Positions 1 through 64,000 of a stretch of DNA of 64,000 nucleotides are shown here, piece by piece (the first letter of the stretch is position 1; the number at the start of each line of letters is the position of its first letter). The stretch is from Armatimonadota bacterium. GTDB lineage: Bacteria; Armatimonadota; Fimbriimonadia; Fimbriimonadales; GBS-DC. Under the pieces are notes generated by a model. The model was not told the DNA's origin. It made no database searches and worked only from the letters and a program-made list of their open reading frames with translations. The stretch is taken from the NCBI GenBank assembly GCA_037445735.1, contig JBBIJY010000007.1, positions 32,001 to 96,000 of the forward strand. Direction: 5' to 3'. The translations under genes were made by a program, and so were the position numbers.

Positions 1-894
1 GGCGTCGACTGGATCGCGCTCTCATTCGTGCGCAGCGCCGCCGATGTGCTGAACCTGCAGGCGCTTATCAGGGAACATGGCGCCGACACACCCGTGATTG
101 CCAAGATTGAGCAGCGGGCGGCGCTGGACGATCTGGAGGCGATTGTCGAGGTTGCCGACGGCATCATGGTGGCGCGGGGTGACCTCGGCTTGCAGGTCGA
201 TCTGGCGGAGGTGCCTGCCCTGCAGAAGCGCATCATTCGGCTCTGTAATGCACACGCCAAGCCCGTCATCACCGCCACGCAGATGCTGGAGAGCATGATT
301 CACGAGGCTCGCCCCACCCGCGCGGAGGTCACGGATGTGGCGAACGCGGTGCTGGACGGCACTGACGCGCTGATGCTCTCAGGCGAGACGGCGATTGGCG
401 CGTTCCCTGTGCAGGCGGTGCGCTGGATGGCGCGAATCGCCGAGCATGCCGAGCGCGAGCTGTTTCGGCAGGGCGCGAATCGCGGGGCAATGCAACCCGT
501 GCCCGACCCGGAGCCGTCCCATCCGCACATCACCACCGAAGCCGTGGCGCGTGCAGCCTGTCTGGTGGCGCAGATGGTCGGCGCGAAGGCGATCCTGACC
601 CCCACCACATCGGGCGGCACGCCACGCTGGGTGTCCCACTTCCGTCCCGAACAGCCCATCCTGGCGCTCACGCACAGCGAGAGAGTGTGGCGGCGGCTCG
701 CTCTGCTGTGGGGCGTCGCGCCGCTGCGAATCCCGCAGGTCTCCAGCACGGACGAGATGACCGCGCAGGCGCTGATTGCTGCCCGCCAGACGCGCCTGGT
801 GCGGGGCGGCGACCGCCTGGTGCTGACCGCCGGCGTGCCCGTGAATGTGCCCGGCAACACCAACATGATTCAGGTGCTGACTGTGGAACGGTGA
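1..894 (+). CDS. pyk: Pyruvate kinase (5' truncated by window edge)
   Basis: IAKIE, IMVARGDLG, ATQMLESM, PTRAEVTDVANA, MLSGETA motifs. Confidence 0.97.
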   Translation, partial: GVDWIALSFVRSAADVLNLQALIREHGADTPVIAKIEQRAALDDLEAIVEVADGIMVARGDLGLQVDLAEVPALQKRIIRLCNAHAKPVITATQMLESMIHEARPTRAEVTDVANAVLDGTDALMLSGETAIGAFPVQAVRWMARIAEHAERELFRQGANRGAMQPVPDPEPSHPHITTEAVARAACLVAQMVGAKAILTPTTSGGTPRWVSHFRPEQPILALTHSERVWRRLALLWGVAPLRIPQVSSTDEMTAQALIAARQTRLVRGGDRLVLTAGVPVNVPGNTNMIQVLTVER

Positions 895-918
895 AACATC
901 CCACATGAAGAGGGCTTT

Positions 919-1364
919 TTATGAGATTGCTGCATCCAGCACGGTAATAATATCGATGCACCGCTGGAAGTCCTGAGTATTATAAAGTGAGCAGATAGCG
1001 CACCTCGTGTGCCAGCATTGTGGCGACCAATCGCGCATCGTGAACTTGCTTGCCTTGAATCCTGCGTGTGGATGCCAGATAAAACCAGATATAAGCAACA
1101 ACACCATCGCCATCCAGTAATTCCACGCTGTCCAGCAGTTCAAGCAGGTAGCCTGCCACATCCTGAACATTCCAGCCGAATCCATTAGCGCTAATGGGGC
1201 GTGTGGCAACATTCCAGAACTCGATAACAACCTGCAGCGCCAAGCAAGGTATCAGTTGGCGCTCCCTCAGGTTTTTGAATCGCAGCGACGGCTGATTGGT
1301 GAAGGGGGTCAGCAGCATTGGCAAGCCGCAACAGCACATTCGTATCAAGCAAGCATCTCTCCAT
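919..1364 (-). pseudogene. PIN-domain (VapC-like) toxin with two +1 frameshifts
   Basis: From ATG 1364: MERCLLDTNVLLR..; second frame ..VIEFWNVATRP..NGFG..HDARLVATM..LLT; third frame YNTQDF. Breaks at an A5 run (~1272-1276) and a T3 run (~984-986). Confidence 0.8.
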
Positions 1365-1651
1365 CAGTCGTACAGGTTCTCACGGCGTAAGGCTTCGTTA
1401 GAGAGCGCAGGTGCAGGCGGGCGCGGTTTGCTTGCCCACTCCAGAATGCTTGCAATCACTTCGTCGGGTGTCTTTTTGACAGTATCCAGCCCTGCTTCGG
1501 GCGAGCAGGCGTACTTCTGGCGCAGAATACCAATCAGCGTGTTCGCCTGTTCAGGCGCGTGCGCCAGCAAGCGCAGCAGCTCAGACAGCTCCTCTTCCGA
1601 AGCATTCCGCGCTATCGCTATCATCTCGCGTGCATCAACGGCGGTTATCAT
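1364..1651 (-). CDS. Putative antitoxin (VapB-like), 95 aa
   Basis: C-terminal LSNEALRRENLYD; TGATG overlap with the PIN gene; TGGTATAAT 9 nt upstream of the ATG. Confidence 0.7.
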   Translation of the reverse strand: MITAVDAREMIAIARNASEEELSELLRLLAHAPEQANTLIGILRQKYACSPEAGLDTVKKTPDEVIASILEWASKPRPPAPALSNEALRRENLYD

Positions 1652-1721
1652 CGCAGAGGTATTATACCATCCCTCTGGCGGAAGACAGCGAACCCCCATC
1701 GAACAGCCATAATTAAAGCCG

Positions 1722-2849
1722 ATGGTCTGTCCCAAGTGCTTTGCGGAGATACCTGATACGAGCGCGTTCTGCATGGAGTGCGGGGCGCGTCTGCGGGAGG
1801 ACACAATTGACCCGCTGTATGCCGAAGGCTCCGATCGGGAGGTGTACCCCGAAATCGCGCGGGCGAACCTGCTGCGCATGAAGGGCGAGTACGAGGCGGC
1901 GATCGAAGTCTGTCTGGGCATTCTGCGCCGCTACCCCAGCAACGAGACGGCGCACGCCCTGCTGGGCGATATCTATGCCGATCAGGGCAAGCTCGCCGAC
2001 GCTATCCAGTGGTACGAACTGCTGGTCGAACTGGCGCCCACCAGCGCGGTCTATCGGGCGAAGCTGGAGAATCTGCGTGCGTTGCAGGCGGCGCAGCAGG
2101 CGCAGCCAGTGATACCATCCCCAGCGATGCCGGCGAACACGGAGCCAGTGCGCCCGTCCACGCTGCGTGTGTGGGTCTACGCGCTGTTCGGTCTGCTCAT
2201 ATTGATTCTGATTGCGGCGGCGTTTGTGGCGGGGCAGCGGATGTCCTCCGCCAGCCTTGAGCCGTCAAGGGCTTCCGCTGCCAGTTCGGGCGGCATCCAG
2301 CCACCGCGCACGGCTCCTGATACAACAAACAACCTGCCAGGCATCCCGCCACCACCAGCCGAGCCATCCGACGCGCAGGGCAGCCATGAGCCGTCCAGTG
2401 CGCTCCTGCCCTTCTGTGGCATGGGCGAGACGGAGGAGCAGCTCGCACGGGCGGTCAGCCAGCAACTGGGCGGTCAGGCGGTCGCCTGCTTCTTTGAACC
2501 GCTGTTGAACCGCTGGACGGTGCGCACGCGCATTCAGGCGGGCGCGCTCACGCGGGCGCGCGTGATGCAACAGGCGTTGCTGGTCGCTGCTGCCACCTTC
2601 GCGCAGGCGCCCAGCCTGCAGAGCGCCACCGTCATCGTGCTGGTGCCGGGCACCGCTGGCTCCGACACCGCGCTCTTCTCCGCCGAGATCAGCCGCGCGA
2701 TGCTGCCGCCCGATGTGCGCACGCTCACCGACGCCCAGATCGAAACCCTCTTCCAGTCGACTCGCGTCTGGTGGAACCCCGCTGTGCCGCTGACCCCTGC
2801 TAATCCAGCAGGTCAGGCGCAGACGCCGTCGAATCCCTTCTCGCGATGA
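1722..2849 (+). CDS. Zinc-ribbon + TPR membrane-anchored protein
   Basis: CPKC..CMECG, TPR-like helices, one TM segment, Pro-rich linker. Confidence 0.8.
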   Translation: MVCPKCFAEIPDTSAFCMECGARLREDTIDPLYAEGSDREVYPEIARANLLRMKGEYEAAIEVCLGILRRYPSNETAHALLGDIYADQGKLADAIQWYELLVELAPTSAVYRAKLENLRALQAAQQAQPVIPSPAMPANTEPVRPSTLRVWVYALFGLLILILIAAAFVAGQRMSSASLEPSRASAASSGGIQPPRTAPDTTNNLPGIPPPPAEPSDAQGSHEPSSALLPFCGMGETEEQLARAVSQQLGGQAVACFFEPLLNRWTVRTRIQAGALTRARVMQQALLVAAATFAQAPSLQSATVIVLVPGTAGSDTALFSAEISRAMLPPDVRTLTDAQIETLFQSTRVWWNPAVPLTPANPAGQAQTPSNPFSR

Positions 2850-4273
2850 GCCAGTGGATTGCGCGGGTGCTGTTTGGAGCGGTTGTCGCGTTCGTTATTG
2901 GCAGCGCGATCTGGAACAACATCGTCACCAATCGGCTGATTGAGGAGGCGACGGGACGCGACATCGAGCGTCAGACGCGCGCACTCACGCTGCTATCGGA
3001 GCGGGAGGACTTTTTTGACCTTATTCAGTCGCGGCGCCCGCCCCGACGCCTGCGCGTGGCAATCGGCGTCGAGCGCATGAACAACCCGGTGGGCGTGAAG
3101 GTCGCGCTGGCGATGCTGCGCGACCCGGAGCCGCGCGTGCGCGACCGATTCCTGCAGGCTCTGCTCAAAATCGGCGGCGATAATCTCGACGCACTTGCCG
3201 AGGGGCTGAAGAACCCCGACGCGAATGTCAAAAACGGCACGGTGAAGGTGATGGTTCAGCTGGGCACGCGCTGTCTGCCCGTCGCGCTCAAGGCGTTCGA
3301 GAACAAAGATGCTCGTCAGGCTGCCGCCGAGGTGCTGGTGCAGTTCGATAGCGCGAGCGTGCCCGGCTTGCTCGCGATTCTGAACCGTGCAACCGACGAG
3401 GAATTGAAACTGGACGCGATTAACACGCTGGGACGCATCGGTGATCAGCGGGCGACCGACGCGCTTCTGCCCTACCTGAATCTGCCGCCTGAAAAGCGAC
3501 GAATTGTGCTGGTGGCGCTGGGCAGTATCGCGGACCCCCGCACGGAGCCGATACTGGTGGAGGCGTTGCGCTCGCCTGCGGAGGACCCCGATGCGCAGGC
3601 GCAGGTCGCGCTGGGGCTGGGACGAATCGCCACGCCAGGCGCCATTCGTGCGCTGGTTCAGGCGCTGGGCGACCCCGATCTGGAGGTGGCGGACGCCGCC
3701 GCGCAGGGGCTGCAGCAGGCAGGTGTGAAGGCGCTGGACGCCCTTGCCAGCGCGCTCGCCGATGAGCGGGTCGGTGTGCGCATGCGAGCGGTGGCGGCGT
3801 TGAGCGGCATTCGCGACCGACGCGCGGTGGAACTGCTGCAGCGGGCGTTGCGCGATAGCGACGCGCGGGTTCAACGCGCCGCCGCCGACGCGCTGGGCGA
3901 GAACGGTTTGCCCGAAGCCGTGCCGGTGCTGATCGAAGCGCTCGGCGCGGATGATGGCGGCGTCGCGCTCAGCGCCGTGCGCAGTCTAACCCGCATCGGT
4001 CAGTCGGCTATTCCTGCCCTGTTGAACATCCTGCGTGCCCCGCAGAACACCCAGCGAGCTTACTTCGCCGCGCTGGCGCTGAGCCAGATTCCAGAAGCCG
4101 AGCCTGCACTGCTCCGCGCGGCGCAACAGCCCGAAACGCGCCGATTCGCGCTGATCGCGCTCAAGGAGCGGCGCTCGCAAGCGGCTCGCCCCCTCTTTGA
4201 GGGGGCACAGCACAGCAACGATCCCGCCCTGCGCCAGATCGCGCGCGAGGCGCTGATGCAACTCTCGCCATGA
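2846..4273 (+). CDS. HEAT-repeat protein with N-terminal membrane anchor
   Basis: Repeated A..ALG.I.D..A...L..AL.D units; ATGA overlap with the upstream gene. Confidence 0.85.
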   Translation: MSQWIARVLFGAVVAFVIGSAIWNNIVTNRLIEEATGRDIERQTRALTLLSEREDFFDLIQSRRPPRRLRVAIGVERMNNPVGVKVALAMLRDPEPRVRDRFLQALLKIGGDNLDALAEGLKNPDANVKNGTVKVMVQLGTRCLPVALKAFENKDARQAAAEVLVQFDSASVPGLLAILNRATDEELKLDAINTLGRIGDQRATDALLPYLNLPPEKRRIVLVALGSIADPRTEPILVEALRSPAEDPDAQAQVALGLGRIATPGAIRALVQALGDPDLEVADAAAQGLQQAGVKALDALASALADERVGVRMRAVAALSGIRDRRAVELLQRALRDSDARVQRAAADALGENGLPEAVPVLIEALGADDGGVALSAVRSLTRIGQSAIPALLNILRAPQNTQRAYFAALALSQIPEAEPALLRAAQQPETRRFALIALKERRSQAARPLFEGAQHSNDPALRQIAREALMQLSP

Positions 4274-4617
4274 AACCCGCTCGCGACTGGCTGGGGCGAC
4301 TGCTTTCCATCGCCGTGTTTTTGACGGGCATCGTGTTGATGCTGATCGCCTTCTGGCTCGCCTATCGCATGTTCCAGACGCCGCCCCAGCGACTGTTCCA
4401 GAGCGCAGGCGGCAGCAATCCGAACCTGAACGCAATAGCGACGGGCATCTGGGCAGCCCTGCGCGGCATCCTGCTGCTGGTGCTGATGGCAATCGTGGGC
4501 GGCATGGTCGCCAATCGGGGGATCAACCTCTACCTCGCCGTCCGCCGCGCCGAGTATGAAGAAATGAATGCCCGCACCCCCCTCGCCCCTGCTTCCGGCA
4601 GCGAAGAGAAGAAATAA
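4270..4617 (+). CDS. Small two-TM membrane protein
   Basis: Two hydrophobic helices; ATGA overlap. Confidence 0.7.
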   Translation: MKPARDWLGRLLSIAVFLTGIVLMLIAFWLAYRMFQTPPQRLFQSAGGSNPNLNAIATGIWAALRGILLLVLMAIVGGMVANRGINLYLAVRRAEYEEMNARTPLAPASGSEEKK

Positions 4618-4624
4618 GCACCGA

Positions 4625-4867
4625 TCACGGTGCAGGTATCTGCACAGCATCCAGCAGGTGAATCGCCTTGTGAAGTTGCAGCAGGAGGGTGAACCGTATG
4701 CCTTCTGGTGTCAGATAGACCTGATTGCCCACCCGTGCAAGCAAACCGAGTTGCGCAGCATACTCAACATACATGCGCGTTGCATCGCAGCGCGTCTTGG
4801 TTTGCCTCCAGCGAAGCCGATTGCCCACTGACAGTGTGAAATACTCACGCAGGGTCTCCAGCGGCAC
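4625..4867 (-). pseudogene. Probable gene remnant (winged-helix-like C-terminal fragment)
   Basis: 80-aa ORF with LGLL..VGNQVYLTPEG (helix-wing-like); weak start; more AT-rich than its neighbours. Confidence 0.35.
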
Positions 4868-4952
4868 AGGGTAGCTGTTACGAGCGAGAGTCAGCCTCTT
4901 TTACCGTATGTCCGCGCTGGAGTGTACCCGAAAAAGGTATACTCCATTCATC

Positions 4953-6317
4953 ATGGCGAAGCGGGGCACGGTGCGGCTGATCACGCTCGGCTGTGCCAAG
5001 AACGAGGTCGATTCGGAAGAGATTGCGGGCGTGCTGCAGCAGGCGGGCTATCAGCTTGATGCCCGCACGCGCACGCCCGATATGATTATCATCAACACCT
5101 GTGGCTTCATCGAACCTGCCAGGCAGGAGAGCCTGCAGGCGATTCGGGAAGCCCTGCGCGAGAAGCGGGCGGGCAACACGCAGAAGGTGATTGTCGCTGG
5201 CTGCCTGGTTCAGCGGATGGGCGACGCGCTGCGCCAGATGCTGCCTGAAGTGGACGCCTTTGTGGGCGTGGGGCAGATGGCACGCTTCGCCGAGATTGTC
5301 AGCACCGTGTCGCAACGGCGCGAGGCGACCCCGCTGATGGACATCCAGCCGCCGCACCACCGCTGGGCAGAGGTCACCACCCGCCTGCGCAGCCGAACCC
5401 CATGGTCCGCCTACCTCAAAATCTCCGAAGGCTGCGACCACCGCTGCACCTTCTGCACCATTCCGTCGTTTCGCGGGCGGCATGTGAGCAAGCCCATCGA
5501 GCGCGTGCTGGAAGAGGCGCGCTGGCTCGCCCAGAACGGCGCCAGAGAGATCAATCTCATCGCGCAGGACACCACGCAGTATGGCTATGACCTCTATCGC
5601 CGCTTCATGCTGCCCACCCTGTTGCACGAGCTGGCGCAGGTGGAGGGCATCCGCTGGATTCGGATTCACTACGCCTATCCATCGCGTGTGTCGGACGCGC
5701 TGATTGAAACGATGGCGAGCCTGCCGCAGGTTGTGCCCTATCTGGATGTGCCGCTTCAGCATGTGAACCGCGCGATTCTGCGGGCGATGCGCCGCCCGGG
5801 CGATGGCGCAACTTATTTGCGCATGGTGGAGCGTCTGCGCACGGCGATGCCCGATATCGCCATCCGCACCACCTTCATCGTCGGCTTTCCGGGCGAGACC
5901 GAAGCGCAGTTTCAGGAACTGCTCGATTTTCTGTATGAGGCGCGGTTGGACCGCGTGGGCGCGTTCATCTATTCGCGGGAGAAGGGCACTCCCGCTGCTG
6001 AGATGCCTGACCAGGTGCCGTTTCGGGTCAAGCGTGAGCGGTTTGACCGCCTGATGCGCGCCCAGCAGCCCATCTCGCTGGCGCGTAATCGCGAATGGGT
6101 CGGCAGGGAGATGCTCGTGCTGATAGAGGGCTACTCTGCAGAGGGCGCGTATGCCGTCGGGCGCAGCCACCGCGACGCGCCCGAAGTGGATGGGCTGGTC
6201 TATGTGCGCGACTGCACCGCCGCGCCCGGCGACTTTATCAGCGTGCGCATCGAGCGCGCCGATGTGTATGACCTGTTCGGCGTCCCTTCGGGTATACTCT
6301 CCCCATCGGAGGCTTAA
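4953..6317 (+). CDS. rimO: Ribosomal protein S12 methylthiotransferase
   Basis: LGCAKNEVDSE, INTCGFIE, CxxxCxxC (CDHRCTFC), APEVDG TRAM domain. Confidence 0.95.
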   Translation: MAKRGTVRLITLGCAKNEVDSEEIAGVLQQAGYQLDARTRTPDMIIINTCGFIEPARQESLQAIREALREKRAGNTQKVIVAGCLVQRMGDALRQMLPEVDAFVGVGQMARFAEIVSTVSQRREATPLMDIQPPHHRWAEVTTRLRSRTPWSAYLKISEGCDHRCTFCTIPSFRGRHVSKPIERVLEEARWLAQNGAREINLIAQDTTQYGYDLYRRFMLPTLLHELAQVEGIRWIRIHYAYPSRVSDALIETMASLPQVVPYLDVPLQHVNRAILRAMRRPGDGATYLRMVERLRTAMPDIAIRTTFIVGFPGETEAQFQELLDFLYEARLDRVGAFIYSREKGTPAAEMPDQVPFRVKRERFDRLMRAQQPISLARNREWVGREMLVLIEGYSAEGAYAVGRSHRDAPEVDGLVYVRDCTAAPGDFISVRIERADVYDLFGVPSGILSPSEA

Positions 6318-6318
6318 A

Positions 6319-6765
6319 ATGGCAAACGAAGCGAACTTTCTGGACGATCCGCGCCCGGAAGGGCGCCAGCCGATCCCGCCCGGTCATATCCCCCTGCTGG
6401 AAGCCATCTTCTCGCAGACGCCCGAAGTGGAGATGGTGCTGGCGTTCACCGTGCGCGCGGAAGGCGTGATGCAGAGCGACGCTACCTTCGGCATCTGGCT
6501 ACGCGAAGATTTGACCCACGAGGATAAGATCGAGACCATGCGTCAGCTGGCGCAGGCGTTCCATGTGATTGTGGAGCCGAACTACTATCTCGATCTGATG
6601 CTGGTCAGCCCGCGCGACCGTGCGCTGTGGCAGATGGCGGTGGAGAACGGCGACATCATCTATGTGCGGGAGGAGGAAGAAGTGGCGCAGCAACTGCAGC
6701 AGATTTTCCAGCAGCCGCCGATAAGCGACGACGAACGCGATATCGAGGTGATGCGGGTGCTTTAG
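6319..6765 (+). CDS. Hypothetical protein with degenerate minimal-nucleotidyltransferase (MntA-like) pattern
   Basis: GGAGG RBS; VLAFTVRAEG..SDATFGIWL..LDLMLV..AVENGDIIYVRE parallels the MNT layout. Confidence 0.55.
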   Translation: MANEANFLDDPRPEGRQPIPPGHIPLLEAIFSQTPEVEMVLAFTVRAEGVMQSDATFGIWLREDLTHEDKIETMRQLAQAFHVIVEPNYYLDLMLVSPRDRALWQMAVENGDIIYVREEEEVAQQLQQIFQQPPISDDERDIEVMRVL

Positions 6766-6774
6766 CGCCTGCGC

Positions 6775-9198
6775 CTACAGCAGGCTCACAGGGTCGATAT
6801 CGACGGTCAGGCTCGCGCGCTCGCGCGGTTCGAGCGGGTTCAGCGCCTCCCGCAAGCTCGCTGCCGGCTGGCTCTGAGGTGTCAGCTTCAGCAGCAGGTG
6901 ATAGCGGTAGCGCCCCTGCAGGCGTTCGAGCGGCGCGGGCGCGGGTCCCAGCATCTGGATGAGGCTCTCGCCCATCACCTGCGGCAGGCTTGCCCTTAAA
7001 CGCTGAAGCAGCTGGAACGCCCGCTCCGGGTTCGCATCCTGCGCCAGAAGGTTCACCAGTCGGCAAAAAGGGGGATAGAGCGGCTCACGGCGCAGCGGCA
7101 GCTCCTGCTGATAGAACGCCTCATAATCGTGCGTGCGGGCGCAACGAACAGCGTGATGGTCCGGATTAAAGGTCTGAATCAGCGTGCGTCCCTGCTGTTC
7201 GCGTCGCCCTGCCCGCCCCGCGACCTGGGTGAGCAGCTGGAAGGTGCGCTCGGCGGCGCGGAAGTCAGGCAGATGGAGCGCGGTATCCGCGTTCAGCACG
7301 CCCACCAGCATCACACGCGGGAAGTCCAGCCCGCGCGCCACCATCTGCGTGCCGATCAGCGCATCGAGCTCGCCTGCCCGAAACGCCTGCAACAGTTGCA
7401 AATAGAGGTCGCGACGGCTCAACACATCGCGATCCAGCCGCGCCACGCGCAAATGGGGCAGCAGCTCTTTGAGTGTCATCTCCACGCGCTGGGTGCCGAT
7501 GCCATAGGGCACAAGGCGCGTGCCGCCACAGTTGGGGCACAGGCGCGGCGCGGCCACCCGCGCGTTGCAGTGATGACAGCGCAGCCCACGCTCGACCGCC
7601 ACATGATAGGTCAGCGACACGGCGCACCGCTCACACTTCGGCACGAAGCCACACTCCCGACAGAGCAGCATCGGGGCGAACCCGCGCCGATTGAGGAACA
7701 GGATTACCTGCTGCCCGCGCGCGACCGTCTCCCGAATCGCTTCAAGCAAGGCGGGGCTGATGGTCGTGCGGGGCTGCCCGCGCAGATCAATCAGCGACAC
7801 TTCGGGCAGCGGCGTGCCACCAATGCGTTCAGGCAGATGCAGCAGCTGGAGCGCACCCTGCTGGGCGCGATAGAAGGTCTCGCAGGCGGGCGTCGCACTG
7901 CCCAGAAGCAGCACCGCCTGCTCCGTTTGCGCCCGCGCTTCCGCCAGCAGACGCGCGTGATAGAGCGGCGACTGCTGCTGTTTATAGGCGGGTTCATGCT
8001 CCTCGTCCAGAATGATGAGTCCGACGCGGCGCAGGGGCGCGAACAGGGCGGAGCGTGCGCCCACCACAATCGGCGCCTGACCGTTCCGCACGCGCAACCA
8101 CTGTGCATATCGCTCCGACGGGTTCAGCTGGCTATGCAGCACGGCGACCGCGTTCCCGAACCGCTCGCGGAAGGCGGCAGTCAACTGCGCCGTGAGCGCG
8201 ATTTCGGGCACTAAAAACAGCACCGTGCGCCCCGCGCGCAGGGTCATCGCCGCCGCCTGCAGGTAAACCTCCGTCTTGCCGCTGCCCGTTACCCCGTAGA
8301 GCAGAAACGCCCGATAGCTGCCCGATTCGATGGCGTGCCGCAGAGTCTGCAGAACCGCCTGCTGATGGGGCGTCGGTGTGGGGATGGCGGGTTCCGCGCA
8401 TGGGCGGAGGTCTGGCTCCGTGCGATGCGCGATTCGGCGCACCAGCCCGCGCGATTCGAGCATGCGCAGGCTGTTCGCGCTGGCGCCCGTCTGCTCCAGC
8501 AGCTCGCGCACGGGCATCCGCCCTTCAGGGTGCAGCAGCAGGCGTGTCAGCAGGGCACTTTGCACCCTTGCGCGGTTCGCCTCCTGCCGAAAAAATTGCT
8601 CTAACTGCTCTGGGGTCGCATTAAGCGTGATCCAGGCTTCGTCGCGGGAAGGCGCCGGTGGGGGTTGCAGCTCATAGAGCATACGTACGATCCCCTTCTG
8701 GCGCAGGGCAGGTAATCCGCTGTTGAGAATGGGCGCGGCGAGCCGCCGCCTGAGCGCGTGCAGGCTCAATCGTCCGCCCGCCGCCCGCAGCGCATCGACC
8801 ACCATGCGCTGATTGACCGAGCGCAGGGGTGGCACGGGTTCGACCAATTCAACGATGGCGTGTAGATGGGCGCGGGCGAGCGCGGGCAGCACCGTCTGAA
8901 CCGCTTCGGCAGGCGAGCAGAGCGCGTTCTCCTGCAGCTGGCGGGCGAGCTGCATCAGCCCGCTATCCAGCAGGGGCTGATCCAGCACGCACTCGATGGG
9001 TTTAAGCTGTTCGGCGGGCAGGCTCGGCTCGCCGTCGTACAGACGCCAGATGACGCCCAGCGCCATGCGCCCGCCGAGCGGCACCATCACGCCCGCGCCC
9101 GCATGCAAGCCGTGCGTGAGCGATTCGGGCACCGTGTAGGTGAAAGCGGTGTAGCCCGCGCTGCCGCCCGCAAACACAATCACATCCGCCAGCCTCAT
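6775..9198 (-). CDS. priA: Primosomal protein N' (replication restart helicase)
   Basis: GVTGSGKTEVY, LVPEIALT, DEEHE, four CxxC Zn motifs, QVAGRAGR. Confidence 0.97.
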   Translation of the reverse strand: MRLADVIVFAGGSAGYTAFTYTVPESLTHGLHAGAGVMVPLGGRMALGVIWRLYDGEPSLPAEQLKPIECVLDQPLLDSGLMQLARQLQENALCSPAEAVQTVLPALARAHLHAIVELVEPVPPLRSVNQRMVVDALRAAGGRLSLHALRRRLAAPILNSGLPALRQKGIVRMLYELQPPPAPSRDEAWITLNATPEQLEQFFRQEANRARVQSALLTRLLLHPEGRMPVRELLEQTGASANSLRMLESRGLVRRIAHRTEPDLRPCAEPAIPTPTPHQQAVLQTLRHAIESGSYRAFLLYGVTGSGKTEVYLQAAAMTLRAGRTVLFLVPEIALTAQLTAAFRERFGNAVAVLHSQLNPSERYAQWLRVRNGQAPIVVGARSALFAPLRRVGLIILDEEHEPAYKQQQSPLYHARLLAEARAQTEQAVLLLGSATPACETFYRAQQGALQLLHLPERIGGTPLPEVSLIDLRGQPRTTISPALLEAIRETVARGQQVILFLNRRGFAPMLLCRECGFVPKCERCAVSLTYHVAVERGLRCHHCNARVAAPRLCPNCGGTRLVPYGIGTQRVEMTLKELLPHLRVARLDRDVLSRRDLYLQLLQAFRAGELDALIGTQMVARGLDFPRVMLVGVLNADTALHLPDFRAAERTFQLLTQVAGRAGRREQQGRTLIQTFNPDHHAVRCARTHDYEAFYQQELPLRREPLYPPFCRLVNLLAQDANPERAFQLLQRLRASLPQVMGESLIQMLGPAPAPLERLQGRYRYHLLLKLTPQSQPAASLREALNPLEPRERASLTVDIDPVSLL

Positions 9199-9281
9199 CG
9201 CGCGCCCACCCCTACACTTTACCCGCTGGCACGGGAGAGGGGCAGGATGCTCCCTCACCTCAGAGGGAAATCAGTTTTTGT

Positions 9282-11741
<2,460 letters not shown>

Positions 11742-11862
11742 AGTGTGCCACCTCTTAATACGCTCGGTTCGGGCGTCGCGGTTTCCCGCGCGGCTCCCTG
11801 CCACCCCCGCTCAGTCCCTGCACGCCGTCAGATTCAACGCAGGTCGCCCACCCTCCTGCCCT

Positions 11863-12189
11863 CTACTCCCTCACAACGCGATTCGCACGGAACCGCTCAC
11901 TGAGCCAACGCAGCGCGTCTTTGAGTTCATCGGGCAGCGCATCGAGGCGATAGGGCTTGACCTCCATCAGCGGCTCGTAATCGCCCAGCGGACGCAAGGT
12001 GGAGTTAAAGGGGAGCTGCACGGTATGTCTCCCTTCAATCTCCACCTTGAGGGTGGCGGGCTTGAAGCGAACGGGCAACAGCGAAAACTCCCGCTGGATC
12101 CCCTGCTTCTCAAGCGAGGCGATCTGGTACGCCAGATGGGCGAGGCTGACGAAGCCACCCCAGACCCCTGCCTGCCGATAGAGAAACAC
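11863..12189 (-). CDS. Hypothetical protein (5' part possibly lost by a frameshift near 12190)
   Basis: 108-aa ORF in the same orientation as dut and lon; a signal-like MRCARRIGIAAG.. sequence lies upstream in another frame. Confidence 0.4.
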   Translation of the reverse strand: MFLYRQAGVWGGFVSLAHLAYQIASLEKQGIQREFSLLPVRFKPATLKVEIEGRHTVQLPFNSTLRPLGDYEPLMEVKPYRLDALPDELKDALRWLSERFRANRVVRE

Positions 12190-12333
12190 CCCATAGCGGA
12201 TTATCTCTTAGCGCGCAGGCAACTGTCCAGCACAGGCAAGCGCCAGCAGCGATTCCTATGCGTCGGGCACATCGCATTGCAATCACCTCGTAGCGGATTC
12301 TTTCGCGGTAGTGAAGGGGTGTCCTGCCATTTT

Positions 12334-12783
12334 TCAGCGTCCGGTGTGCCCGAATCCGCCCTCGCCGCGCTCGGTGGGGGGTAGCTGCTCGGTTTCGTCC
12401 CACTCGATTCGGGCGACGGGCGCGACCACCAGCTGGGCGATGCGGTCGCCCCGGCGGATGGTGAACGGCTCGCTGCCCCAGTTGATGAGGATCACGCCGA
12501 TCTCGCCCCGATAGTCGCTGTCGATGGTGCCAGGGCTGTTGACCATGCCGATGCCGTGCTGGAGCGCCAGCCCGCTGCGGGGTCGCACCTGCGCCTCGTA
12601 GCCCGGCGGGAGCGCGATATGTATCCCCGTGGGGATCAGCCGCCGCTCGCCTGGCATCAGCACCACAGGCTCATCGACAGCGGCATATAGATCGACCCCT
12701 GCCGAGCCGGAGGTGCGATAACCCGGCAGGGGCAGGTCGCGCGCCGCTGGCGAACGCCAGATGGCGACACGAACACGGCTCAT
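12334..12783 (-). CDS. dut: dUTP diphosphatase
   Basis: [32 protein letters not shown]. Confidence 0.97.
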
Positions 12784-14504
12784 TTCTCAACCTGCTCCTT
12801 GCCCTCCTTGACAGCAGGCGGGATCTTCGGCAGGCGCACATAGAAGGTGGAGCCGACACCGACCTCGCTCTCCACCCAGATTTGCCCGCCATGAATCACC
12901 TCCACCAGGTGCTTCACCAGATACAGCCCCAGACCCGTGCCATACTGCTTGCGCGTGTCGCTGGTGTCCACCCGATGGAACTTCTCGAACACCTTCGTCA
13001 GGTGTTCCTTCGGGATGCCCATGCCCTGGTCGGACACATAGAAGATAATATGGTCGGGGTCTTCCTCCCAGGCTTTGACGCGAATCTCGCCCCCGTTCGG
13101 CGAGTATTTGATGGCGTTGCTGAGCAGGTTGGTGAGAATCTGGTCGAGCTTGTCTTCATCGGCAATAATGCGCGGCAGGTCGGGCGGCACATCATGCACG
13201 ATTACATGCTTGTTGGTGGCTGCCCGCTGGATGGTGACCACCTTCTGCGACAGTTTGTAGAAGTCGACCTCTTTGTAGACGGGCTTGAGCGATTCGCCCG
13301 CCTCGATTCGGGCGATATTCAGCAGGTCGTTGATGAGGCGGGTGAGGCGGTCGGTCTCCTGATCGATAATGGTGTAGAACTCGCGCCGCTCTTCGGGGGA
13401 GAAGGCGTCTTCGGGATCCATCAGCAGGGTGGAGATGAAGCCCTTGATGGCGGTCAGCGGCGTGCGCAGCTCGTGGGAGACGGTCGCCACAAATGCCGAC
13501 TTCATCCGCTCCAGATTGCGAATCTCGGTGATGTCATTAAAGATCATCACCGTGCCCATCGGCTTCTGGTCTTCGCCGCGCACGATGGCGTTCTGCACCT
13601 GATAGATATGCTCCTTGCCATCGAGCTGCACGGTGAGTTCGATCAGTTCGCCCTCCCGCTCTTCTTCGATAGCGGCGCGGATCATGCTGCGGATGGTCTC
13701 GTTCGGGATAATTTCCTGATAGGGCTTGCCCAGCACATCGGGACCCAGCCCGAAGATGAAGCGGGCAGCAGCGTTCATCTGGTTGATGCGCCCGTTCTGG
13801 TTGACCAGCAGCAGCCCTGCGCGCAGGCTCTCGATGGTGTGAACCAGTTCCTCCTTTTCTTCGAGGATTGCCTGATAGAGTCGCATGCCCGCGATGACGG
13901 CGGCGGCGTTGCGTGCCATGCGCTCCAGCAGGCGCACATCTTCATCGATGAAATGTCCGCCGCGCATCTTGTTAAAGGCGTGTAGCACGCCAATTGTCTG
14001 GCGGTCGATGACACGGTTCTCTTCGTCGCGTTTTTCTAAAATCAGGGGCACGCACACGAGGTTGCGGATGTGGAACAGGGCGACATTCTCCTTGAGCGTG
14101 CGCGGGTCGCTGATGGCGTCATGCACGATAATCGGCTTGCCTTCACGGAACACTTCGCCGGAGACGCCCTGCGTGGCGCGCACGCGCAGCAGGCGCAATT
14201 CGTCGTCGCTGATGCCGTAGGCAGGCGGGTAGGCGCGCAGCTCGCCCTCCTCTGGATCGTAGAGCATAAAGACGACCTTCTCGGCTTGCAGGATGGCGCC
14301 GATCTGGCGCACCAGTCGGCGCAGCGTTGCCTCGTAGTTGGCGGGGCTGGCGACCTCCGCGGCGACCACATCGGGCGCGGCGCCACGCCCGCCGTTCCTC
14401 AACTGGCTCTCCAGTTCGCGCAATCGCGCCTGTGCCTGTTCACACTCCGTTTTGAGCTGGTTATATTGCTGCAATAGCTCCCGATAGGCTTGCTCCCAGT
14501 TCAT
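12780..14504 (-). CDS. Cytoplasmic GAF-PAS sensor histidine kinase
   Basis: Coiled coil, [35 protein letters not shown]. Confidence 0.92.
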
Positions 14505-14601
14505 CGTTCGCCTCACTGTCGTTGGTCTGGAATGACTCACTCGGACACGGCTCTATTATAGCCCATTCAGGCGGGGTAATCGAACCCGCTGATGTGTCGA
14601 T

Positions 14602-15402
14602 TTAGACGGAGCTGGGGGGTGGCGTGTTCCCCCGCTGATCGGTGAGAAAGAGCGGACGGATGAGTTCGATGGGGATGGGGAACACGACGGTGGAGTTGCG
14701 TTCGCTGGCGATTTCGACAAGCGTCTGCAGGTAGCGCAGCTGGAGCGCAGCGGGCTGCTGGGCAATCCGCTCAGCTGCCTGCACCAGCCGCTCCGCCGCC
14801 TGATACTCACCCTCGGCGGCAATCACCTTCGCGCGGCGCTCGCGCTCGCTCTCCGCCTGCTTCGCCAGCGCCCGCTTCATCTCCTCCGGCAGAGTCACAT
14901 CGCGCACCTCCACGCTGGTGACCTTCACCCCGAACGCCTCCGTCTGCTCATCGATGATGCTCTGCAGCTGCTGATTGATTTTATCGCGCCGCGCCAGCAG
15001 GTCATCCAGCTCCGCCTGACCAATCACGCTGCGCAGGGTGGTCTGCGCAATCAGACTGGAAGTCTGGATATAATCGGTGATCTGCACCACCGCGTCTTTG
15101 GGGTTGACCACCTTGAAAAGCACCACCGCATCCACCGTGACCGACACATTATCTTTGGTCACGGCTTCCTGGCGCGGCACATTCATCGTGACGATGCGCG
15201 TGTCGACGATGCGGGCAACATCGATAATCGGGATGAGAAAGATCAGCCCGGGCCCTTTGACCGCCTGAAAGCGTCCCAGTCGCAGCACCACCGCGCGCTC
15301 CCACTCGGGCAGCACGCGCAGCGATGCCCGCAACAGCACAATCAAGAAGATGATGATCGCTACAATCACCGTCGCTGTCTGATTTTCCAGCAATCGTTCC
15401 AT
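14602..15402 (-). CDS. SPFH/stomatin (slipin) family protein
   Basis: RAVVLRLGR, TKDNV, QTTLRSVIG, LQLRYLQTL. Confidence 0.95.
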   Translation of the reverse strand: MERLLENQTATVIVAIIIFLIVLLRASLRVLPEWERAVVLRLGRFQAVKGPGLIFLIPIIDVARIVDTRIVTMNVPRQEAVTKDNVSVTVDAVVLFKVVNPKDAVVQITDYIQTSSLIAQTTLRSVIGQAELDDLLARRDKINQQLQSIIDEQTEAFGVKVTSVEVRDVTLPEEMKRALAKQAESERERRAKVIAAEGEYQAAERLVQAAERIAQQPAALQLRYLQTLVEIASERNSTVVFPIPIELIRPLFLTDQRGNTPPPSSV

Positions 15403-15518
15403 CGGTCCCTCTCCTGTCCCCGCACCACAGGGACGGTAGACAGTATACCCCCTGCAGGAACTCTTCGTGCGAGGGGGTATACTCTATCGGTTTCAACACT
15501 CGGAGGAGGTTCTGAACG

Positions 15519-16040
15519 ATGGCGGAATTGCTGGCGGCGCAGCTGGTGCGCGATATACCGAACTTTCCGGAGCCGGGCATCATCTTCAAGGACATCACGC
15601 CCGTGCTGAAGCATCCACAGGCGTTGCGGGAGGTGATTGATCTGATGACCGAGCATGCCCGCTCGCTGAAGCCCGATGTGGTGGCGGGCATCGAGTCGCG
15701 CGGCTTCGTGTTCGGGCTGCCGATAGCGGTCAATCTGGGACTGGGTTTTGTGCCTATCCGCAAGCTGGGCAAGTTGCCGGGCGAGAAAATCTCCGAAGAA
15801 TATGCGCTGGAGTATGGCACGAACACTGTCGAGATTCATGTGGATGCGATCGAGCCGGGTCAGCGCGTGGTGGTGGTGGATGACCTGCTGGCGACGGGCG
15901 GCACAGCAGCGGCATCGGCACGGCTCATTGAACGGCTTCAGGGCACTGTCGCGGGCTTCGTGTTCCTGATCGAACTCACCTTTCTTGGCGGGCGCAAGAA
16001 CCTGCGCGGCTACGATGTGCGCACGCTGATCCAGTATTGA
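15519..16040 (+). CDS. apt: Adenine phosphoribosyltransferase
   Basis: FKDITP, ESRGF, YALEYG, VDDLLATGGT. Confidence 0.97.
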   Translation: MAELLAAQLVRDIPNFPEPGIIFKDITPVLKHPQALREVIDLMTEHARSLKPDVVAGIESRGFVFGLPIAVNLGLGFVPIRKLGKLPGEKISEEYALEYGTNTVEIHVDAIEPGQRVVVVDDLLATGGTAAASARLIERLQGTVAGFVFLIELTFLGGRKNLRGYDVRTLIQY

Positions 16041-16043
16041 GCC

Positions 16044-17090
16044 ATGACCATTCGGGAGCGTCTGGAGCAACTGGAGCGCGAGCTGCTGGCGCCGTACGCT
16101 GCCCGAAGCGCCGAATCGCGCGGGCGCCCCGTCCCGGAGCCGCCCGACCCCGTGCGCACCGCCTTCCAGCGCGACCGCGACCGCATCATCCATTGCAAAG
16201 CCTTCCGACGCCTCAAGCACAAAACACAGGTGTTTTTGGACCCTGAAGAGGACCACTACCGCACACGCCTGACCCACACGCTGGAAGTGGCACAAATCGC
16301 CCGCACCATCAGTCGCGCCCTGCGCCTGAACGAGGACCTCACCGAAGCCATCGCGCTGGCGCACGACCTGGGACACCCGCCCTTCGGACATACGGGCGAG
16401 GAAGCGCTCGACGAAATCGTGCGCCGCTACCTGCCCGAGCGCCGATTCCGCCACTACGAGCAGAGCCTGCGCGTGGTCGATGTGCTGGAAAAAGAGGGGC
16501 AGGGTCTGAACCTCACCCACGAGGTGCGCGAGGGCATCGTGGGACACTCCAAAGGGCGGGCGGATCTGAGCCACGCCGAAAGCGAGAAGACCACCACCCT
16601 CGAAGCGACCGTCGTGCGCATCGCCGACCGAATCGCTTACCTCAATCACGATCTGGACGACGGCATGCGCGCTGGACTGCTCACACCCGACGACCTGCCG
16701 CGCGACTTAATCGACTTTCTGGGTCAGACGCACAGTCAACGCATCGCCCGCATGGTGATGGATGTGGTCGAACAGAGCGACGGCAAGCCGGTTGTCCAGC
16801 TCAGCGCCGCCATGCTGGAGGCGATGAACCGCATGAAGGAGTTCATGTTTGAGAACCTCTATCACCATCCGCGCGTGACGGCTGAGCGGGAGAAGATGCG
16901 CACCATGATTCAGCAGCTATTCACCTACTATCTGGATCATCCCGACGCTCTGCCCGCCAACTTCCGCCCCGCCGAGCCGACGCTCGAAGCGCTGGTGCAG
17001 GCGGTGTGCGACTACATCGCCGGCATGACCGATCGCTACGCCATCCAGCGCTACATCCAGCTCTTCCTGCCCCGCAACTGGGGTGGATAG
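16044..17090 (+). CDS. dgt: dGTP triphosphohydrolase-like protein
   Basis: FQRDRDRI, RLKHKTQV, RTRLTH, HDLGHPPFGH, DYIAGMTD. Confidence 0.93.
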   Translation: MTIRERLEQLERELLAPYAARSAESRGRPVPEPPDPVRTAFQRDRDRIIHCKAFRRLKHKTQVFLDPEEDHYRTRLTHTLEVAQIARTISRALRLNEDLTEAIALAHDLGHPPFGHTGEEALDEIVRRYLPERRFRHYEQSLRVVDVLEKEGQGLNLTHEVREGIVGHSKGRADLSHAESEKTTTLEATVVRIADRIAYLNHDLDDGMRAGLLTPDDLPRDLIDFLGQTHSQRIARMVMDVVEQSDGKPVVQLSAAMLEAMNRMKEFMFENLYHHPRVTAEREKMRTMIQQLFTYYLDHPDALPANFRPAEPTLEALVQAVCDYIAGMTDRYAIQRYIQLFLPRNWGG

Positions 17091-17108
17091 GGGGTACCTT
17101 CTATCACG

Positions 17109-17891
17109 ATGAGAGGCTCCAGCAAACCCCAAAAGTGGGCGGAACTTATTGAGGCAATTATGCAGGCGAATGATGGCGTTGCCTCGCTGGAGCAACTTTA
17201 TCAACAGGCTCCGCGCTATCGCCGTTCAATACCCGCAGGCGACTGGCAAAAGACGCTGCGGGGTGTGCTGTATCGCGAGGTGCGGCGTGGGCGGTTCGTG
17301 AAGGTCGGTCTGGGAGTCTACGCGCTGCCCGACCACGCCATCGATGACAGCACTGCCTACGCCCACGCGCTCAAAGGCAGAAGCGCCGATGCCTATCTGA
17401 GCCAGATTAGGAATAAGGATATCCACAGCGCGATGGAGGGCATGCTCATCGAAATCGGCAACTACCTGGAGTATCAGACCTACACGAGCGACCGCAATCG
17501 CTCTTTTGATGGCAAACGGTTAGGTGATCTGTGCCATCTCCAGGAGGTTCCGCCGTTCACCTATCCAGAACTGCAGCAAAAGGCGGCACGCTGCGATGTC
17601 ATCTGGTTCGGTCGCGGGCAGAGACCCTTTCCCAAGTTCATTTATGAGGTGGAAGCCACTACCAGCTTTGTCAACTCGATGCATAAGATGTATCAGCTGA
17701 GGGACATCGACACGCGCTTTGTGCTGGTTGCACCGGAAAGCAGGCGTGCCCAGTTTGAGCAGCGCCTGCAGGATGAGCCTTTTGCCGAAGTGCGCCATCG
17801 ATATGCCTTTCGCTCCTTTGAGCAGGTAGCACGGTTTTACTTCAACTGCGTGGAGCATTATGAGCTGCGCTGGCGCTTTCTGACCGAGTAG
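17109..17891 (+). CDS. Putative restriction-endonuclease-like protein (N-terminal wHTH + PD-(D/E)xK-like domain)
   Basis: GVASLEQLY..FVKVGLGVYAL wHTH-like; CDVIWF..YEVEATT catalytic-like motif. Confidence 0.65.
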   Translation: MRGSSKPQKWAELIEAIMQANDGVASLEQLYQQAPRYRRSIPAGDWQKTLRGVLYREVRRGRFVKVGLGVYALPDHAIDDSTAYAHALKGRSADAYLSQIRNKDIHSAMEGMLIEIGNYLEYQTYTSDRNRSFDGKRLGDLCHLQEVPPFTYPELQQKAARCDVIWFGRGQRPFPKFIYEVEATTSFVNSMHKMYQLRDIDTRFVLVAPESRRAQFEQRLQDEPFAEVRHRYAFRSFEQVARFYFNCVEHYELRWRFLTE

Positions 17892-17916
17892 CGGCGCTCT
17901 GGCAATCTGGGCTTGA

Positions 17917-17926
17917 TGCCGATAAT
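17917..17926 (+). promoter_or_regulatory. sigma28-type -10 box upstream of yhbH/yeaH
   Basis: TGCCGATAAT; weak -35. Confidence 0.45.
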
Positions 17927-17989
17927 CGTTGCAAGGAGCGGTGAAACCTTCGGCGGCTCGAAGGGGTACTCTTTAATGGGGGCGTTAAT

Positions 17990-19162
17990 ATGCAAGAGCG
18001 CACACAGGGCTTCTGGCTGTCGACCGACTCGTGGGATTTGCACCGTCGCGCCGAGAAGGATCGGCTGCGCCATAACGAGAAGGTCAAAGAGGTCATCCGC
18101 GAGAATCTGGGCGAGATCATTGCCCAGCAGGACATCATCACGGCGGAAGACGGCAAAATCATCAAAATCCCGATTCGGGGGCTGGAGCTGCCCCACATTC
18201 GGTTCGACCCGCACGGCAAGAAGGGCGTCGGGCAGGGTCAGGGCGGCAGTCAGCCTGGCGATGTGATCGGGCGGTCAGGTCAGCCCGGGCAGGGCGCAGG
18301 CAAGCAGGCGGGCACGGAACCAGGTGTCGACTTCTACGAAGCCGAGTTCACCATCGAAGAGCTGGTGCAGCTGGTGTTCGAAGACCTGCACCTGCCCAAC
18401 CTGCGCGAGAAGGGCACCAAAGATATTCTGGCGGATCAGGTGCGGTTCGATACCATTGCGCGGCGCGGTCCCGCTGCCAATCTCGACCGCAAGCGCACGC
18501 TGATTGAAGCCTGGAAACGCAACGCGCGCGAAGGACGCCCCGGCTGGGAGATCCGTGAGGAAGATAAACGCTTCAAAAGCTGGGAGATTGTGCCTGAAAA
18601 GCAGCGCAACGCGGTGGTGATCGCCATGCGCGATGTGTCGGGCAGTATGGGCGAGTTCGAAGCCTACATCGCCCGCAGCTTCTACTACTGGATGGTACGC
18701 TTCCTGCGTACCAAGTACACCGCCACCGAAATTGTGTTCATCACCTGCCACACGGAGGCAACAGAGGTGGACGAACACGCCTTCTTCGCAGCGGGCGATT
18801 CGGGTGGCACGCGCCTCTCTGCCGCCTACAAACTCGCGCTCGACATCATCGAAAAGCGCTACAACCCGCGCGAGTGGAACATCTACCCCTTTATGTTCTC
18901 TGACGGCTACAACTGGGGCGACCACGAGGTGGTGGAGTATATGCGCCGCCTGGTGGAGTACTCGAATCTTGTCGGCTACGGCGAGATTGCCAACGACCTG
19001 TGGGGTCAGTCGGGCGGGCTGGCACCGCTGGGACAGTCGCTCACCGAAGCGTTTGGCGACGACCCGCGCGTGGTCATCGTCAAAATCACCTCTAAAGAGG
19101 ATGTGTGGCCTGCGCTCAAACGCTTCTTCAGCAAGCACCCGGAGGTGGAAGCGTTGCAGTAG
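17990..19162 (+). CDS. DUF444 (YeaH/YhbH) family vWA protein
   Basis: DRLRHNEKVKE, DVSGSMG, SGGT, WNIYPF.FSDG. Confidence 0.92.
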   Translation: MQERTQGFWLSTDSWDLHRRAEKDRLRHNEKVKEVIRENLGEIIAQQDIITAEDGKIIKIPIRGLELPHIRFDPHGKKGVGQGQGGSQPGDVIGRSGQPGQGAGKQAGTEPGVDFYEAEFTIEELVQLVFEDLHLPNLREKGTKDILADQVRFDTIARRGPAANLDRKRTLIEAWKRNAREGRPGWEIREEDKRFKSWEIVPEKQRNAVVIAMRDVSGSMGEFEAYIARSFYYWMVRFLRTKYTATEIVFITCHTEATEVDEHAFFAAGDSGGTRLSAAYKLALDIIEKRYNPREWNIYPFMFSDGYNWGDHEVVEYMRRLVEYSNLVGYGEIANDLWGQSGGLAPLGQSLTEAFGDDPRVVIVKITSKEDVWPALKRFFSKHPEVEALQ

Positions 19163-19185
19163 GCGCAGGCAACGGCGTTCACCTC

Positions 19186-19217
19186 TTGACAAAAGGGTAT
19201 CGGCAGTAGGGTATACT
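19186..19217 (+). promoter_or_regulatory. Housekeeping promoter of the tRNA cluster
   Basis: GGGTATACT -10 about 11 nt before tRNA-Arg; TTGACA upstream but at 20-nt spacing. Confidence 0.6.
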
Positions 19218-19228
19218 ATTAGCGTCGC

Positions 19229-19304
19229 GCGCCCGTAGCTCAGAGGATAGAGCGCAAGGTTGCGGACCTTGAGGACGGGGGTTCGAGTCCCTCCGGGCGC
19301 GCCA
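19229..19304 (+). tRNA. tRNA-Arg(GCG)
   Basis: Cloverleaf GCGCCCG/CGGGCGC; anticodon arm CAAGG-TT GCG GA-CCTTG; TTCGA; encoded CCA. Confidence 0.95.
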
Positions 19305-19311
19305 GCCGTGC

Positions 19312-19387
19312 GCCCTCGTAGCTCAGTGGATAGAGCGCCTCCGTCCTAAGGAGGGCGTCGGGGGTTCGAATCCCTCCGAGGGCGCCA
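19312..19387 (+). tRNA. tRNA-Arg(CCT)
   Basis: GCCCTCG/CGAGGGC; CCTCC-GT CCT AA-GGAGG; CCA. Confidence 0.93.
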
Positions 19388-19402
19388 GAACCCACCTCAT
19401 AG

Positions 19403-19495
19403 GGAGAGGTGCCGGAGCGGTTGAACGGGCCCGACTCGAAATCGGGAATCCTCCCACAAGGGGGATCGTGGGTTCGAATCCCACCCTCTCCGCCA
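19403..19495 (+). tRNA. tRNA-Ser(CGA)
   Basis: GGAGAGG/CCTCTCC; CCCGA-CT CGA AA-TCGGG; long variable arm; CCA. Confidence 0.95.
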
Positions 19496-20092
19496 TCAAA
19501 CAGGCTCCTGAACCGCAAATATCTGAGCGGGCGCCAACGCCAGATTGGAGAATATACGCGAGGGGATTGCCTCATCCCCTTTGACGGGCTTTTGCCAGTC
19601 CCAGCCCTGTTCACCCCGAAGCAGAACCATTACCTGCGGTGGATTCAGCATCACCAGCCAGGCTTCGCGAACCCCGATGCGGTAATGGTCGTCCAGCTTC
19701 TCCATCAGGTAGGCGAAGGCCTCGTTCGGTGCGACCACCTCCACCACCAGATCAGGTGGAACCTCCAGCCGATTGGTGGCGAGCAGGCTCTCTGGCGTTC
19801 CCAGCCGCTCCCAGCTCACAAATAACAGATCTGGCTGACGGATTTTGAGCGGTTCTGTTTGAATCACCACATCAAAAGGCGCTATGAGGGCAACTCCGAG
19901 TTGGGTGAGATGCTCCACTTTCTCAAACAGCAGGCGATAGAGCCTGCCCAGCACCAGCTGATACTCCGCCGTCGGACCTGGAAACGCGATCACCTCGCCC
20001 TCAACGATTTCCTGGCGCTGCATCGATTCGGGCAGCTGCCGATACTGCTCCCATGTTAGCCGCTGTTTATCGAGTGGCTTTGCAACCGCCAT
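19496..20092 (-). CDS. Uma2 (DUF820) family endonuclease
   Basis: EIVEGE, QPDLLFV, PDLVVEV, Y..IGVREAWLV. Confidence 0.9.
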   Translation of the reverse strand: MAVAKPLDKQRLTWEQYRQLPESMQRQEIVEGEVIAFPGPTAEYQLVLGRLYRLLFEKVEHLTQLGVALIAPFDVVIQTEPLKIRQPDLLFVSWERLGTPESLLATNRLEVPPDLVVEVVAPNEAFAYLMEKLDDHYRIGVREAWLVMLNPPQVMVLLRGEQGWDWQKPVKGDEAIPSRIFSNLALAPAQIFAVQEPV

Positions 20093-20168
20093 ACCGATCG
20101 CCTCTCAACAAAGGATAGCATACTGGCTTGCTACTGCCAGCGTCAGGTATCTTTTAGAGAGCCGAGCG

Positions 20169-20990
20169 ATGCAATGGACTGATACACATTGCCATCTCAA
20201 TCACGAGCAGCTGTTTTCGGAGTGGGAGGCGGTTCTTTTTCGTGCGCAGCAGTTGGGCGTGGCGCGACTGATCGTGATTGGTTACGACCTGCCCAGCAGT
20301 GAGCGCGCCGTCCAGCTTGCCGGGCGGTCGCCCGCGCTGTGGGCAGCGGTCGGCATCCATCCGCACGACGCGCCTGCCTGCACGCCCGACGCCCTCGAAC
20401 GGCTGCGCGCGCTGAGTCAGCACCCGCGCGTGGTCGCAATCGGGGAAATCGGGCTCGATTTTTACCGTGATTGGTCGCCCCGCGAGGCACAATACGAGGC
20501 GCTTCACGCGCAACTGACGCTGGCGCAGGAGCACGGGCTGCCCGTGATCATTCACTGCCGTGAGGCGTATGACCCGCTGCTGCAGGTGCTGTCGGAATAT
20601 CCGCCGGTGCGCGGCGTGTTGCACTGCTTTTCGGGCACGGCGGCGCATGCCGAACGCGCGCTAACGATGGGCTACTATCTGGGTATCGGCGGCGTGATCA
20701 CCTTCAAAAACGCCGAGTCGCTGCGAGCGATTGCGCGCTCCATGCCGCGCGACCGCCTGCTGTTAGAAACCGATGCGCCCTATCTGGCGCCCCATCCCTA
20801 TCGGGGCAAGCGCAACGAACCCGCCTACCTGCCCCTGATTGCCCACCGTGTCGCGGAACTCTGGAGCATGCCGCTGGACGAGTTGTCGACGCAGACCGAG
20901 GCGAATGTGGACGCCTTTCTCTCAAAAACCCCCCTGAAAATTTCGGGGCAACCTGCCGATAATCGAGAGTGGCGACAGGGTACAGGTTGA
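20169..20990 (+). CDS. tatD: TatD family nuclease
   Basis: DTHCH, GIHPH, GEIGLD, IHCRE, HCF, ETDAPYL. Confidence 0.95.
   Translation: MQWTDTHCHLNHEQLFSEWEAVLFRAQQLGVARLIVIGYDLPSSERAVQLAGRSPALWAAVGIHPHDAPACTPDALERLRALSQHPRVVAIGEIGLDFYRDWSPREAQYEALHAQLTLAQEHGLPVIIHCREAYDPLLQVLSEYPPVRGVLHCFSGTAAHAERALTMGYYLGIGGVITFKNAESLRAIARSMPRDRLLLETDAPYLAPHPYRGKRNEPAYLPLIAHRVAELWSMPLDELSTQTEANVDAFLSKTPLKISGQPADNREWRQGTG
20935..20963 (+). promoter_or_regulatory. sigma28-type promoter inside the tatD 3' end
   Basis: TGAA-N16-GCCGATAAT, same geometry as the fliM promoter. Confidence 0.65.
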
Positions 20991-21074
20991 CCAGAGAACC
21001 TCCTGCTAAACTTGGTCGCACCTCCCCTACCCCGGAGAGAGGCGGGCTCCTCCCCACCCGCCTCTCACTTTTTT
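20969..21074 (+). ncRNA. Putative sigma28-dependent sRNA with anti-SD CCUCC loops
   Basis: Own promoter; hairpin GACCAG/TTGGTC; 10-bp terminator plus U-tract; three CCTCC motifs. Confidence 0.55.
21037..21074 (+). terminator. Intrinsic terminator
   Basis: GAGAGGCGGG-loop-CCCGCCTCTC followed by ACTTTTTT. Confidence 0.85.
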
Positions 21075-21076
21075 AT

Positions 21077-21111
21077 AAAAAGCCCCCTGCGGAAAAGCGT
21101 CCCGCAGGGGG
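21077..21111 (-). terminator. Intrinsic terminator, minus strand (back-to-back with the previous one)
   Basis: Minus strand CCCCCTGCGG-loop-CCGCAGGGGG-CTTTTT. Confidence 0.8.
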
Positions 21112-21243
21112 TGTGTGGCGGTGGCGCTGGACGGTGCTGATGAGAGCCGTTTCAACTACTCCGCCACCGCGGTTGCCACTCGCCATCTCGGGGCTTGACC
21201 CCGCTGCTGAGGGTATCGTGCCACTTTCGCCCGCCCGGCACTT
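21077..21243 (-). ncRNA. Putative structured ncRNA, family not recognised
   Basis: Hairpins GTGCC/GGCAC, CGGGG/CCCCG, GCGGTGGCG/CGCCACCGC; own terminator; no convincing ORF. Confidence 0.45.
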
Positions 21244-21317
21244 CTATACTCTTACGGGGATTGGCAAAAAACCGTATTCTTTGGGGGCAGGCGCGGAGCG
21301 GGTATAATCGGAACCGA

Positions 21318-21391
21318 TGCCGGGTCGTCTAAGGGCAGGACGCGGGACTTTGGATCCCGTAGTGGTGGTTCGAATCCACCCCCGGCAGCCA
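21318..21391 (+). tRNA. tRNA-Gln(TTG)
   Basis: TGCCGGG/CCCGGCA; loop CT TTG GA; CCA; GGTATAAT upstream. Confidence 0.95.
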
Positions 21392-21408
21392 GTGTGTGAG
21401 GTGTCAGC

Positions 21409-22080
21409 ATGAAACTGTTCGTGGACACAGGGCAGGTCGAAGAGGTTCAGCAGGCTGCCGAATGGGGCATTATCGACGGGGTGACCACCAATCCCTCGCT
21501 GATTGCTAAAGCGGGGCGCGGATTCAAAGAGACGGTGGTCGAGATGTGTCGGCTTGTGCCCGACGGTGCCATCAGCGCGGAGGTGGTCGGCACCACGGTG
21601 GATCAGATGCTGCGCGAGGCACGTGAGATTGCCTCCTGGGCGCCCAACATCGTGGTCAAAATCCCGATGACACCTGCCGGCATTCAGGCAACCCGAATCC
21701 TCTCGCGCGAAGGCATCCGCATCAACATGACGCTTGTCTTTTCGCCGGCGCAGGCACTGCTGGCGGCGAAGGCGGGCGCCACTTTCATCAGCGTGTTCGT
21801 CGGGCGCGTGGACGATGTTGCCAGCGAGGGCATGCGCACAATCGAAGATGTGGTGCAGATGGTCGAAAACTATGGCTTTCCCAGCGAGGTGCTGGTCGCC
21901 AGCATCCGCCATCCGATGCATGTGGTGGAGGCGATGCGGCTGGGCGCGCACATCGCCACGATGCCCTTCAAAGTGCTGGAACAGCTGTTCCACCATCCGC
22001 TGACCGATATCGGACTCCAGCGGTTTCTGGACGACTGGCACCGCGCGGGTCTGCAGATATTTGAGCCGGTGCGTGCCTGA
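21409..22080 (+). CDS. fsa: Fructose-6-phosphate aldolase / small transaldolase
   Basis: GVTTNPSL, VVKIP, NMTLVFS, VLVASIRHP. Confidence 0.92.
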   Translation: MKLFVDTGQVEEVQQAAEWGIIDGVTTNPSLIAKAGRGFKETVVEMCRLVPDGAISAEVVGTTVDQMLREAREIASWAPNIVVKIPMTPAGIQATRILSREGIRINMTLVFSPAQALLAAKAGATFISVFVGRVDDVASEGMRTIEDVVQMVENYGFPSEVLVASIRHPMHVVEAMRLGAHIATMPFKVLEQLFHHPLTDIGLQRFLDDWHRAGLQIFEPVRA

Positions 22081-22103
22081 GGCGCTGGGGTACAATCCCG
22101 CGC

Positions 22104-22679
22104 GTGCGAGCGATTATCGGGCTGGGCAATCCGGGCGAGCAATACGCGGGCACGCGCCACAATGTGGGCTTCTGGGTCATCAGCCTGCTGGCTCGCCGAC
22201 ACAATATCCCGCTCAATCGCCACCGCTATCATGCCCGCTACGGTCAGGGCGAGATCGGCGGCGTGCCCGTGCTGCTGGTGCAGCCGATGACCTTTATGAA
22301 CCGCAGCGGTGAGGCGGTTCGCTCCCTGCTGAAAGCCTGTCAGTTAACCCCCCAGCAGATGCTGGTGGTGTACGACGATATCGCGCTGCCGATTGGCACT
22401 TTGCGCCTGCGTCCGCGCGGCTCATCGGGCGGGCACAACGGGATGCGCTCCATTATTGAGGCGATTGGCACGGAGGAGTTCCCGCGCCTGCGCGTGGGCA
22501 TCGGCGCACCGCCTGAAGGCGTCGATCCCGCCGACTATGTGCTGTCGCCCTTTGACGAGTCGGAGAAACCCCTCATGCGCCAGATGCTGGAGATTGCAGC
22601 GGATGCCTGCGAGTGCTGGCTCACCGACCCCATCGAGCGCGTGATGAGCCGTTTTAATCGGCAACACCTCTCGGAATAA
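22104..22679 (+). CDS. pth: Peptidyl-tRNA hydrolase
   Basis: GLGNPG..Y..TRHNVGF, TFMN.SG, GGHNG. Confidence 0.97.
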   Translation: MRAIIGLGNPGEQYAGTRHNVGFWVISLLARRHNIPLNRHRYHARYGQGEIGGVPVLLVQPMTFMNRSGEAVRSLLKACQLTPQQMLVVYDDIALPIGTLRLRPRGSSGGHNGMRSIIEAIGTEEFPRLRVGIGAPPEGVDPADYVLSPFDESEKPLMRQMLEIAADACECWLTDPIERVMSRFNRQHLSE

Positions 22680-22688
22680 CTCTCCAGC

Positions 22689-23852
22689 TTACAGCGGCTC
22701 TGTGCCCTCGCTGAGAATGTTCAGATAGTGGTCATAGGCGAAGATTCGGTTGCGTCTGCGCCCAGTAATCTCGCGCGCGATGCCCAGCTCCGCCAGCACC
22801 TGCATGCCTCTGGCAACCGCTGGAAAGCTGAGTCCCGTCCGCTGGTGTGCCTGGCTCAGCGTCAGCAAAGGATGCTCACACAGAGCATGAAACACACGCA
22901 GTGCCGTGCTGGCTGCCCGCCCCACATCCTGAATCCGATTTTGATCCCGCTCGAACAGCGTCACCAGTCGCCGCGCGGTCTCGACCGCGCTTTGAGCCGT
23001 CGACACGACCCCCTCCAGAAAGAACTCGATCCACGCCTCCCAGTCACCCTCCAGACGCACGAGGTCGAGCAGGCGGTAGTATTCACTACGATAGCGCTTG
23101 AAATAGAGGCTCAGGTACAGGAGCGGTTCCTGCAGCACACCTTCATGGTGCAGAATGAACGCAATGAGCAGGCGTCCGATGCGCCCGTTGCCGTCCAGAA
23201 AAGGATGAATGGTCTCAAATTGCACATTGGCGAGTGCAGCCTTGATGAGCGCTGGATAGGGATTGCGCTCATCGTGCAGGAAGCGTTCGAGGTCTGCCAT
23301 ACACTCTGGCACCCGATCGGGTGGTGGCGGCACGAAGTGAGCGTTGCCAGGGCGTGTGCCGCCAATCCAGTTCTGCGAGCGACGGAACTCGCCTGGCGAT
23401 TTGGTGCTTCCCCGCCCGCGCGATAGCAGAATCGCGTGCATCTCCCGTATGAGGCGATTGGAGAGCGGAAAATCCTCTTTCAGACGCTGAAGCCCATGTT
23501 CCAGCGCTGCCACATAGTTGGACACCTCCACCACATCCTCAATCGGCACGCCAGGCGCCTCCTCCAGCTCGAACAGCAGCAGGTCGGAGAGCGACGATTG
23601 CGTGCCTTCAATCTGGGACGAGAGCAGCGCCTCACGACGCACATAGGCATAGAGAAAGATTTCGGGATTCGGCAGCAACAGCGTGATGCTGTCCAGCCGT
23701 CCCAGAGCAAGCAGGGCGTTCTCAAGCAGGCGTTGCCGATGCCCTGACAGGTCTAACGGCGGATCAGGAGGGAGGGGGCGTGGAATAAACGCCCGTACCG
23801 CCTCTCCGCCTACAATCGTCACCTCATATTCGCCCGTGTTTCCGCGCTTCAT
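22689..23852 (-). CDS. Fic family protein with C-terminal HTH
   Basis: HPFLDGNGRIGR catalytic motif; internal SSQIEG inhibitory motif. Confidence 0.93.
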   Translation of the reverse strand: MKRGNTGEYEVTIVGGEAVRAFIPRPLPPDPPLDLSGHRQRLLENALLALGRLDSITLLLPNPEIFLYAYVRREALLSSQIEGTQSSLSDLLLFELEEAPGVPIEDVVEVSNYVAALEHGLQRLKEDFPLSNRLIREMHAILLSRGRGSTKSPGEFRRSQNWIGGTRPGNAHFVPPPPDRVPECMADLERFLHDERNPYPALIKAALANVQFETIHPFLDGNGRIGRLLIAFILHHEGVLQEPLLYLSLYFKRYRSEYYRLLDLVRLEGDWEAWIEFFLEGVVSTAQSAVETARRLVTLFERDQNRIQDVGRAASTALRVFHALCEHPLLTLSQAHQRTGLSFPAVARGMQVLAELGIAREITGRRRNRIFAYDHYLNILSEGTEPL

Positions 23853-23895
23853 CGCCACCACCCGAATGTAACGAATGTTAAATAAGGGGTCGGGC

Positions 23896-23925
23896 TATTA
23901 AACGATACCGCCAGATCGTTTAATA
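23896..23925. promoter_or_regulatory. Perfect 11-bp inverted repeat upstream of fic
   Basis: TATTAAACGAT-N8-ATCGTTTAATA. Confidence 0.6.
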
Positions 23926-24004
23926 ACCGCCGACGCTCTGTAGTATACTCGACGATGTACCTGTGGGGTACAATAACCCATTGGTTCAACAGGAGGAGAC
24001 ATCG

Positions 24005-24226
24005 ATGGCACGAGTGTGTGAGATTTGTGGCAAGGGACCGCAGTTTGGGCAGAACATTCGGCATCGCCATTCGGGGCTGTGGCGGTATCGTGCGCCGCGC
24101 ACGAAGCGCCAGTGGTCGCCGAATCTGCAGACGGTGCGGGCGTATGTGAACGGCGGCAAGACCGTGCGGCGCATTCGCGTCTGCACGCGCTGTCTGAAGG
24201 CGGGCAAGGTGGTGCGTGCTGTTTGA
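24005..24226 (+). CDS. rpmB: 50S ribosomal protein L28
   Basis: MARVCEICGK..PNLQ..VCTRCLKAGK; AGGAGG RBS. Confidence 0.97.
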   Translation: MARVCEICGKGPQFGQNIRHRHSGLWRYRAPRTKRQWSPNLQTVRAYVNGGKTVRRIRVCTRCLKAGKVVRAV

Positions 24227-25206
24227 TCGAGTGGGACGCGCTGGCACGCCAGCTGGCGCCGCTCTGCTCCCGCCCGCTCCAGCGCAACGAGCCGATGCGA
24301 CGGCACACCACCCTGCGCGTGGGCGGACCCGCCGCGCTCTTTTACAGGGTGAGCAATCTGGAAGAGTTCGCGCGAATCAGCGAGTGGGCACAAACCCATC
24401 GTGTGCCCACTTTTATTATGGGGCACGGCAGTAATATTCTGGTCAGCGACGCGGGCATCCCCGCGCTGGTCCTTTATAACGCCTGTGAGCGGGCGATCAT
24501 TGGCGAGGAGACCTACGCCGAGACCGGCATCCCTATTCGCGAGCTGTTTCTGAAGGCGGCACAGCGGGGCTTGAGCGGGCTGGAGTTCGCCGTCGGCATC
24601 CCGGGCACGCTGGGCGGCGCACTGGTGTCCAACGCGGGCGCCTATCGCCAGAATATCGCCGACCTGCTGATCGACATCGATCTGGTGGTGGACGGTCGGC
24701 GACAGCGCGTCTCGCCCGACTGGATGCAGTTCTCCTATCGGGACAGCCGCCTGCGCCGACCGAACGCACCGCCAACCGCCTTATTAGCGGTGCGAATGCG
24801 CCTGACACCCGATTCGAAACGCGCCATCTTTGACCGCGCCCGCCACCTGCAACGCCAGCGCATCGAAAAGCAGCCCCCTGAATCGTCCGCTGGCAGCTTT
24901 TTCAAGAATGTGTATCATCGCGAGCTGGCGGAGCGGTTGCCAAACCTACCTGCACCGCTCAAAGAGGCGGGCGTCGTGCCTGCGGGCTTCCTCATCGAAG
25001 CGTGCGGGCTGAAAGGCTATCAGATCGGCGGCGCGTGCGTCTCCCGCAAACACGCGAACTTCCTCATTAACCGCGGCGATGCCACCGCCAGCGACTTCTA
25101 CCAGCTGGCGCACAAAGTGAAGCAGGCGGTCCATGAGCGGTTTGGTGTCTGGCTGGAAGAGGAGGTTCTCTATGTGGGATGGGACGCGAATGTGCCACAA
25201 TATTAG
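24223..25206 (+). CDS. murB: UDP-N-acetylenolpyruvoylglucosamine reductase
   Basis: HTTLRVGGPA, GSNILV, GIPGTLGG..NAGA, SAGSFFKN, HANF; TTG start overlapping the rpmB stop. Confidence 0.93.
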   Translation: MIEWDALARQLAPLCSRPLQRNEPMRRHTTLRVGGPAALFYRVSNLEEFARISEWAQTHRVPTFIMGHGSNILVSDAGIPALVLYNACERAIIGEETYAETGIPIRELFLKAAQRGLSGLEFAVGIPGTLGGALVSNAGAYRQNIADLLIDIDLVVDGRRQRVSPDWMQFSYRDSRLRRPNAPPTALLAVRMRLTPDSKRAIFDRARHLQRQRIEKQPPESSAGSFFKNVYHRELAERLPNLPAPLKEAGVVPAGFLIEACGLKGYQIGGACVSRKHANFLINRGDATASDFYQLAHKVKQAVHERFGVWLEEEVLYVGWDANVPQY

Positions 25207-25219
25207 CAGGGGTCAAACG

Positions 25220-25663
25220 ATGCAAGCCATTCGATGGGGTTTGATAGGGCTGGCGATGGTGCTGATCCTGGGCGGGTGTCGCCGCCAGCCGCTGAATGAG
25301 ACCGCCGTGCATGAGGCGCTGGGTGAGAAGCGCGAGCAGTATAAAACCGAGATTGAGCGTGGGGTTCAAACCGCACCGCCACCCATCGAGGTGCCCAACG
25401 CCGAGCAGCCCTCGACATCCGCGTCGCCGAATCGGAACCCGTCGCAACCGGGCGTGCCGCCCTATCAGGCGCCGCCACCGACCGTGGGCAACGAACCGCG
25501 CCCGCCGCAGAATCCCTCGCCACCCCCTGACACGCGCGTGGGCGATGTGCAGTTCGACCCGCGCACGGGGCAATATGGCATCGCCCCACCTGGTGCACCC
25601 GATGGCTACACCATCCCACTCAACAACCCGCCCGCCAACCCATCCGCTGGCGAATCGAAGTAA
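25220..25663 (+). CDS. Pro-rich lipoprotein
   Basis: Signal peptide ending in the lipobox LGGC. Confidence 0.7.
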   Translation: MQAIRWGLIGLAMVLILGGCRRQPLNETAVHEALGEKREQYKTEIERGVQTAPPPIEVPNAEQPSTSASPNRNPSQPGVPPYQAPPPTVGNEPRPPQNPSPPPDTRVGDVQFDPRTGQYGIAPPGAPDGYTIPLNNPPANPSAGESK

Positions 25664-25708
25664 GCTCTAAAATATCTTTGCCGGGTTTCTGAGTTTGTCT
25701 GGAGAGCG

Positions 25709-26248
25709 ATGATGTACGATCGGGTGCGTCCATCATGGATGGCACGACTGGCGCTCTGGCGAGGTTGGGGAGCGACGCTGCGGGTGGCGCTGCTGCTGTG
25801 GGGGGCGAGCGTGTTGCAGGGCGTGCTGGCGCCTGTCATCCGCATCGGGGATATTTCCCCTGACCTGCCCCTGCTGATACTGGGCTGTCTGGCGCTGCGA
25901 CTGAATCCCTCCGCTGCTGCCACCGCTGGCTTCTTCGCAGGGCTGCTGCACGCCAGTCAGACCGATCAAACCGTCGGCAGCTGGGTTATCAGTCGCACGG
26001 TGGCGGCGTTCACCATCGCGTGGCTGCCTGCGATAGTGGATCGGCGTCGGCTGTTGAGTGTCTGCCTCGCCTGTGCGCTCATTGTGCCGATAGCGAACGG
26101 GCTGATCTATCTCTCGGCGCCCAGCATTGTCGGCTGGGAGTGGTGGCGCGCCACGCTCGGCATCATGGGGTATAATACAATACTGGCGGCGCCCACCGCC
26201 TTCGCGCTTAAACGGGTGCTGCCACCGTATCAGGAGGAGATGGAATGA
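25709..26248 (+). CDS. mreD: Rod shape-determining protein MreD-like
   Basis: ISPDLPLLI, GFFAGLL, YNTIL; polytopic membrane protein. Confidence 0.7.
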   Translation: MMYDRVRPSWMARLALWRGWGATLRVALLLWGASVLQGVLAPVIRIGDISPDLPLLILGCLALRLNPSAAATAGFFAGLLHASQTDQTVGSWVISRTVAAFTIAWLPAIVDRRRLLSVCLACALIVPIANGLIYLSAPSIVGWEWWRATLGIMGYNTILAAPTAFALKRVLPPYQEEME

Positions 26249-26302
26249 GAACACGGGCAAAGAACGGTCAAACCAAACCGGCACAGAGGAGGAGCGACTG
26301 CG

Positions 26303-27583
26303 ATGGTGCAGACCATGCTCGCAGAAGAGCGTAAAACCGAAGAGCGTAGCGCGTATGCTATCGCCATACGCCAGTTAGAGGCAGCGGCGTATTACCTCAA
26401 CCTGGACCGCAGCCTGTTAGAAGTGTTGAAGCACCCTCGCCGCGAACTGATCGTACATTTCCCGGTCAAGATGGACGACGGCTCCATTCGCGTCTTCACA
26501 GGCTATCGCGTGCATCACAATCCCGCGCGCGGTCCCGCCAAGGGCGGCATTCGCTATCATCCCGATGTCACGCTGGACGAGACGCGCGCGCTGGCGATGT
26601 GGATGACCTGGAAGTGCGCGGTGGTCAATATTCCCTACAGCGGCGCCAAAGGCGGCGTGGTGTGCGATCCGAAACGGCTCTCCATCCACGAGCTGGAGAA
26701 CCTCACCCGCCGCTACATCACCGAAATCTCCATCATGGTCGGTCCCGAATCGGACATCCCGGCGCCCGATATTGGCACCAACCCGCAGGTGATGGCGTGG
26801 ATTATGGACACCTACTCCATGCACAAGGGCTACACCGTGCCCGCGGTGGTGACGGGCAAGCCGGTGGCGATTGGTGGCTCCGAAGGGCGGCTGGAGGCGA
26901 CGGGTCGCGGCGTCACGGTGGTCGCCCACGAGGCGGCTAAACTGCGCGGATTCGACCTGGCGGGCGCCAGCGTGGTGATTCAGGGCTTCGGCAATGTCGG
27001 TTCGGCGACGGCGAAGCTGATGCATCAGGCGGGCGCGAAGGTGGTGGCTATCTCCGACGCGCGCGGCGGCATCTACAACCCGAACGGGCTGGACATCCCC
27101 AGCCTGCTGCACTGCGCCGGGCGCGACGGCTGCATCCAGGCATATCGCGACGCGGACCACATCACCAACAGGGAGCTGCTGGAGCTGCCGTGTGATATTC
27201 TGGTGCCTGCCGCCATTCACGGCGTCATCACCTCCGAGAACGCGCCGAATATCAAGGCGAAGATTATCGTGGAGGCTGCCAACGGTCCCGTCACACCCGA
27301 TGCCGACCGCATCCTGCAGGAGAATGGCATCCTGGTCGTGCCCGACATTCTGGCGAACGCGGGCGGCGTGGTCGTCTCCTACTTCGAATGGGTGCAGGAC
27401 CTGCAGGCGTTCTTCTGGGAGGAAGAAGAGGTCAATGTGCGGCTGGAGAAGGTGATGCGCCGCAGTTTCCAGCATGTGCTGCAGGTCGCGGAGCAGAACA
27501 AAGTTGACCTGCGCATGGGGGCGTACATCATCGGCGTGCAACGCGTGGCGGAAGCCACCACCATCCGCGGCATCTATCCATAA
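26303..27583 (+). CDS. gdhA: Glu/Leu/Phe/Val (glutamate) dehydrogenase
   Basis: [41 protein letters not shown]. Confidence 0.93.
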
Positions 27584-27595
27584 ACCCACAAAAAG

Positions 27596-27638
27596 TCCCC
27601 TCCCCCTTTCAGGGGAGGGGATTTGCGTGAGAGGGGGG
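27596..27638. repeat. REP-like C/G palindromic element (possibly also a terminator)
   Basis: TCCCCTCCCC-CTTTCA-GGGGAGGGGA..GTGAGAGGGG. Confidence 0.55.
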
Positions 27639-27650
27639 ACACAAGCAAGC

Positions 27651-28448
27651 TTAGCCGTCGATACCGCCACGCGGGTTCGGTAGCCTGGGCGTGAACGGCT
27701 CGAAGCGATAGGGGCGACTCACATCGAAGCCTGCCTGCTGCGCCGCATCGCGGTCGATAAACGGGCGCAACGCGCGTACCGCATCCTGAATCGAGGCGAA
27801 CCGATAGGTGCGCGCAAACGCATTATCGTTGGGTGGGCTTACCGGTTCCTCGACACCCGAAAAGCCTTTCAGGGTCGTGAACGGTCCACCATCCGCCGGG
27901 TCAATCTCGGTCGCCACCACTCGTGCCACCGTACGGTGATCGCTCTCCACCGCCAGGATTCGCGCCGCCACAACCTTCAGGGCAGGAGTGGATAGATCCC
28001 GCACACCGACCAGATACGCTGCAATAAACGCCTCTTCGAGAGTTACCAGCGTATCCAGGGTGACTTTGGCGTTGCTAAACATATTGGGTGGAAAGTAGAA
28101 GGTGGTGATCGGTGTGGGGCGATTGAGCGCGGACTTGAGCAGTTCATAGTGCGCCATCTCCACTTCGCGAGCCGCTCGAAAATATGCCTGGTCATCGCTG
28201 CTCAATCGCTGGAAGAAGGGCGCCGATTTGACAATCACGGTGTAGGTGGTCGTCGCCAGCGCTTCGGCGATCTGGGCGGCGCCCAGAATCTCGCTGTCGC
28301 TGCTGGAGCCGCCCATCGTGCCCTGACGGGTCGCGTCGCCGCCACACGCGCTCAACAGTGAGCCACCCAGCAGCGCCACCCCGGTTAGCCCTGTCCACTT
28401 CAGGAACTCGCGCCGATTCAACTGCTGCTTCTCATCGCTCATCACCAT
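27651..28448 (-). CDS. Tat-exported ferritin-like lipoprotein
   Basis: NRREFLK twin-arginine motif, LSAC lipobox; E..H di-iron motifs (EMAH, ESDH). Confidence 0.8.
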   Translation of the reverse strand: MVMSDEKQQLNRREFLKWTGLTGVALLGGSLLSACGGDATRQGTMGGSSSDSEILGAAQIAEALATTTYTVIVKSAPFFQRLSSDDQAYFRAAREVEMAHYELLKSALNRPTPITTFYFPPNMFSNAKVTLDTLVTLEEAFIAAYLVGVRDLSTPALKVVAARILAVESDHRTVARVVATEIDPADGGPFTTLKGFSGVEEPVSPPNDNAFARTYRFASIQDAVRALRPFIDRDAAQQAGFDVSRPYRFEPFTPRLPNPRGGIDG

Positions 28449-28509
28449 CGTACCTCCTCGCATTTTTTGAGTTTTGCCAGGTAGCAGGGTGCTACCTGGC
28501 AAAATTGAT

Positions 28510-29412
28510 TTAAAGGCGTCGGCGTCGAACAGCGAGCCAGCCCAGCACGCCTGCCGAGAGAGCCAGCATCGATGCCGGCTCAGGCACAACTGCCAGCCCG
28601 CGCACGCGCAGCGCCACGCCACCAATCGGGGCAATCGGGCTGATCATGCCCGTATTGAGATCGATGGTGCCAAACCATGAGCGAAAATCGCCCCGATTGA
28701 GGTCAATCATGGACACATAACCCACATTGCGCGTGCCAAAGGTCGCGATGTCGAAACCCAGCACGGTGCTGACATTCATGCCCAGTGGACCGACCGTGAT
28801 CAGACCGCCCGCATTGGGTGGGTTCTGAATCACGAGCACATCGAGACCCGCGTCGATGTTGTAGAGCAGGGTCGAGGTCGCGCCCGCGAAGTTGTTGGTG
28901 TAAGCGGAGCCAACGATGGTCGGACGCCGCCCAAAGTTCGGGTCACCACTGTTATACTGCAGGGTGCCATCCACTGCCACCACTGCACCCGTGTTGGGGT
29001 TCAGACGCAGATTCTGCCCTGTATCGCTCGTCACACGGATTCGATCCACTACCGGGTTGAAGTCGAACCCGAACTCGACGCCGCTCAGTGCCGGGCTAAA
29101 GGGCGTGCTGCTGACCGCTGTTGCCACCCCTGTGGCAGGGTTGAGCTTGTAGAGGCGATTGGAGCTGCCCAGCGCATACAGCTCGCCCGTGGCTGGTCGG
29201 AAATCGATGCCCAGCACCAGCTCCGATGGCTGCTGTAAGCCTGTAATCGGCACATTGCTCAACAGCGCCGTCGGGTTCGACGCATCAAAACTGATGAGAC
29301 GGTTATCCTCCGTCACACCGTAGACCATCTGCGCGCTGATTGGCATTCGCAGCGCCATCAGCATCAGCAGCACGAAGCTGCTTCCAAGAACCTTTCGCAG
29401 AGAACCCATCAT
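28510..29412 (-). CDS. DUF4394-like secreted protein with PEP-CTERM sorting signal
   Basis: GIDFRPATG, FDFNPVVDRIR, AYTN; VPEP-TM-RRRR C-terminus. Confidence 0.85.
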   Translation of the reverse strand: MMGSLRKVLGSSFVLLMLMALRMPISAQMVYGVTEDNRLISFDASNPTALLSNVPITGLQQPSELVLGIDFRPATGELYALGSSNRLYKLNPATGVATAVSSTPFSPALSGVEFGFDFNPVVDRIRVTSDTGQNLRLNPNTGAVVAVDGTLQYNSGDPNFGRRPTIVGSAYTNNFAGATSTLLYNIDAGLDVLVIQNPPNAGGLITVGPLGMNVSTVLGFDIATFGTRNVGYVSMIDLNRGDFRSWFGTIDLNTGMISPIAPIGGVALRVRGLAVVPEPASMLALSAGVLGWLAVRRRRL

Positions 29413-29479
29413 CTCATAACCTCCTGCTGTTAGGGATTGAGTGTACGCCTGGGGCGTACGGTGTGCATGAACGCACCGC

Positions 29480-29518
29480 ACCTGACCGTTAGATGAACAG
29501 CAGGTGAGATTTGGCTGA
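29480..29518 (-). promoter_or_regulatory. Four TCA-core direct repeats at 11-bp period (OmpR-family-like boxes)
   Basis: Minus strand TCAGCCAAATC-TCACCTGCTGT-TCATCTAACGG-TCAGGT. Confidence 0.45.
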
Positions 29519-29522
29519 AAAA

Positions 29523-30215
29523 TCAGGGTGTTCGGAACTCGTAGCCGTAGTTGCGGTGTGTGCGGATATACTGGGGGCGGCGGGGGTCTTTCTCTATCTT
29601 TTTACGCAGCCGATACATATAGACATCGAGCGTATTGGAGCTGAACTCGATGCTGTAGCCCCACACCTGTTCGAAGAGCCAGTTGCGGGGTACGACGCGG
29701 TTGGCATGGCGAGCTAAAAACGCCAGCAGGTCGAACTCGCGGCGGGTGAGCGTGACGGGCTGACCGTTCACGAACACCTGCCGCTGCCCGAAATCGATGA
29801 TCAGATCGCCATATTGCTGGACACCGGACGGCACGGGTTCCGCGTGCGGGTATTCATAGGCGCGGCGTAGCAGGGCGCGCACCCGTGCCAGCAGCTCCTT
29901 CGGCTCGAACGGCTTGGTCAGGTAGTCATCCGCGCCCACCTCCAGTCCAATCACCTTGTCCATCGATTCAGCCCGTGCCGTCAGCATCAGGAGGGGCACC
30001 AGCCACTTCTGGCGGATGCGCCGACACAGGTCGAAGCCATCCATGTCGGGCAGCCCCAGATCCAGAATGATGAGATGGAACTCCGTGCCCGCCAGCGCCT
30101 GCAGCGCTTCATAGCCCGTGCCGACACCCACAACCTCGTAGTTATACTGCTGCAGAAATCGCTTCAGGTTCTCACGGAGATAGGGGTCGTCATCGACGAT
30201 GAGCAGTCGCTGCAT
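29523..30215 (-). CDS. OmpR-family response regulator
   Basis: VDDD, LDLGLP, GADDYLTKPF, wHTH LT.REFDLL. Confidence 0.95.
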   Translation of the reverse strand: MQRLLIVDDDPYLRENLKRFLQQYNYEVVGVGTGYEALQALAGTEFHLIILDLGLPDMDGFDLCRRIRQKWLVPLLMLTARAESMDKVIGLEVGADDYLTKPFEPKELLARVRALLRRAYEYPHAEPVPSGVQQYGDLIIDFGQRQVFVNGQPVTLTRREFDLLAFLARHANRVVPRNWLFEQVWGYSIEFSSNTLDVYMYRLRKKIEKDPRRPQYIRTHRNYGYEFRTP

Positions 30216-31998
30216 CGCTACTCACCTCCCGTCGCACCTGGCGAATCGGCAGCTCGATTTCAAAAATAGTTCCCCGCTGCGGCTGGCTGCTGACACGGAT
30301 GCGCCCGCCGTGCATGTCGATGGTGCGCTTGACACTGTACAGTCCCAATCCGAATCCGTCGGGGCGCGTGCAGGCGAACGGCTCGAACAGGTTCGGTAGC
30401 ACGCTTTCGGGGATGCCGACCCCTGTGTCTGCCACCCACAGTCGGACTCGATCCGCGCTGCGGCAGGCACCGATGGTCAACACACCACCCCCTGTCGGCT
30501 CCATCGCCTTGAGCGCGTTCAAAACCAGATTGACCAGCATCAGCTCCAGCTGGGTCGGGTCGGCTTCGATCCGGGGCAGGCGCGGTGCCAGCTCCTGTTG
30601 AACCTTTACCTGAGTCAGATGCAGGTGCGAGCGCGTCAACTCCAGCACACGCTGGACCAACGCGGGCAGGTTCACCTTCTCCAGCTGGAGCTGGCTCGGA
30701 CGCGCGTAGGACAGGAGCCGATAAGCCAGCACATTCAGCCGATCGAGCTGAGCGCGAAGCTCGCTTTGCAACCGCTCTGGCTCGTGTGGACTGACCGCGA
30801 GCGAGAGCGCGAGCGAGCTGATGATGTTGCGAATATCGTGCGCCGTAGTGGCTGCCAGCATGCCGACGACCGACAGCTTCTCGTGCTGGATGAGCTGCTG
30901 TTGCATCCGATTGAGTGTTTCGTACATCTGCTGAACGCGCTGGCGGAGGGCATAGCTTTCGAGCACCTGCGCGGTCAGATGGAGCATCGGCTCGGCATAG
31001 ACGGTTCGGAACTCGTCCTCATCGGGGAGCGGGTCGTAGCCGAACGCGATTATGCCAGCGGGCGCATTCGCGTCGCGATAGAGGCAGCCCAGCCCGTGTA
31101 CAGCGCCCAGCGCTCGTGCCAGTGCAGCGGGCAGCGGTGCAAAAGGCGCCGGGCTGGCAAGCAGTTGACCCCAGAGCGAGCGCCAGCCACGCGCGGGCAA
31201 AGAGAGCGGCTGCGATTGCGAGCCGGCGCGCGTGAGGACGCCCTCGACGCGCGGACGCACCGCGTCGACATGCAAAATCGCGGCGCTGCGCACGCCCTGG
31301 AGCTGGGTCAGCGCTTCCGTCAGCTTCTGCGCCAGCTCGCCCGCGTCTTTTGCGAAATTGGCGCTGTGCAGCGCGTGCGCAATAGCGCTGAGCGCCTGCT
31401 GTGTGCGCTCCAGCTGGCGACTGCGCTCTTCAAGGGCGCGACGCTCCTGCGCCAGACGCTCTTCGAACAGCCGCTCGCGCTCCAGCTCCGCACTCACGCG
31501 CATCGCCAGCAGCGCAATCAGCTCCCGATCGGCATCGCCCAGCGGCTGATCATGGCGACCATCGATGATGCAGAGCGTGCCGATGGGGCGACCCCGATTG
31601 TCGCGGATAGGAGCGCCCAGATAGCGCGTCCAGCCCAGCGCGGTTGTCGGAAACTGACAGAATTCGCGATCGCGTCGCACATCCTGAATGAGCGTCACGC
31701 GGTTCGTGCGCAGCGTGCGCGCACAGTAGGCATCCTCCGTCGGAATGCCGCAGACCCCCTTCGCCCATTCTGGCGGGTTCGCCACATACTTGAACAGAAT
31801 CTGCTCGCCCTGATGAAGCGTGATCGCAGCCGTCGCACCGCCGTAAAACGCACTGAGCCGATCCGCCACAAAACGATACGAGACCTCAGGATCCGGATGA
31901 AAGAAGGTGCTGATCTGCAGTAATAGTTCGCGATAGGCGTCGGCAGGCAACGCCCCTTGAATCGTCCGTGCCTCTTGCGTTGAGTCGCTTCGCTTCAT
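30190..31998 (-). CDS. GAF-domain sensor histidine kinase
   Basis: GAF (GTLCIID), AHDIRN, NLVLNA, DTGVGI, GFGLGL. Confidence 0.9.
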   Translation of the reverse strand: MKRSDSTQEARTIQGALPADAYRELLLQISTFFHPDPEVSYRFVADRLSAFYGGATAAITLHQGEQILFKYVANPPEWAKGVCGIPTEDAYCARTLRTNRVTLIQDVRRDREFCQFPTTALGWTRYLGAPIRDNRGRPIGTLCIIDGRHDQPLGDADRELIALLAMRVSAELERERLFEERLAQERRALEERSRQLERTQQALSAIAHALHSANFAKDAGELAQKLTEALTQLQGVRSAAILHVDAVRPRVEGVLTRAGSQSQPLSLPARGWRSLWGQLLASPAPFAPLPAALARALGAVHGLGCLYRDANAPAGIIAFGYDPLPDEDEFRTVYAEPMLHLTAQVLESYALRQRVQQMYETLNRMQQQLIQHEKLSVVGMLAATTAHDIRNIISSLALSLAVSPHEPERLQSELRAQLDRLNVLAYRLLSYARPSQLQLEKVNLPALVQRVLELTRSHLHLTQVKVQQELAPRLPRIEADPTQLELMLVNLVLNALKAMEPTGGGVLTIGACRSADRVRLWVADTGVGIPESVLPNLFEPFACTRPDGFGLGLYSVKRTIDMHGGRIRVSSQPQRGTIFEIELPIRQVRREVSSDAATAHRR

Positions 31999-32093
31999 TC
32001 CGCTTCACACCCCTGTGGATATATAGGATACCCTGCGCAGGGCGCAGGGTATAATTTCAATCGGCTCCGTAGGGGACAAAGAGGTGAATCGGA

Positions 32094-33017
32094 ATGGCGC
32101 AGGGGTCAGAGCGATTGCGGACGGGTCTGGTGCTGGGGGGTCTTGCGGCAGCGGGCGGGCTGCTCGCCGTTCTGATCGACTCCGTTGGTGTTGACCCTGT
32201 GCTGTTCATCGGGGGACTGTTTGCAGGCGGGCTGGTAACAGGGGTGCTGTTAGACGCGCTGGTCAATTTCGTACGCCGACGCCGATTGCCCCACATGCTG
32301 CCCCATTACCGTCGGGAGCATCTGCGCCTGCGCCAGTTAGCCCAGCAACTGCGCCAGAACCTCTGCCAGTTGACAGGCGTTAAGAGCAACTATCCGGAGC
32401 TGGATGAGATTCTGCGGCGCGACGCCAATCTGCGCCATCGCGCCACCCTGCTGCGCATGGAGATTCTTAAGGAGGCGCGGCGCGGGCTGACATGGGTCGA
32501 TCACCTGCGCGCGGGGCTGGGACTGCTCGGCGAAGGCTACCCGATGACCGCCGGGCGCATCGACCGCACTGAATGGGTCTGGCGCGCCTATCGGGCGAAG
32601 CTGGAGCGCGAAGTGCAGCATCTGGGGCGCAAACTGGAACGCAACCGCAACCCCCATCTGGAGGAACAGCTCGTGTTCGCCTATCGCCAGAAGGCACGCG
32701 AACTGGCCAGCTTCCATCAGCTGGAGACCACCCTCCAGCAGTTAGAAACCGAGATGGGCATCATCGTGACGGGATTGGAAAGCATGCTGATGAAGACCCT
32801 CCAGCTGGGCACGGCGGTCGGCACACCTGCCGCTGCGAGTGTATCCACCGATGACCTGCTGGAACCGCTGCGCCAGCAGCTGCGCGCATTCGAGCAGGCG
32901 ATGCAGGAGATGCAGGCGATGGAGCGCGATGTCAGCCCGCCGTCCCTGCACCTCTCGCAGGGCACGCGCGGGCGAGGAGCGCCTTTCAGCGCAGAGCGAA
33001 CCGATTCAGCGCCCTGA
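32094..33017 (+). CDS. Hypothetical membrane-anchored coiled-coil protein
   Basis: Two N-terminal TM helices followed by a long helical domain; GGGTATAAT promoter. Confidence 0.7.
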   Translation: MAQGSERLRTGLVLGGLAAAGGLLAVLIDSVGVDPVLFIGGLFAGGLVTGVLLDALVNFVRRRRLPHMLPHYRREHLRLRQLAQQLRQNLCQLTGVKSNYPELDEILRRDANLRHRATLLRMEILKEARRGLTWVDHLRAGLGLLGEGYPMTAGRIDRTEWVWRAYRAKLEREVQHLGRKLERNRNPHLEEQLVFAYRQKARELASFHQLETTLQQLETEMGIIVTGLESMLMKTLQLGTAVGTPAAASVSTDDLLEPLRQQLRAFEQAMQEMQAMERDVSPPSLHLSQGTRGRGAPFSAERTDSAP

Positions 33018-34029
33018 GCCGCCGCTGCAGACCCGGATGAAGGCTTTTTTCAGGGGGCTTCCCGCGTAGCAGGGCGACCTTCAGCAGGGCGCTCTGCATC
33101 GCATCGGCACCATACTGACTGACAGCGAAGGCGTCGGCTTGAAGCTCGTGTCGATAGCGCAGCCACAGCATTGGCGCCATCATGCCCACCAGGAGCAACG
33201 CTAAAAGCGTCAGATTCAGCCAGCGGGCATACCCATGCCAGAGCGGTGCCGTAGCGAGCATCAGCCCGCTTGCTGCGCCTATCTGCAGCAGCCACAACCG
33301 CCACAGCCGCCGCCGTTGCGCCAGATGAGCCACCTCATGCGCCAGCACCGCCAGCGTCTCGCGCTCCGTGAGATTCGCCAGCAGGTAGTCGGTGATGGCG
33401 ATTCGCCCGCCACTGAGCGCGAAGGCGCTGGCGATTCGTGCCCGCGAGCCGTCCAGCACCAGCAGCGCGCGCACGGTCACGCCCAGCTCGCGCCCCATTC
33501 GCCGCACCTCCGCCTCCAGATGCGCCCCGACGCTGAGCGCCCGAACGGGCAACGGCAGCCCCCACCGCACATAAAGAAGCGCGATTGCAATCCCCGCGAT
33601 GCCCATCAGCCTTAGCAGCAGCCCTTCCAGAGGCGATCTGGCAATAACGCCGTGCAGCAGCGGCGTGACGGACAACCCTACCAGCCCGACCGCCATCAGC
33701 GGCGCAAGCTGCTCGAACACCAGTCGCAGGCGCAGGTGGAGATACTCCTGCCGCGTGAGGGTCAGCCCCCGTTGCGCCCGCTCCAGCGGATAGAGCCGCC
33801 AGAAGAGCCAGCTGAACTCCGCCATAAGAAGCGCGAAGCCGACCCAGAACGCGAGCGCCCACTCCAGCGCATGACGCGGCGCAAACGCAATCAGCACCCC
33901 CAGCTTCAGGCACACCGACAGCCATAATAACCCCTTGAGGCGCAACGCAAGCAGGCGATGCAAGGGTAGGCATCCCACCCGGAGCGCAATCAGCAGCGAA
34001 GCGCCCATCAGCCCAATCAGCCAGCCCAC
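32986..34029 (-). CDS. M48 (HtpX-like) membrane zinc protease
   Basis: AVLAHEVAH, RHELQAD, HP; likely GTG start 8 nt after a sigma28 box. Confidence 0.8.
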   Translation of the reverse strand: MGWLIGLMGASLLIALRVGCLPLHRLLALRLKGLLWLSVCLKLGVLIAFAPRHALEWALAFWVGFALLMAEFSWLFWRLYPLERAQRGLTLTRQEYLHLRLRLVFEQLAPLMAVGLVGLSVTPLLHGVIARSPLEGLLLRLMGIAGIAIALLYVRWGLPLPVRALSVGAHLEAEVRRMGRELGVTVRALLVLDGSRARIASAFALSGGRIAITDYLLANLTERETLAVLAHEVAHLAQRRRLWRLWLLQIGAASGLMLATAPLWHGYARWLNLTLLALLLVGMMAPMLWLRYRHELQADAFAVSQYGADAMQSALLKVALLRGKPPEKSLHPGLQRRLRALNRFALR

Positions 34030-34036
34030 AGGGGAG

Positions 34037-34046
34037 ATTATCGGCA
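34037..34046 (-). promoter_or_regulatory. sigma28-type -10 box
   Basis: TGCCGATAAT on the minus strand. Confidence 0.5.
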
Positions 34047-34086
34047 GCTGAAGCCGAACATCCTGCCCATGAAGCGCTCCACACGC

Positions 34087-34131
34087 TCTGAACCCTCTCC
34101 CCCTTCGTAAGGGAGAGAGGGCAGAGAGAGA
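34087..34131. repeat. REP-like C/G palindromic element
   Basis: CTCTGAACCCTCTCCCCCTT-CGT-AAGGGAGAGAGGG; same family as the copy in fliO. Confidence 0.55.
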
Positions 34132-34157
34132 AGATTCCCAACAATGTGGCACTCACA

Positions 34158-34232
34158 TGGTGAGCCGGGTGGGATTCGAACCCACGACCAACGGCTTAAA
34201 AGGCCGCTGCTCTGCCCCTGAGCTACCGGCTC
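34158..34232 (-). tRNA. tRNA-Lys(TTT)
   Basis: GAGCCGG/CCGGCTC; GCGGC-CT TTT AA-GCCGT; CCA. Confidence 0.95.
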
Positions 34233-34358
34233 ATCGTTCCCATTATACCCCGTTGCTGCCAGTGATGGGACAGCGGGAGCCGCTTATGGAGGGGTGAGGA
34301 GATGCTCCTGTGCAGCGCGCTGGCTACTGTCTGATTGAACGGGTAAAATCTCTCCCTG

Positions 34359-35477
34359 ATGGAGTGGTTCAATAATCAGCCGCTGCGCGAGCGACCGCAT
34401 ATCGCTGTGCTGTTCTATGACGCGATTGGCGACTTCGTGATTATCACACCGCTCCTGCGCGGGCTGAAGGAAAAGTACCCCGATTGCACGCTGGACTACT
34501 TCAGCGGGGAGCGCACGCGCGAGCTGGAAGAGGCACTGCCCTACATCGATGCTCGCTTCTCCGTGTTCGGCAACCCGAACGCCATGCGCGAGCTGCCCGC
34601 CTTCATTAAAGAGCGGTGCGAACGGGCAGGCGCCTACGATCTGGTCATCAACTGCGATTTTCACCCTACGATGGCGTTCGTGGCGCGCCTGCTGGAGCCG
34701 CGCTATGTGGTCGGGCGCTGCATCAGCCACGACTGGCGCGAGGAGGTGCCCCGCCACCCCGATAAGGTGCATCAACTGCATGATGAGTTCTGGTCAGCGC
34801 CCGACCTGCTGCAACGCTACAGCGACATTCTCACCAGCACCTACATCGGCGAAATCTGGTGCCGATTAGCCTTTGTGGAGACCGACTTCTTTCGCACGGA
34901 GGTGCCGACGGCGGAGCCGGGCTGCGCCGTGCCCGATGTGCTGATTGCCACTGGCGGGCGCCGCCCCGCCAAGCTCTGGAGCCGCGACTACTGGAAGCAG
35001 GTGATCGACTGGTGCACGGCGGAAGGGGTCAGCGTCGGGTTGATTGGCGACCGCCCCCAGCGCCAGAGCGCGGTCTATCACACGGGCGACACCGAGAGCT
35101 GGCTGCTGGAACAGACCGCGCTCATCGACCTGCGCGGGCGGTTCAGCCTGCCCCAGGTCGCCGGCGCGCTGCAACGGGCGAAAGCGTGCCTCTCGGTGGA
35201 CAACGGTATCATGCACCTGGCTTACAGTGTGGGCACGCCCACAATCGCCCTGTTCGGTGCCAGCCCATGGTGGGTGTGGACGCCGCCTGTGCCGAATCTT
35301 ACTCTCATGCTGCCAGAAGAGCCGTGCCCGCGCTGCTACGAGAACCGATTCCGCAACGCCCACTGCCTGCTCCCGCGCCACCAGTGCATGCTCAGCATCC
35401 GCCCGGAGCGCGTCATCGAAACCCTGCGCTCCATCCTGCAGAACTCAAGCGGATTCTCAAAGAATCCTGACGATTAG
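34359..35477 (+). CDS. Glycosyltransferase family 9 (heptosyltransferase-like)
   Basis: AIGDFVI..P, K.W, DNGIMHLA...GTPTIALFG. Confidence 0.9.
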   Translation: MEWFNNQPLRERPHIAVLFYDAIGDFVIITPLLRGLKEKYPDCTLDYFSGERTRELEEALPYIDARFSVFGNPNAMRELPAFIKERCERAGAYDLVINCDFHPTMAFVARLLEPRYVVGRCISHDWREEVPRHPDKVHQLHDEFWSAPDLLQRYSDILTSTYIGEIWCRLAFVETDFFRTEVPTAEPGCAVPDVLIATGGRRPAKLWSRDYWKQVIDWCTAEGVSVGLIGDRPQRQSAVYHTGDTESWLLEQTALIDLRGRFSLPQVAGALQRAKACLSVDNGIMHLAYSVGTPTIALFGASPWWVWTPPVPNLTLMLPEEPCPRCYENRFRNAHCLLPRHQCMLSIRPERVIETLRSILQNSSGFSKNPDD

Positions 35478-35505
35478 CCCGTGAAAACGGCAGGAGAAAC
35501 GGTTG

Positions 35506-35521
35506 TGGCACAGAAATTGCT
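35506..35521 (+). promoter_or_regulatory. sigma54 (-24/-12) promoter
   Basis: TGGCAC-AGAAA-TTGCT, exact GG-N10-GC spacing, intergenic. Confidence 0.75.
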
Positions 35522-35701
35522 GTATAGTTTTATAAAGGCGAGCACAAGAGCACTGGTCACGCGGGTCATCTGCCCGTAGCAATTCAGACCCCTGCAGAAC
35601 GGCTCGCCCCCTTTGATAGTGCTAACTATGGATGGAAGGCAGGTGCGGTTCGCTACCGCGCTCTCCAGAGAGGTTGATAGCACGGTCAGGGAGGAGCATC
35701 G

Positions 35702-36748
35702 ATGAAAGGGTTTCGCATACTGGTGGTGGAGGACGAGGTGCTGTTGCAGCGGGTGATGGAGGATGCCGCCCGGCTGATTGGACTTCCGTGTGAGGTGGTG
35801 CGCACTGGTCAGGAGGCGCTGGAACGCCTGCAGACACGCGCGTATGACCTGCTGATTCAGGATGTGCGATTGCCCGACATCAGCGGTGCTGCTGTGGTGA
35901 AGGCTGCCCGTGCGATAGACCCTGCGCTGCCCGTGATTTTAATCACCGCCTATGCAGCCGATGCGGAGGTTCAGCAGGCTGTTCAGCAGGGTGTGGATGC
36001 GGTGCTGTTCAAGCCCTTTGATATCGACACCCTGCTCGCCAGCGTGCGCCATCTGCTGTGGAAGCGTCATGGAGTGGTTTTGACGCATGCGGTGGTGCAG
36101 GCGCCTGCGCCGATGCCGATACCCCCGTCGTGGCTGGAAATCCCGCCCGTCGGGGGTTTTGTTACGCTCCATCTGGAGGGGCGACGCCTGATGGGGCAGG
36201 TGCGCGCCAGCAACGAGCTGGAGTGCGTGATTGAAACGCCCCCCGAAACAGGCGCGATTCCCGCCTGGGTGCAGGTGGAGCTGACGGGCAGGGATGCGCT
36301 GTACGGTTTCCGCGCACGCCTGATCGAGCATCAGCGCAGGGAAGACAGCGACTGGTGGCGGCTGAAGCGTCCCAGTCGGGTTCGGCGCATCCAGCGACGG
36401 CGTGAGCCGCGCCTGCCCGCGACCGGGCATGCGGTGGTGTCGGCAGTTGGACGCCTGCTGCGCACGGTGGAGGGCACCCTGCTCGATCTGAGCGCCCATG
36501 GCGTTGCGCTCAAGCTGCCTGTGGAACTGAACAAAGGCACGCCTCTGCACCTGCTCATCGAATGGCAGGAGCCAGAAGCGACTCACACCTTCCGCAGCGA
36601 GGGCTTTGTCTGCCACACGCTGGCACTGACCGAAGCGGGGTGCCCCGTCTACCTCAGTGGTATCCAGCTGATGCGCATGCCACGCGCTATTCGGTCCCGC
36701 ATCCGCGAGCGGCTCCATCAGCAACTGATGGCGGACATACCCCCGTAA
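35702..36748 (+). CDS. Response regulator REC fused to a YcgR/PilZ flagellar-brake-like domain
   Basis: REC (VEDE, phospho-Asp in QDVRLP, KPF); PilZ QRRREPR and DLSAHG. Confidence 0.85.
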   Translation: MKGFRILVVEDEVLLQRVMEDAARLIGLPCEVVRTGQEALERLQTRAYDLLIQDVRLPDISGAAVVKAARAIDPALPVILITAYAADAEVQQAVQQGVDAVLFKPFDIDTLLASVRHLLWKRHGVVLTHAVVQAPAPMPIPPSWLEIPPVGGFVTLHLEGRRLMGQVRASNELECVIETPPETGAIPAWVQVELTGRDALYGFRARLIEHQRREDSDWWRLKRPSRVRRIQRRREPRLPATGHAVVSAVGRLLRTVEGTLLDLSAHGVALKLPVELNKGTPLHLLIEWQEPEATHTFRSEGFVCHTLALTEAGCPVYLSGIQLMRMPRAIRSRIRERLHQQLMADIPP

Positions 36749-36853
36749 CTTGAACAGGTTCCCCGTACTTTTACGATTTTTTATCCAATCCCCGTATTTT
36801 TGCGGAGAGGATACTTTCAGATTGTGCCCACAATCCCCTGTGGCTCACGAACC

Positions 36854-36912
36854 GCCCCGCCGAGGGATCGCGGGGCGCGTGCGCCAGCCAAACCTAATCC
36901 ATCAGGGAGGAT
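36854..36912 (+). promoter_or_regulatory. Two AGGGA hairpins (CsrA-type sites) in the fliC leader
   Basis: GCCCCGC..AGGGA..GCGGGGC and ATCC-ATCAGGGA-GGAT overlapping the SD. Confidence 0.55.
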
Positions 36913-36917
36913 GAACG

Positions 36918-38366
36918 ATGAGTCTGCGCATCAACACTAACATGTCGTCGCTGATTGCGCTGCGCAATGTGCAGAGCGCATCCGATGGTTTCGCGCGTTC
37001 GATTGAGCGACTGGCATCCGGTCTGCGCGTTGTGCGCGGTTCAGACGATCCGGCGGGCTTGATCCGCTCGGAAGACCTGCGCGCTCAGATCGCGGGTCTG
37101 GAGCAGGCGATTATGAACTCGCAGGATGCCAGCAACTTGGTGAAGACCGCCGAGGGTGCCCTCGAAGAGGTTCATAACCTGCTGCGCAGCATGCGCCAGC
37201 TGGCGGTGCATGCGGGCAACACGGGCACCAACGACCTGACCGCGCTCCAGGCAGACCAGAACCAGATCCGCTCCGCGTTGGAGAGTATCAATCGTATCGC
37301 CCAGCAGACCCAGTTCGGCACCAAGAAGCTGCTCGATGGCACCGCGGGTGTCAGCACTGCCGTGACCAATTCGAACCTGGTGGGCGGCGCCTTCTTCACG
37401 GGCACCTTCAACGGCGTCGCCGTCGCCTCTGGCGATGTCAGCATTCAGCAGATTACTTCGGCGGCACGCGCAGTGGTCGCTGGAAGCGTCTCCTACGGTT
37501 CGCTTGCCAGCACGGTCGCTGCGGGCAGCATCGTCGTCAACGGGCAGACCTTCTCCACCGATGGCACCGAGACCCTCGAGAGCTTCATCAACAAGATCAA
37601 TGCATCGAGTTCTGTGACGGGCGTTGTCGCGGAAGCCAGTTTTGCGAACGGCAGCTATGTGATTCGCCTGCGCACCAGCGAGTACGGTGCGAATTTCCGC
37701 GTGAACCTTGACGACTCGCGCGGGCTGATCCTCAGCGGGGGCGGCGCCACTGTCCAGACGGGGCGCAACGCTGAGTACACCGTCTCGATCAACACCGCCG
37801 TGGGCGTCACCTCCGTCAAGTTCGTGGGTGGACGCAGCTCCGGTGAATCGGGACTGCGCCTGACCGATACCTACGGCAATGTGATCCTGCTGACCGAGGC
37901 GGGCAACGCCACCACCAGCCTCGTTCAGGTCGCACGCATCACCACGGGGCAGCTCCAGTTCCAGGTCGGTGCGAACGCCGGGCAGTCGGTCGCGCTCTCG
38001 CTCAATAATATCAGCACCACCCAGCTGGGCACAGGTGTCGTGTCAGGTAAGAGCCTCGCCGACATCGATGTGACCAAATCGGGCGGCGCGGAGGAAGCCC
38101 TGCGAATCATCGACGCTGCTATCGCTCAGGTCTCCAAGCTGCGCGGCGATATGGGCGCCTTCCAGAAGAATGTGCTGGAGAGCAACATGCGCTCGCTGAG
38201 CGTCGCGAAGGAGAACCTGACCGCCACCGAGTCGTCCATCCGCGATGTGAACTTCGCCGAGGAGATCACACGCTTCACCAAGTACCAGATCCTGCAGCAA
38301 GCGGGTATGGCAGTGCTGGGGCAGGCGAACTTTGCGCCCCAGGCTGTGCTGCAGCTCATCCGCTAA
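36918..38366 (+). CDS. fliC: Flagellin
   Basis: MSLRINTN, ERLASGLR, DDPAGL, QVGANAGQ, ESSIRDVNFAEE, QANFAPQAVLQL. Confidence 0.97.
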   Translation: MSLRINTNMSSLIALRNVQSASDGFARSIERLASGLRVVRGSDDPAGLIRSEDLRAQIAGLEQAIMNSQDASNLVKTAEGALEEVHNLLRSMRQLAVHAGNTGTNDLTALQADQNQIRSALESINRIAQQTQFGTKKLLDGTAGVSTAVTNSNLVGGAFFTGTFNGVAVASGDVSIQQITSAARAVVAGSVSYGSLASTVAAGSIVVNGQTFSTDGTETLESFINKINASSSVTGVVAEASFANGSYVIRLRTSEYGANFRVNLDDSRGLILSGGGATVQTGRNAEYTVSINTAVGVTSVKFVGGRSSGESGLRLTDTYGNVILLTEAGNATTSLVQVARITTGQLQFQVGANAGQSVALSLNNISTTQLGTGVVSGKSLADIDVTKSGGAEEALRIIDAAIAQVSKLRGDMGAFQKNVLESNMRSLSVAKENLTATESSIRDVNFAEEITRFTKYQILQQAGMAVLGQANFAPQAVLQLIR

Positions 38367-38391
38367 AACACCGCGTCAGGTATACTTCTGC

Positions 38392-38420
38392 AGGGGGGCA
38401 CACGCTGCCCCCCTTCTTTA
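38392..38420 (+). terminator. Probable terminator after fliC
   Basis: GGGGGGCA-loop-TGCCCCCC followed by TTCTTT. Confidence 0.65.
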
Positions 38421-38447
38421 TTGGGGTTCGAAGGAGGAAGCAACGAA

Positions 38448-39603
38448 ATGGGAAAGCGATACGCGATTCTGGGTGCTGGTATGCAGGGTCCCGCTGTCGC
38501 CTATGACCTGGCACGCTTCGGCGACGCCGACATCATCTCGCTGGCAGACATCGACATGGAGCGGGCGACCCTCAAAGCCGAATGGGTTAATCAGCTGGTG
38601 CAGCGCACCGTCGTCTATCCCAAACTGATAGATGCACGCAACGAGAAGCAAGTGCGCGACTACTTCGAGCAAGCCGATGTGATTATCAGCGCGGTGCCGT
38701 GGCAGATGAATATGCGACTGGCGCAACTGGCGCTGGACGCCCGACGCAGCTTTATCGATATGGGCAACGAGCCCGAATGGTTCTGGTTCGAGTTCCGCAA
38801 GCGACACGAAGAGGCACAGGCAGCGGGAATCGCGATTGTGCCCGACTGCGGGCTGGCACCTGGCATGGTGAACCATCTGGGACTCTACTGCATGGAAAAG
38901 ATGGATCAGTGCGACGCGATCCATCTGCGCTGTGGTGGGCTGCCCCAGCGCCCTGTCGGACCGCTCGGCTACAAGCTGGTGTTCAACATGATTGGCGTCA
39001 TTTCGGAATACACGGGCAAGGCGCTCACTCTGCGCGACGGCAAGCCGACCTATGTGAACACACTGGACGATGTGGAGCCTGTCGAGATCGAGGGGCTGGG
39101 CGTGCTGGAGGCAGCGTCGACCTCCGGCGGCACCTCCACCGCCCCCTTCACCCTCGAAGGCAGGGTGCGCGAGTATGATTACAAAACTTTGCGCTATCCC
39201 GGACACTGGGCGATAATGCGCGCGTTGCGTGATCTGGGCTTTTTTGACGAGGCGCCCGTGCGGGTGGGGGAAGTCAGCGTCAGCCCGCGCCAGCTCACCG
39301 CCACCGTCCTTCCACCCCGAATCCAGTTCCCCAACGAGAAGGACCTGGTGGTGGTCTATGTGTGGGCGACGGGCATCAAGGACGGCGCACCCTATCGCAT
39401 CACACTTCAGATGATCGATTATCACGATGATGCGACGGGCTTCACCGCGATGGAGCGCTGCACGGGCTTTTCGGCTTCGATTATCGCGATTGGCGTGGCG
39501 AACGGCACGGTGCCGCGCGGGTTGATCCCCTACGAGCAGTCGATGAGCGGGCACGAGTTCGTGCGTGAGTTCCTGCGGCGCGGGTTCCGCATTCGTGAGA
39601 CGG

Positions 39604-39626
<23 letters not shown>
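38448..39626 (+). CDS. Saccharopine / lysine-6-dehydrogenase family protein
   Basis: ILGAGMQG, DCGLAPG, CGGLP, YKTLRYPGH, AMERCTG. Confidence 0.88.
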
Positions 39627-42158
<2,532 letters not shown>

Positions 42159-42878
42159 CTATGCATCGAAGCGATAGCCTGCGCCGCGTACGGTATGGAT
42201 ATAGCGGGGATGGTCAGGGTCTGGTTCGATCTTGGAGCGCAGCCAGCGGATATGCACATCGACGGTGCGCGGACTGACATAGATATCGAGTCCCCACACA
42301 TTGTTGAGCAGTTCGTCGCGGGAGAACACTTTGCCAGGGTGGGTCGCCAGCAGGGCGAGCAGGGCGAACTCTTTGGGCGAGAGCGTGATTTCGAGCCCGT
42401 TGCGGCGCACGCGCCGCGCCTGCAGATCGATCTCCAGCTCGCCGGCACGAATGAGGGTCGATGTGGGCGTGGGCGCGGTGCGGCGCAGGATGGCTCGCAC
42501 CCGCGCGATCAGCTCGCGCATGCCAAACGGCTTCACGATGTAATCGTCGCCGCCCATCTCCAGCCCGCGCACCCGATCCTCCTCCGCTGCCCGCGCCGTG
42601 AGAAATAGAATCGGCACCGCGCTCTGCTGGCGAATCAGTCGACACAGTTCGAACCCGCTGCGAGCGGGCAACATCACATCGAGCAGGATCACATCGGGCT
42701 GGGTCTCGTGAAAGAGTCGCAGGGCGGTCTCGGCGTCGGTCGCGGTGCGCACCTGAAAGCCTTCGCGTTGCAGATTGTATTGCAGGGTTTCCAGCAGCAC
42801 GGTGTCGTCTTCCACAATCAGCACGCGGTAAGGCTCGCTCGTCCTGGGCGAGACGCCCATGCCACTGGTGTCGCGCAT
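42159..42878 (-). CDS. phoB: PhoB/PhoP-like response regulator
   Basis: LQYNLQREGF, LDVMLP, RTVDVHIRWLRSKIE. Confidence 0.8.
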   Translation of the reverse strand: MRDTSGMGVSPRTSEPYRVLIVEDDTVLLETLQYNLQREGFQVRTATDAETALRLFHETQPDVILLDVMLPARSGFELCRLIRQQSAVPILFLTARAAEEDRVRGLEMGGDDYIVKPFGMRELIARVRAILRRTAPTPTSTLIRAGELEIDLQARRVRRNGLEITLSPKEFALLALLATHPGKVFSRDELLNNVWGLDIYVSPRTVDVHIRWLRSKIEPDPDHPRYIHTVRGAGYRFDA

Positions 42879-42879
42879 G

Positions 42880-44010
42880 CTATCCCTCCGCGATGATTTC
42901 GACATTTGCGCGAGGTACGACCACCACCGTCCCGTCTTCCAGCTCGGCTTCCAGCACGCGCACGCGCGCGCCCGATTCGATTTCGACCAGTTCCGGGGGC
43001 AGTGCGCGCACGCGCCCCAGCTTGCCGAAGTAGGGTTCGCGGATGATGCGAATGGGCACGCCGATGTTCAGTTGCTGGCTCTCGGCGGTCGGCATCGCCT
43101 CTAACGGCTGCTCCGACTGCTCCAGTGGCACCACGATTTCGGGGCGGATCACGCCCGCGCGAATCTGGGTCGCGCCATTGATGGATGCCAGCTGCCCCTC
43201 CAGCCGTCGGAGCAGATTGAAGGTGCGTGCCGCCATGCGCATCACGCCGAAGCCCTCCGTCACGATAATCGAGAGCGGGATGTCCTCCTGACCGGTGATG
43301 GCGACGCCGATATCGTAGCCGAGCAGTTCGATCAGGTCGATATCGCGGATTCCGCCTGCCACCAGCCCCACGATGCCGATTCGGGCGGCTTTGCGCAGGG
43401 CGGCGCTTTCGATGCCCGCGCCGCCGACCACGATCGCGCCCTCCATCTCATCGCTCAGGTGCGATTCGGTCAGAATCTCGTCGGGTGATTGGACCGCCAC
43501 GCGCAGGGTGCCCTGTCGCTCGCCGCCGACGCCGAAGATGCCCTGAATAAACGCGCCCTGCGTTTCGATGATCGCGCCCTCTTCGGGCAGCACCTGCACC
43601 ACGCGCCCCTTCACATAGGCGTTGACCTCGATGACCGTCGGCGGCTCGCGCACGCCCACATGCCCCGTCACGGGCGAGATCAGCTCCACCGTGCCGCGCA
43701 CAGGCGACTTGCAGACGCCCCGAAACAGCCCGAAGAAGCCCTTCGTCTCGGCGATAATCTGGTCTTTTTCAACGGTGTCGCCCTCTTTGATCTTCAGCAC
43801 CTCGTGAATCTGCTTCGCTTCGATGCCGAGCGTTTGCGCCACGCGCACCGTTTGCAGGATGCCGGGCAGGTAGGCGCGGGCGACCACCGTGCTGGCGTCG
43901 ACCGCATCGCCCTCGTTAACCAGCACTTCGCCCTTGATGGGCAATCGGCGCGTCTTGCGCACAATCGTGTTGCCACTCACGGTCAATCCAGGTGTGTAAG
44001 CCGTTCCCAT
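42880..44010 (-). CDS. Conserved hypothetical protein with C-terminal KOW-like motif
   Basis: AYTPGL..RRLP..GEVLV, GIFGVGGE, TEGFG, RAGVIRPE, RIIREPYFG. Confidence 0.75.
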   Translation of the reverse strand: MGTAYTPGLTVSGNTIVRKTRRLPIKGEVLVNEGDAVDASTVVARAYLPGILQTVRVAQTLGIEAKQIHEVLKIKEGDTVEKDQIIAETKGFFGLFRGVCKSPVRGTVELISPVTGHVGVREPPTVIEVNAYVKGRVVQVLPEEGAIIETQGAFIQGIFGVGGERQGTLRVAVQSPDEILTESHLSDEMEGAIVVGGAGIESAALRKAARIGIVGLVAGGIRDIDLIELLGYDIGVAITGQEDIPLSIIVTEGFGVMRMAARTFNLLRRLEGQLASINGATQIRAGVIRPEIVVPLEQSEQPLEAMPTAESQQLNIGVPIRIIREPYFGKLGRVRALPPELVEIESGARVRVLEAELEDGTVVVVPRANVEIIAEG

Positions 44011-44029
44011 CGTGCTTGCCTCCAAAAGT

Positions 44030-44821
44030 TTACTGGCGTTGCTGTTCGCGCAGGCGGCGCCGTCGGGCGATTCGCCCCACCAGCGCGATGCTCAGAAAGT
44101 AGAGAAACACCATCGGCAGCGCAACCGCCAGCATCGAGAAGGCGTCGCCGGATGGGGTCAGCACCGCCGCCAGCAACCCGATCAGCACCACCGCATAGCG
44201 CCAGTTGCGCCACATCGTCTCCGGGGTCACCAGCCCGATTTGCGCCAGGAACATCAGCACCACTGGCATCTGGAAGCCCAGCCCGAACGCCAGCATCATC
44301 TTCACCACGAAGGTCACATATTGCGCGGGGTTCTGATACAGCACGGCGTCCGGATAATCTTTCAGGTAGCTCAGGAAGAAGGCGAACGCTTCAGGCAGGA
44401 TAAAGTAGCCGATAGCGGCGCCCAGAAAGAACAGGAAGGTGCTGAAAGGGATAATCAGCTTCACCGCGCGGCGCTCCTGACGGGTCAGGGCAGGCTTGAT
44501 AAAGCCCCATAGCTCGCCCACAATGAGCGGCACGACCAGCAGCAGACCCAGAATCAGCGACAGCTTGAACTTCAGGAAAAAAGGCTCGGTTGCGTGCGTG
44601 AACACGAACTGGGTGCTTCGGGGCATCGTGCCCAGCAGGGGCTTCGCCAGAAAGTGATACACATACGGCTCAATGAGGAAGCCAACAATCCAGCCGAGCA
44701 TGACATACATCAGAGCGCGGAAGATACGCTTCCGCAACTCCTCCAGATGCTCGATAAAGGTTGCCCGCACCTCCTCCTCGCGTCGCACAGGGGGCGGTTC
44801 CAGACCAGCTGGGCTTGCCAC
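44030..44821 (-). CDS. tatC: Twin-arginine translocase subunit TatC
   Basis: EHLEELRKR, FIKPAL, FGLGFQMP, LTP..D. Confidence 0.93.
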   Translation of the reverse strand: MASPAGLEPPPVRREEEVRATFIEHLEELRKRIFRALMYVMLGWIVGFLIEPYVYHFLAKPLLGTMPRSTQFVFTHATEPFFLKFKLSLILGLLLVVPLIVGELWGFIKPALTRQERRAVKLIIPFSTFLFFLGAAIGYFILPEAFAFFLSYLKDYPDAVLYQNPAQYVTFVVKMMLAFGLGFQMPVVLMFLAQIGLVTPETMWRNWRYAVVLIGLLAAVLTPSGDAFSMLAVALPMVFLYFLSIALVGRIARRRRLREQQRQ

Positions 44822-44845
44822 ACTCTCACTCCTGACCAATGCGCT

Positions 44846-46225
44846 TCAGAAGATTTTCGTCAGCACCCATTCATCGGCAACGATGAATCGGTTAATGACC
44901 GCCTGTCCGGGCATCGTGGCGGCGCCGCGCCCGCTTTGCTGTCCAGGACCATAGGGCGGCGCACCTGGGGGCTGACCGCCGGGCGCCATGCCGCCGCGAC
45001 CGCCGCGACCTCGCGGTCCGATCATGCCGCCCTCTTCGGGCATATCGCCCGCTCCCATGCCGGCGCGACCGCCACCTGTCGGTGGGGCGCCGAAGCGTCC
45101 GCTGATGCCACCCATCCCGCCGCCACCGCCACCAATCTGCTCGCGGGCGGTGATCTCAAACTCGACGGAGGTGGTCATGCGCACCACCTGACCCAGATCG
45201 TAGGCGAAGTAGATGACCCGCTTCACTTTCACCTTCGGCTTTTCGAGGCGGAACTCACCCAGATCGAACTTGCCTGGCAGATTGCCCGAAAACTCACACA
45301 CGATTTTGGCGCACTTATAGCCCCGCTCCCACTCGAAGCTCTCGATTCGGGCGGCGATGGGGAAGCGCGTTGCCACCTTCGGGTTGCCGCCTTCACCCGA
45401 TTCCAGCGGGTCATACTGCACAAAGGTCATCGTCCAGCGGAAGCCTTCGGTGACCCTGGTGGGCGGCAGCTCGGGCAGGTCGCCCGCCGTCACATAGAAA
45501 AACTCATACTGTTGCGATTCGCCCACCCGCGACGCCTGATACACCACCCGCCCGGTGGTCTCCACCTGCTGATAGACGGGCGCCATGTTGTCGCCTGTAA
45601 TCACGCGATATTGACCACCCTCATAGATGATGGCGGGCGCCACGGGCAGCCACGAAATCAGCGCCAGCGGCGGCGTGAAGTCCTGCGTGTAGAGATCGAC
45701 ACCATAGCGGGCGTCCAGCAGCAGATTCTCTTCAGGGCTGATACCAGTGTCTTTCAGCTCGGTCTGGTCTTTCGCCGTGATGCGCACCTGATAGCGAAAA
45801 TCGCGCCCGGGCACCCACTTGTATTGCAGCCGAATGCCGCCTGCAGGAACCCTGATTTTGTTTTGCACAATTACATTGACCGCGCTGCGTGCCAGAATGC
45901 GGCGCTCGTTGCCGCCACTGTAAAGGGTCAACTCGATATTGTGCTTGCCGTCGGGCGTGTTGGTCGCTTTGGTGTCCCATTCGTAGATGAGATGCCCCTT
46001 CTCCTTATCGGTTTTGAGGACGGCAGGGGCGACCGCCTCCACAAATTTGCCATCGATGCTGACGCCGATGAACCCTTCTGCCGGGATGCTGCGCAGAGGC
46101 ACGCGCACCTGCACCTTCTCCCGCACGCGCGCGCCTTCCAGCGGGCGCACGATGGTAAACGGTGCCTGCGCCCACGCAAACCCGATCAGCAGCACCAACC
46201 CTATCGCCACACGAACCATGGTCAT
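44846..46225 (-). CDS. Secreted hypothetical protein (Ig-like N-domain, Gly-rich insert)
   Basis: Signal peptide AWA; YEWDT...PDGKH; G/M/P-rich segment near the C-terminus. Confidence 0.7.
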   Translation of the reverse strand: MTMVRVAIGLVLLIGFAWAQAPFTIVRPLEGARVREKVQVRVPLRSIPAEGFIGVSIDGKFVEAVAPAVLKTDKEKGHLIYEWDTKATNTPDGKHNIELTLYSGGNERRILARSAVNVIVQNKIRVPAGGIRLQYKWVPGRDFRYQVRITAKDQTELKDTGISPEENLLLDARYGVDLYTQDFTPPLALISWLPVAPAIIYEGGQYRVITGDNMAPVYQQVETTGRVVYQASRVGESQQYEFFYVTAGDLPELPPTRVTEGFRWTMTFVQYDPLESGEGGNPKVATRFPIAARIESFEWERGYKCAKIVCEFSGNLPGKFDLGEFRLEKPKVKVKRVIYFAYDLGQVVRMTTSVEFEITAREQIGGGGGGMGGISGRFGAPPTGGGRAGMGAGDMPEEGGMIGPRGRGGRGGMAPGGQPPGAPPYGPGQQSGRGAATMPGQAVINRFIVADEWVLTKIF

Positions 46226-46309
46226 TCGCCTCCGTTTGTGCCTGCGGGCAGATACCCGCAACTATATTGTACCCCAAACGATTCGCGAACGGGCGCGGGT
46301 CTCCTGCTG

Positions 46310-47074
46310 CTATCGAAAGCCCTGCACCAGCGCCTGCGCCAGCACGCTCCAGCCGTTCGCCAGCGTGAACACCAGCAACTTCGCCGGCAACGAGACCACC
46401 ACTGGCGGCAGCATCATCATGCCCATCGACAGCAGAATGCTGGCGACCACCAGATCGATCACCAGAAACGGGATGTAGATGTAAAAGCCGATCAGGAAGG
46501 CGGTTTTGAGTTCGCTCAGAATGAAGGCGGGGATCAGCACGGTCAGTGGCACCTCGTCGGGCGTGCGCGGCGCGGGCTGGTTGCGCATCCGCAAAAAGAG
46601 ATTCAGATCATCCGTGTAGGTCTGGCGCAGCATGAAGGCGCGGATCGGCTGCTCGGCGCGTGTCAGTGCCTGCTCAAAGGTAATCTGCTTGCGCAGATAC
46701 GGCTGAAGGGCGTCGCGGTTAATCTGATCGAGCGTGGGTGCCATCACATAGAAGGTCAAAAAGAGGCTCAAGCCAATCAGCACGGGTGTTGGCGGGATGT
46801 TCGGCGTGCCCAGCGCGCTCTTAAGAAATGAAAGCACAATGACGATGCGGGTGAAGGCGGTCATCATCAACAGGATCGAGGGCGCAATCGAAAGCAGGGT
46901 GAGCAGGGCGAGAATCTGCAGCGAGGTGGAGACCTCCTGCGGGTTGCGGGCGGTGTCGATGCCGATGGTGATGCGGGGCGCGGGCACCGATTCCTGCGCC
47001 ATCAGCAGCGTGGGCGCCATCAGCAGCGCGAACAGCAGCAGGCGGGCAACCACAGGTGATAGCCTCATCGGCAT
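46310..47074 (-). CDS. fliP: Flagellar export protein FliP
   Basis: MTAFTRI, LIPAFILSELKTAF, MGMMMLPP. Confidence 0.97.
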   Translation of the reverse strand: MPMRLSPVVARLLLFALLMAPTLLMAQESVPAPRITIGIDTARNPQEVSTSLQILALLTLLSIAPSILLMMTAFTRIVIVLSFLKSALGTPNIPPTPVLIGLSLFLTFYVMAPTLDQINRDALQPYLRKQITFEQALTRAEQPIRAFMLRQTYTDDLNLFLRMRNQPAPRTPDEVPLTVLIPAFILSELKTAFLIGFYIYIPFLVIDLVVASILLSMGMMMLPPVVVSLPAKLLVFTLANGWSVLAQALVQGFR

Positions 47075-47700
47075 AACTCCTTCAGGCGGGCGCGCGCCTG
47101 CTGGATTCGGTTCTGAAGTTCGCTGGCGACCTCCTGTTGCCAGTCCGCGGGCACGATACCGCGCGCGTTTCGCTCCGCGCTCCGCAGTGCCTGTTCAAAG
47201 GGTTGAGAATCCCAGCCCTCTGAACCCCGCACCCCAGCCCTCTCCCCAGAGGGGAGGAGGGGTTCAGATTCCCTCTCCCCCAGCGGGGGAGAGGGCACGG
47301 GCGAGGGGGTCAAATCGGCGATCAGTTGCATGCTCTGTGGTGTGGCGCCGATCAGCAGCAGGTGGTCGCGGGCTTTGACCAGCAGCAGGCTACCGCCGGG
47401 CACCGCGCGGCTCTCCAGCACTCGAATCTGCCCATCGAGGCGCGAGCCGACGCCCGCCTTGCCTGCCCAGCCAATCAGGCGGGGCAGTCCATAGCGCAAA
47501 GCGAGCGCCACCAGCACCAGCGCGACCGTCATCTGCACCCATGCGTAGCCACCTGCTGCGGGCGCCGTGATGCGCACAGGCGCACTCCCGCGCGTGCCGA
47601 ACGCGCCCGGCTTCAGCTCCTGCGCCAGCACCAGCATACTTAACCCAGCGCCCAGCGCCATCACCCACAGACTGCGCCCGTATCGGTTCATACTGTTCAC
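47065..47700 (-). CDS. fliO: Flagellar protein FliO carrying an in-frame palindromic insertion
   Basis: Lies between fliN/Y and fliP; TM helix plus IRVLESR..SLLLVK..LLIGATP. Confidence 0.8.
   Translation of the reverse strand: MNSMNRYGRSLWVMALGAGLSMLVLAQELKPGAFGTRGSAPVRITAPAAGGYAWVQMTVALVLVALALRYGLPRLIGWAGKAGVGSRLDGQIRVLESRAVPGGSLLLVKARDHLLLIGATPQSMQLIADLTPSPVPSPPLGERESEPLLPSGERAGVRGSEGWDSQPFEQALRSAERNARGIVPADWQQEVASELQNRIQQARARLKELCR
47219..47311. repeat. Composite REP-like palindromic element inside fliO
   Basis: Two CCCTCTCCCC/GGGGAGAGGG hairpins with CCCC/GGGG arms; encodes TPSPVPSPPLGERESEPLLPSGERAGVRG. Confidence 0.75.
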
Positions 47701-48653
47701 GCTCCCAGCCGTTGCACGCGCTCGATGGGCGAGATAATCTCGGTGATGCGCACAGCGAAGTTATCCTCCACGACCACCACCTCACCGCGTGCGATAAGCC
47801 GTCCGTTAACCAGCACCTCCACAGGTTCACCCGCCACCTTTTTGAGTTCCACGATGGAGCCTGTGCCGATTTCCAGCAGCTCGCTCACCAGAAGAGTCAC
47901 GCGCCCCAGCTCGACCGACACCTCCAGCGGGATGTCCATCAGCAGATCGAGATTGCGTGGGGAGGCACCTTCCACCTCGCCGAAAGGGTTGAACCCTCTG
48001 GGCGGGGTCGGGGGGGCGGTTGTCGGCTCCGAAGATGCTTCCTCGAATGCAAAGCCGCTGAGCGGGTCCGCCTCCTTCAGCGGGAGACCCAGCAACAGAG
48101 CCGCGAGCGTGTCCGTCAGCAGCCAGGTGAGCGGCACAGGCTCGCGCTCGGGAATGTTCAGCGTCAGCTGTACCGTGATGAGCGCGTCCACGCTCAAAAA
48201 GTTGGGCGGCAGCACGAGCGGGGCGCGCTTCACCTCCACTGTCAGTGGGGTGAAGGTGCTGCCACGCAGTTCGCCGAAAGCGAGCGCCAACCCCTGCATC
48301 AGCTGGCTGAAGAATTCGCGCAGGCTGTTCAGGGCGGTCTCGTCGAAGGTCTCAGGCGCACTGCCCAGCACCGCTGCGCCGAGTGCCCTCTCTGCCGACT
48401 CGCGCTCCCCTGTCCAGTCGCCCACCAGGATCAGGCACAGCTCGCTCTCAAACTCGGCGAAGCCGCCCTGCGCATACAGCACCGGCTCCATGCTGAGCGC
48501 GTTCAGCTCGCCAATTGGCGTCGATTCGGTGGTGGGGATGGGAATCTCCACCTGCAGGTTGTTCTGTTCGGACAGGTGGAGCGCCACGCGCTGCCAGAGG
48601 CGCCCCTGCTGAACAACGAACTGGGTCAACACTTCAGGTGCGACTTCGCTCAT
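47697..48653 (-). CDS. fliN: Flagellar switch protein FliN/FliY
   Basis: CheC-like N-domain plus NLDLLMDIPLEVSVELG..GEVVVV..FAVRIT. Confidence 0.9.
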   Translation of the reverse strand: MSEVAPEVLTQFVVQQGRLWQRVALHLSEQNNLQVEIPIPTTESTPIGELNALSMEPVLYAQGGFAEFESELCLILVGDWTGERESAERALGAAVLGSAPETFDETALNSLREFFSQLMQGLALAFGELRGSTFTPLTVEVKRAPLVLPPNFLSVDALITVQLTLNIPEREPVPLTWLLTDTLAALLLGLPLKEADPLSGFAFEEASSEPTTAPPTPPRGFNPFGEVEGASPRNLDLLMDIPLEVSVELGRVTLLVSELLEIGTGSIVELKKVAGEPVEVLVNGRLIARGEVVVVEDNFAVRITEIISPIERVQRLGA

Positions 48654-48660
48654 CGGCTGT

Positions 48661-49659
48661 TTACTCCTCCCGTATCACTTCGGTGATGCTGAGTACCAGT
48701 TTGCGGTTGCGCACGGCGGGCTTGCCGCGAAACTTGCGTCGCCCCTCCACCAGCAGGTCGATGGCGCCGCTAACGGGCGTGTCCAGCACGATTAAATCGC
48801 CCTCTTTGAGGCGGATTAGGTCGCGCAGGCGAATGGTGGTGCGTCCCAGCAGGGCGACGCAGTTGAGCCGCGAGTGGCGCAGGTGCTGGGTCAGCGCCTG
48901 GCGGATGAGCGGCGTGGTGCGCCTGCCTGACGACGCCGCCCAGTTCTGGGAGCTGAGCCGCGGCGTGATGGGCTTGATGACCATGTGGGGCACGCAGAGG
49001 CTCATCGCGTCGCGCCGCTCGCCCACCCGCGCCTCCATCAGCATCGCAATCACGATATCGCTCGGCGGCGCAACCTGCACAAACTGCGCGCTGGTCTCCA
49101 TCCCCTCGATGCGCGGGTCAATCTGCAGGATGCTCTCCCACGCGCTTTTGAACGCGAGCAGCATCCGCTCGCCCAGCGCCAGCACGAGCGGGCGCTCTAT
49201 CTCGGTGAACGCCGTGCGCTCCACGGGACGCCCCGGACCGCCCAGCAGCCGATCCAGCAAGGTGAACACCAGCGAATATTCCATCTCCAGCACCGCCTCG
49301 CCCGACAGCGGCGGCGCACTGAAGATAATAAACGCCGACTGACGCAACGAGCGCAGGTAGTCCTCGAAAGGGATCTGCTCCAGCGAGATGGGTTCGATAT
49401 GCACGGGCACACGCAGGTAGGTGGCGAGGTTCGTGGAGCAGAGGCGGGTGAAGGTCTCAAAAATCATCTGGAGCGTGCGCAGCTGGTCGCGCGAGAACTT
49501 GTCGGGTCGGCGGAAGTCGTACACCTCGTAGGCGGCGGCGCGTCTGGAGCGGGCAGTTATGGGCGATGCGCTCTGCGCCGCCTGGTCGCCCAGCGTCGGA
49601 TCGGACGCCATCGACGCCAGCAACGCCTCAATCTCCGATTGAGAAAGAATCTCGCTCAT
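48661..49659 (-). CDS. fliM: Flagellar motor switch protein FliM
   Basis: ILSQSEIEALL, YDFRRPDKFS, LLGG.G. Confidence 0.97.
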   Translation of the reverse strand: MSEILSQSEIEALLASMASDPTLGDQAAQSASPITARSRRAAAYEVYDFRRPDKFSRDQLRTLQMIFETFTRLCSTNLATYLRVPVHIEPISLEQIPFEDYLRSLRQSAFIIFSAPPLSGEAVLEMEYSLVFTLLDRLLGGPGRPVERTAFTEIERPLVLALGERMLLAFKSAWESILQIDPRIEGMETSAQFVQVAPPSDIVIAMLMEARVGERRDAMSLCVPHMVIKPITPRLSSQNWAASSGRRTTPLIRQALTQHLRHSRLNCVALLGRTTIRLRDLIRLKEGDLIVLDTPVSGAIDLLVEGRRKFRGKPAVRNRKLVLSITEVIREE

Positions 49660-49703
49660 CGTGCCGACCGTTCAGGGGGCTTGCCACCCCTGCCCACAGG
49701 CTG

Positions 49704-49732
49704 ATTATCGGCACAGCGCGGGGGCTTTTTCA
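49704..49732 (-). promoter_or_regulatory. sigma28-type promoter of the fliM operon
   Basis: TGAA-N16-GCCGATAAT on the minus strand. Confidence 0.7.
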
Positions 49733-49843
49733 CCTGCTCACTCGCCCCAATATCCCTCAATCACCCGCTTGCAGGCAATGGGCACACGCTGGCATCGCTG
49801 GGCACAACCATCCTGCACGCTCGCTTCTGGGTACCTCCACCAG

Positions 49844-50944
49844 TCAGCCCATCAAACGCAGAAATTCGCCAAAAAAGGGACGGCTGTCCCACGGACCGGG
49901 CGCGGCTTCAGGGTGAAACTGCAGGGTAATCAGCTTCCAGTCGCGGTGGCGCACGCCCTCAATCGTGCCGTCGTTCAGCTGGATATGTGTTATCTCCAGC
50001 CCCGTGCCCTCCAGGCTCTCGGGTACAACCGCATAGCCGTGATTATGCGAGGTGATGGCGACCTGACCTGTGAGCAGGTTCTTCACGGGATGGTTGCAGC
50101 CGCGATGCCCGAACTTGAGCTTGTAGGTGCGTGCGCCCAGCGCCATGCAGAGCAGCTGATGACCCAGGCAGATGCCTGCTACTGGCACTTTGCCAATCAG
50201 CGCGCGAATGGTTGCCACCACGCTGCCCAGCCGCGCGGGGTCGCCCGGACCGGGTGAGAGCAGCACCCCATCCGGCTTCAGGGCGAGAATCTGCTCGGCG
50301 GATGTGGTGGCGGGCAGGATGATCGAGCGCACGCCGAGGCTGGCTAATCGGCGCGGGATGTTCCACTTCACGCCGCAGTCCAGAATCGCCACGCGATAGC
50401 GGTAGCGGTCATCGGGCGCGTCCATCGGCTCCAGCCCGTTATAGCCCCACTTGTACGGTTCGGGCGTGGTAACGCTGAACACGAAGTCGTGCTCGTCGTA
50501 GCGCGGTGTGGACTGCAGGCGTTCGAAGGCTTCTTCAGGCGTTTCGTCGGTGGTGATGGTGCCCATCATCACGCCGTGTTCGCGGATTCGGCGCGTGAGG
50601 GCGCGCGTATCGACGCCGCTGATGCTCACCACGCCATTCATCGCCAGATAGTCGTGCAGGGTGAGGCGGGCACGCCAGTTGGAGGGCGATTCGCACGCCT
50701 CGCGCACCACAAAGCCCGCCACCTGAACCCGAAACGATTCCTGATCGTCGGGGTTCAGCCCGTAGTTGCCGACGAGGGGATAGGTCATCAGCACGATCTG
50801 TCCCGCGTAGGAGGGGTCGGTCAGCACCTCCTGATAGCCCGTCATGCCGGTGTTGAACACCAGCTCGCCGGTGGTGTGCCCCTCCGCGCCAATCGCTTCA
50901 CCCTCGTACCAGCTCCCATCCTCCAGCACCAGATAGGCTCGCAT
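49844..50944 (-). CDS. carA: Carbamoyl-phosphate synthase small subunit
   Basis: FNTGMTGYQE, SPGPGDP, GICLGHQ, QFHPE. Confidence 0.97.
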   Translation of the reverse strand: MRAYLVLEDGSWYEGEAIGAEGHTTGELVFNTGMTGYQEVLTDPSYAGQIVLMTYPLVGNYGLNPDDQESFRVQVAGFVVREACESPSNWRARLTLHDYLAMNGVVSISGVDTRALTRRIREHGVMMGTITTDETPEEAFERLQSTPRYDEHDFVFSVTTPEPYKWGYNGLEPMDAPDDRYRYRVAILDCGVKWNIPRRLASLGVRSIILPATTSAEQILALKPDGVLLSPGPGDPARLGSVVATIRALIGKVPVAGICLGHQLLCMALGARTYKLKFGHRGCNHPVKNLLTGQVAITSHNHGYAVVPESLEGTGLEITHIQLNDGTIEGVRHRDWKLITLQFHPEAAPGPWDSRPFFGEFLRLMG

Positions 50945-51006
50945 AGGTCAGGGCAAAGTATACCTTCCACCTGCAAAAAATTGCAGGTACAATCCTGTAA
51001 GGGACG

Positions 51007-51732
51007 ATGCAGGCGGAAGAGTATGGGCGGATGTTCCAGTTCGAGACCGATTACTGGTGGTTTGTCGGTCGGCGGCGGCTGGTGATGCGGCTGCTAAAGG
51101 CGTCTCTGCCATCCGGGGAGGGGTGGATTCTGGATGCAGGCTGCGGCACGGGCGCGATGCTGTGCGAACTCCATACTCTGGGGCGCGTGGTGGGCGTGGA
51201 TATTGAGCCGCTTGCGCTGCGCTACGCTCGCCAGCGTGGTGAGTTCCCCCTGCTACAGGCGCGGCTGGAAGCCCTGCCGTTCCGCTCGGACTGCTTTCGC
51301 GCCATCACCGCGCTGGATGTGCTGGAGCATCTGCCCGATGAGCGCCCCGCGCTCAGGGAGTTCTGGCGCGTGCTACAGTCGGGCGGTGTGCTGATTATCA
51401 CCGTGCCTGCCTATCGGTTCCTCTGGAGCAAGCACGATGTGGCGCTGCATCACTATCGACGCTACACGGCGCGGCAGCTGGCGTCGCGCCTGCGCGAGGC
51501 AGGCTTCGAAGTGCAGAAACTCTCCTACACGGTTGCGCTGCTGTTTGTGCCGATTGCCCTGTTCCGCTGGCTGGATCGGCTACGCCGCACGCCGCCTGCC
51601 GCCACGCTGGTGCCTGTCGGTGCGCGATTGAACCGCTGGCTGGTTCAGCTGCAGGAGTGGGAGGCGCGGCTGGTTCAGCGGGTGAACCTGCCGTTCGGGG
51701 TGAGCCTGGTGGCGGTTGTCCGCAAGCCTTAG
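51007..51732 (+). CDS. Class I SAM-dependent methyltransferase
   Basis: ILDAGCGTG, DVLEH, HHYRRY. Confidence 0.9.
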   Translation: MQAEEYGRMFQFETDYWWFVGRRRLVMRLLKASLPSGEGWILDAGCGTGAMLCELHTLGRVVGVDIEPLALRYARQRGEFPLLQARLEALPFRSDCFRAITALDVLEHLPDERPALREFWRVLQSGGVLIITVPAYRFLWSKHDVALHHYRRYTARQLASRLREAGFEVQKLSYTVALLFVPIALFRWLDRLRRTPPAATLVPVGARLNRWLVQLQEWEARLVQRVNLPFGVSLVAVVRKP

Positions 51733-52442
51733 CGCGGTTTGCGCTGGCGCGCCTTGAGGTAGGCGACCTCCATCAGGTCGAGCTGTTCGGGCGTCGGGCG
51801 CGAGGGAGACACTTCCGCGGTTGCCTTTGCCCGCTTGCGAGAGGCAGTACGGCTCTCCTCAGCAGCGCGTGAGGGCTTGCCTTTATCAGCCGCCGCCTTG
51901 CGAGCAGCGCGGGTCGGCTTGCTCTCGCTGGCGGACGACCTGCGCGACGGCTTTTCAGGTTTTGCGGGCGTTTCGGCTGGCTCTCTGGCGCGGCGTTTCG
52001 GCTGCTGGGTGGCGGTTGTGCGTGCTGATGCCCGCTTCTTTTCCTTCGCTTCGGGCTGGGCAGGGGCGGCAGGCGTCTGCGTTCGCGAGCGTGCGCCGCC
52101 ACGAGTGGGGCTGTACGCCTCCAGATCGCTCTCGGCAAGCAGCACCACATAGTTCAGCTGGAACGCCTTCTCCTCATCGGTCAGGCGGTTGCGTGCCTCC
52201 TCTGATAGCGAGTCGAACCATCGCCGATAGATTGCCTCCTGCTGCTCCGCGTGGCGCAGGCGCACTTCTTCAGGCAGGCTTTCGATATCGAGGCGGACGG
52301 CTATCTGTTGCGGGGTGTAGACTTTCAGCACGGTGCCGGTGGTGCTGGCGAGATAGGGCGCGTAGGAACCCTCCTGCGTCTCCCTGTCTGTCGCCGTGCG
52401 CTGTTTGACGCGCACCCGATCGCCTTCCCTGAACTTCGCCAT
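51729..52442 (-). CDS. Hypothetical protein: SH3/KOW-like domain plus K/R/A-rich tail
   Basis: FREGDRVRVK..GTVLKV; basic low-complexity C-terminal half. Confidence 0.7.
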   Translation of the reverse strand: MAKFREGDRVRVKQRTATDRETQEGSYAPYLASTTGTVLKVYTPQQIAVRLDIESLPEEVRLRHAEQQEAIYRRWFDSLSEEARNRLTDEEKAFQLNYVVLLAESDLEAYSPTRGGARSRTQTPAAPAQPEAKEKKRASARTTATQQPKRRAREPAETPAKPEKPSRRSSASESKPTRAARKAAADKGKPSRAAEESRTASRKRAKATAEVSPSRPTPEQLDLMEVAYLKARQRKPR

Positions 52443-52528
52443 ATTAGAAAGTATACCCGCACGATGGCGATTGAGAAGCAGGAATCAGCAGCAGGTTCTC
52501 GTATAGTAGTGATGAGGAGGTCGCTCGC

Positions 52529-53215
52529 ATGAGCATCTGGGCGATTCGTGGGCTGTGGATACTGGGCGCACTGGCGCTGATTGTGGAGATGTTTATCCTC
52601 GCCAATCCGCGCTATCGGGTGCCGTCCCCCAGCGAATGGGAGACTTATGACACGCCGCGCTTCACTATTCGCAAGCCGAAGCGGTTCCGCGCGGGCGATC
52701 CCGAGTTTGGCAAGCTGTTCGCGCTGCCCGAACTCGGATTGATGAGCCACGATGTGGGGTTCTATCGGGGTCGGCGCACAGGTTTCGAAGTCTACTTCCG
52801 CCCGCTGCAGGAGATGCCGAACCCGCTGAGCCAGCTGGGTCAGATGGCTCCGCAACCGACCAACCCGAATGTGCATGTGGACATCGCTGCGCTGGTGCGC
52901 AAGCGCCACGATGAGCGCATCGCTGCCCTGCGCGATGATCCGCTCTACCTCAACTTTAACGAGGAAAAGCGTTCCATCGTGACGGTGCGCGGCGTGCGGG
53001 GCATCCGCAGCGAATATAAGCGCATGATTCCGCACCCCATCCCGCTGTTCAACATGTGGGTGAAAGGCTATGTGTTCACCGCGCCGATCTCCAGCGAGGA
53101 GGTCATCCACATTCACGCCTACTGCCCCGTCAGCTCGTATGAGGCATACCAGCAGGTGTTCGATCAGATGCTCGGCTCACTGACACTCAAGCAGCAACAG
53201 GGAGGCACACGATGA
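52529..53215 (+). CDS. Hypothetical membrane-anchored protein
   Basis: AGGAGG RBS; N-terminal TM helix. Confidence 0.7.
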   Translation: MSIWAIRGLWILGALALIVEMFILANPRYRVPSPSEWETYDTPRFTIRKPKRFRAGDPEFGKLFALPELGLMSHDVGFYRGRRTGFEVYFRPLQEMPNPLSQLGQMAPQPTNPNVHVDIAALVRKRHDERIAALRDDPLYLNFNEEKRSIVTVRGVRGIRSEYKRMIPHPIPLFNMWVKGYVFTAPISSEEVIHIHAYCPVSSYEAYQQVFDQMLGSLTLKQQQGGTR

Positions 53216-54117
53216 ACCGCTGTCGCTGGTGTGGAATGGACAGTCGCGATCCGTATGTGTGCGAGTGGTGCAAGCGGGTGATGGCGACTGGTGCGCCGGC
53301 GCCGCCGGGCTACAAGCCCCAGATACCCGGCTCACCTGCGCCGTCCAGCGACCCGACGGTGATGACATCCCCACCGCCGTCGGTCAGCCCGCCGCCATCG
53401 GGTAGCCCGCCATCAGCCCCGCCTGCGGGCACAACCGCGCCGCCGTCCGATGTGATTGCCACGCCGATGGCGCCCCCAGGCGCATCAACACCTTCCCCCA
53501 CATCGCCAGTGCCGCCCGTTACCGCGACGCCGATGGCGCCTCCGGGCGCCCCACGCCCGACACCAACCGTCACCACCCCCACCGTCGCGCCCGGACAGGT
53601 TCGCATCCTGTACGAAATCCACGAAGGGCTGCCCTTCTTCCTGCGGCTGGAGCGGTTTCTGGCGGTGGTACTACCGCTGGCGGCAATCAATGTGATCATT
53701 CTCAGCCAGCGACCTGAATGGGCGCTCTGGAGCAATCTCGTTTACTTTTTTATTTTTGGTATGTGGATGCCCGGCTCTCAGCTGATTGGCACCATCGACG
53801 ATGTGGACGACTATCGCGATGTCGCTCTTGTGATGCTGATGAGCCTGTTCTGCTGTGGACCCATCGCCACGCTGGTGCTTTACTTCCTTGCCAGCGGGTT
53901 GCTCGCGCTTATTCTCAAAACTGACATGAACTGGTCCCTGATCGGGCTGTTGCTGGGCTACACGCTGATTCGCATCCTGTTCGATCTGGTACTGGTGCTG
54001 ATCGATGTGGAGGAGGTTGGCGATTTCATACGGCTGGGATTCTCGTTTGCCAACTTCTTCCTGCTGGTGGCGCTGTTTGGCGGCTGGTTGTTCGGCGGGA
54101 TGGTGCGCTCCGATTAG
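53212..54117 (+). CDS. Hypothetical membrane protein (CxxC x2, Pro-rich linker, multiple TM helices)
   Basis: CRWC..CEWC; ATPMAPPGA repeated twice; hydrophobic C-terminal half. Confidence 0.7.
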   Translation: MNRCRWCGMDSRDPYVCEWCKRVMATGAPAPPGYKPQIPGSPAPSSDPTVMTSPPPSVSPPPSGSPPSAPPAGTTAPPSDVIATPMAPPGASTPSPTSPVPPVTATPMAPPGAPRPTPTVTTPTVAPGQVRILYEIHEGLPFFLRLERFLAVVLPLAAINVIILSQRPEWALWSNLVYFFIFGMWMPGSQLIGTIDDVDDYRDVALVMLMSLFCCGPIATLVLYFLASGLLALILKTDMNWSLIGLLLGYTLIRILFDLVLVLIDVEEVGDFIRLGFSFANFFLLVALFGGWLFGGMVRSD

Positions 54118-54123
54118 GCAGTT

Positions 54124-55485
54124 TTACTCTGCTCGTTCGGCTTGAGGGCGGGTGAACAGTCGCAGGAGCAGCAGCCCTGCAACGCCCGCCAGTATGGAGC
54201 CGAGCAGCACGCCCATCTTCGCCAGATTGAGCGTCGGCTCCTGATAGGCGAGGTGCGCGATGAACAGCGCCATCGTGAAGCCGATCCCGCCCAGAAAGCC
54301 CACGCCGAGAATGTGCATCCAGCCAATGCTTGCTGGCAGCCGTGCCAGCCCGACCCGCACAGCCAGCCACGATGCCAGCGTGATGCCGAGCGGCTTGCCC
54401 ACAAGCAGCCCCAGCGCGACACCCCACAGCACGCGACTGCTCCACTCAATCTCGCTTTGCTCACCCACCACCGTCACGCCTGCGTTCGCCAGCGCGAATA
54501 GCGGCAGGATAGCAAACGCCACCCACGGATGCAGGATGTGTTCCAGTCGCTGCAGGGGCGATTGCACCCGCTCCGAAGCGCGTTCAATCGCCTCTACCGC
54601 TGACTGCTGGATCGGGTTAAGAATAATCGTTGCTGGATGTCGGGAGCTTTCCAGTCGGCGCAGATATTCGCGCACGCAGGCGACATATTCGTCAGGCGCA
54701 ATCCGCTGGCGCACAGGGATTGCCAGCGCACCCAGCACACCCGCTATCGTCGCATGCACGCCCGACTTCAGCATGAAGTACCACATCACGCAACCGATAA
54801 TGAAGTAGACGAGCGGGCTGCGCACGCCCAACCGATTCGCCAGCAGCATCCCGCCAAACGCGAGCAGGGCATAGAGGAAAGCGTTCGTGTTCAGGCTTTC
54901 GGTGTAAAAGAGAGCAATCACCAGCACTGCGCCGATGTCGTCAATAATCGCCAGCGCGCTGAGAAAAACCTTCAGCGCAAGTGATGCGCGCGTGCCCAGC
55001 AGCGCCAGCACGCCCAGCGCGAAGGCGATATCGGTCGCCATCGGGATACCCCAGCCACGCACTGCGGGTGTGCCTGCGTTCAGCGCGTAGAAAATCAGCG
55101 CGGGCGCGACCATGCCCCCCACAGCGGCAGCGATTGGCAACATCGCCTGACGCCACGACGCCAGCTCGCCCACCAGCAGCTCGCGCTTGATCTCCATCCC
55201 GACGATGAAGAAAAACATCGCCATCAGCCCATCGTTGATCCAGAGCAGCAGGGGCTTGTCCAGCACGAGCCACTCGCCAAAACGCACCTCCACAGGCGTT
55301 TGCCAGAGCCGAAAATAGCCTGCCGCGAGCGGCGAGTTCGCCCATAATAACGCAACTACGGCGCACAATATCAGCAGAACGCCGCTGGACGATTCTCGCT
55401 GGGCGAACTCCTGAAAGGGGCGTGTCAGGCGTTCAACAGGCAGAGGGCGCCCTGGCAGCGTACGCGAGCGTGAACGGGTCGGCAT
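54124..55485 (-). CDS. nhaA: Na+/H+ antiporter NhaA
   Basis: WINDGLM, ATDIAF, AIIDD, GKPLG, GIGFTM. Confidence 0.96.
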   Translation of the reverse strand: MPTRSRSRTLPGRPLPVERLTRPFQEFAQRESSSGVLLILCAVVALLWANSPLAAGYFRLWQTPVEVRFGEWLVLDKPLLLWINDGLMAMFFFIVGMEIKRELLVGELASWRQAMLPIAAAVGGMVAPALIFYALNAGTPAVRGWGIPMATDIAFALGVLALLGTRASLALKVFLSALAIIDDIGAVLVIALFYTESLNTNAFLYALLAFGGMLLANRLGVRSPLVYFIIGCVMWYFMLKSGVHATIAGVLGALAIPVRQRIAPDEYVACVREYLRRLESSRHPATIILNPIQQSAVEAIERASERVQSPLQRLEHILHPWVAFAILPLFALANAGVTVVGEQSEIEWSSRVLWGVALGLLVGKPLGITLASWLAVRVGLARLPASIGWMHILGVGFLGGIGFTMALFIAHLAYQEPTLNLAKMGVLLGSILAGVAGLLLLRLFTRPQAERAE

Positions 55486-55487
55486 GG

Positions 55488-56252
<765 letters not shown>

Positions 56253-56305
56253 ATCGAGCCTCCTGCAGGGGGTATTGTACCCCTTCTGGGTATAATCGAG
56301 CCGAT

Positions 56306-58285
56306 ATGTTTCGGCTCAGTACCGAGTTCACCCCGCGTGGTGATCAGCCGGAGGCAATTGCGAAGCTGGTGGAAGGACTTCGCAAGGGCTACGATTTTCA
56401 GACTCTGCTGGGCGCAACGGGCACCGGCAAAACCTTCACGATGGCTGCTGTGATTGCGGAGGTGCAGCGCCCCGCGCTGGTAATCGCGCATAACAAAACG
56501 CTCGCCGCTCAGCTCTGTCAGGAGTTCCGTGCCTTCTTCCCTGAAAACGCTGTGCAATATTTCATCAGCTACTATGACTACTATCAACCAGAAGCCTATA
56601 TCCCTCAGACCGACACCTATATCGAGAAGACTGCCTCTATCAATGACGAGATTGATCGCCTGCGCCATGCTGCCACGCAGGCGGTGCTGGAGCGCCGCGA
56701 TGTGGTGGTGGTTGCCAGCGTGTCATGCATCTATGGGCTTGGCTCGCCCCAGGAGTACCTGCGCAGCATCGTCACGGTGAAGCGTGGCGATATTCTGAAC
56801 CCGCGCGAGCTGGCGATGCGTCTGGTGGAGTTGCAATATGTGCGTTCCGATATGGTGCTGGGGCGCGGCACCTTCCGCATTCGGGGCGATGTGATCGATG
56901 TGCAACCCGCCGATGAGGAGCTGGTGACCCGCATCGAGCTGTTCGGCGACGAGGTGGAACGCATCTACGAATATGACCCGCTCAAAGGCGAAATCATCGC
57001 TGAGCTGGAACGAGCCACCTTCTTCCCCGCCACCCACTATGTAACACCCTGGGATCGGCTTGACCAGATTATCGAGCAGATTCGCGAGGAGCTGGAGCAA
57101 CAGGTGCGCTACTTTGAGTCGCAGGGGCGCCTGCTGGAGGCACAGCGTATTCGCCAGCGCACGGAGATGGACATGGAGATGATGCGCGAGCTGGGCTACT
57201 GTAACGGCATCGAGAACTATTCGCGCTACTTCGACGGGCGCAAGCCTGGTGAACCGCCCTACACGCTGCTGGACTACTTTCCTGACGACTTTATTGTGTT
57301 CATCGACGAGTCGCACCAGACGGTGCCCCAGCTACGCGGTATGTATAACGGCGACCTGCAGCGCAAGAAGACGCTCGTGGAGTACGGTTTTCGGCTGCCC
57401 TCCGCGATGGATAACCGCCCGTTGCGCTTCGAGGAGTTTCTGGAGCGCGTGAAGCAGGTGATTTTTGTGTCGGCGACACCAGGACCATTCGAGCGCAAAG
57501 TAAGCAAGCAGATTGTGGAGCAGATTATCCGCCCGACAGGGCTGGTCGATCCCGAGATTATCGTGCGCCCGACTGCTGGGCAGATCGACGATCTGGTCAG
57601 CGAGATTCGACACCGTATCGAGCGCGACGAGCGCGTGCTGGTGACCACGCTGACCAAGAAGATGGCAGAAGACCTCACAGAGTATCTGCAGGAGCTGGGC
57701 ATTCGCGTGCAGTACCTGCACTCCGATGTGCAGACTCTGGAGCGAGCCGAGATTCTGCGCGATCTGCGGCTGGGCGTGTATGATGTGGTGGTGGGCGTGA
57801 ACCTTCTACGCGAGGGGCTTGACCTGCCCGAGGTGTCGCTGGTGGCGGTGCTGGATGCCGATAAGGAGGGGTTCCTGCGTTCTGAGACCGCCCTGATTCA
57901 GACCATCGGGCGTGCCGCTCGCAACAAGTTCGGGCAGGTGATTCTATACGCCGACCGAATCACTGGCTCGATGCAGCGTGCTATCGATGAGACCAATCGC
58001 CGCCGCCAGATTCAGCTGGAATACAATCGCCAGCATGGGATCGAGCCCGAAACGGTTCGCAAGGAGGTTCGCGAGACCGTGCGTGCCTACAGGGTGGCGG
58101 AAGAGCGTGAAGCCTATCGTGTGGTGGATACTGATCGCGTCGCCTTTGAGGATTTGCCGCTGGTTATCAACAAGCTGGAGCAGGAGATGCGTGAGGCAGC
58201 TAAAGCGCTGGAGTTCGAGCGGGCGGCGATTTTGCGCGACGAGATTCAGCGTTTACGCAGGATTCTGGAGCAGACGCGCGTATAG
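56306..58285 (+). CDS. uvrB: Excinuclease ABC subunit B
   Basis: [32 protein letters not shown] domain. Confidence 0.98.
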
Positions 58286-58347
58286 TGCGACTCCAGAAGG
58301 CAGATGTCGCTGCCGAAAATGGAGAGACTCCAGATTCGGGGCCCCTC

Positions 58348-58357
58348 TGCCGATAAT
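58348..58357 (+). promoter_or_regulatory. sigma28-type -10 box of flgM
   Basis: TGCCGATAAT about 18 nt before the riboswitch aptamer. Confidence 0.75.
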
Positions 58358-58375
58358 AGGCAGTGAAGTAAGCCG

Positions 58376-58458
58376 AGGCAGAAAAGGGCAAACCTGCAGC
58401 GATGCAGGGGCGCAAAGCCCAGGGGTCTGCCTGGAATGGCAGATAGCCGGGTTGCCTG
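58376..58458 (+). ncRNA. c-di-GMP-I (GEMM-I) riboswitch
   Basis: AGGCA..GGGCAAACC-TGCA-GCGA-TGCA-GG..CGCAAAGC..GGTCT..GATAGCCGGG-TTGCC matches the GEMM-I architecture, with a GNRA-capped P2. Confidence 0.9.
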
Positions 58459-58504
58459 TCTCCGGTTTGCTGAAACCATTCAGCAAGAGAAGGAGGCAGA
58501 AACG

Positions 58505-58792
58505 ATGCAAATCTCGCTGGAAGAGGTACGCAAGGTGGTGGCGACCTTTCATCGGAGCCATCAACAGACGAATCTGCCTCTGGAGCCTGTACCTGAACCG
58601 GTGCAGGTTTCCGAGGAGGAGAACCGTCGCCTGGCACAGGAGGTGGCGCGTGAACTCTGTGCCACTCCCGATGTGCGCGAGGAGCGTGTGAACGAACTCA
58701 AACAGCAGATGGCCACCGGCGAATACACGGTCTCTGCGGAGATGGTCACCAGCGCGATTATTCGGCGCATGCTGGCAGACCGCATCCGCTGA
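58505..58792 (+). CDS. flgM: Anti-sigma28 factor FlgM
   Basis: PDVREERVNELKQQMATGEYTVSAEMVTSAII; AAGGAGG RBS. Confidence 0.85.
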   Translation: MQISLEEVRKVVATFHRSHQQTNLPLEPVPEPVQVSEEENRRLAQEVARELCATPDVREERVNELKQQMATGEYTVSAEMVTSAIIRRMLADRIR

Positions 58793-58810
58793 ATTTGTCT
58801 GACAACTTGC

Positions 58811-58833
58811 AGGGGGACAGAAAGTGTCCCCCT
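58811..58833 (+). terminator. Hairpin after flgM
   Basis: AGGGGGACA-GAAAG-TGTCCCCCT; no immediate U-tract. Confidence 0.5.
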
Positions 58834-58859
58834 AACGCTCCATTTTTGCAGGAATTGCT

Positions 58860-59669
58860 GTGCCCGCCACGAATCCAGCTGCCGTGGCAAACGCGGGCTG
58901 GCTTCTGGCGGTTGTGAATCAGAAGGGCGGCGTCGGCAAGACCACTACCGCTGTTAATCTGGCAGCGGCTCTGGCAGCACAGGGTGATGAGGTGCTGCTG
59001 GTGGACACGGACCCGCAAATGAATGCGACCAGCGGGCTGGGTATTCCCACTGCCGAGCTGGAGTACGACCTTTTCAGCGCGCTGCAGGAGGAATGTCCCA
59101 TAGAAAAGGCGATTGTGCCCACTGGACGCGCACATCTGTATCTGATTCCCGCCAGCATCGAGCTGGCGGGGATCGATCTGCTGTTTGCCACGCGCATCGC
59201 CCGCGAAACAGTGTTGCGCACGCAGCTGAACTCCTTGCGAGAGCGCTACCAGTGGATTATCGTTGATACCCCACCTTCTCTGGGACTGCTAACAGTCAAC
59301 GCACTGGTCGCAGCAGATGGACTGATTGTGCCGCTTCAATGCGAGTATTACGCGCTGGAGGGTCTCTCGCGCCTGATGCAGACCATCGATCTGGTCAGGC
59401 AACACCTGAATCCGAGGCTTGAAATCTGGAAGGTGCTGCTGACGATGCATGATCCCCGCACGAAGCTGGCAGAGCAGGTAGAGGCAGAGGTGCGCAAGTT
59501 TTTCGGGGCAAAAGTGGCACGCACGGTGATTCCGCGTAATGTGCGTGTAGGCGAGGCGCCCAGCTATGGTCAACCCGTGGTAGAGTACGATCCCCGTTCG
59601 CGGGGGGCGATTGCATATCAGGCATTTGCACAGGAGGTGAAAGCTTATGGCGCGTCGCGGGCTGGGTAA
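58860..59669 (+). CDS. parA: Chromosome partitioning ATPase ParA/Soj
   Basis: NQKGGVGKTT, DTDPQ, DTPPSLG, EAPSYG. Confidence 0.96.
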   Translation: MPATNPAAVANAGWLLAVVNQKGGVGKTTTAVNLAAALAAQGDEVLLVDTDPQMNATSGLGIPTAELEYDLFSALQEECPIEKAIVPTGRAHLYLIPASIELAGIDLLFATRIARETVLRTQLNSLRERYQWIIVDTPPSLGLLTVNALVAADGLIVPLQCEYYALEGLSRLMQTIDLVRQHLNPRLEIWKVLLTMHDPRTKLAEQVEAEVRKFFGAKVARTVIPRNVRVGEAPSYGQPVVEYDPRSRGAIAYQAFAQEVKAYGASRAG

Positions 59670-60519
59670 AGGATTGAGCGCGTTACTCGCTCAAAGCGAG
59701 CTGGAAAGCAACATGGTTCAGGAGATTCCTGTCGAGCAGGTTCGCCCGAACCCCTATCAACCGCGCCGAACCTTTGATGAGGAGTCGTTGCGCGAGCTGG
59801 CAGAGTCGATACGGCAGGTAGGCGTTCTGCAACCGATTATTGTGCGCAAGGAAGGAGCCGAAGAATACATTCTGGTCGCTGGCGAGCGTCGCCTGCGTGC
59901 AGCACAGATGGCAGGACTGGAGCGTATTCCTGCTATTGTACGCACACCGTCCGAGCAGCAGATGCTGGAGATGGCTCTGATTGAGAACCTTCAGCGTGAA
60001 GATATTAATCCCATCGATGCAGCACTGGCTTACAGACATCTAATGGAGGAGTTTGGGTTAACCCAGGAGCAGGTAGCGCAGCGTGTCGGTAAGAGTGTGC
60101 CTGCCATCTCAAACACTCTGCGCCTGCTTCAACTGCCCCCCTATATCCAGGAGAGCATTCAGAGCGGTCTCATCAGTGAGGGGCATGGGCGTGCGCTGTT
60201 GATGGTCAAAGACCCCGTGCAGCAGCGACAGCTGTGGCAGCAGATTACCACTGATGGCTTGAGCGTGCGGGCGACAGAGCTGCGTGCGCGTGAGTTGCGA
60301 TCACCTGAACAGCCTGTTAATCCAGGTCCGCGCTCTCATCCCCTGCCCTCCGCTCCCCCGCCAGAAGTCAGGGCGCTGGAGCATAATCTGAGCGCGTATC
60401 TGGGCACAAAGGTGAAGGTGGTTTATATGGAAGGGGGGGCGGGGCGAATCGTGATCGAGTTCTACTCAGAAGAGGAACTGGGGCGGATATTGGAAACAAT
60501 TGCCCCCAGCGGGTTTTAG
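59647..60519 (+). CDS. parB: Chromosome partitioning protein ParB/Spo0J
   Basis: RGLGKGL, NPYQPR, AGERR, ENLQRED. Confidence 0.97.
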   Translation: MARRGLGKGLSALLAQSELESNMVQEIPVEQVRPNPYQPRRTFDEESLRELAESIRQVGVLQPIIVRKEGAEEYILVAGERRLRAAQMAGLERIPAIVRTPSEQQMLEMALIENLQREDINPIDAALAYRHLMEEFGLTQEQVAQRVGKSVPAISNTLRLLQLPPYIQESIQSGLISEGHGRALLMVKDPVQQRQLWQQITTDGLSVRATELRARELRSPEQPVNPGPRSHPLPSAPPPEVRALEHNLSAYLGTKVKVVYMEGGAGRIVIEFYSEEELGRILETIAPSGF

Positions 60520-60524
60520 GTAGG

Positions 60525-60544
60525 GGGTTTTCATGTGAAAACCC
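60525..60544. promoter_or_regulatory. parS-like palindrome
   Basis: GGGTTTTCATGTGAAAACCC, 5 nt after the parB stop; core TTTCA(T)GTGAAA resembles parS TGTTTCACGTGAAACA. Confidence 0.5.
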
Positions 60545-60578
60545 GTTCCCAACCATATGAGCCATAGAGGAAATAGCG

Positions 60579-61775
60579 ATGGAGATGAATCCTGAGAGGC
60601 AACGGGCACGCGAACGATTCCGCCAGATGCGGTTTGGGATGTTCATTCACTGGGGCTTCTACTCCCTGTTGGGGCGTGGCGAATGGGTGATGTACCATGA
60701 GAAAATCCCCGTTCAGGAATATGAACCGCTAATGCACCAGTTCAATCCTGTGCGCTATAATCCGCATGAATGGGTTGCACTGGCAAAACGTGCAGGCATG
60801 CGCTACATCACCATCACTGCCAAACATCACGACGGCTTCTGTATGTATGACAGCGATCTGACCGACTATAAAATTACCAACTCGCCCTATCAGCGTGATG
60901 CAATTGGCGAACTGGTGCGCGAGTGCCGCCGACAGCGTATAGCCATCCTGTTCTACTACTCACCGCTGGACTGGCATCATCCTGCCTACAATTCCGACTG
61001 GGACACCTACACACGCTACTGGCACGGACAGGTGCTGGAGCTTATCCGCAAATACAAGCCTTTTGGAATCTGGCTTGATGGCTGCTGGCATAAGCCCGCA
61101 AACCTTGATGCCACCTGGAAACTCACCAATCTCTATCGCGAGATGCGCCGCATAGCGCCTGGCATCCTGATAGGCAACAATCACCACCAGCAACCTCTAC
61201 CCGATGAGGATATACAGACCTTCGAACAGGATTTGCCGGGCGAAAATACCGCTGGCTTTAACAAAACAATGCCGATGGAAGGCGCACTCTATGAAACATG
61301 CCTCACCATCAACAACAGTTGGGGCTATAATGCCCACGACAACAACCACAAATCCCCTGAACAGCTGATTCGCCTGTTAGCTGAATGTGCAGGCAGAGAC
61401 GCGAACCTGCTGCTGAATGTGGGACCAAAGCCCGACGGTACTATTCAGGCGGAACATCAGGAGCGGCTTGAGCGAATGGGGCTGTGGCTCCAGAAGAATG
61501 GCAAAGCGATTTACGGCACGCGCGGGCGTGTCTTTGAAACGACACCATGGGGCACTGCCACACGCACTGAGCGAGCCATCTACCTTCATGTCTGGAACCT
61601 ACCTGAGCCATACCACATCAGCTTGCAATTACCCTCTGTGCGAATCAGGCGAGCGCGCCTGTTAGCAACAGGTAAGCCCCTGAAAGTAGACCAGCAGGGC
61701 GAGCTGGTGCAGATCAGCGTGCCTAAACCATTGCCTGACCCGGTAAACACCGTTATTCAGATGGAGGTTGAATGA
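60579..61775 (+). CDS. Alpha-L-fucosidase (GH29)
   Basis: RFGMFIHWG, TAKHHDGF, IWLDG, NLLLNVGP. Confidence 0.93.
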   Translation: MEMNPERQRARERFRQMRFGMFIHWGFYSLLGRGEWVMYHEKIPVQEYEPLMHQFNPVRYNPHEWVALAKRAGMRYITITAKHHDGFCMYDSDLTDYKITNSPYQRDAIGELVRECRRQRIAILFYYSPLDWHHPAYNSDWDTYTRYWHGQVLELIRKYKPFGIWLDGCWHKPANLDATWKLTNLYREMRRIAPGILIGNNHHQQPLPDEDIQTFEQDLPGENTAGFNKTMPMEGALYETCLTINNSWGYNAHDNNHKSPEQLIRLLAECAGRDANLLLNVGPKPDGTIQAEHQERLERMGLWLQKNGKAIYGTRGRVFETTPWGTATRTERAIYLHVWNLPEPYHISLQLPSVRIRRARLLATGKPLKVDQQGELVQISVPKPLPDPVNTVIQMEVE

Positions 61776-61776
61776 G

Positions 61777-62376
61777 ATGGAACGATCAGAACTGCTGTTG
61801 AGCCGAGAGCGTTCGGTGCTGGTGGTAGTCGATATGCAGGCACCGTTTCTGGAGGCAATCAAGGTAGCGGCGCTAATTGAGCAGAATATCGGGTTTCTGC
61901 TGCAGGCTGCCAGGCAGCTGAATGTGCCCGTACTGGCGACCCTGCAAAATCGCGAGCGGCTCGGTGACCTCGTGCCCTCGCTTCAGCCACTGCTACCTGA
62001 ATCAACCGCCCCTATTGACAAGCTCTGCTTTAGCTGCGTCGGTGCGGAGCCATTTGGCAGAGCCTTGCAGGAAACAGGGCGTCAGCAGGTAGTGCTGACG
62101 GGCATCGAGGCGCACATCTGCATCCTGCAGACCGCGCTCGATTTATTAAAGGCGGGCTATCAGGTGCATGTGCCCTACGATGCAGTTGCCAGCCGGGGCA
62201 AGCGCGAATGGAAGTATGCTCTGCTACGCTTGCAACATGCAGGCGCCATCATTACCAGTGTCGAGTCGGTGACCTATGAATGGCTCTATCAGGCTGGCAC
62301 GGATGAGTTTCGACAGGTACTGCCCCTGATCAAAGAGCGAGAGCAGCTCTTCCGAAAGAAGGATGAAGAGGAGTAA
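61777..62376 (+). CDS. Isochorismatase-family hydrolase
   Basis: VVDMQ, K.CFSC, GIEAHICILQT. Confidence 0.9.
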   Translation: MERSELLLSRERSVLVVVDMQAPFLEAIKVAALIEQNIGFLLQAARQLNVPVLATLQNRERLGDLVPSLQPLLPESTAPIDKLCFSCVGAEPFGRALQETGRQQVVLTGIEAHICILQTALDLLKAGYQVHVPYDAVASRGKREWKYALLRLQHAGAIITSVESVTYEWLYQAGTDEFRQVLPLIKEREQLFRKKDEEE

Positions 62377-63291
62377 CTATCGGCGGAAGAGGTTGCGCAG
62401 GATAAAGTAGAGATTGGCAGGGCGCTCAGCCAGACGGCGTGAGAAGTAGGGATACCACTGCTCGCCATAGGGCACATAGATGAGCGTGCGGTAGCCCTCC
62501 GTGACCAGCTGCTTCTGTAGCTCACGGCTGATTCCGTAAAGCAGCTGGAACTCAAACTGGTCCTTACCCAGCCCAATCTGCATCGCGTAGCGTTTCGCAT
62601 GCTGAATAAGTCGCACATCGTGCGTGGCGATGGCTGGCTCGCGCCCGCGCTCCAGCAACTGTTCCATCAAGATTCTGAACTGACGATCGACGGAGCGCTT
62701 GTCGGGGTAAGCCACTTCACGCGGCTCAGCATAGGCACCTTTGACCAGTCGGATACGCGCTCCCAGCTCCAGCAACCGCTCCATATCGCTCGGCGTGCGA
62801 TAGAGATAGCTTTGCAAAACCGTACCGCTGTTTGGATAGCGCGGATACATCTCTGTGAACAGGTTCAAAATACCATCGGTATGGCGACTGCTTTCCATAT
62901 CGATCCAGACGAAGTTCTGAAGTTCCTGCGCAGCTTTCAGCACACATTCCAGATGCTGACGGCATAGCTCATAGCCGAGGTCTAACCCCAGCTGGGTGAG
63001 CTTAATGGAAATGCAGGAGTTCACACCCGTTTCAGCAATCCGTTCCAGCAAGATTATATACTGGCGGGCGGCGTTTTCCGCCTCTTCGGGGCGTGTGGTC
63101 GATTCACCCAGATAATCAAGAGCGACCAGGAAACCCTGAGCATTCAACTGACGGGTGACCTGGATAGCAGTATCCAGATCCTCACCAGCAATAAAGCGAT
63201 TAACCAGCCCGCGAGTCATCGGGCTATGTGTAATCCAGTTTTTAAACGGGGGCCACTCCGCCACCCGCAACACGAGTGTGCGTGACAGCAT
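62377..63291 (-). CDS. Monofunctional proline dehydrogenase
   Basis: RFIAGE, SIKLTQLG, IDME, RLVKGAY, IATHD, YFSRRLAERPAN. Confidence 0.93.
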   Translation of the reverse strand: MLSRTLVLRVAEWPPFKNWITHSPMTRGLVNRFIAGEDLDTAIQVTRQLNAQGFLVALDYLGESTTRPEEAENAARQYIILLERIAETGVNSCISIKLTQLGLDLGYELCRQHLECVLKAAQELQNFVWIDMESSRHTDGILNLFTEMYPRYPNSGTVLQSYLYRTPSDMERLLELGARIRLVKGAYAEPREVAYPDKRSVDRQFRILMEQLLERGREPAIATHDVRLIQHAKRYAMQIGLGKDQFEFQLLYGISRELQKQLVTEGYRTLIYVPYGEQWYPYFSRRLAERPANLYFILRNLFRR

Positions 63292-63316
63292 CGTCGCCTC
63301 TCCTGATGAATACGCC

Positions 63317-63658
63317 CTACTTCTTCGTTTTATTCTGTGTATACATCCACCAGTATTCCACCACTTCGCGCTCTGGGTCTGGTTGCGAAGGCTGTGGATT
63401 GGATGACGGCTTTGGTTTGGTGGTTTCCGCCTTCGGAGGCGCAGGTGGTTGCTGTTGAACCATTTGCTTATTCTTCTCCAGCTGCGCTTTAATTTCAGCC
63501 TCGGATGGCGGCGGTAAGTTCGACTCTTGCTGCTGTTGCCGTGCGTGCTGTTCCGCAATATAGGGCGCGATCTGTGTGCTCCAACCGTACCAGATGATAA
63601 ATGCCAGCAGAATGACCACTGCTCCGATAAGACCAATCGGCATGCTTCGTCGACGCAT
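63317..63658 (-). CDS. Hypothetical membrane-anchored Pro/Gln-rich protein
   Basis: GGAGG RBS, TATAAT, one TM helix. Confidence 0.6.
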   Translation of the reverse strand: MRRRSMPIGLIGAVVILLAFIIWYGWSTQIAPYIAEQHARQQQQESNLPPPSEAEIKAQLEKNKQMVQQQPPAPPKAETTKPKPSSNPQPSQPDPEREVVEYWWMYTQNKTKK

Positions 63659-63693
63659 TGTTTGTCTACCTCCATCTCGATTATACCGCACGG

Positions 63694-64000
63694 CTACCCC
63701 AATCGTTCCTGCTGGACAATCGCGTTGATCTGCAGGGCGATGTCGGGCAGCGCGGAACGCAGGTCGGATAGCAGGGGGAGTTGGGCGCGTGCAATCGCCA
63801 GGTCGTCCAGATCGATGGTTACAATCAGCAGTGCCTCCTGACCCAGGGGCGCCTGTGCAATCACTTTGCCGAACGGATCAACTGCCAGTGAGGCGCCCAC
63901 GAAGCCTTTTCCGCCTTCAAACCCGACCAGGCTGGATTGAATGATAAACAGCCCATGTTCGCTGGCAATCTGGGTGAGCATGCGCTCGTAGGCCGCCACA
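63694..64000 (-). CDS. Nitrilase/carbon-nitrogen hydrolase family protein (5' truncated)
   Basis: VGFEGG..FVGAS..VDPFG.VIAQAP..EALL..IDL..AR..LPLL.DLR. Confidence 0.75.
   Translation of the reverse strand, partial: VAAYERMLTQIASEHGLFIIQSSLVGFEGGKGFVGASLAVDPFGKVIAQAPLGQEALLIVTIDLDDLAIARAQLPLLSDLRSALPDIALQINAIVQQERLG

Follow-up and report, generated by a model that had tools for sequence, protein, structure and literature searches.

The anti-sigma factor FlgM inhibits the flagellar sigma factor sigma-28, and its gene is sigma-28-dependent (class 3) in Salmonella and sigma-D-dependent in Bacillus subtilis, which creates negative feedback. No riboswitch is known from the flgM leader of either organism. 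High c-di-GMP goes with low motility in most bacteria, and the known routes from c-di-GMP to motility run through PilZ brakes, transcription factors, the RsiG anti-sigma factor, and riboswitches on flagellar structural operons. Among the c-di-GMP-I (GEMM-I) riboswitches, of which Vc1 and Vc2 of Vibrio cholerae are the type members (RF01051), control of gbpA by Vc1 is positive, and Cd1 of Clostridioides difficile acts by transcription termination on an early flagellar operon. Vc1 is described as regulating the downstream gbpA gene in response to c-di-GMP, and Cd1 as an OFF switch upstream of the flgB flagellar operon (PMC4744006), in agreement with an earlier sequence-only reading of the DNA considered here, which had named the OFF switch on C. 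difficile flgB as a case of GEMM-I control of flagellar genes. Contacts to the ligand in c-di-GMP-I aptamers are described for G20, A47 and C92, in Vc2 numbering (PMC4744006, PMC5888326). In Streptomyces, c-di-GMP acts through the anti-sigma factor RsiG to silence WhiG, a sigma factor of the flagellar clade (PMC7005675).

The window, that is, the whole 64-kb stretch of DNA that was analysed, contains a locus in which a c-di-GMP-I aptamer lies between a flagellar-type promoter and flgM, the gene for the sigma-28 inhibitor. Between uvrB and the parA/parB genes the order is promoter-like boxes, aptamer, 8-bp hairpin, ribosome site, and flgM (Table 1). The downstream gene had been called flgM in the sequence-only reading, and its product matches Pfam PF04316 at 44.3 bits (E 2e-11) against a cut-off of 25. 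A GC-rich hairpin followed by a T run on the 3′ side of flgM is a possible terminator that would leave the gene monocistronic; it drew no call from a consensus terminator scan because the T run begins 10 nt past the stem. The folding and comparative analyses described below suggest that the element, a canonical c-di-GMP-I riboswitch, probably serves as a translational ON switch for flgM, with c-di-GMP raising FlgM and expression of the late flagellar genes falling as a consequence.

Table 1. Features of the flgM locus, in coordinates of the window
Feature	Position	Strand	Details
uvrB	56306-58285		upstream neighbour
Weaker sigma-28-like box pair	58291-58319	+	CTCCAG, 15 nt, GCCGAAAA; just past the uvrB stop; regex match
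Sigma-28-type promoter	58328-58356	+	CTCCAG 58328-58333, 15-nt spacer, -10 GCCGATAA 58349-58356
P1 5′ strand	58367-58381	+	core GAGGCAG 58375-58381, extension 58367-58374
c-di-GMP-I (GEMM-I) aptamer	58377-58459	+	RF01051
Switching strand (3′ P1 strand)	58456-58471	+	core 58456-58462, extension 58464-58471
8-bp hairpin	58467-58486	+	TTGCTGAA (58467-58474) / TTCAGCAA (58479-58486), loop ACCA
Ribosome-binding site	58491-58502	+	AGGAGG (58491-58496), then CAGAAA
flgM	58505-58792	+	95-aa anti-sigma-28 factor; Pfam PF04316
Candidate terminator	58812-58847	+	GC-rich hairpin 58812-58832, T run 58843-58847
parA/parB	58860-60519		downstream neighbours; Pfam

The aptamer is recognised by RF01051 with 58.0 bits where the gathering threshold is 35 (E 9.6e-9 in a search of the whole window), and the alignment spans the full model, positions 1-87. 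RF01051 has no other match in this genome (2.78 Mb, 99.2% complete), and the boundaries of the aptamer lie within one nucleotide of those (58376-58458) at which the sequence-only reading had placed a complete GEMM-I aptamer. The consensus blocks GGCAAA, GCAAAGCC and GCC are unchanged in all 25 leaders of the organism's own family, the first aptamer hairpin is capped by a GCGA loop of the GNRA type, and both aptamer hairpins are 98-100% paired across the 25 relatives. By a correspondence that we take from the Rfam consensus, Vc2 G20, A47 and C92 map onto the flgM-leader RNA at 58387 (G), 58414 (A) and the GCC of 58454-58456; these counterparts are present and invariant in 25/25 leaders, and the first of them is the G that had been noted at the consensus GGCAAA position.

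The most visible peculiarity of the leader is a repeated 10-mer, GAGGCAGAAA, that occurs exactly twice in the window, at 58375-58384 and at 58493-58502, where 0.05 copies are expected; two or more copies were found in none of 100 shuffles. Both copies lie where they had been reported, on the 5′ P1 strand and over the Shine-Dalgarno (SD), and the 5′ P1 strand is, on this likeness, a copy of the ribosome-site sequence, with the repeated 10-mer as its visible trace. The proposal that a single strand can pair with either look-alike copy also stood up, with a different strand in that role from the one first named. The strand first named was TTGCCT (58452-58457), as the 3′ strand of P1, and this is contradicted by the Rfam alignment, by covariation, and by RNAalifold. 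A P1 register that pairs TTGCCT with AGGCAG was rejected: positions 58450-58453 belong to the third helix, where their partners are 58416-58419 and 98% of cells are paired among the 25 relatives, and the GCC that follows is junction. The true 3′ P1 strand is CUGUCUC(C), that is, CUGUCUCC at 58456-58463.

An unguided RNAalifold prediction for 25 aligned own-family leaders closes the aptamer by a P1 helix of 58375-58381 with 58456-58462, to which pairing of 58367-58374 with 58464-58471 adds an extension. Of the 15 pairs in the extended helix, 6 are changed on both sides among the 25 leaders. With 15 bp, P1 is rather long for a helix whose formation should depend on ligand, and this speaks against the switch model. 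The ON structure used for pair counting, which was of our own design, comprises P1, its extension and the two aptamer hairpins; 93.7% of its cells are paired and 10 of its pairs are changed on both sides, and its covariation score was equalled in 0 of 500 shuffles.

The same switching strand has a second possible partner, as 58456-58463 can pair either with 58375-58381 or with 58492-58499. The latter segment, GGAGGCAG, spans the ribosome site plus the bases that follow, and its duplex with CUGUCUCC has a predicted energy of -14.8 kcal/mol. The 8-bp hairpin, found to form as described (58467-58474 with 58479-58486), lies between the two strands, so that the anti-SD helix and the hairpin would together make one long interrupted helix. 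It had been assigned the role of bringing the switching strand next to the SD, and it fits that role; it also does more, since its 5′ arm (58467-58471) is at the same time the end of the extended P1, which makes the full P1 and the hairpin/anti-SD fold mutually exclusive. Among the 25 relatives, the hairpin is paired in 85.9% of cells, with 3 of its 8 pairs changed on both sides, and the anti-SD helix in 92% of cells, with 1 of its 8 pairs changed on both sides; covariation in the anti-SD helix is thus weak, its variation being mostly one-sided, a U or C facing an invariant G. The OFF structure formed by the two (16 pairs, 89.4% paired) has a number of covarying pairs that was equalled in 87 of 500 shuffles.

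For the RNA 58364-58530 of this organism, the minimum-energy structure is the aptamer fold, with -69.6 kcal/mol as compared with -66.7 kcal/mol for the anti-SD fold, so that the former is favoured in the ligand-free prediction by 2.9 kcal/mol (2.0 in the family-wide comparison of folds). Arithmetic on the ensemble energies gives the anti-SD state a share of only about 5% at 37 C, and the SD is predicted to be 63% unpaired when no constraint is imposed. As for termination within the expression platform, a consensus scan of the plus strand from 58100 to 59000 found no terminator-like site, and the hairpin is followed by GAGAAGGAGG with no U tract; an intrinsic terminator was rejected on these grounds.

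In the mechanism that these pairings suggest, sigma-28 would start transcription a few bases past the -10 box, at about 58363-58365, just before the extended P1. In the unliganded leader, 58456-58463 would lie on the Shine-Dalgarno region at 58492-58499 with the hairpin 58467-58486 stacked between them, and the ribosome site would be hidden. Binding of c-di-GMP would go together with closure of P1, 58375-58381 with 58456-58462 and, as its extension, 58367-58374 with 58464-58471. Because this closure takes up the anti-SD strand together with the hairpin's 5′ arm, the ribosome site would be left free and FlgM would be made; the additional FlgM would sequester sigma-28 and thereby lower expression of the late flagellar genes. 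Reading of flgM from a sigma-28 promoter would turn this into a ligand-gated negative feedback loop, and since flgM is itself among the sigma-28-dependent late genes, the loop would be self-limiting. The association of high c-di-GMP with low motility is what an ON switch for the inhibitor of sigma-28 would lead one to expect, and not an OFF switch. Competing pairings with the logic of a translational ON switch, as put forward by the sequence-only reading, find a counterpart in two folds that exclude each other and are conserved in relatives.

The promoter assignment draws on several lines of comparison. A sigma28-type box had been placed upstream of the aptamer, at 58348, and the octamer GCCGATAA is there at 58349-58356, with a -35 element, CTCCAG, that is unlike the textbook consensus TAAA. 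In the 52 orthologous leaders of the order, the -10 octamer is found at the same place, exactly in 21 and with at least 7 of its 8 bases in 36, and it stands 20-24 nt before the aptamer in most own-family leaders. Most of the orthologous leaders carry CTAAAG 15-16 nt upstream of the -10 (the -35 being read by eye), and CTCCAG or CTCAAG is found as the -35 in four genomes of the organism's own genus and in six of genera g4 and g5. The -10 octamer alone is not specific for sigma-28 promoters: the window holds 8 copies where 1.59 are expected, and the genome holds 224, mostly in coding-looking sequence. A relaxed sigma-28 motif has 37 matches in the genome, and flagellar genes account for 4 of the 10 downstream ORFs that were tested after it (flagellin, a rod protein, FliK and FliQ). 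The flagellin gene (Pfam Flagellin_N/C) is preceded by CCTAAAGA, 14 nt, and then GCCGATAA, with a spacer nearly identical to that of flgM. Assignment of the flgM promoter to the sigma-28 type is supported by the occurrence of this same motif before the flagellin gene. The weaker box pair just past uvrB may represent a tandem promoter.

With regard to the sigma factor itself, the best TIGR02479 match in this assembly has 108 bits where the cut-off is 189.6 and agrees better with the SigB/F/G family, a tblastn search of the assembly with the FliA of a congener returned no orthologue, and a blastn search with the 3.7 kb around the congener's fliA returned no match. FliA is found above the cut-off in 39 of 41 relatives, including all three of the same genus, and a gap in the assembly appears the likelier reason for the absence of fliA. 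As fliA was not found in the organism's own assembly, the feedback loop rests on the relatives. A sigma-GGDEF fusion was considered as the flagellar sigma factor and set aside, as it is a better fit to SigB/F/G and relatives have a separate, true FliA. The genome has five GGDEF matches.

A survey of flgM leaders in relatives had been suggested from the outset, and it found the aptamer-flgM layout to recur widely. In 61 genomes of the same order (Fimbriimonadales), there are 54 RF01051 matches distributed over 52 genomes, with exactly one match in all but two of these 52. In 52 of the 54 cases an FlgM-like small ORF that can be aligned with the organism's own FlgM lies 23-45 nt downstream; 40 of the 52 ORFs pass the Pfam FlgM cut-off, and the 12 that fall under it all belong to one genus and are plainly orthologous. 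The remaining two matches, both from one genus, precede a different gene. The 9 loci that were retrieved by a search with a 9-sequence FlgM alignment are from Armatimonadota/Fimbriimonadales metagenome-assembled genomes. In a wider sample of 151 Armatimonadota genomes, RF01051 is present in 72 and an FlgM-like match in 92, and by the criterion of an RF01051 match no more than 450 nt upstream on the same strand, the aptamer lies just upstream of the FlgM-like gene in at least 52 of the 92 FlgM-bearing genomes. Recurrence of the layout across the phylum suggests that c-di-GMP probably shuts down flagellar genes there by raising FlgM.

Pairing between the switching strand and the ribosome site is unevenly distributed among the families. 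A duplex of -10 kcal/mol or stronger is present in 24 of the 25 leaders of the organism's own family (f1), in 2 of 3 in f2 and 4 of 10 in f5, and in 1 of 13 in f3 and 0 of 1 in f4. Several genera show matched changes on both strands: L003 and L007 (ACCUCC with GGAGGU), L030 (CUGCCC with GGGGCAG), L020, L021 and L024, in which the helix between switching strand and ribosome site is Watson-Crick throughout, and L005 and L006, in which the hairpin is absent and the anti-SD helix is lengthened to 12 pairs. Native combinations of strand and site give -10.74 kcal/mol, against -9.57 kcal/mol for permuted combinations (0 of 2000 permutations), the leaders being related and not independent. Of 540 other GGAGG ribosome sites in the genome, 105 form a duplex at least as strong with the organism's own switching strand, and duplex energy was accordingly discarded as stand-alone evidence. 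The downstream-paired state is the more stable one in 20 of the 25 own-family leaders, which fits the expectation for a ligand-free OFF state, and the leader of this organism is among the five exceptions. The ribosome site, as located by a crude SD picker, is more open in the P1 state in only 33 of the 52 leaders.

Two more distant groups show variations on the design. In genus g38, which belongs to another family of Armatimonadota, a P1 strand again matches the bases just past the ribosome site, with a different sequence, and the duplexes reach -12.9 to -14.6 kcal/mol in 8 of 9 loci. In f3, where the aptamers lie 23-33 nt from the start codon, 4 of the 13 leaders have a 5′ flank that can form a duplex of -14.4 to -18.7 kcal/mol with the ribosome site; judged by these pairings, the four leaders follow the same principle, but the two P1 strands have exchanged roles. 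In the other nine f3 leaders, no ribosome-site duplex of -14 kcal/mol or stronger was found for either the 3′ or the 5′ strand.

Four other explanations of the locus deserve consideration, and two of them accept the aptamer and its ligand while assigning a lesser role to the anti-SD pairing. The aptamer may bind c-di-GMP on a platform that in this organism is biased towards the open state, so that flgM would be expressed near-constitutively and the riboswitch would serve for fine-tuning or be drifting from use. The minimum-energy fold of this leader, with its 15-bp P1 and the anti-SD fold 2.9 kcal/mol higher, the largely unpaired SD of the unconstrained prediction, and the position of the leader among the five exceptions all speak for such a bias. 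This difference, however, does not exceed the uncertainty of nearest-neighbour energies at an RNA length of 167 nt, the two folds come in the opposite order (-69.1 against -67.9 kcal/mol) in the closest relative (L011, with an FlgM 98% identical), and all elements are conserved and intact, which together make near-constitutive expression unlikely. Slightly less likely again is an action of the riboswitch mainly by Rho-dependent termination or mRNA decay, with pairing at the ribosome site as a secondary matter. No intrinsic terminator was found, which leaves Rho or RNases as the sole routes at the level of the transcript, and a closed ribosome site would lay the leader open to both; against this, what has been conserved is complementarity to precisely the ribosome site, and pairing there is by itself enough for translational control.

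The remaining two explanations would change the sign of the switch or its ligand. It is very unlikely that c-di-GMP lowers FlgM through an OFF switch, as closure of P1 in this leader removes the sole strand complementary to the SD, and the 3′ arm of the hairpin that is freed in the process has no complementarity to the SD. An OFF switch would also raise sigma-28 activity at high c-di-GMP, contrary to the general pattern. What lends the idea some weight is that nine of the 13 f3 leaders have no duplex at -14 kcal/mol and place the aptamer so near the start codon that a closed P1 might conceivably act there by steric masking, and that the best-known flagellar GEMM-I element, Cd1 of C. difficile, is described as an OFF switch (PMC4744006). 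The least probable of the four, and a highly improbable one, is that the aptamer senses another ligand such as 3′3′-cGAMP or the ligand of the GGC variant. The GGC-variant model RF03167, run with permissive thresholds, gives the same 58.0 bits as RF01051, but this score does not reach the cut-off of that model, 59, and the RNA has GCAAA, as in the canonical family, where the variant consensus is GCGAA. The cGAMP class is marked by an A in place of G before the GC pair, and the residue at this position is G. On these nucleotides the aptamer is of the canonical c-di-GMP-I type, and neither a GGC variant nor of the cGAMP type.

A broader form of the translational ON-switch model is slightly more likely than not. 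In it, an FlgM-ON riboswitch would be ancestral and phylum-wide in Armatimonadota, usually the sole GEMM-I element of a genome in the order, and would shut down late flagellar genes through the dose of FlgM; its design would rely on one P1 strand that imitates the ribosome site, with strand roles swapped in some lineages. Control of the FlgM checkpoint by a riboswitch would connect c-di-GMP to the late flagellar regulon more directly than any route described so far, and would open a way into gene regulation in Armatimonadota, few of which have been cultured. Being self-contained and only about 140 nt long, the leader is amenable to study in E. coli or in vitro, and the natural leader variants that have been collected are ready-made compensatory mutants.

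The constituent parts of the locus have precedents. The aptamer is an ordinary c-di-GMP-I aptamer, and its expression platform, in which a P1 strand masks the ribosome site, is the standard one for translational control; what is unpublished, as far as literature searches show, is flgM as the target. The sequence-only reading gave no precedent for an ON switch acting through flgM, and literature searches for a published c-di-GMP riboswitch before flgM likewise found no description of one; the main text of Weinberg 2007 names flagellar structural and motor genes and does not name flgM. Vc1 and Vc2 share with this leader the aptamer family and the consensus junction nucleotides; they differ in that they control an adhesin or a regulator and not an anti-sigma factor, and the flagellar-type promoter and the 5′ P1 strand that copies the ribosome site are features of the locus described here. 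Like flgM of Salmonella and B. subtilis, this inhibitor gene would be transcribed by the sigma factor that its product inhibits. In the RsiG-sigma-WhiG system (PMC7005675), c-di-GMP binds the anti-sigma protein, which is unrelated to FlgM, in an organism with no FlgM, whereas here c-di-GMP would set the amount of FlgM through the flgM mRNA. The closest likeness in function is to Cd1, which is also a c-di-GMP-I riboswitch linking c-di-GMP to flagellar genes; in contrast to Cd1, the switch described here probably turns on translation of the late sigma factor's inhibitor, and would reach the same physiological outcome by acting with opposite sign at another point of flagellar control.

The flgM leaders of four related loci from another family of the same order (L032, L038, L047 and L048) differ in the partner of the ribosome site, which is complementary to the 5′ flank of the aptamer and not to the 3′ strand of P1. 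The duplex between the 5′ flank and the ribosome site is calculated at −14.4 to −18.7 kcal/mol, and these leaders look like the same switch logic with the roles of the strands swapped. In genus g14, two genomes (loci L002 and L004) carry a second, higher-scoring GEMM-I aptamer (72–75 bits) that precedes a different gene, not flgM.

A whole-genome search of the source assembly did not find fliA, which is present in 39 of 41 relatives, and the 3.7 kb surrounding the fliA gene of a congener had no nucleotide match in the assembly. Genes for flagellin, rod, FliK, FliQ and FlgM are present. The same assembly encodes a 428-aa protein in which regions 2, 3 and 4 of a SigB/F/G-like sigma factor are joined to a C-terminal GGDEF domain, and whose gene lies directly downstream of a PilC/GspF-like gene. 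The GGDEF motif of this fusion is degraded to YGQAM and an RxxD motif (RKAD) is retained four residues upstream of it, a combination that suggests a c-di-GMP receptor. Open frames of 416–492 aa with the same partial match to the sigma model (positions 26–221 or 26–223, a comparison that covers the sigma part) occur in relatives.

Features at the flgM locus and elsewhere in the genome
Feature	Position	Strand	Description
Second sigma-28-like box pair	58291-58319		CTCCAG, 15 nt, GCCGAAAA
Hairpin and T run	58812-58847		8-bp GC-rich stem after the flgM stop; T run 10 nt later
Sigma-28-type motif, good	20933-20962		CCTGAAAA, 14 nt, GCCGATAA
tRNA	21318-21388		Downstream limit of the ORF-poor stretch 20963-21317
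Sigma-GGDEF fusion gene	L104:943-2229 (locus on contig C30, outside the window)	-	428 aa

The −10 octamer of the flgM promoter, GCCGATAA, is over-represented both in the window (8 observed versus 1.59 expected) and in the genome (224 observed versus ~67 expected from base composition). Because most copies lie in coding-looking sequence, the excess probably reflects codon usage rather than promoters. One good sigma-28-type motif in the window falls in the final part of an ORF of 273 aa (20169–20990), and the ~350 nt that follow it hold no convincing ORF up to the tRNA; this stretch could correspond to a small RNA, or to nothing.

Close to flgM, the second sigma-28-like box pair directly follows the uvrB stop, 37 nt upstream of the main pair, with which it may form a tandem promoter. 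At the other end of the gene, the hairpin and T run may act as a terminator, in which case flgM would be transcribed on its own. Its neighbours are uvrB and parAB, surroundings that are unusual for flgM.
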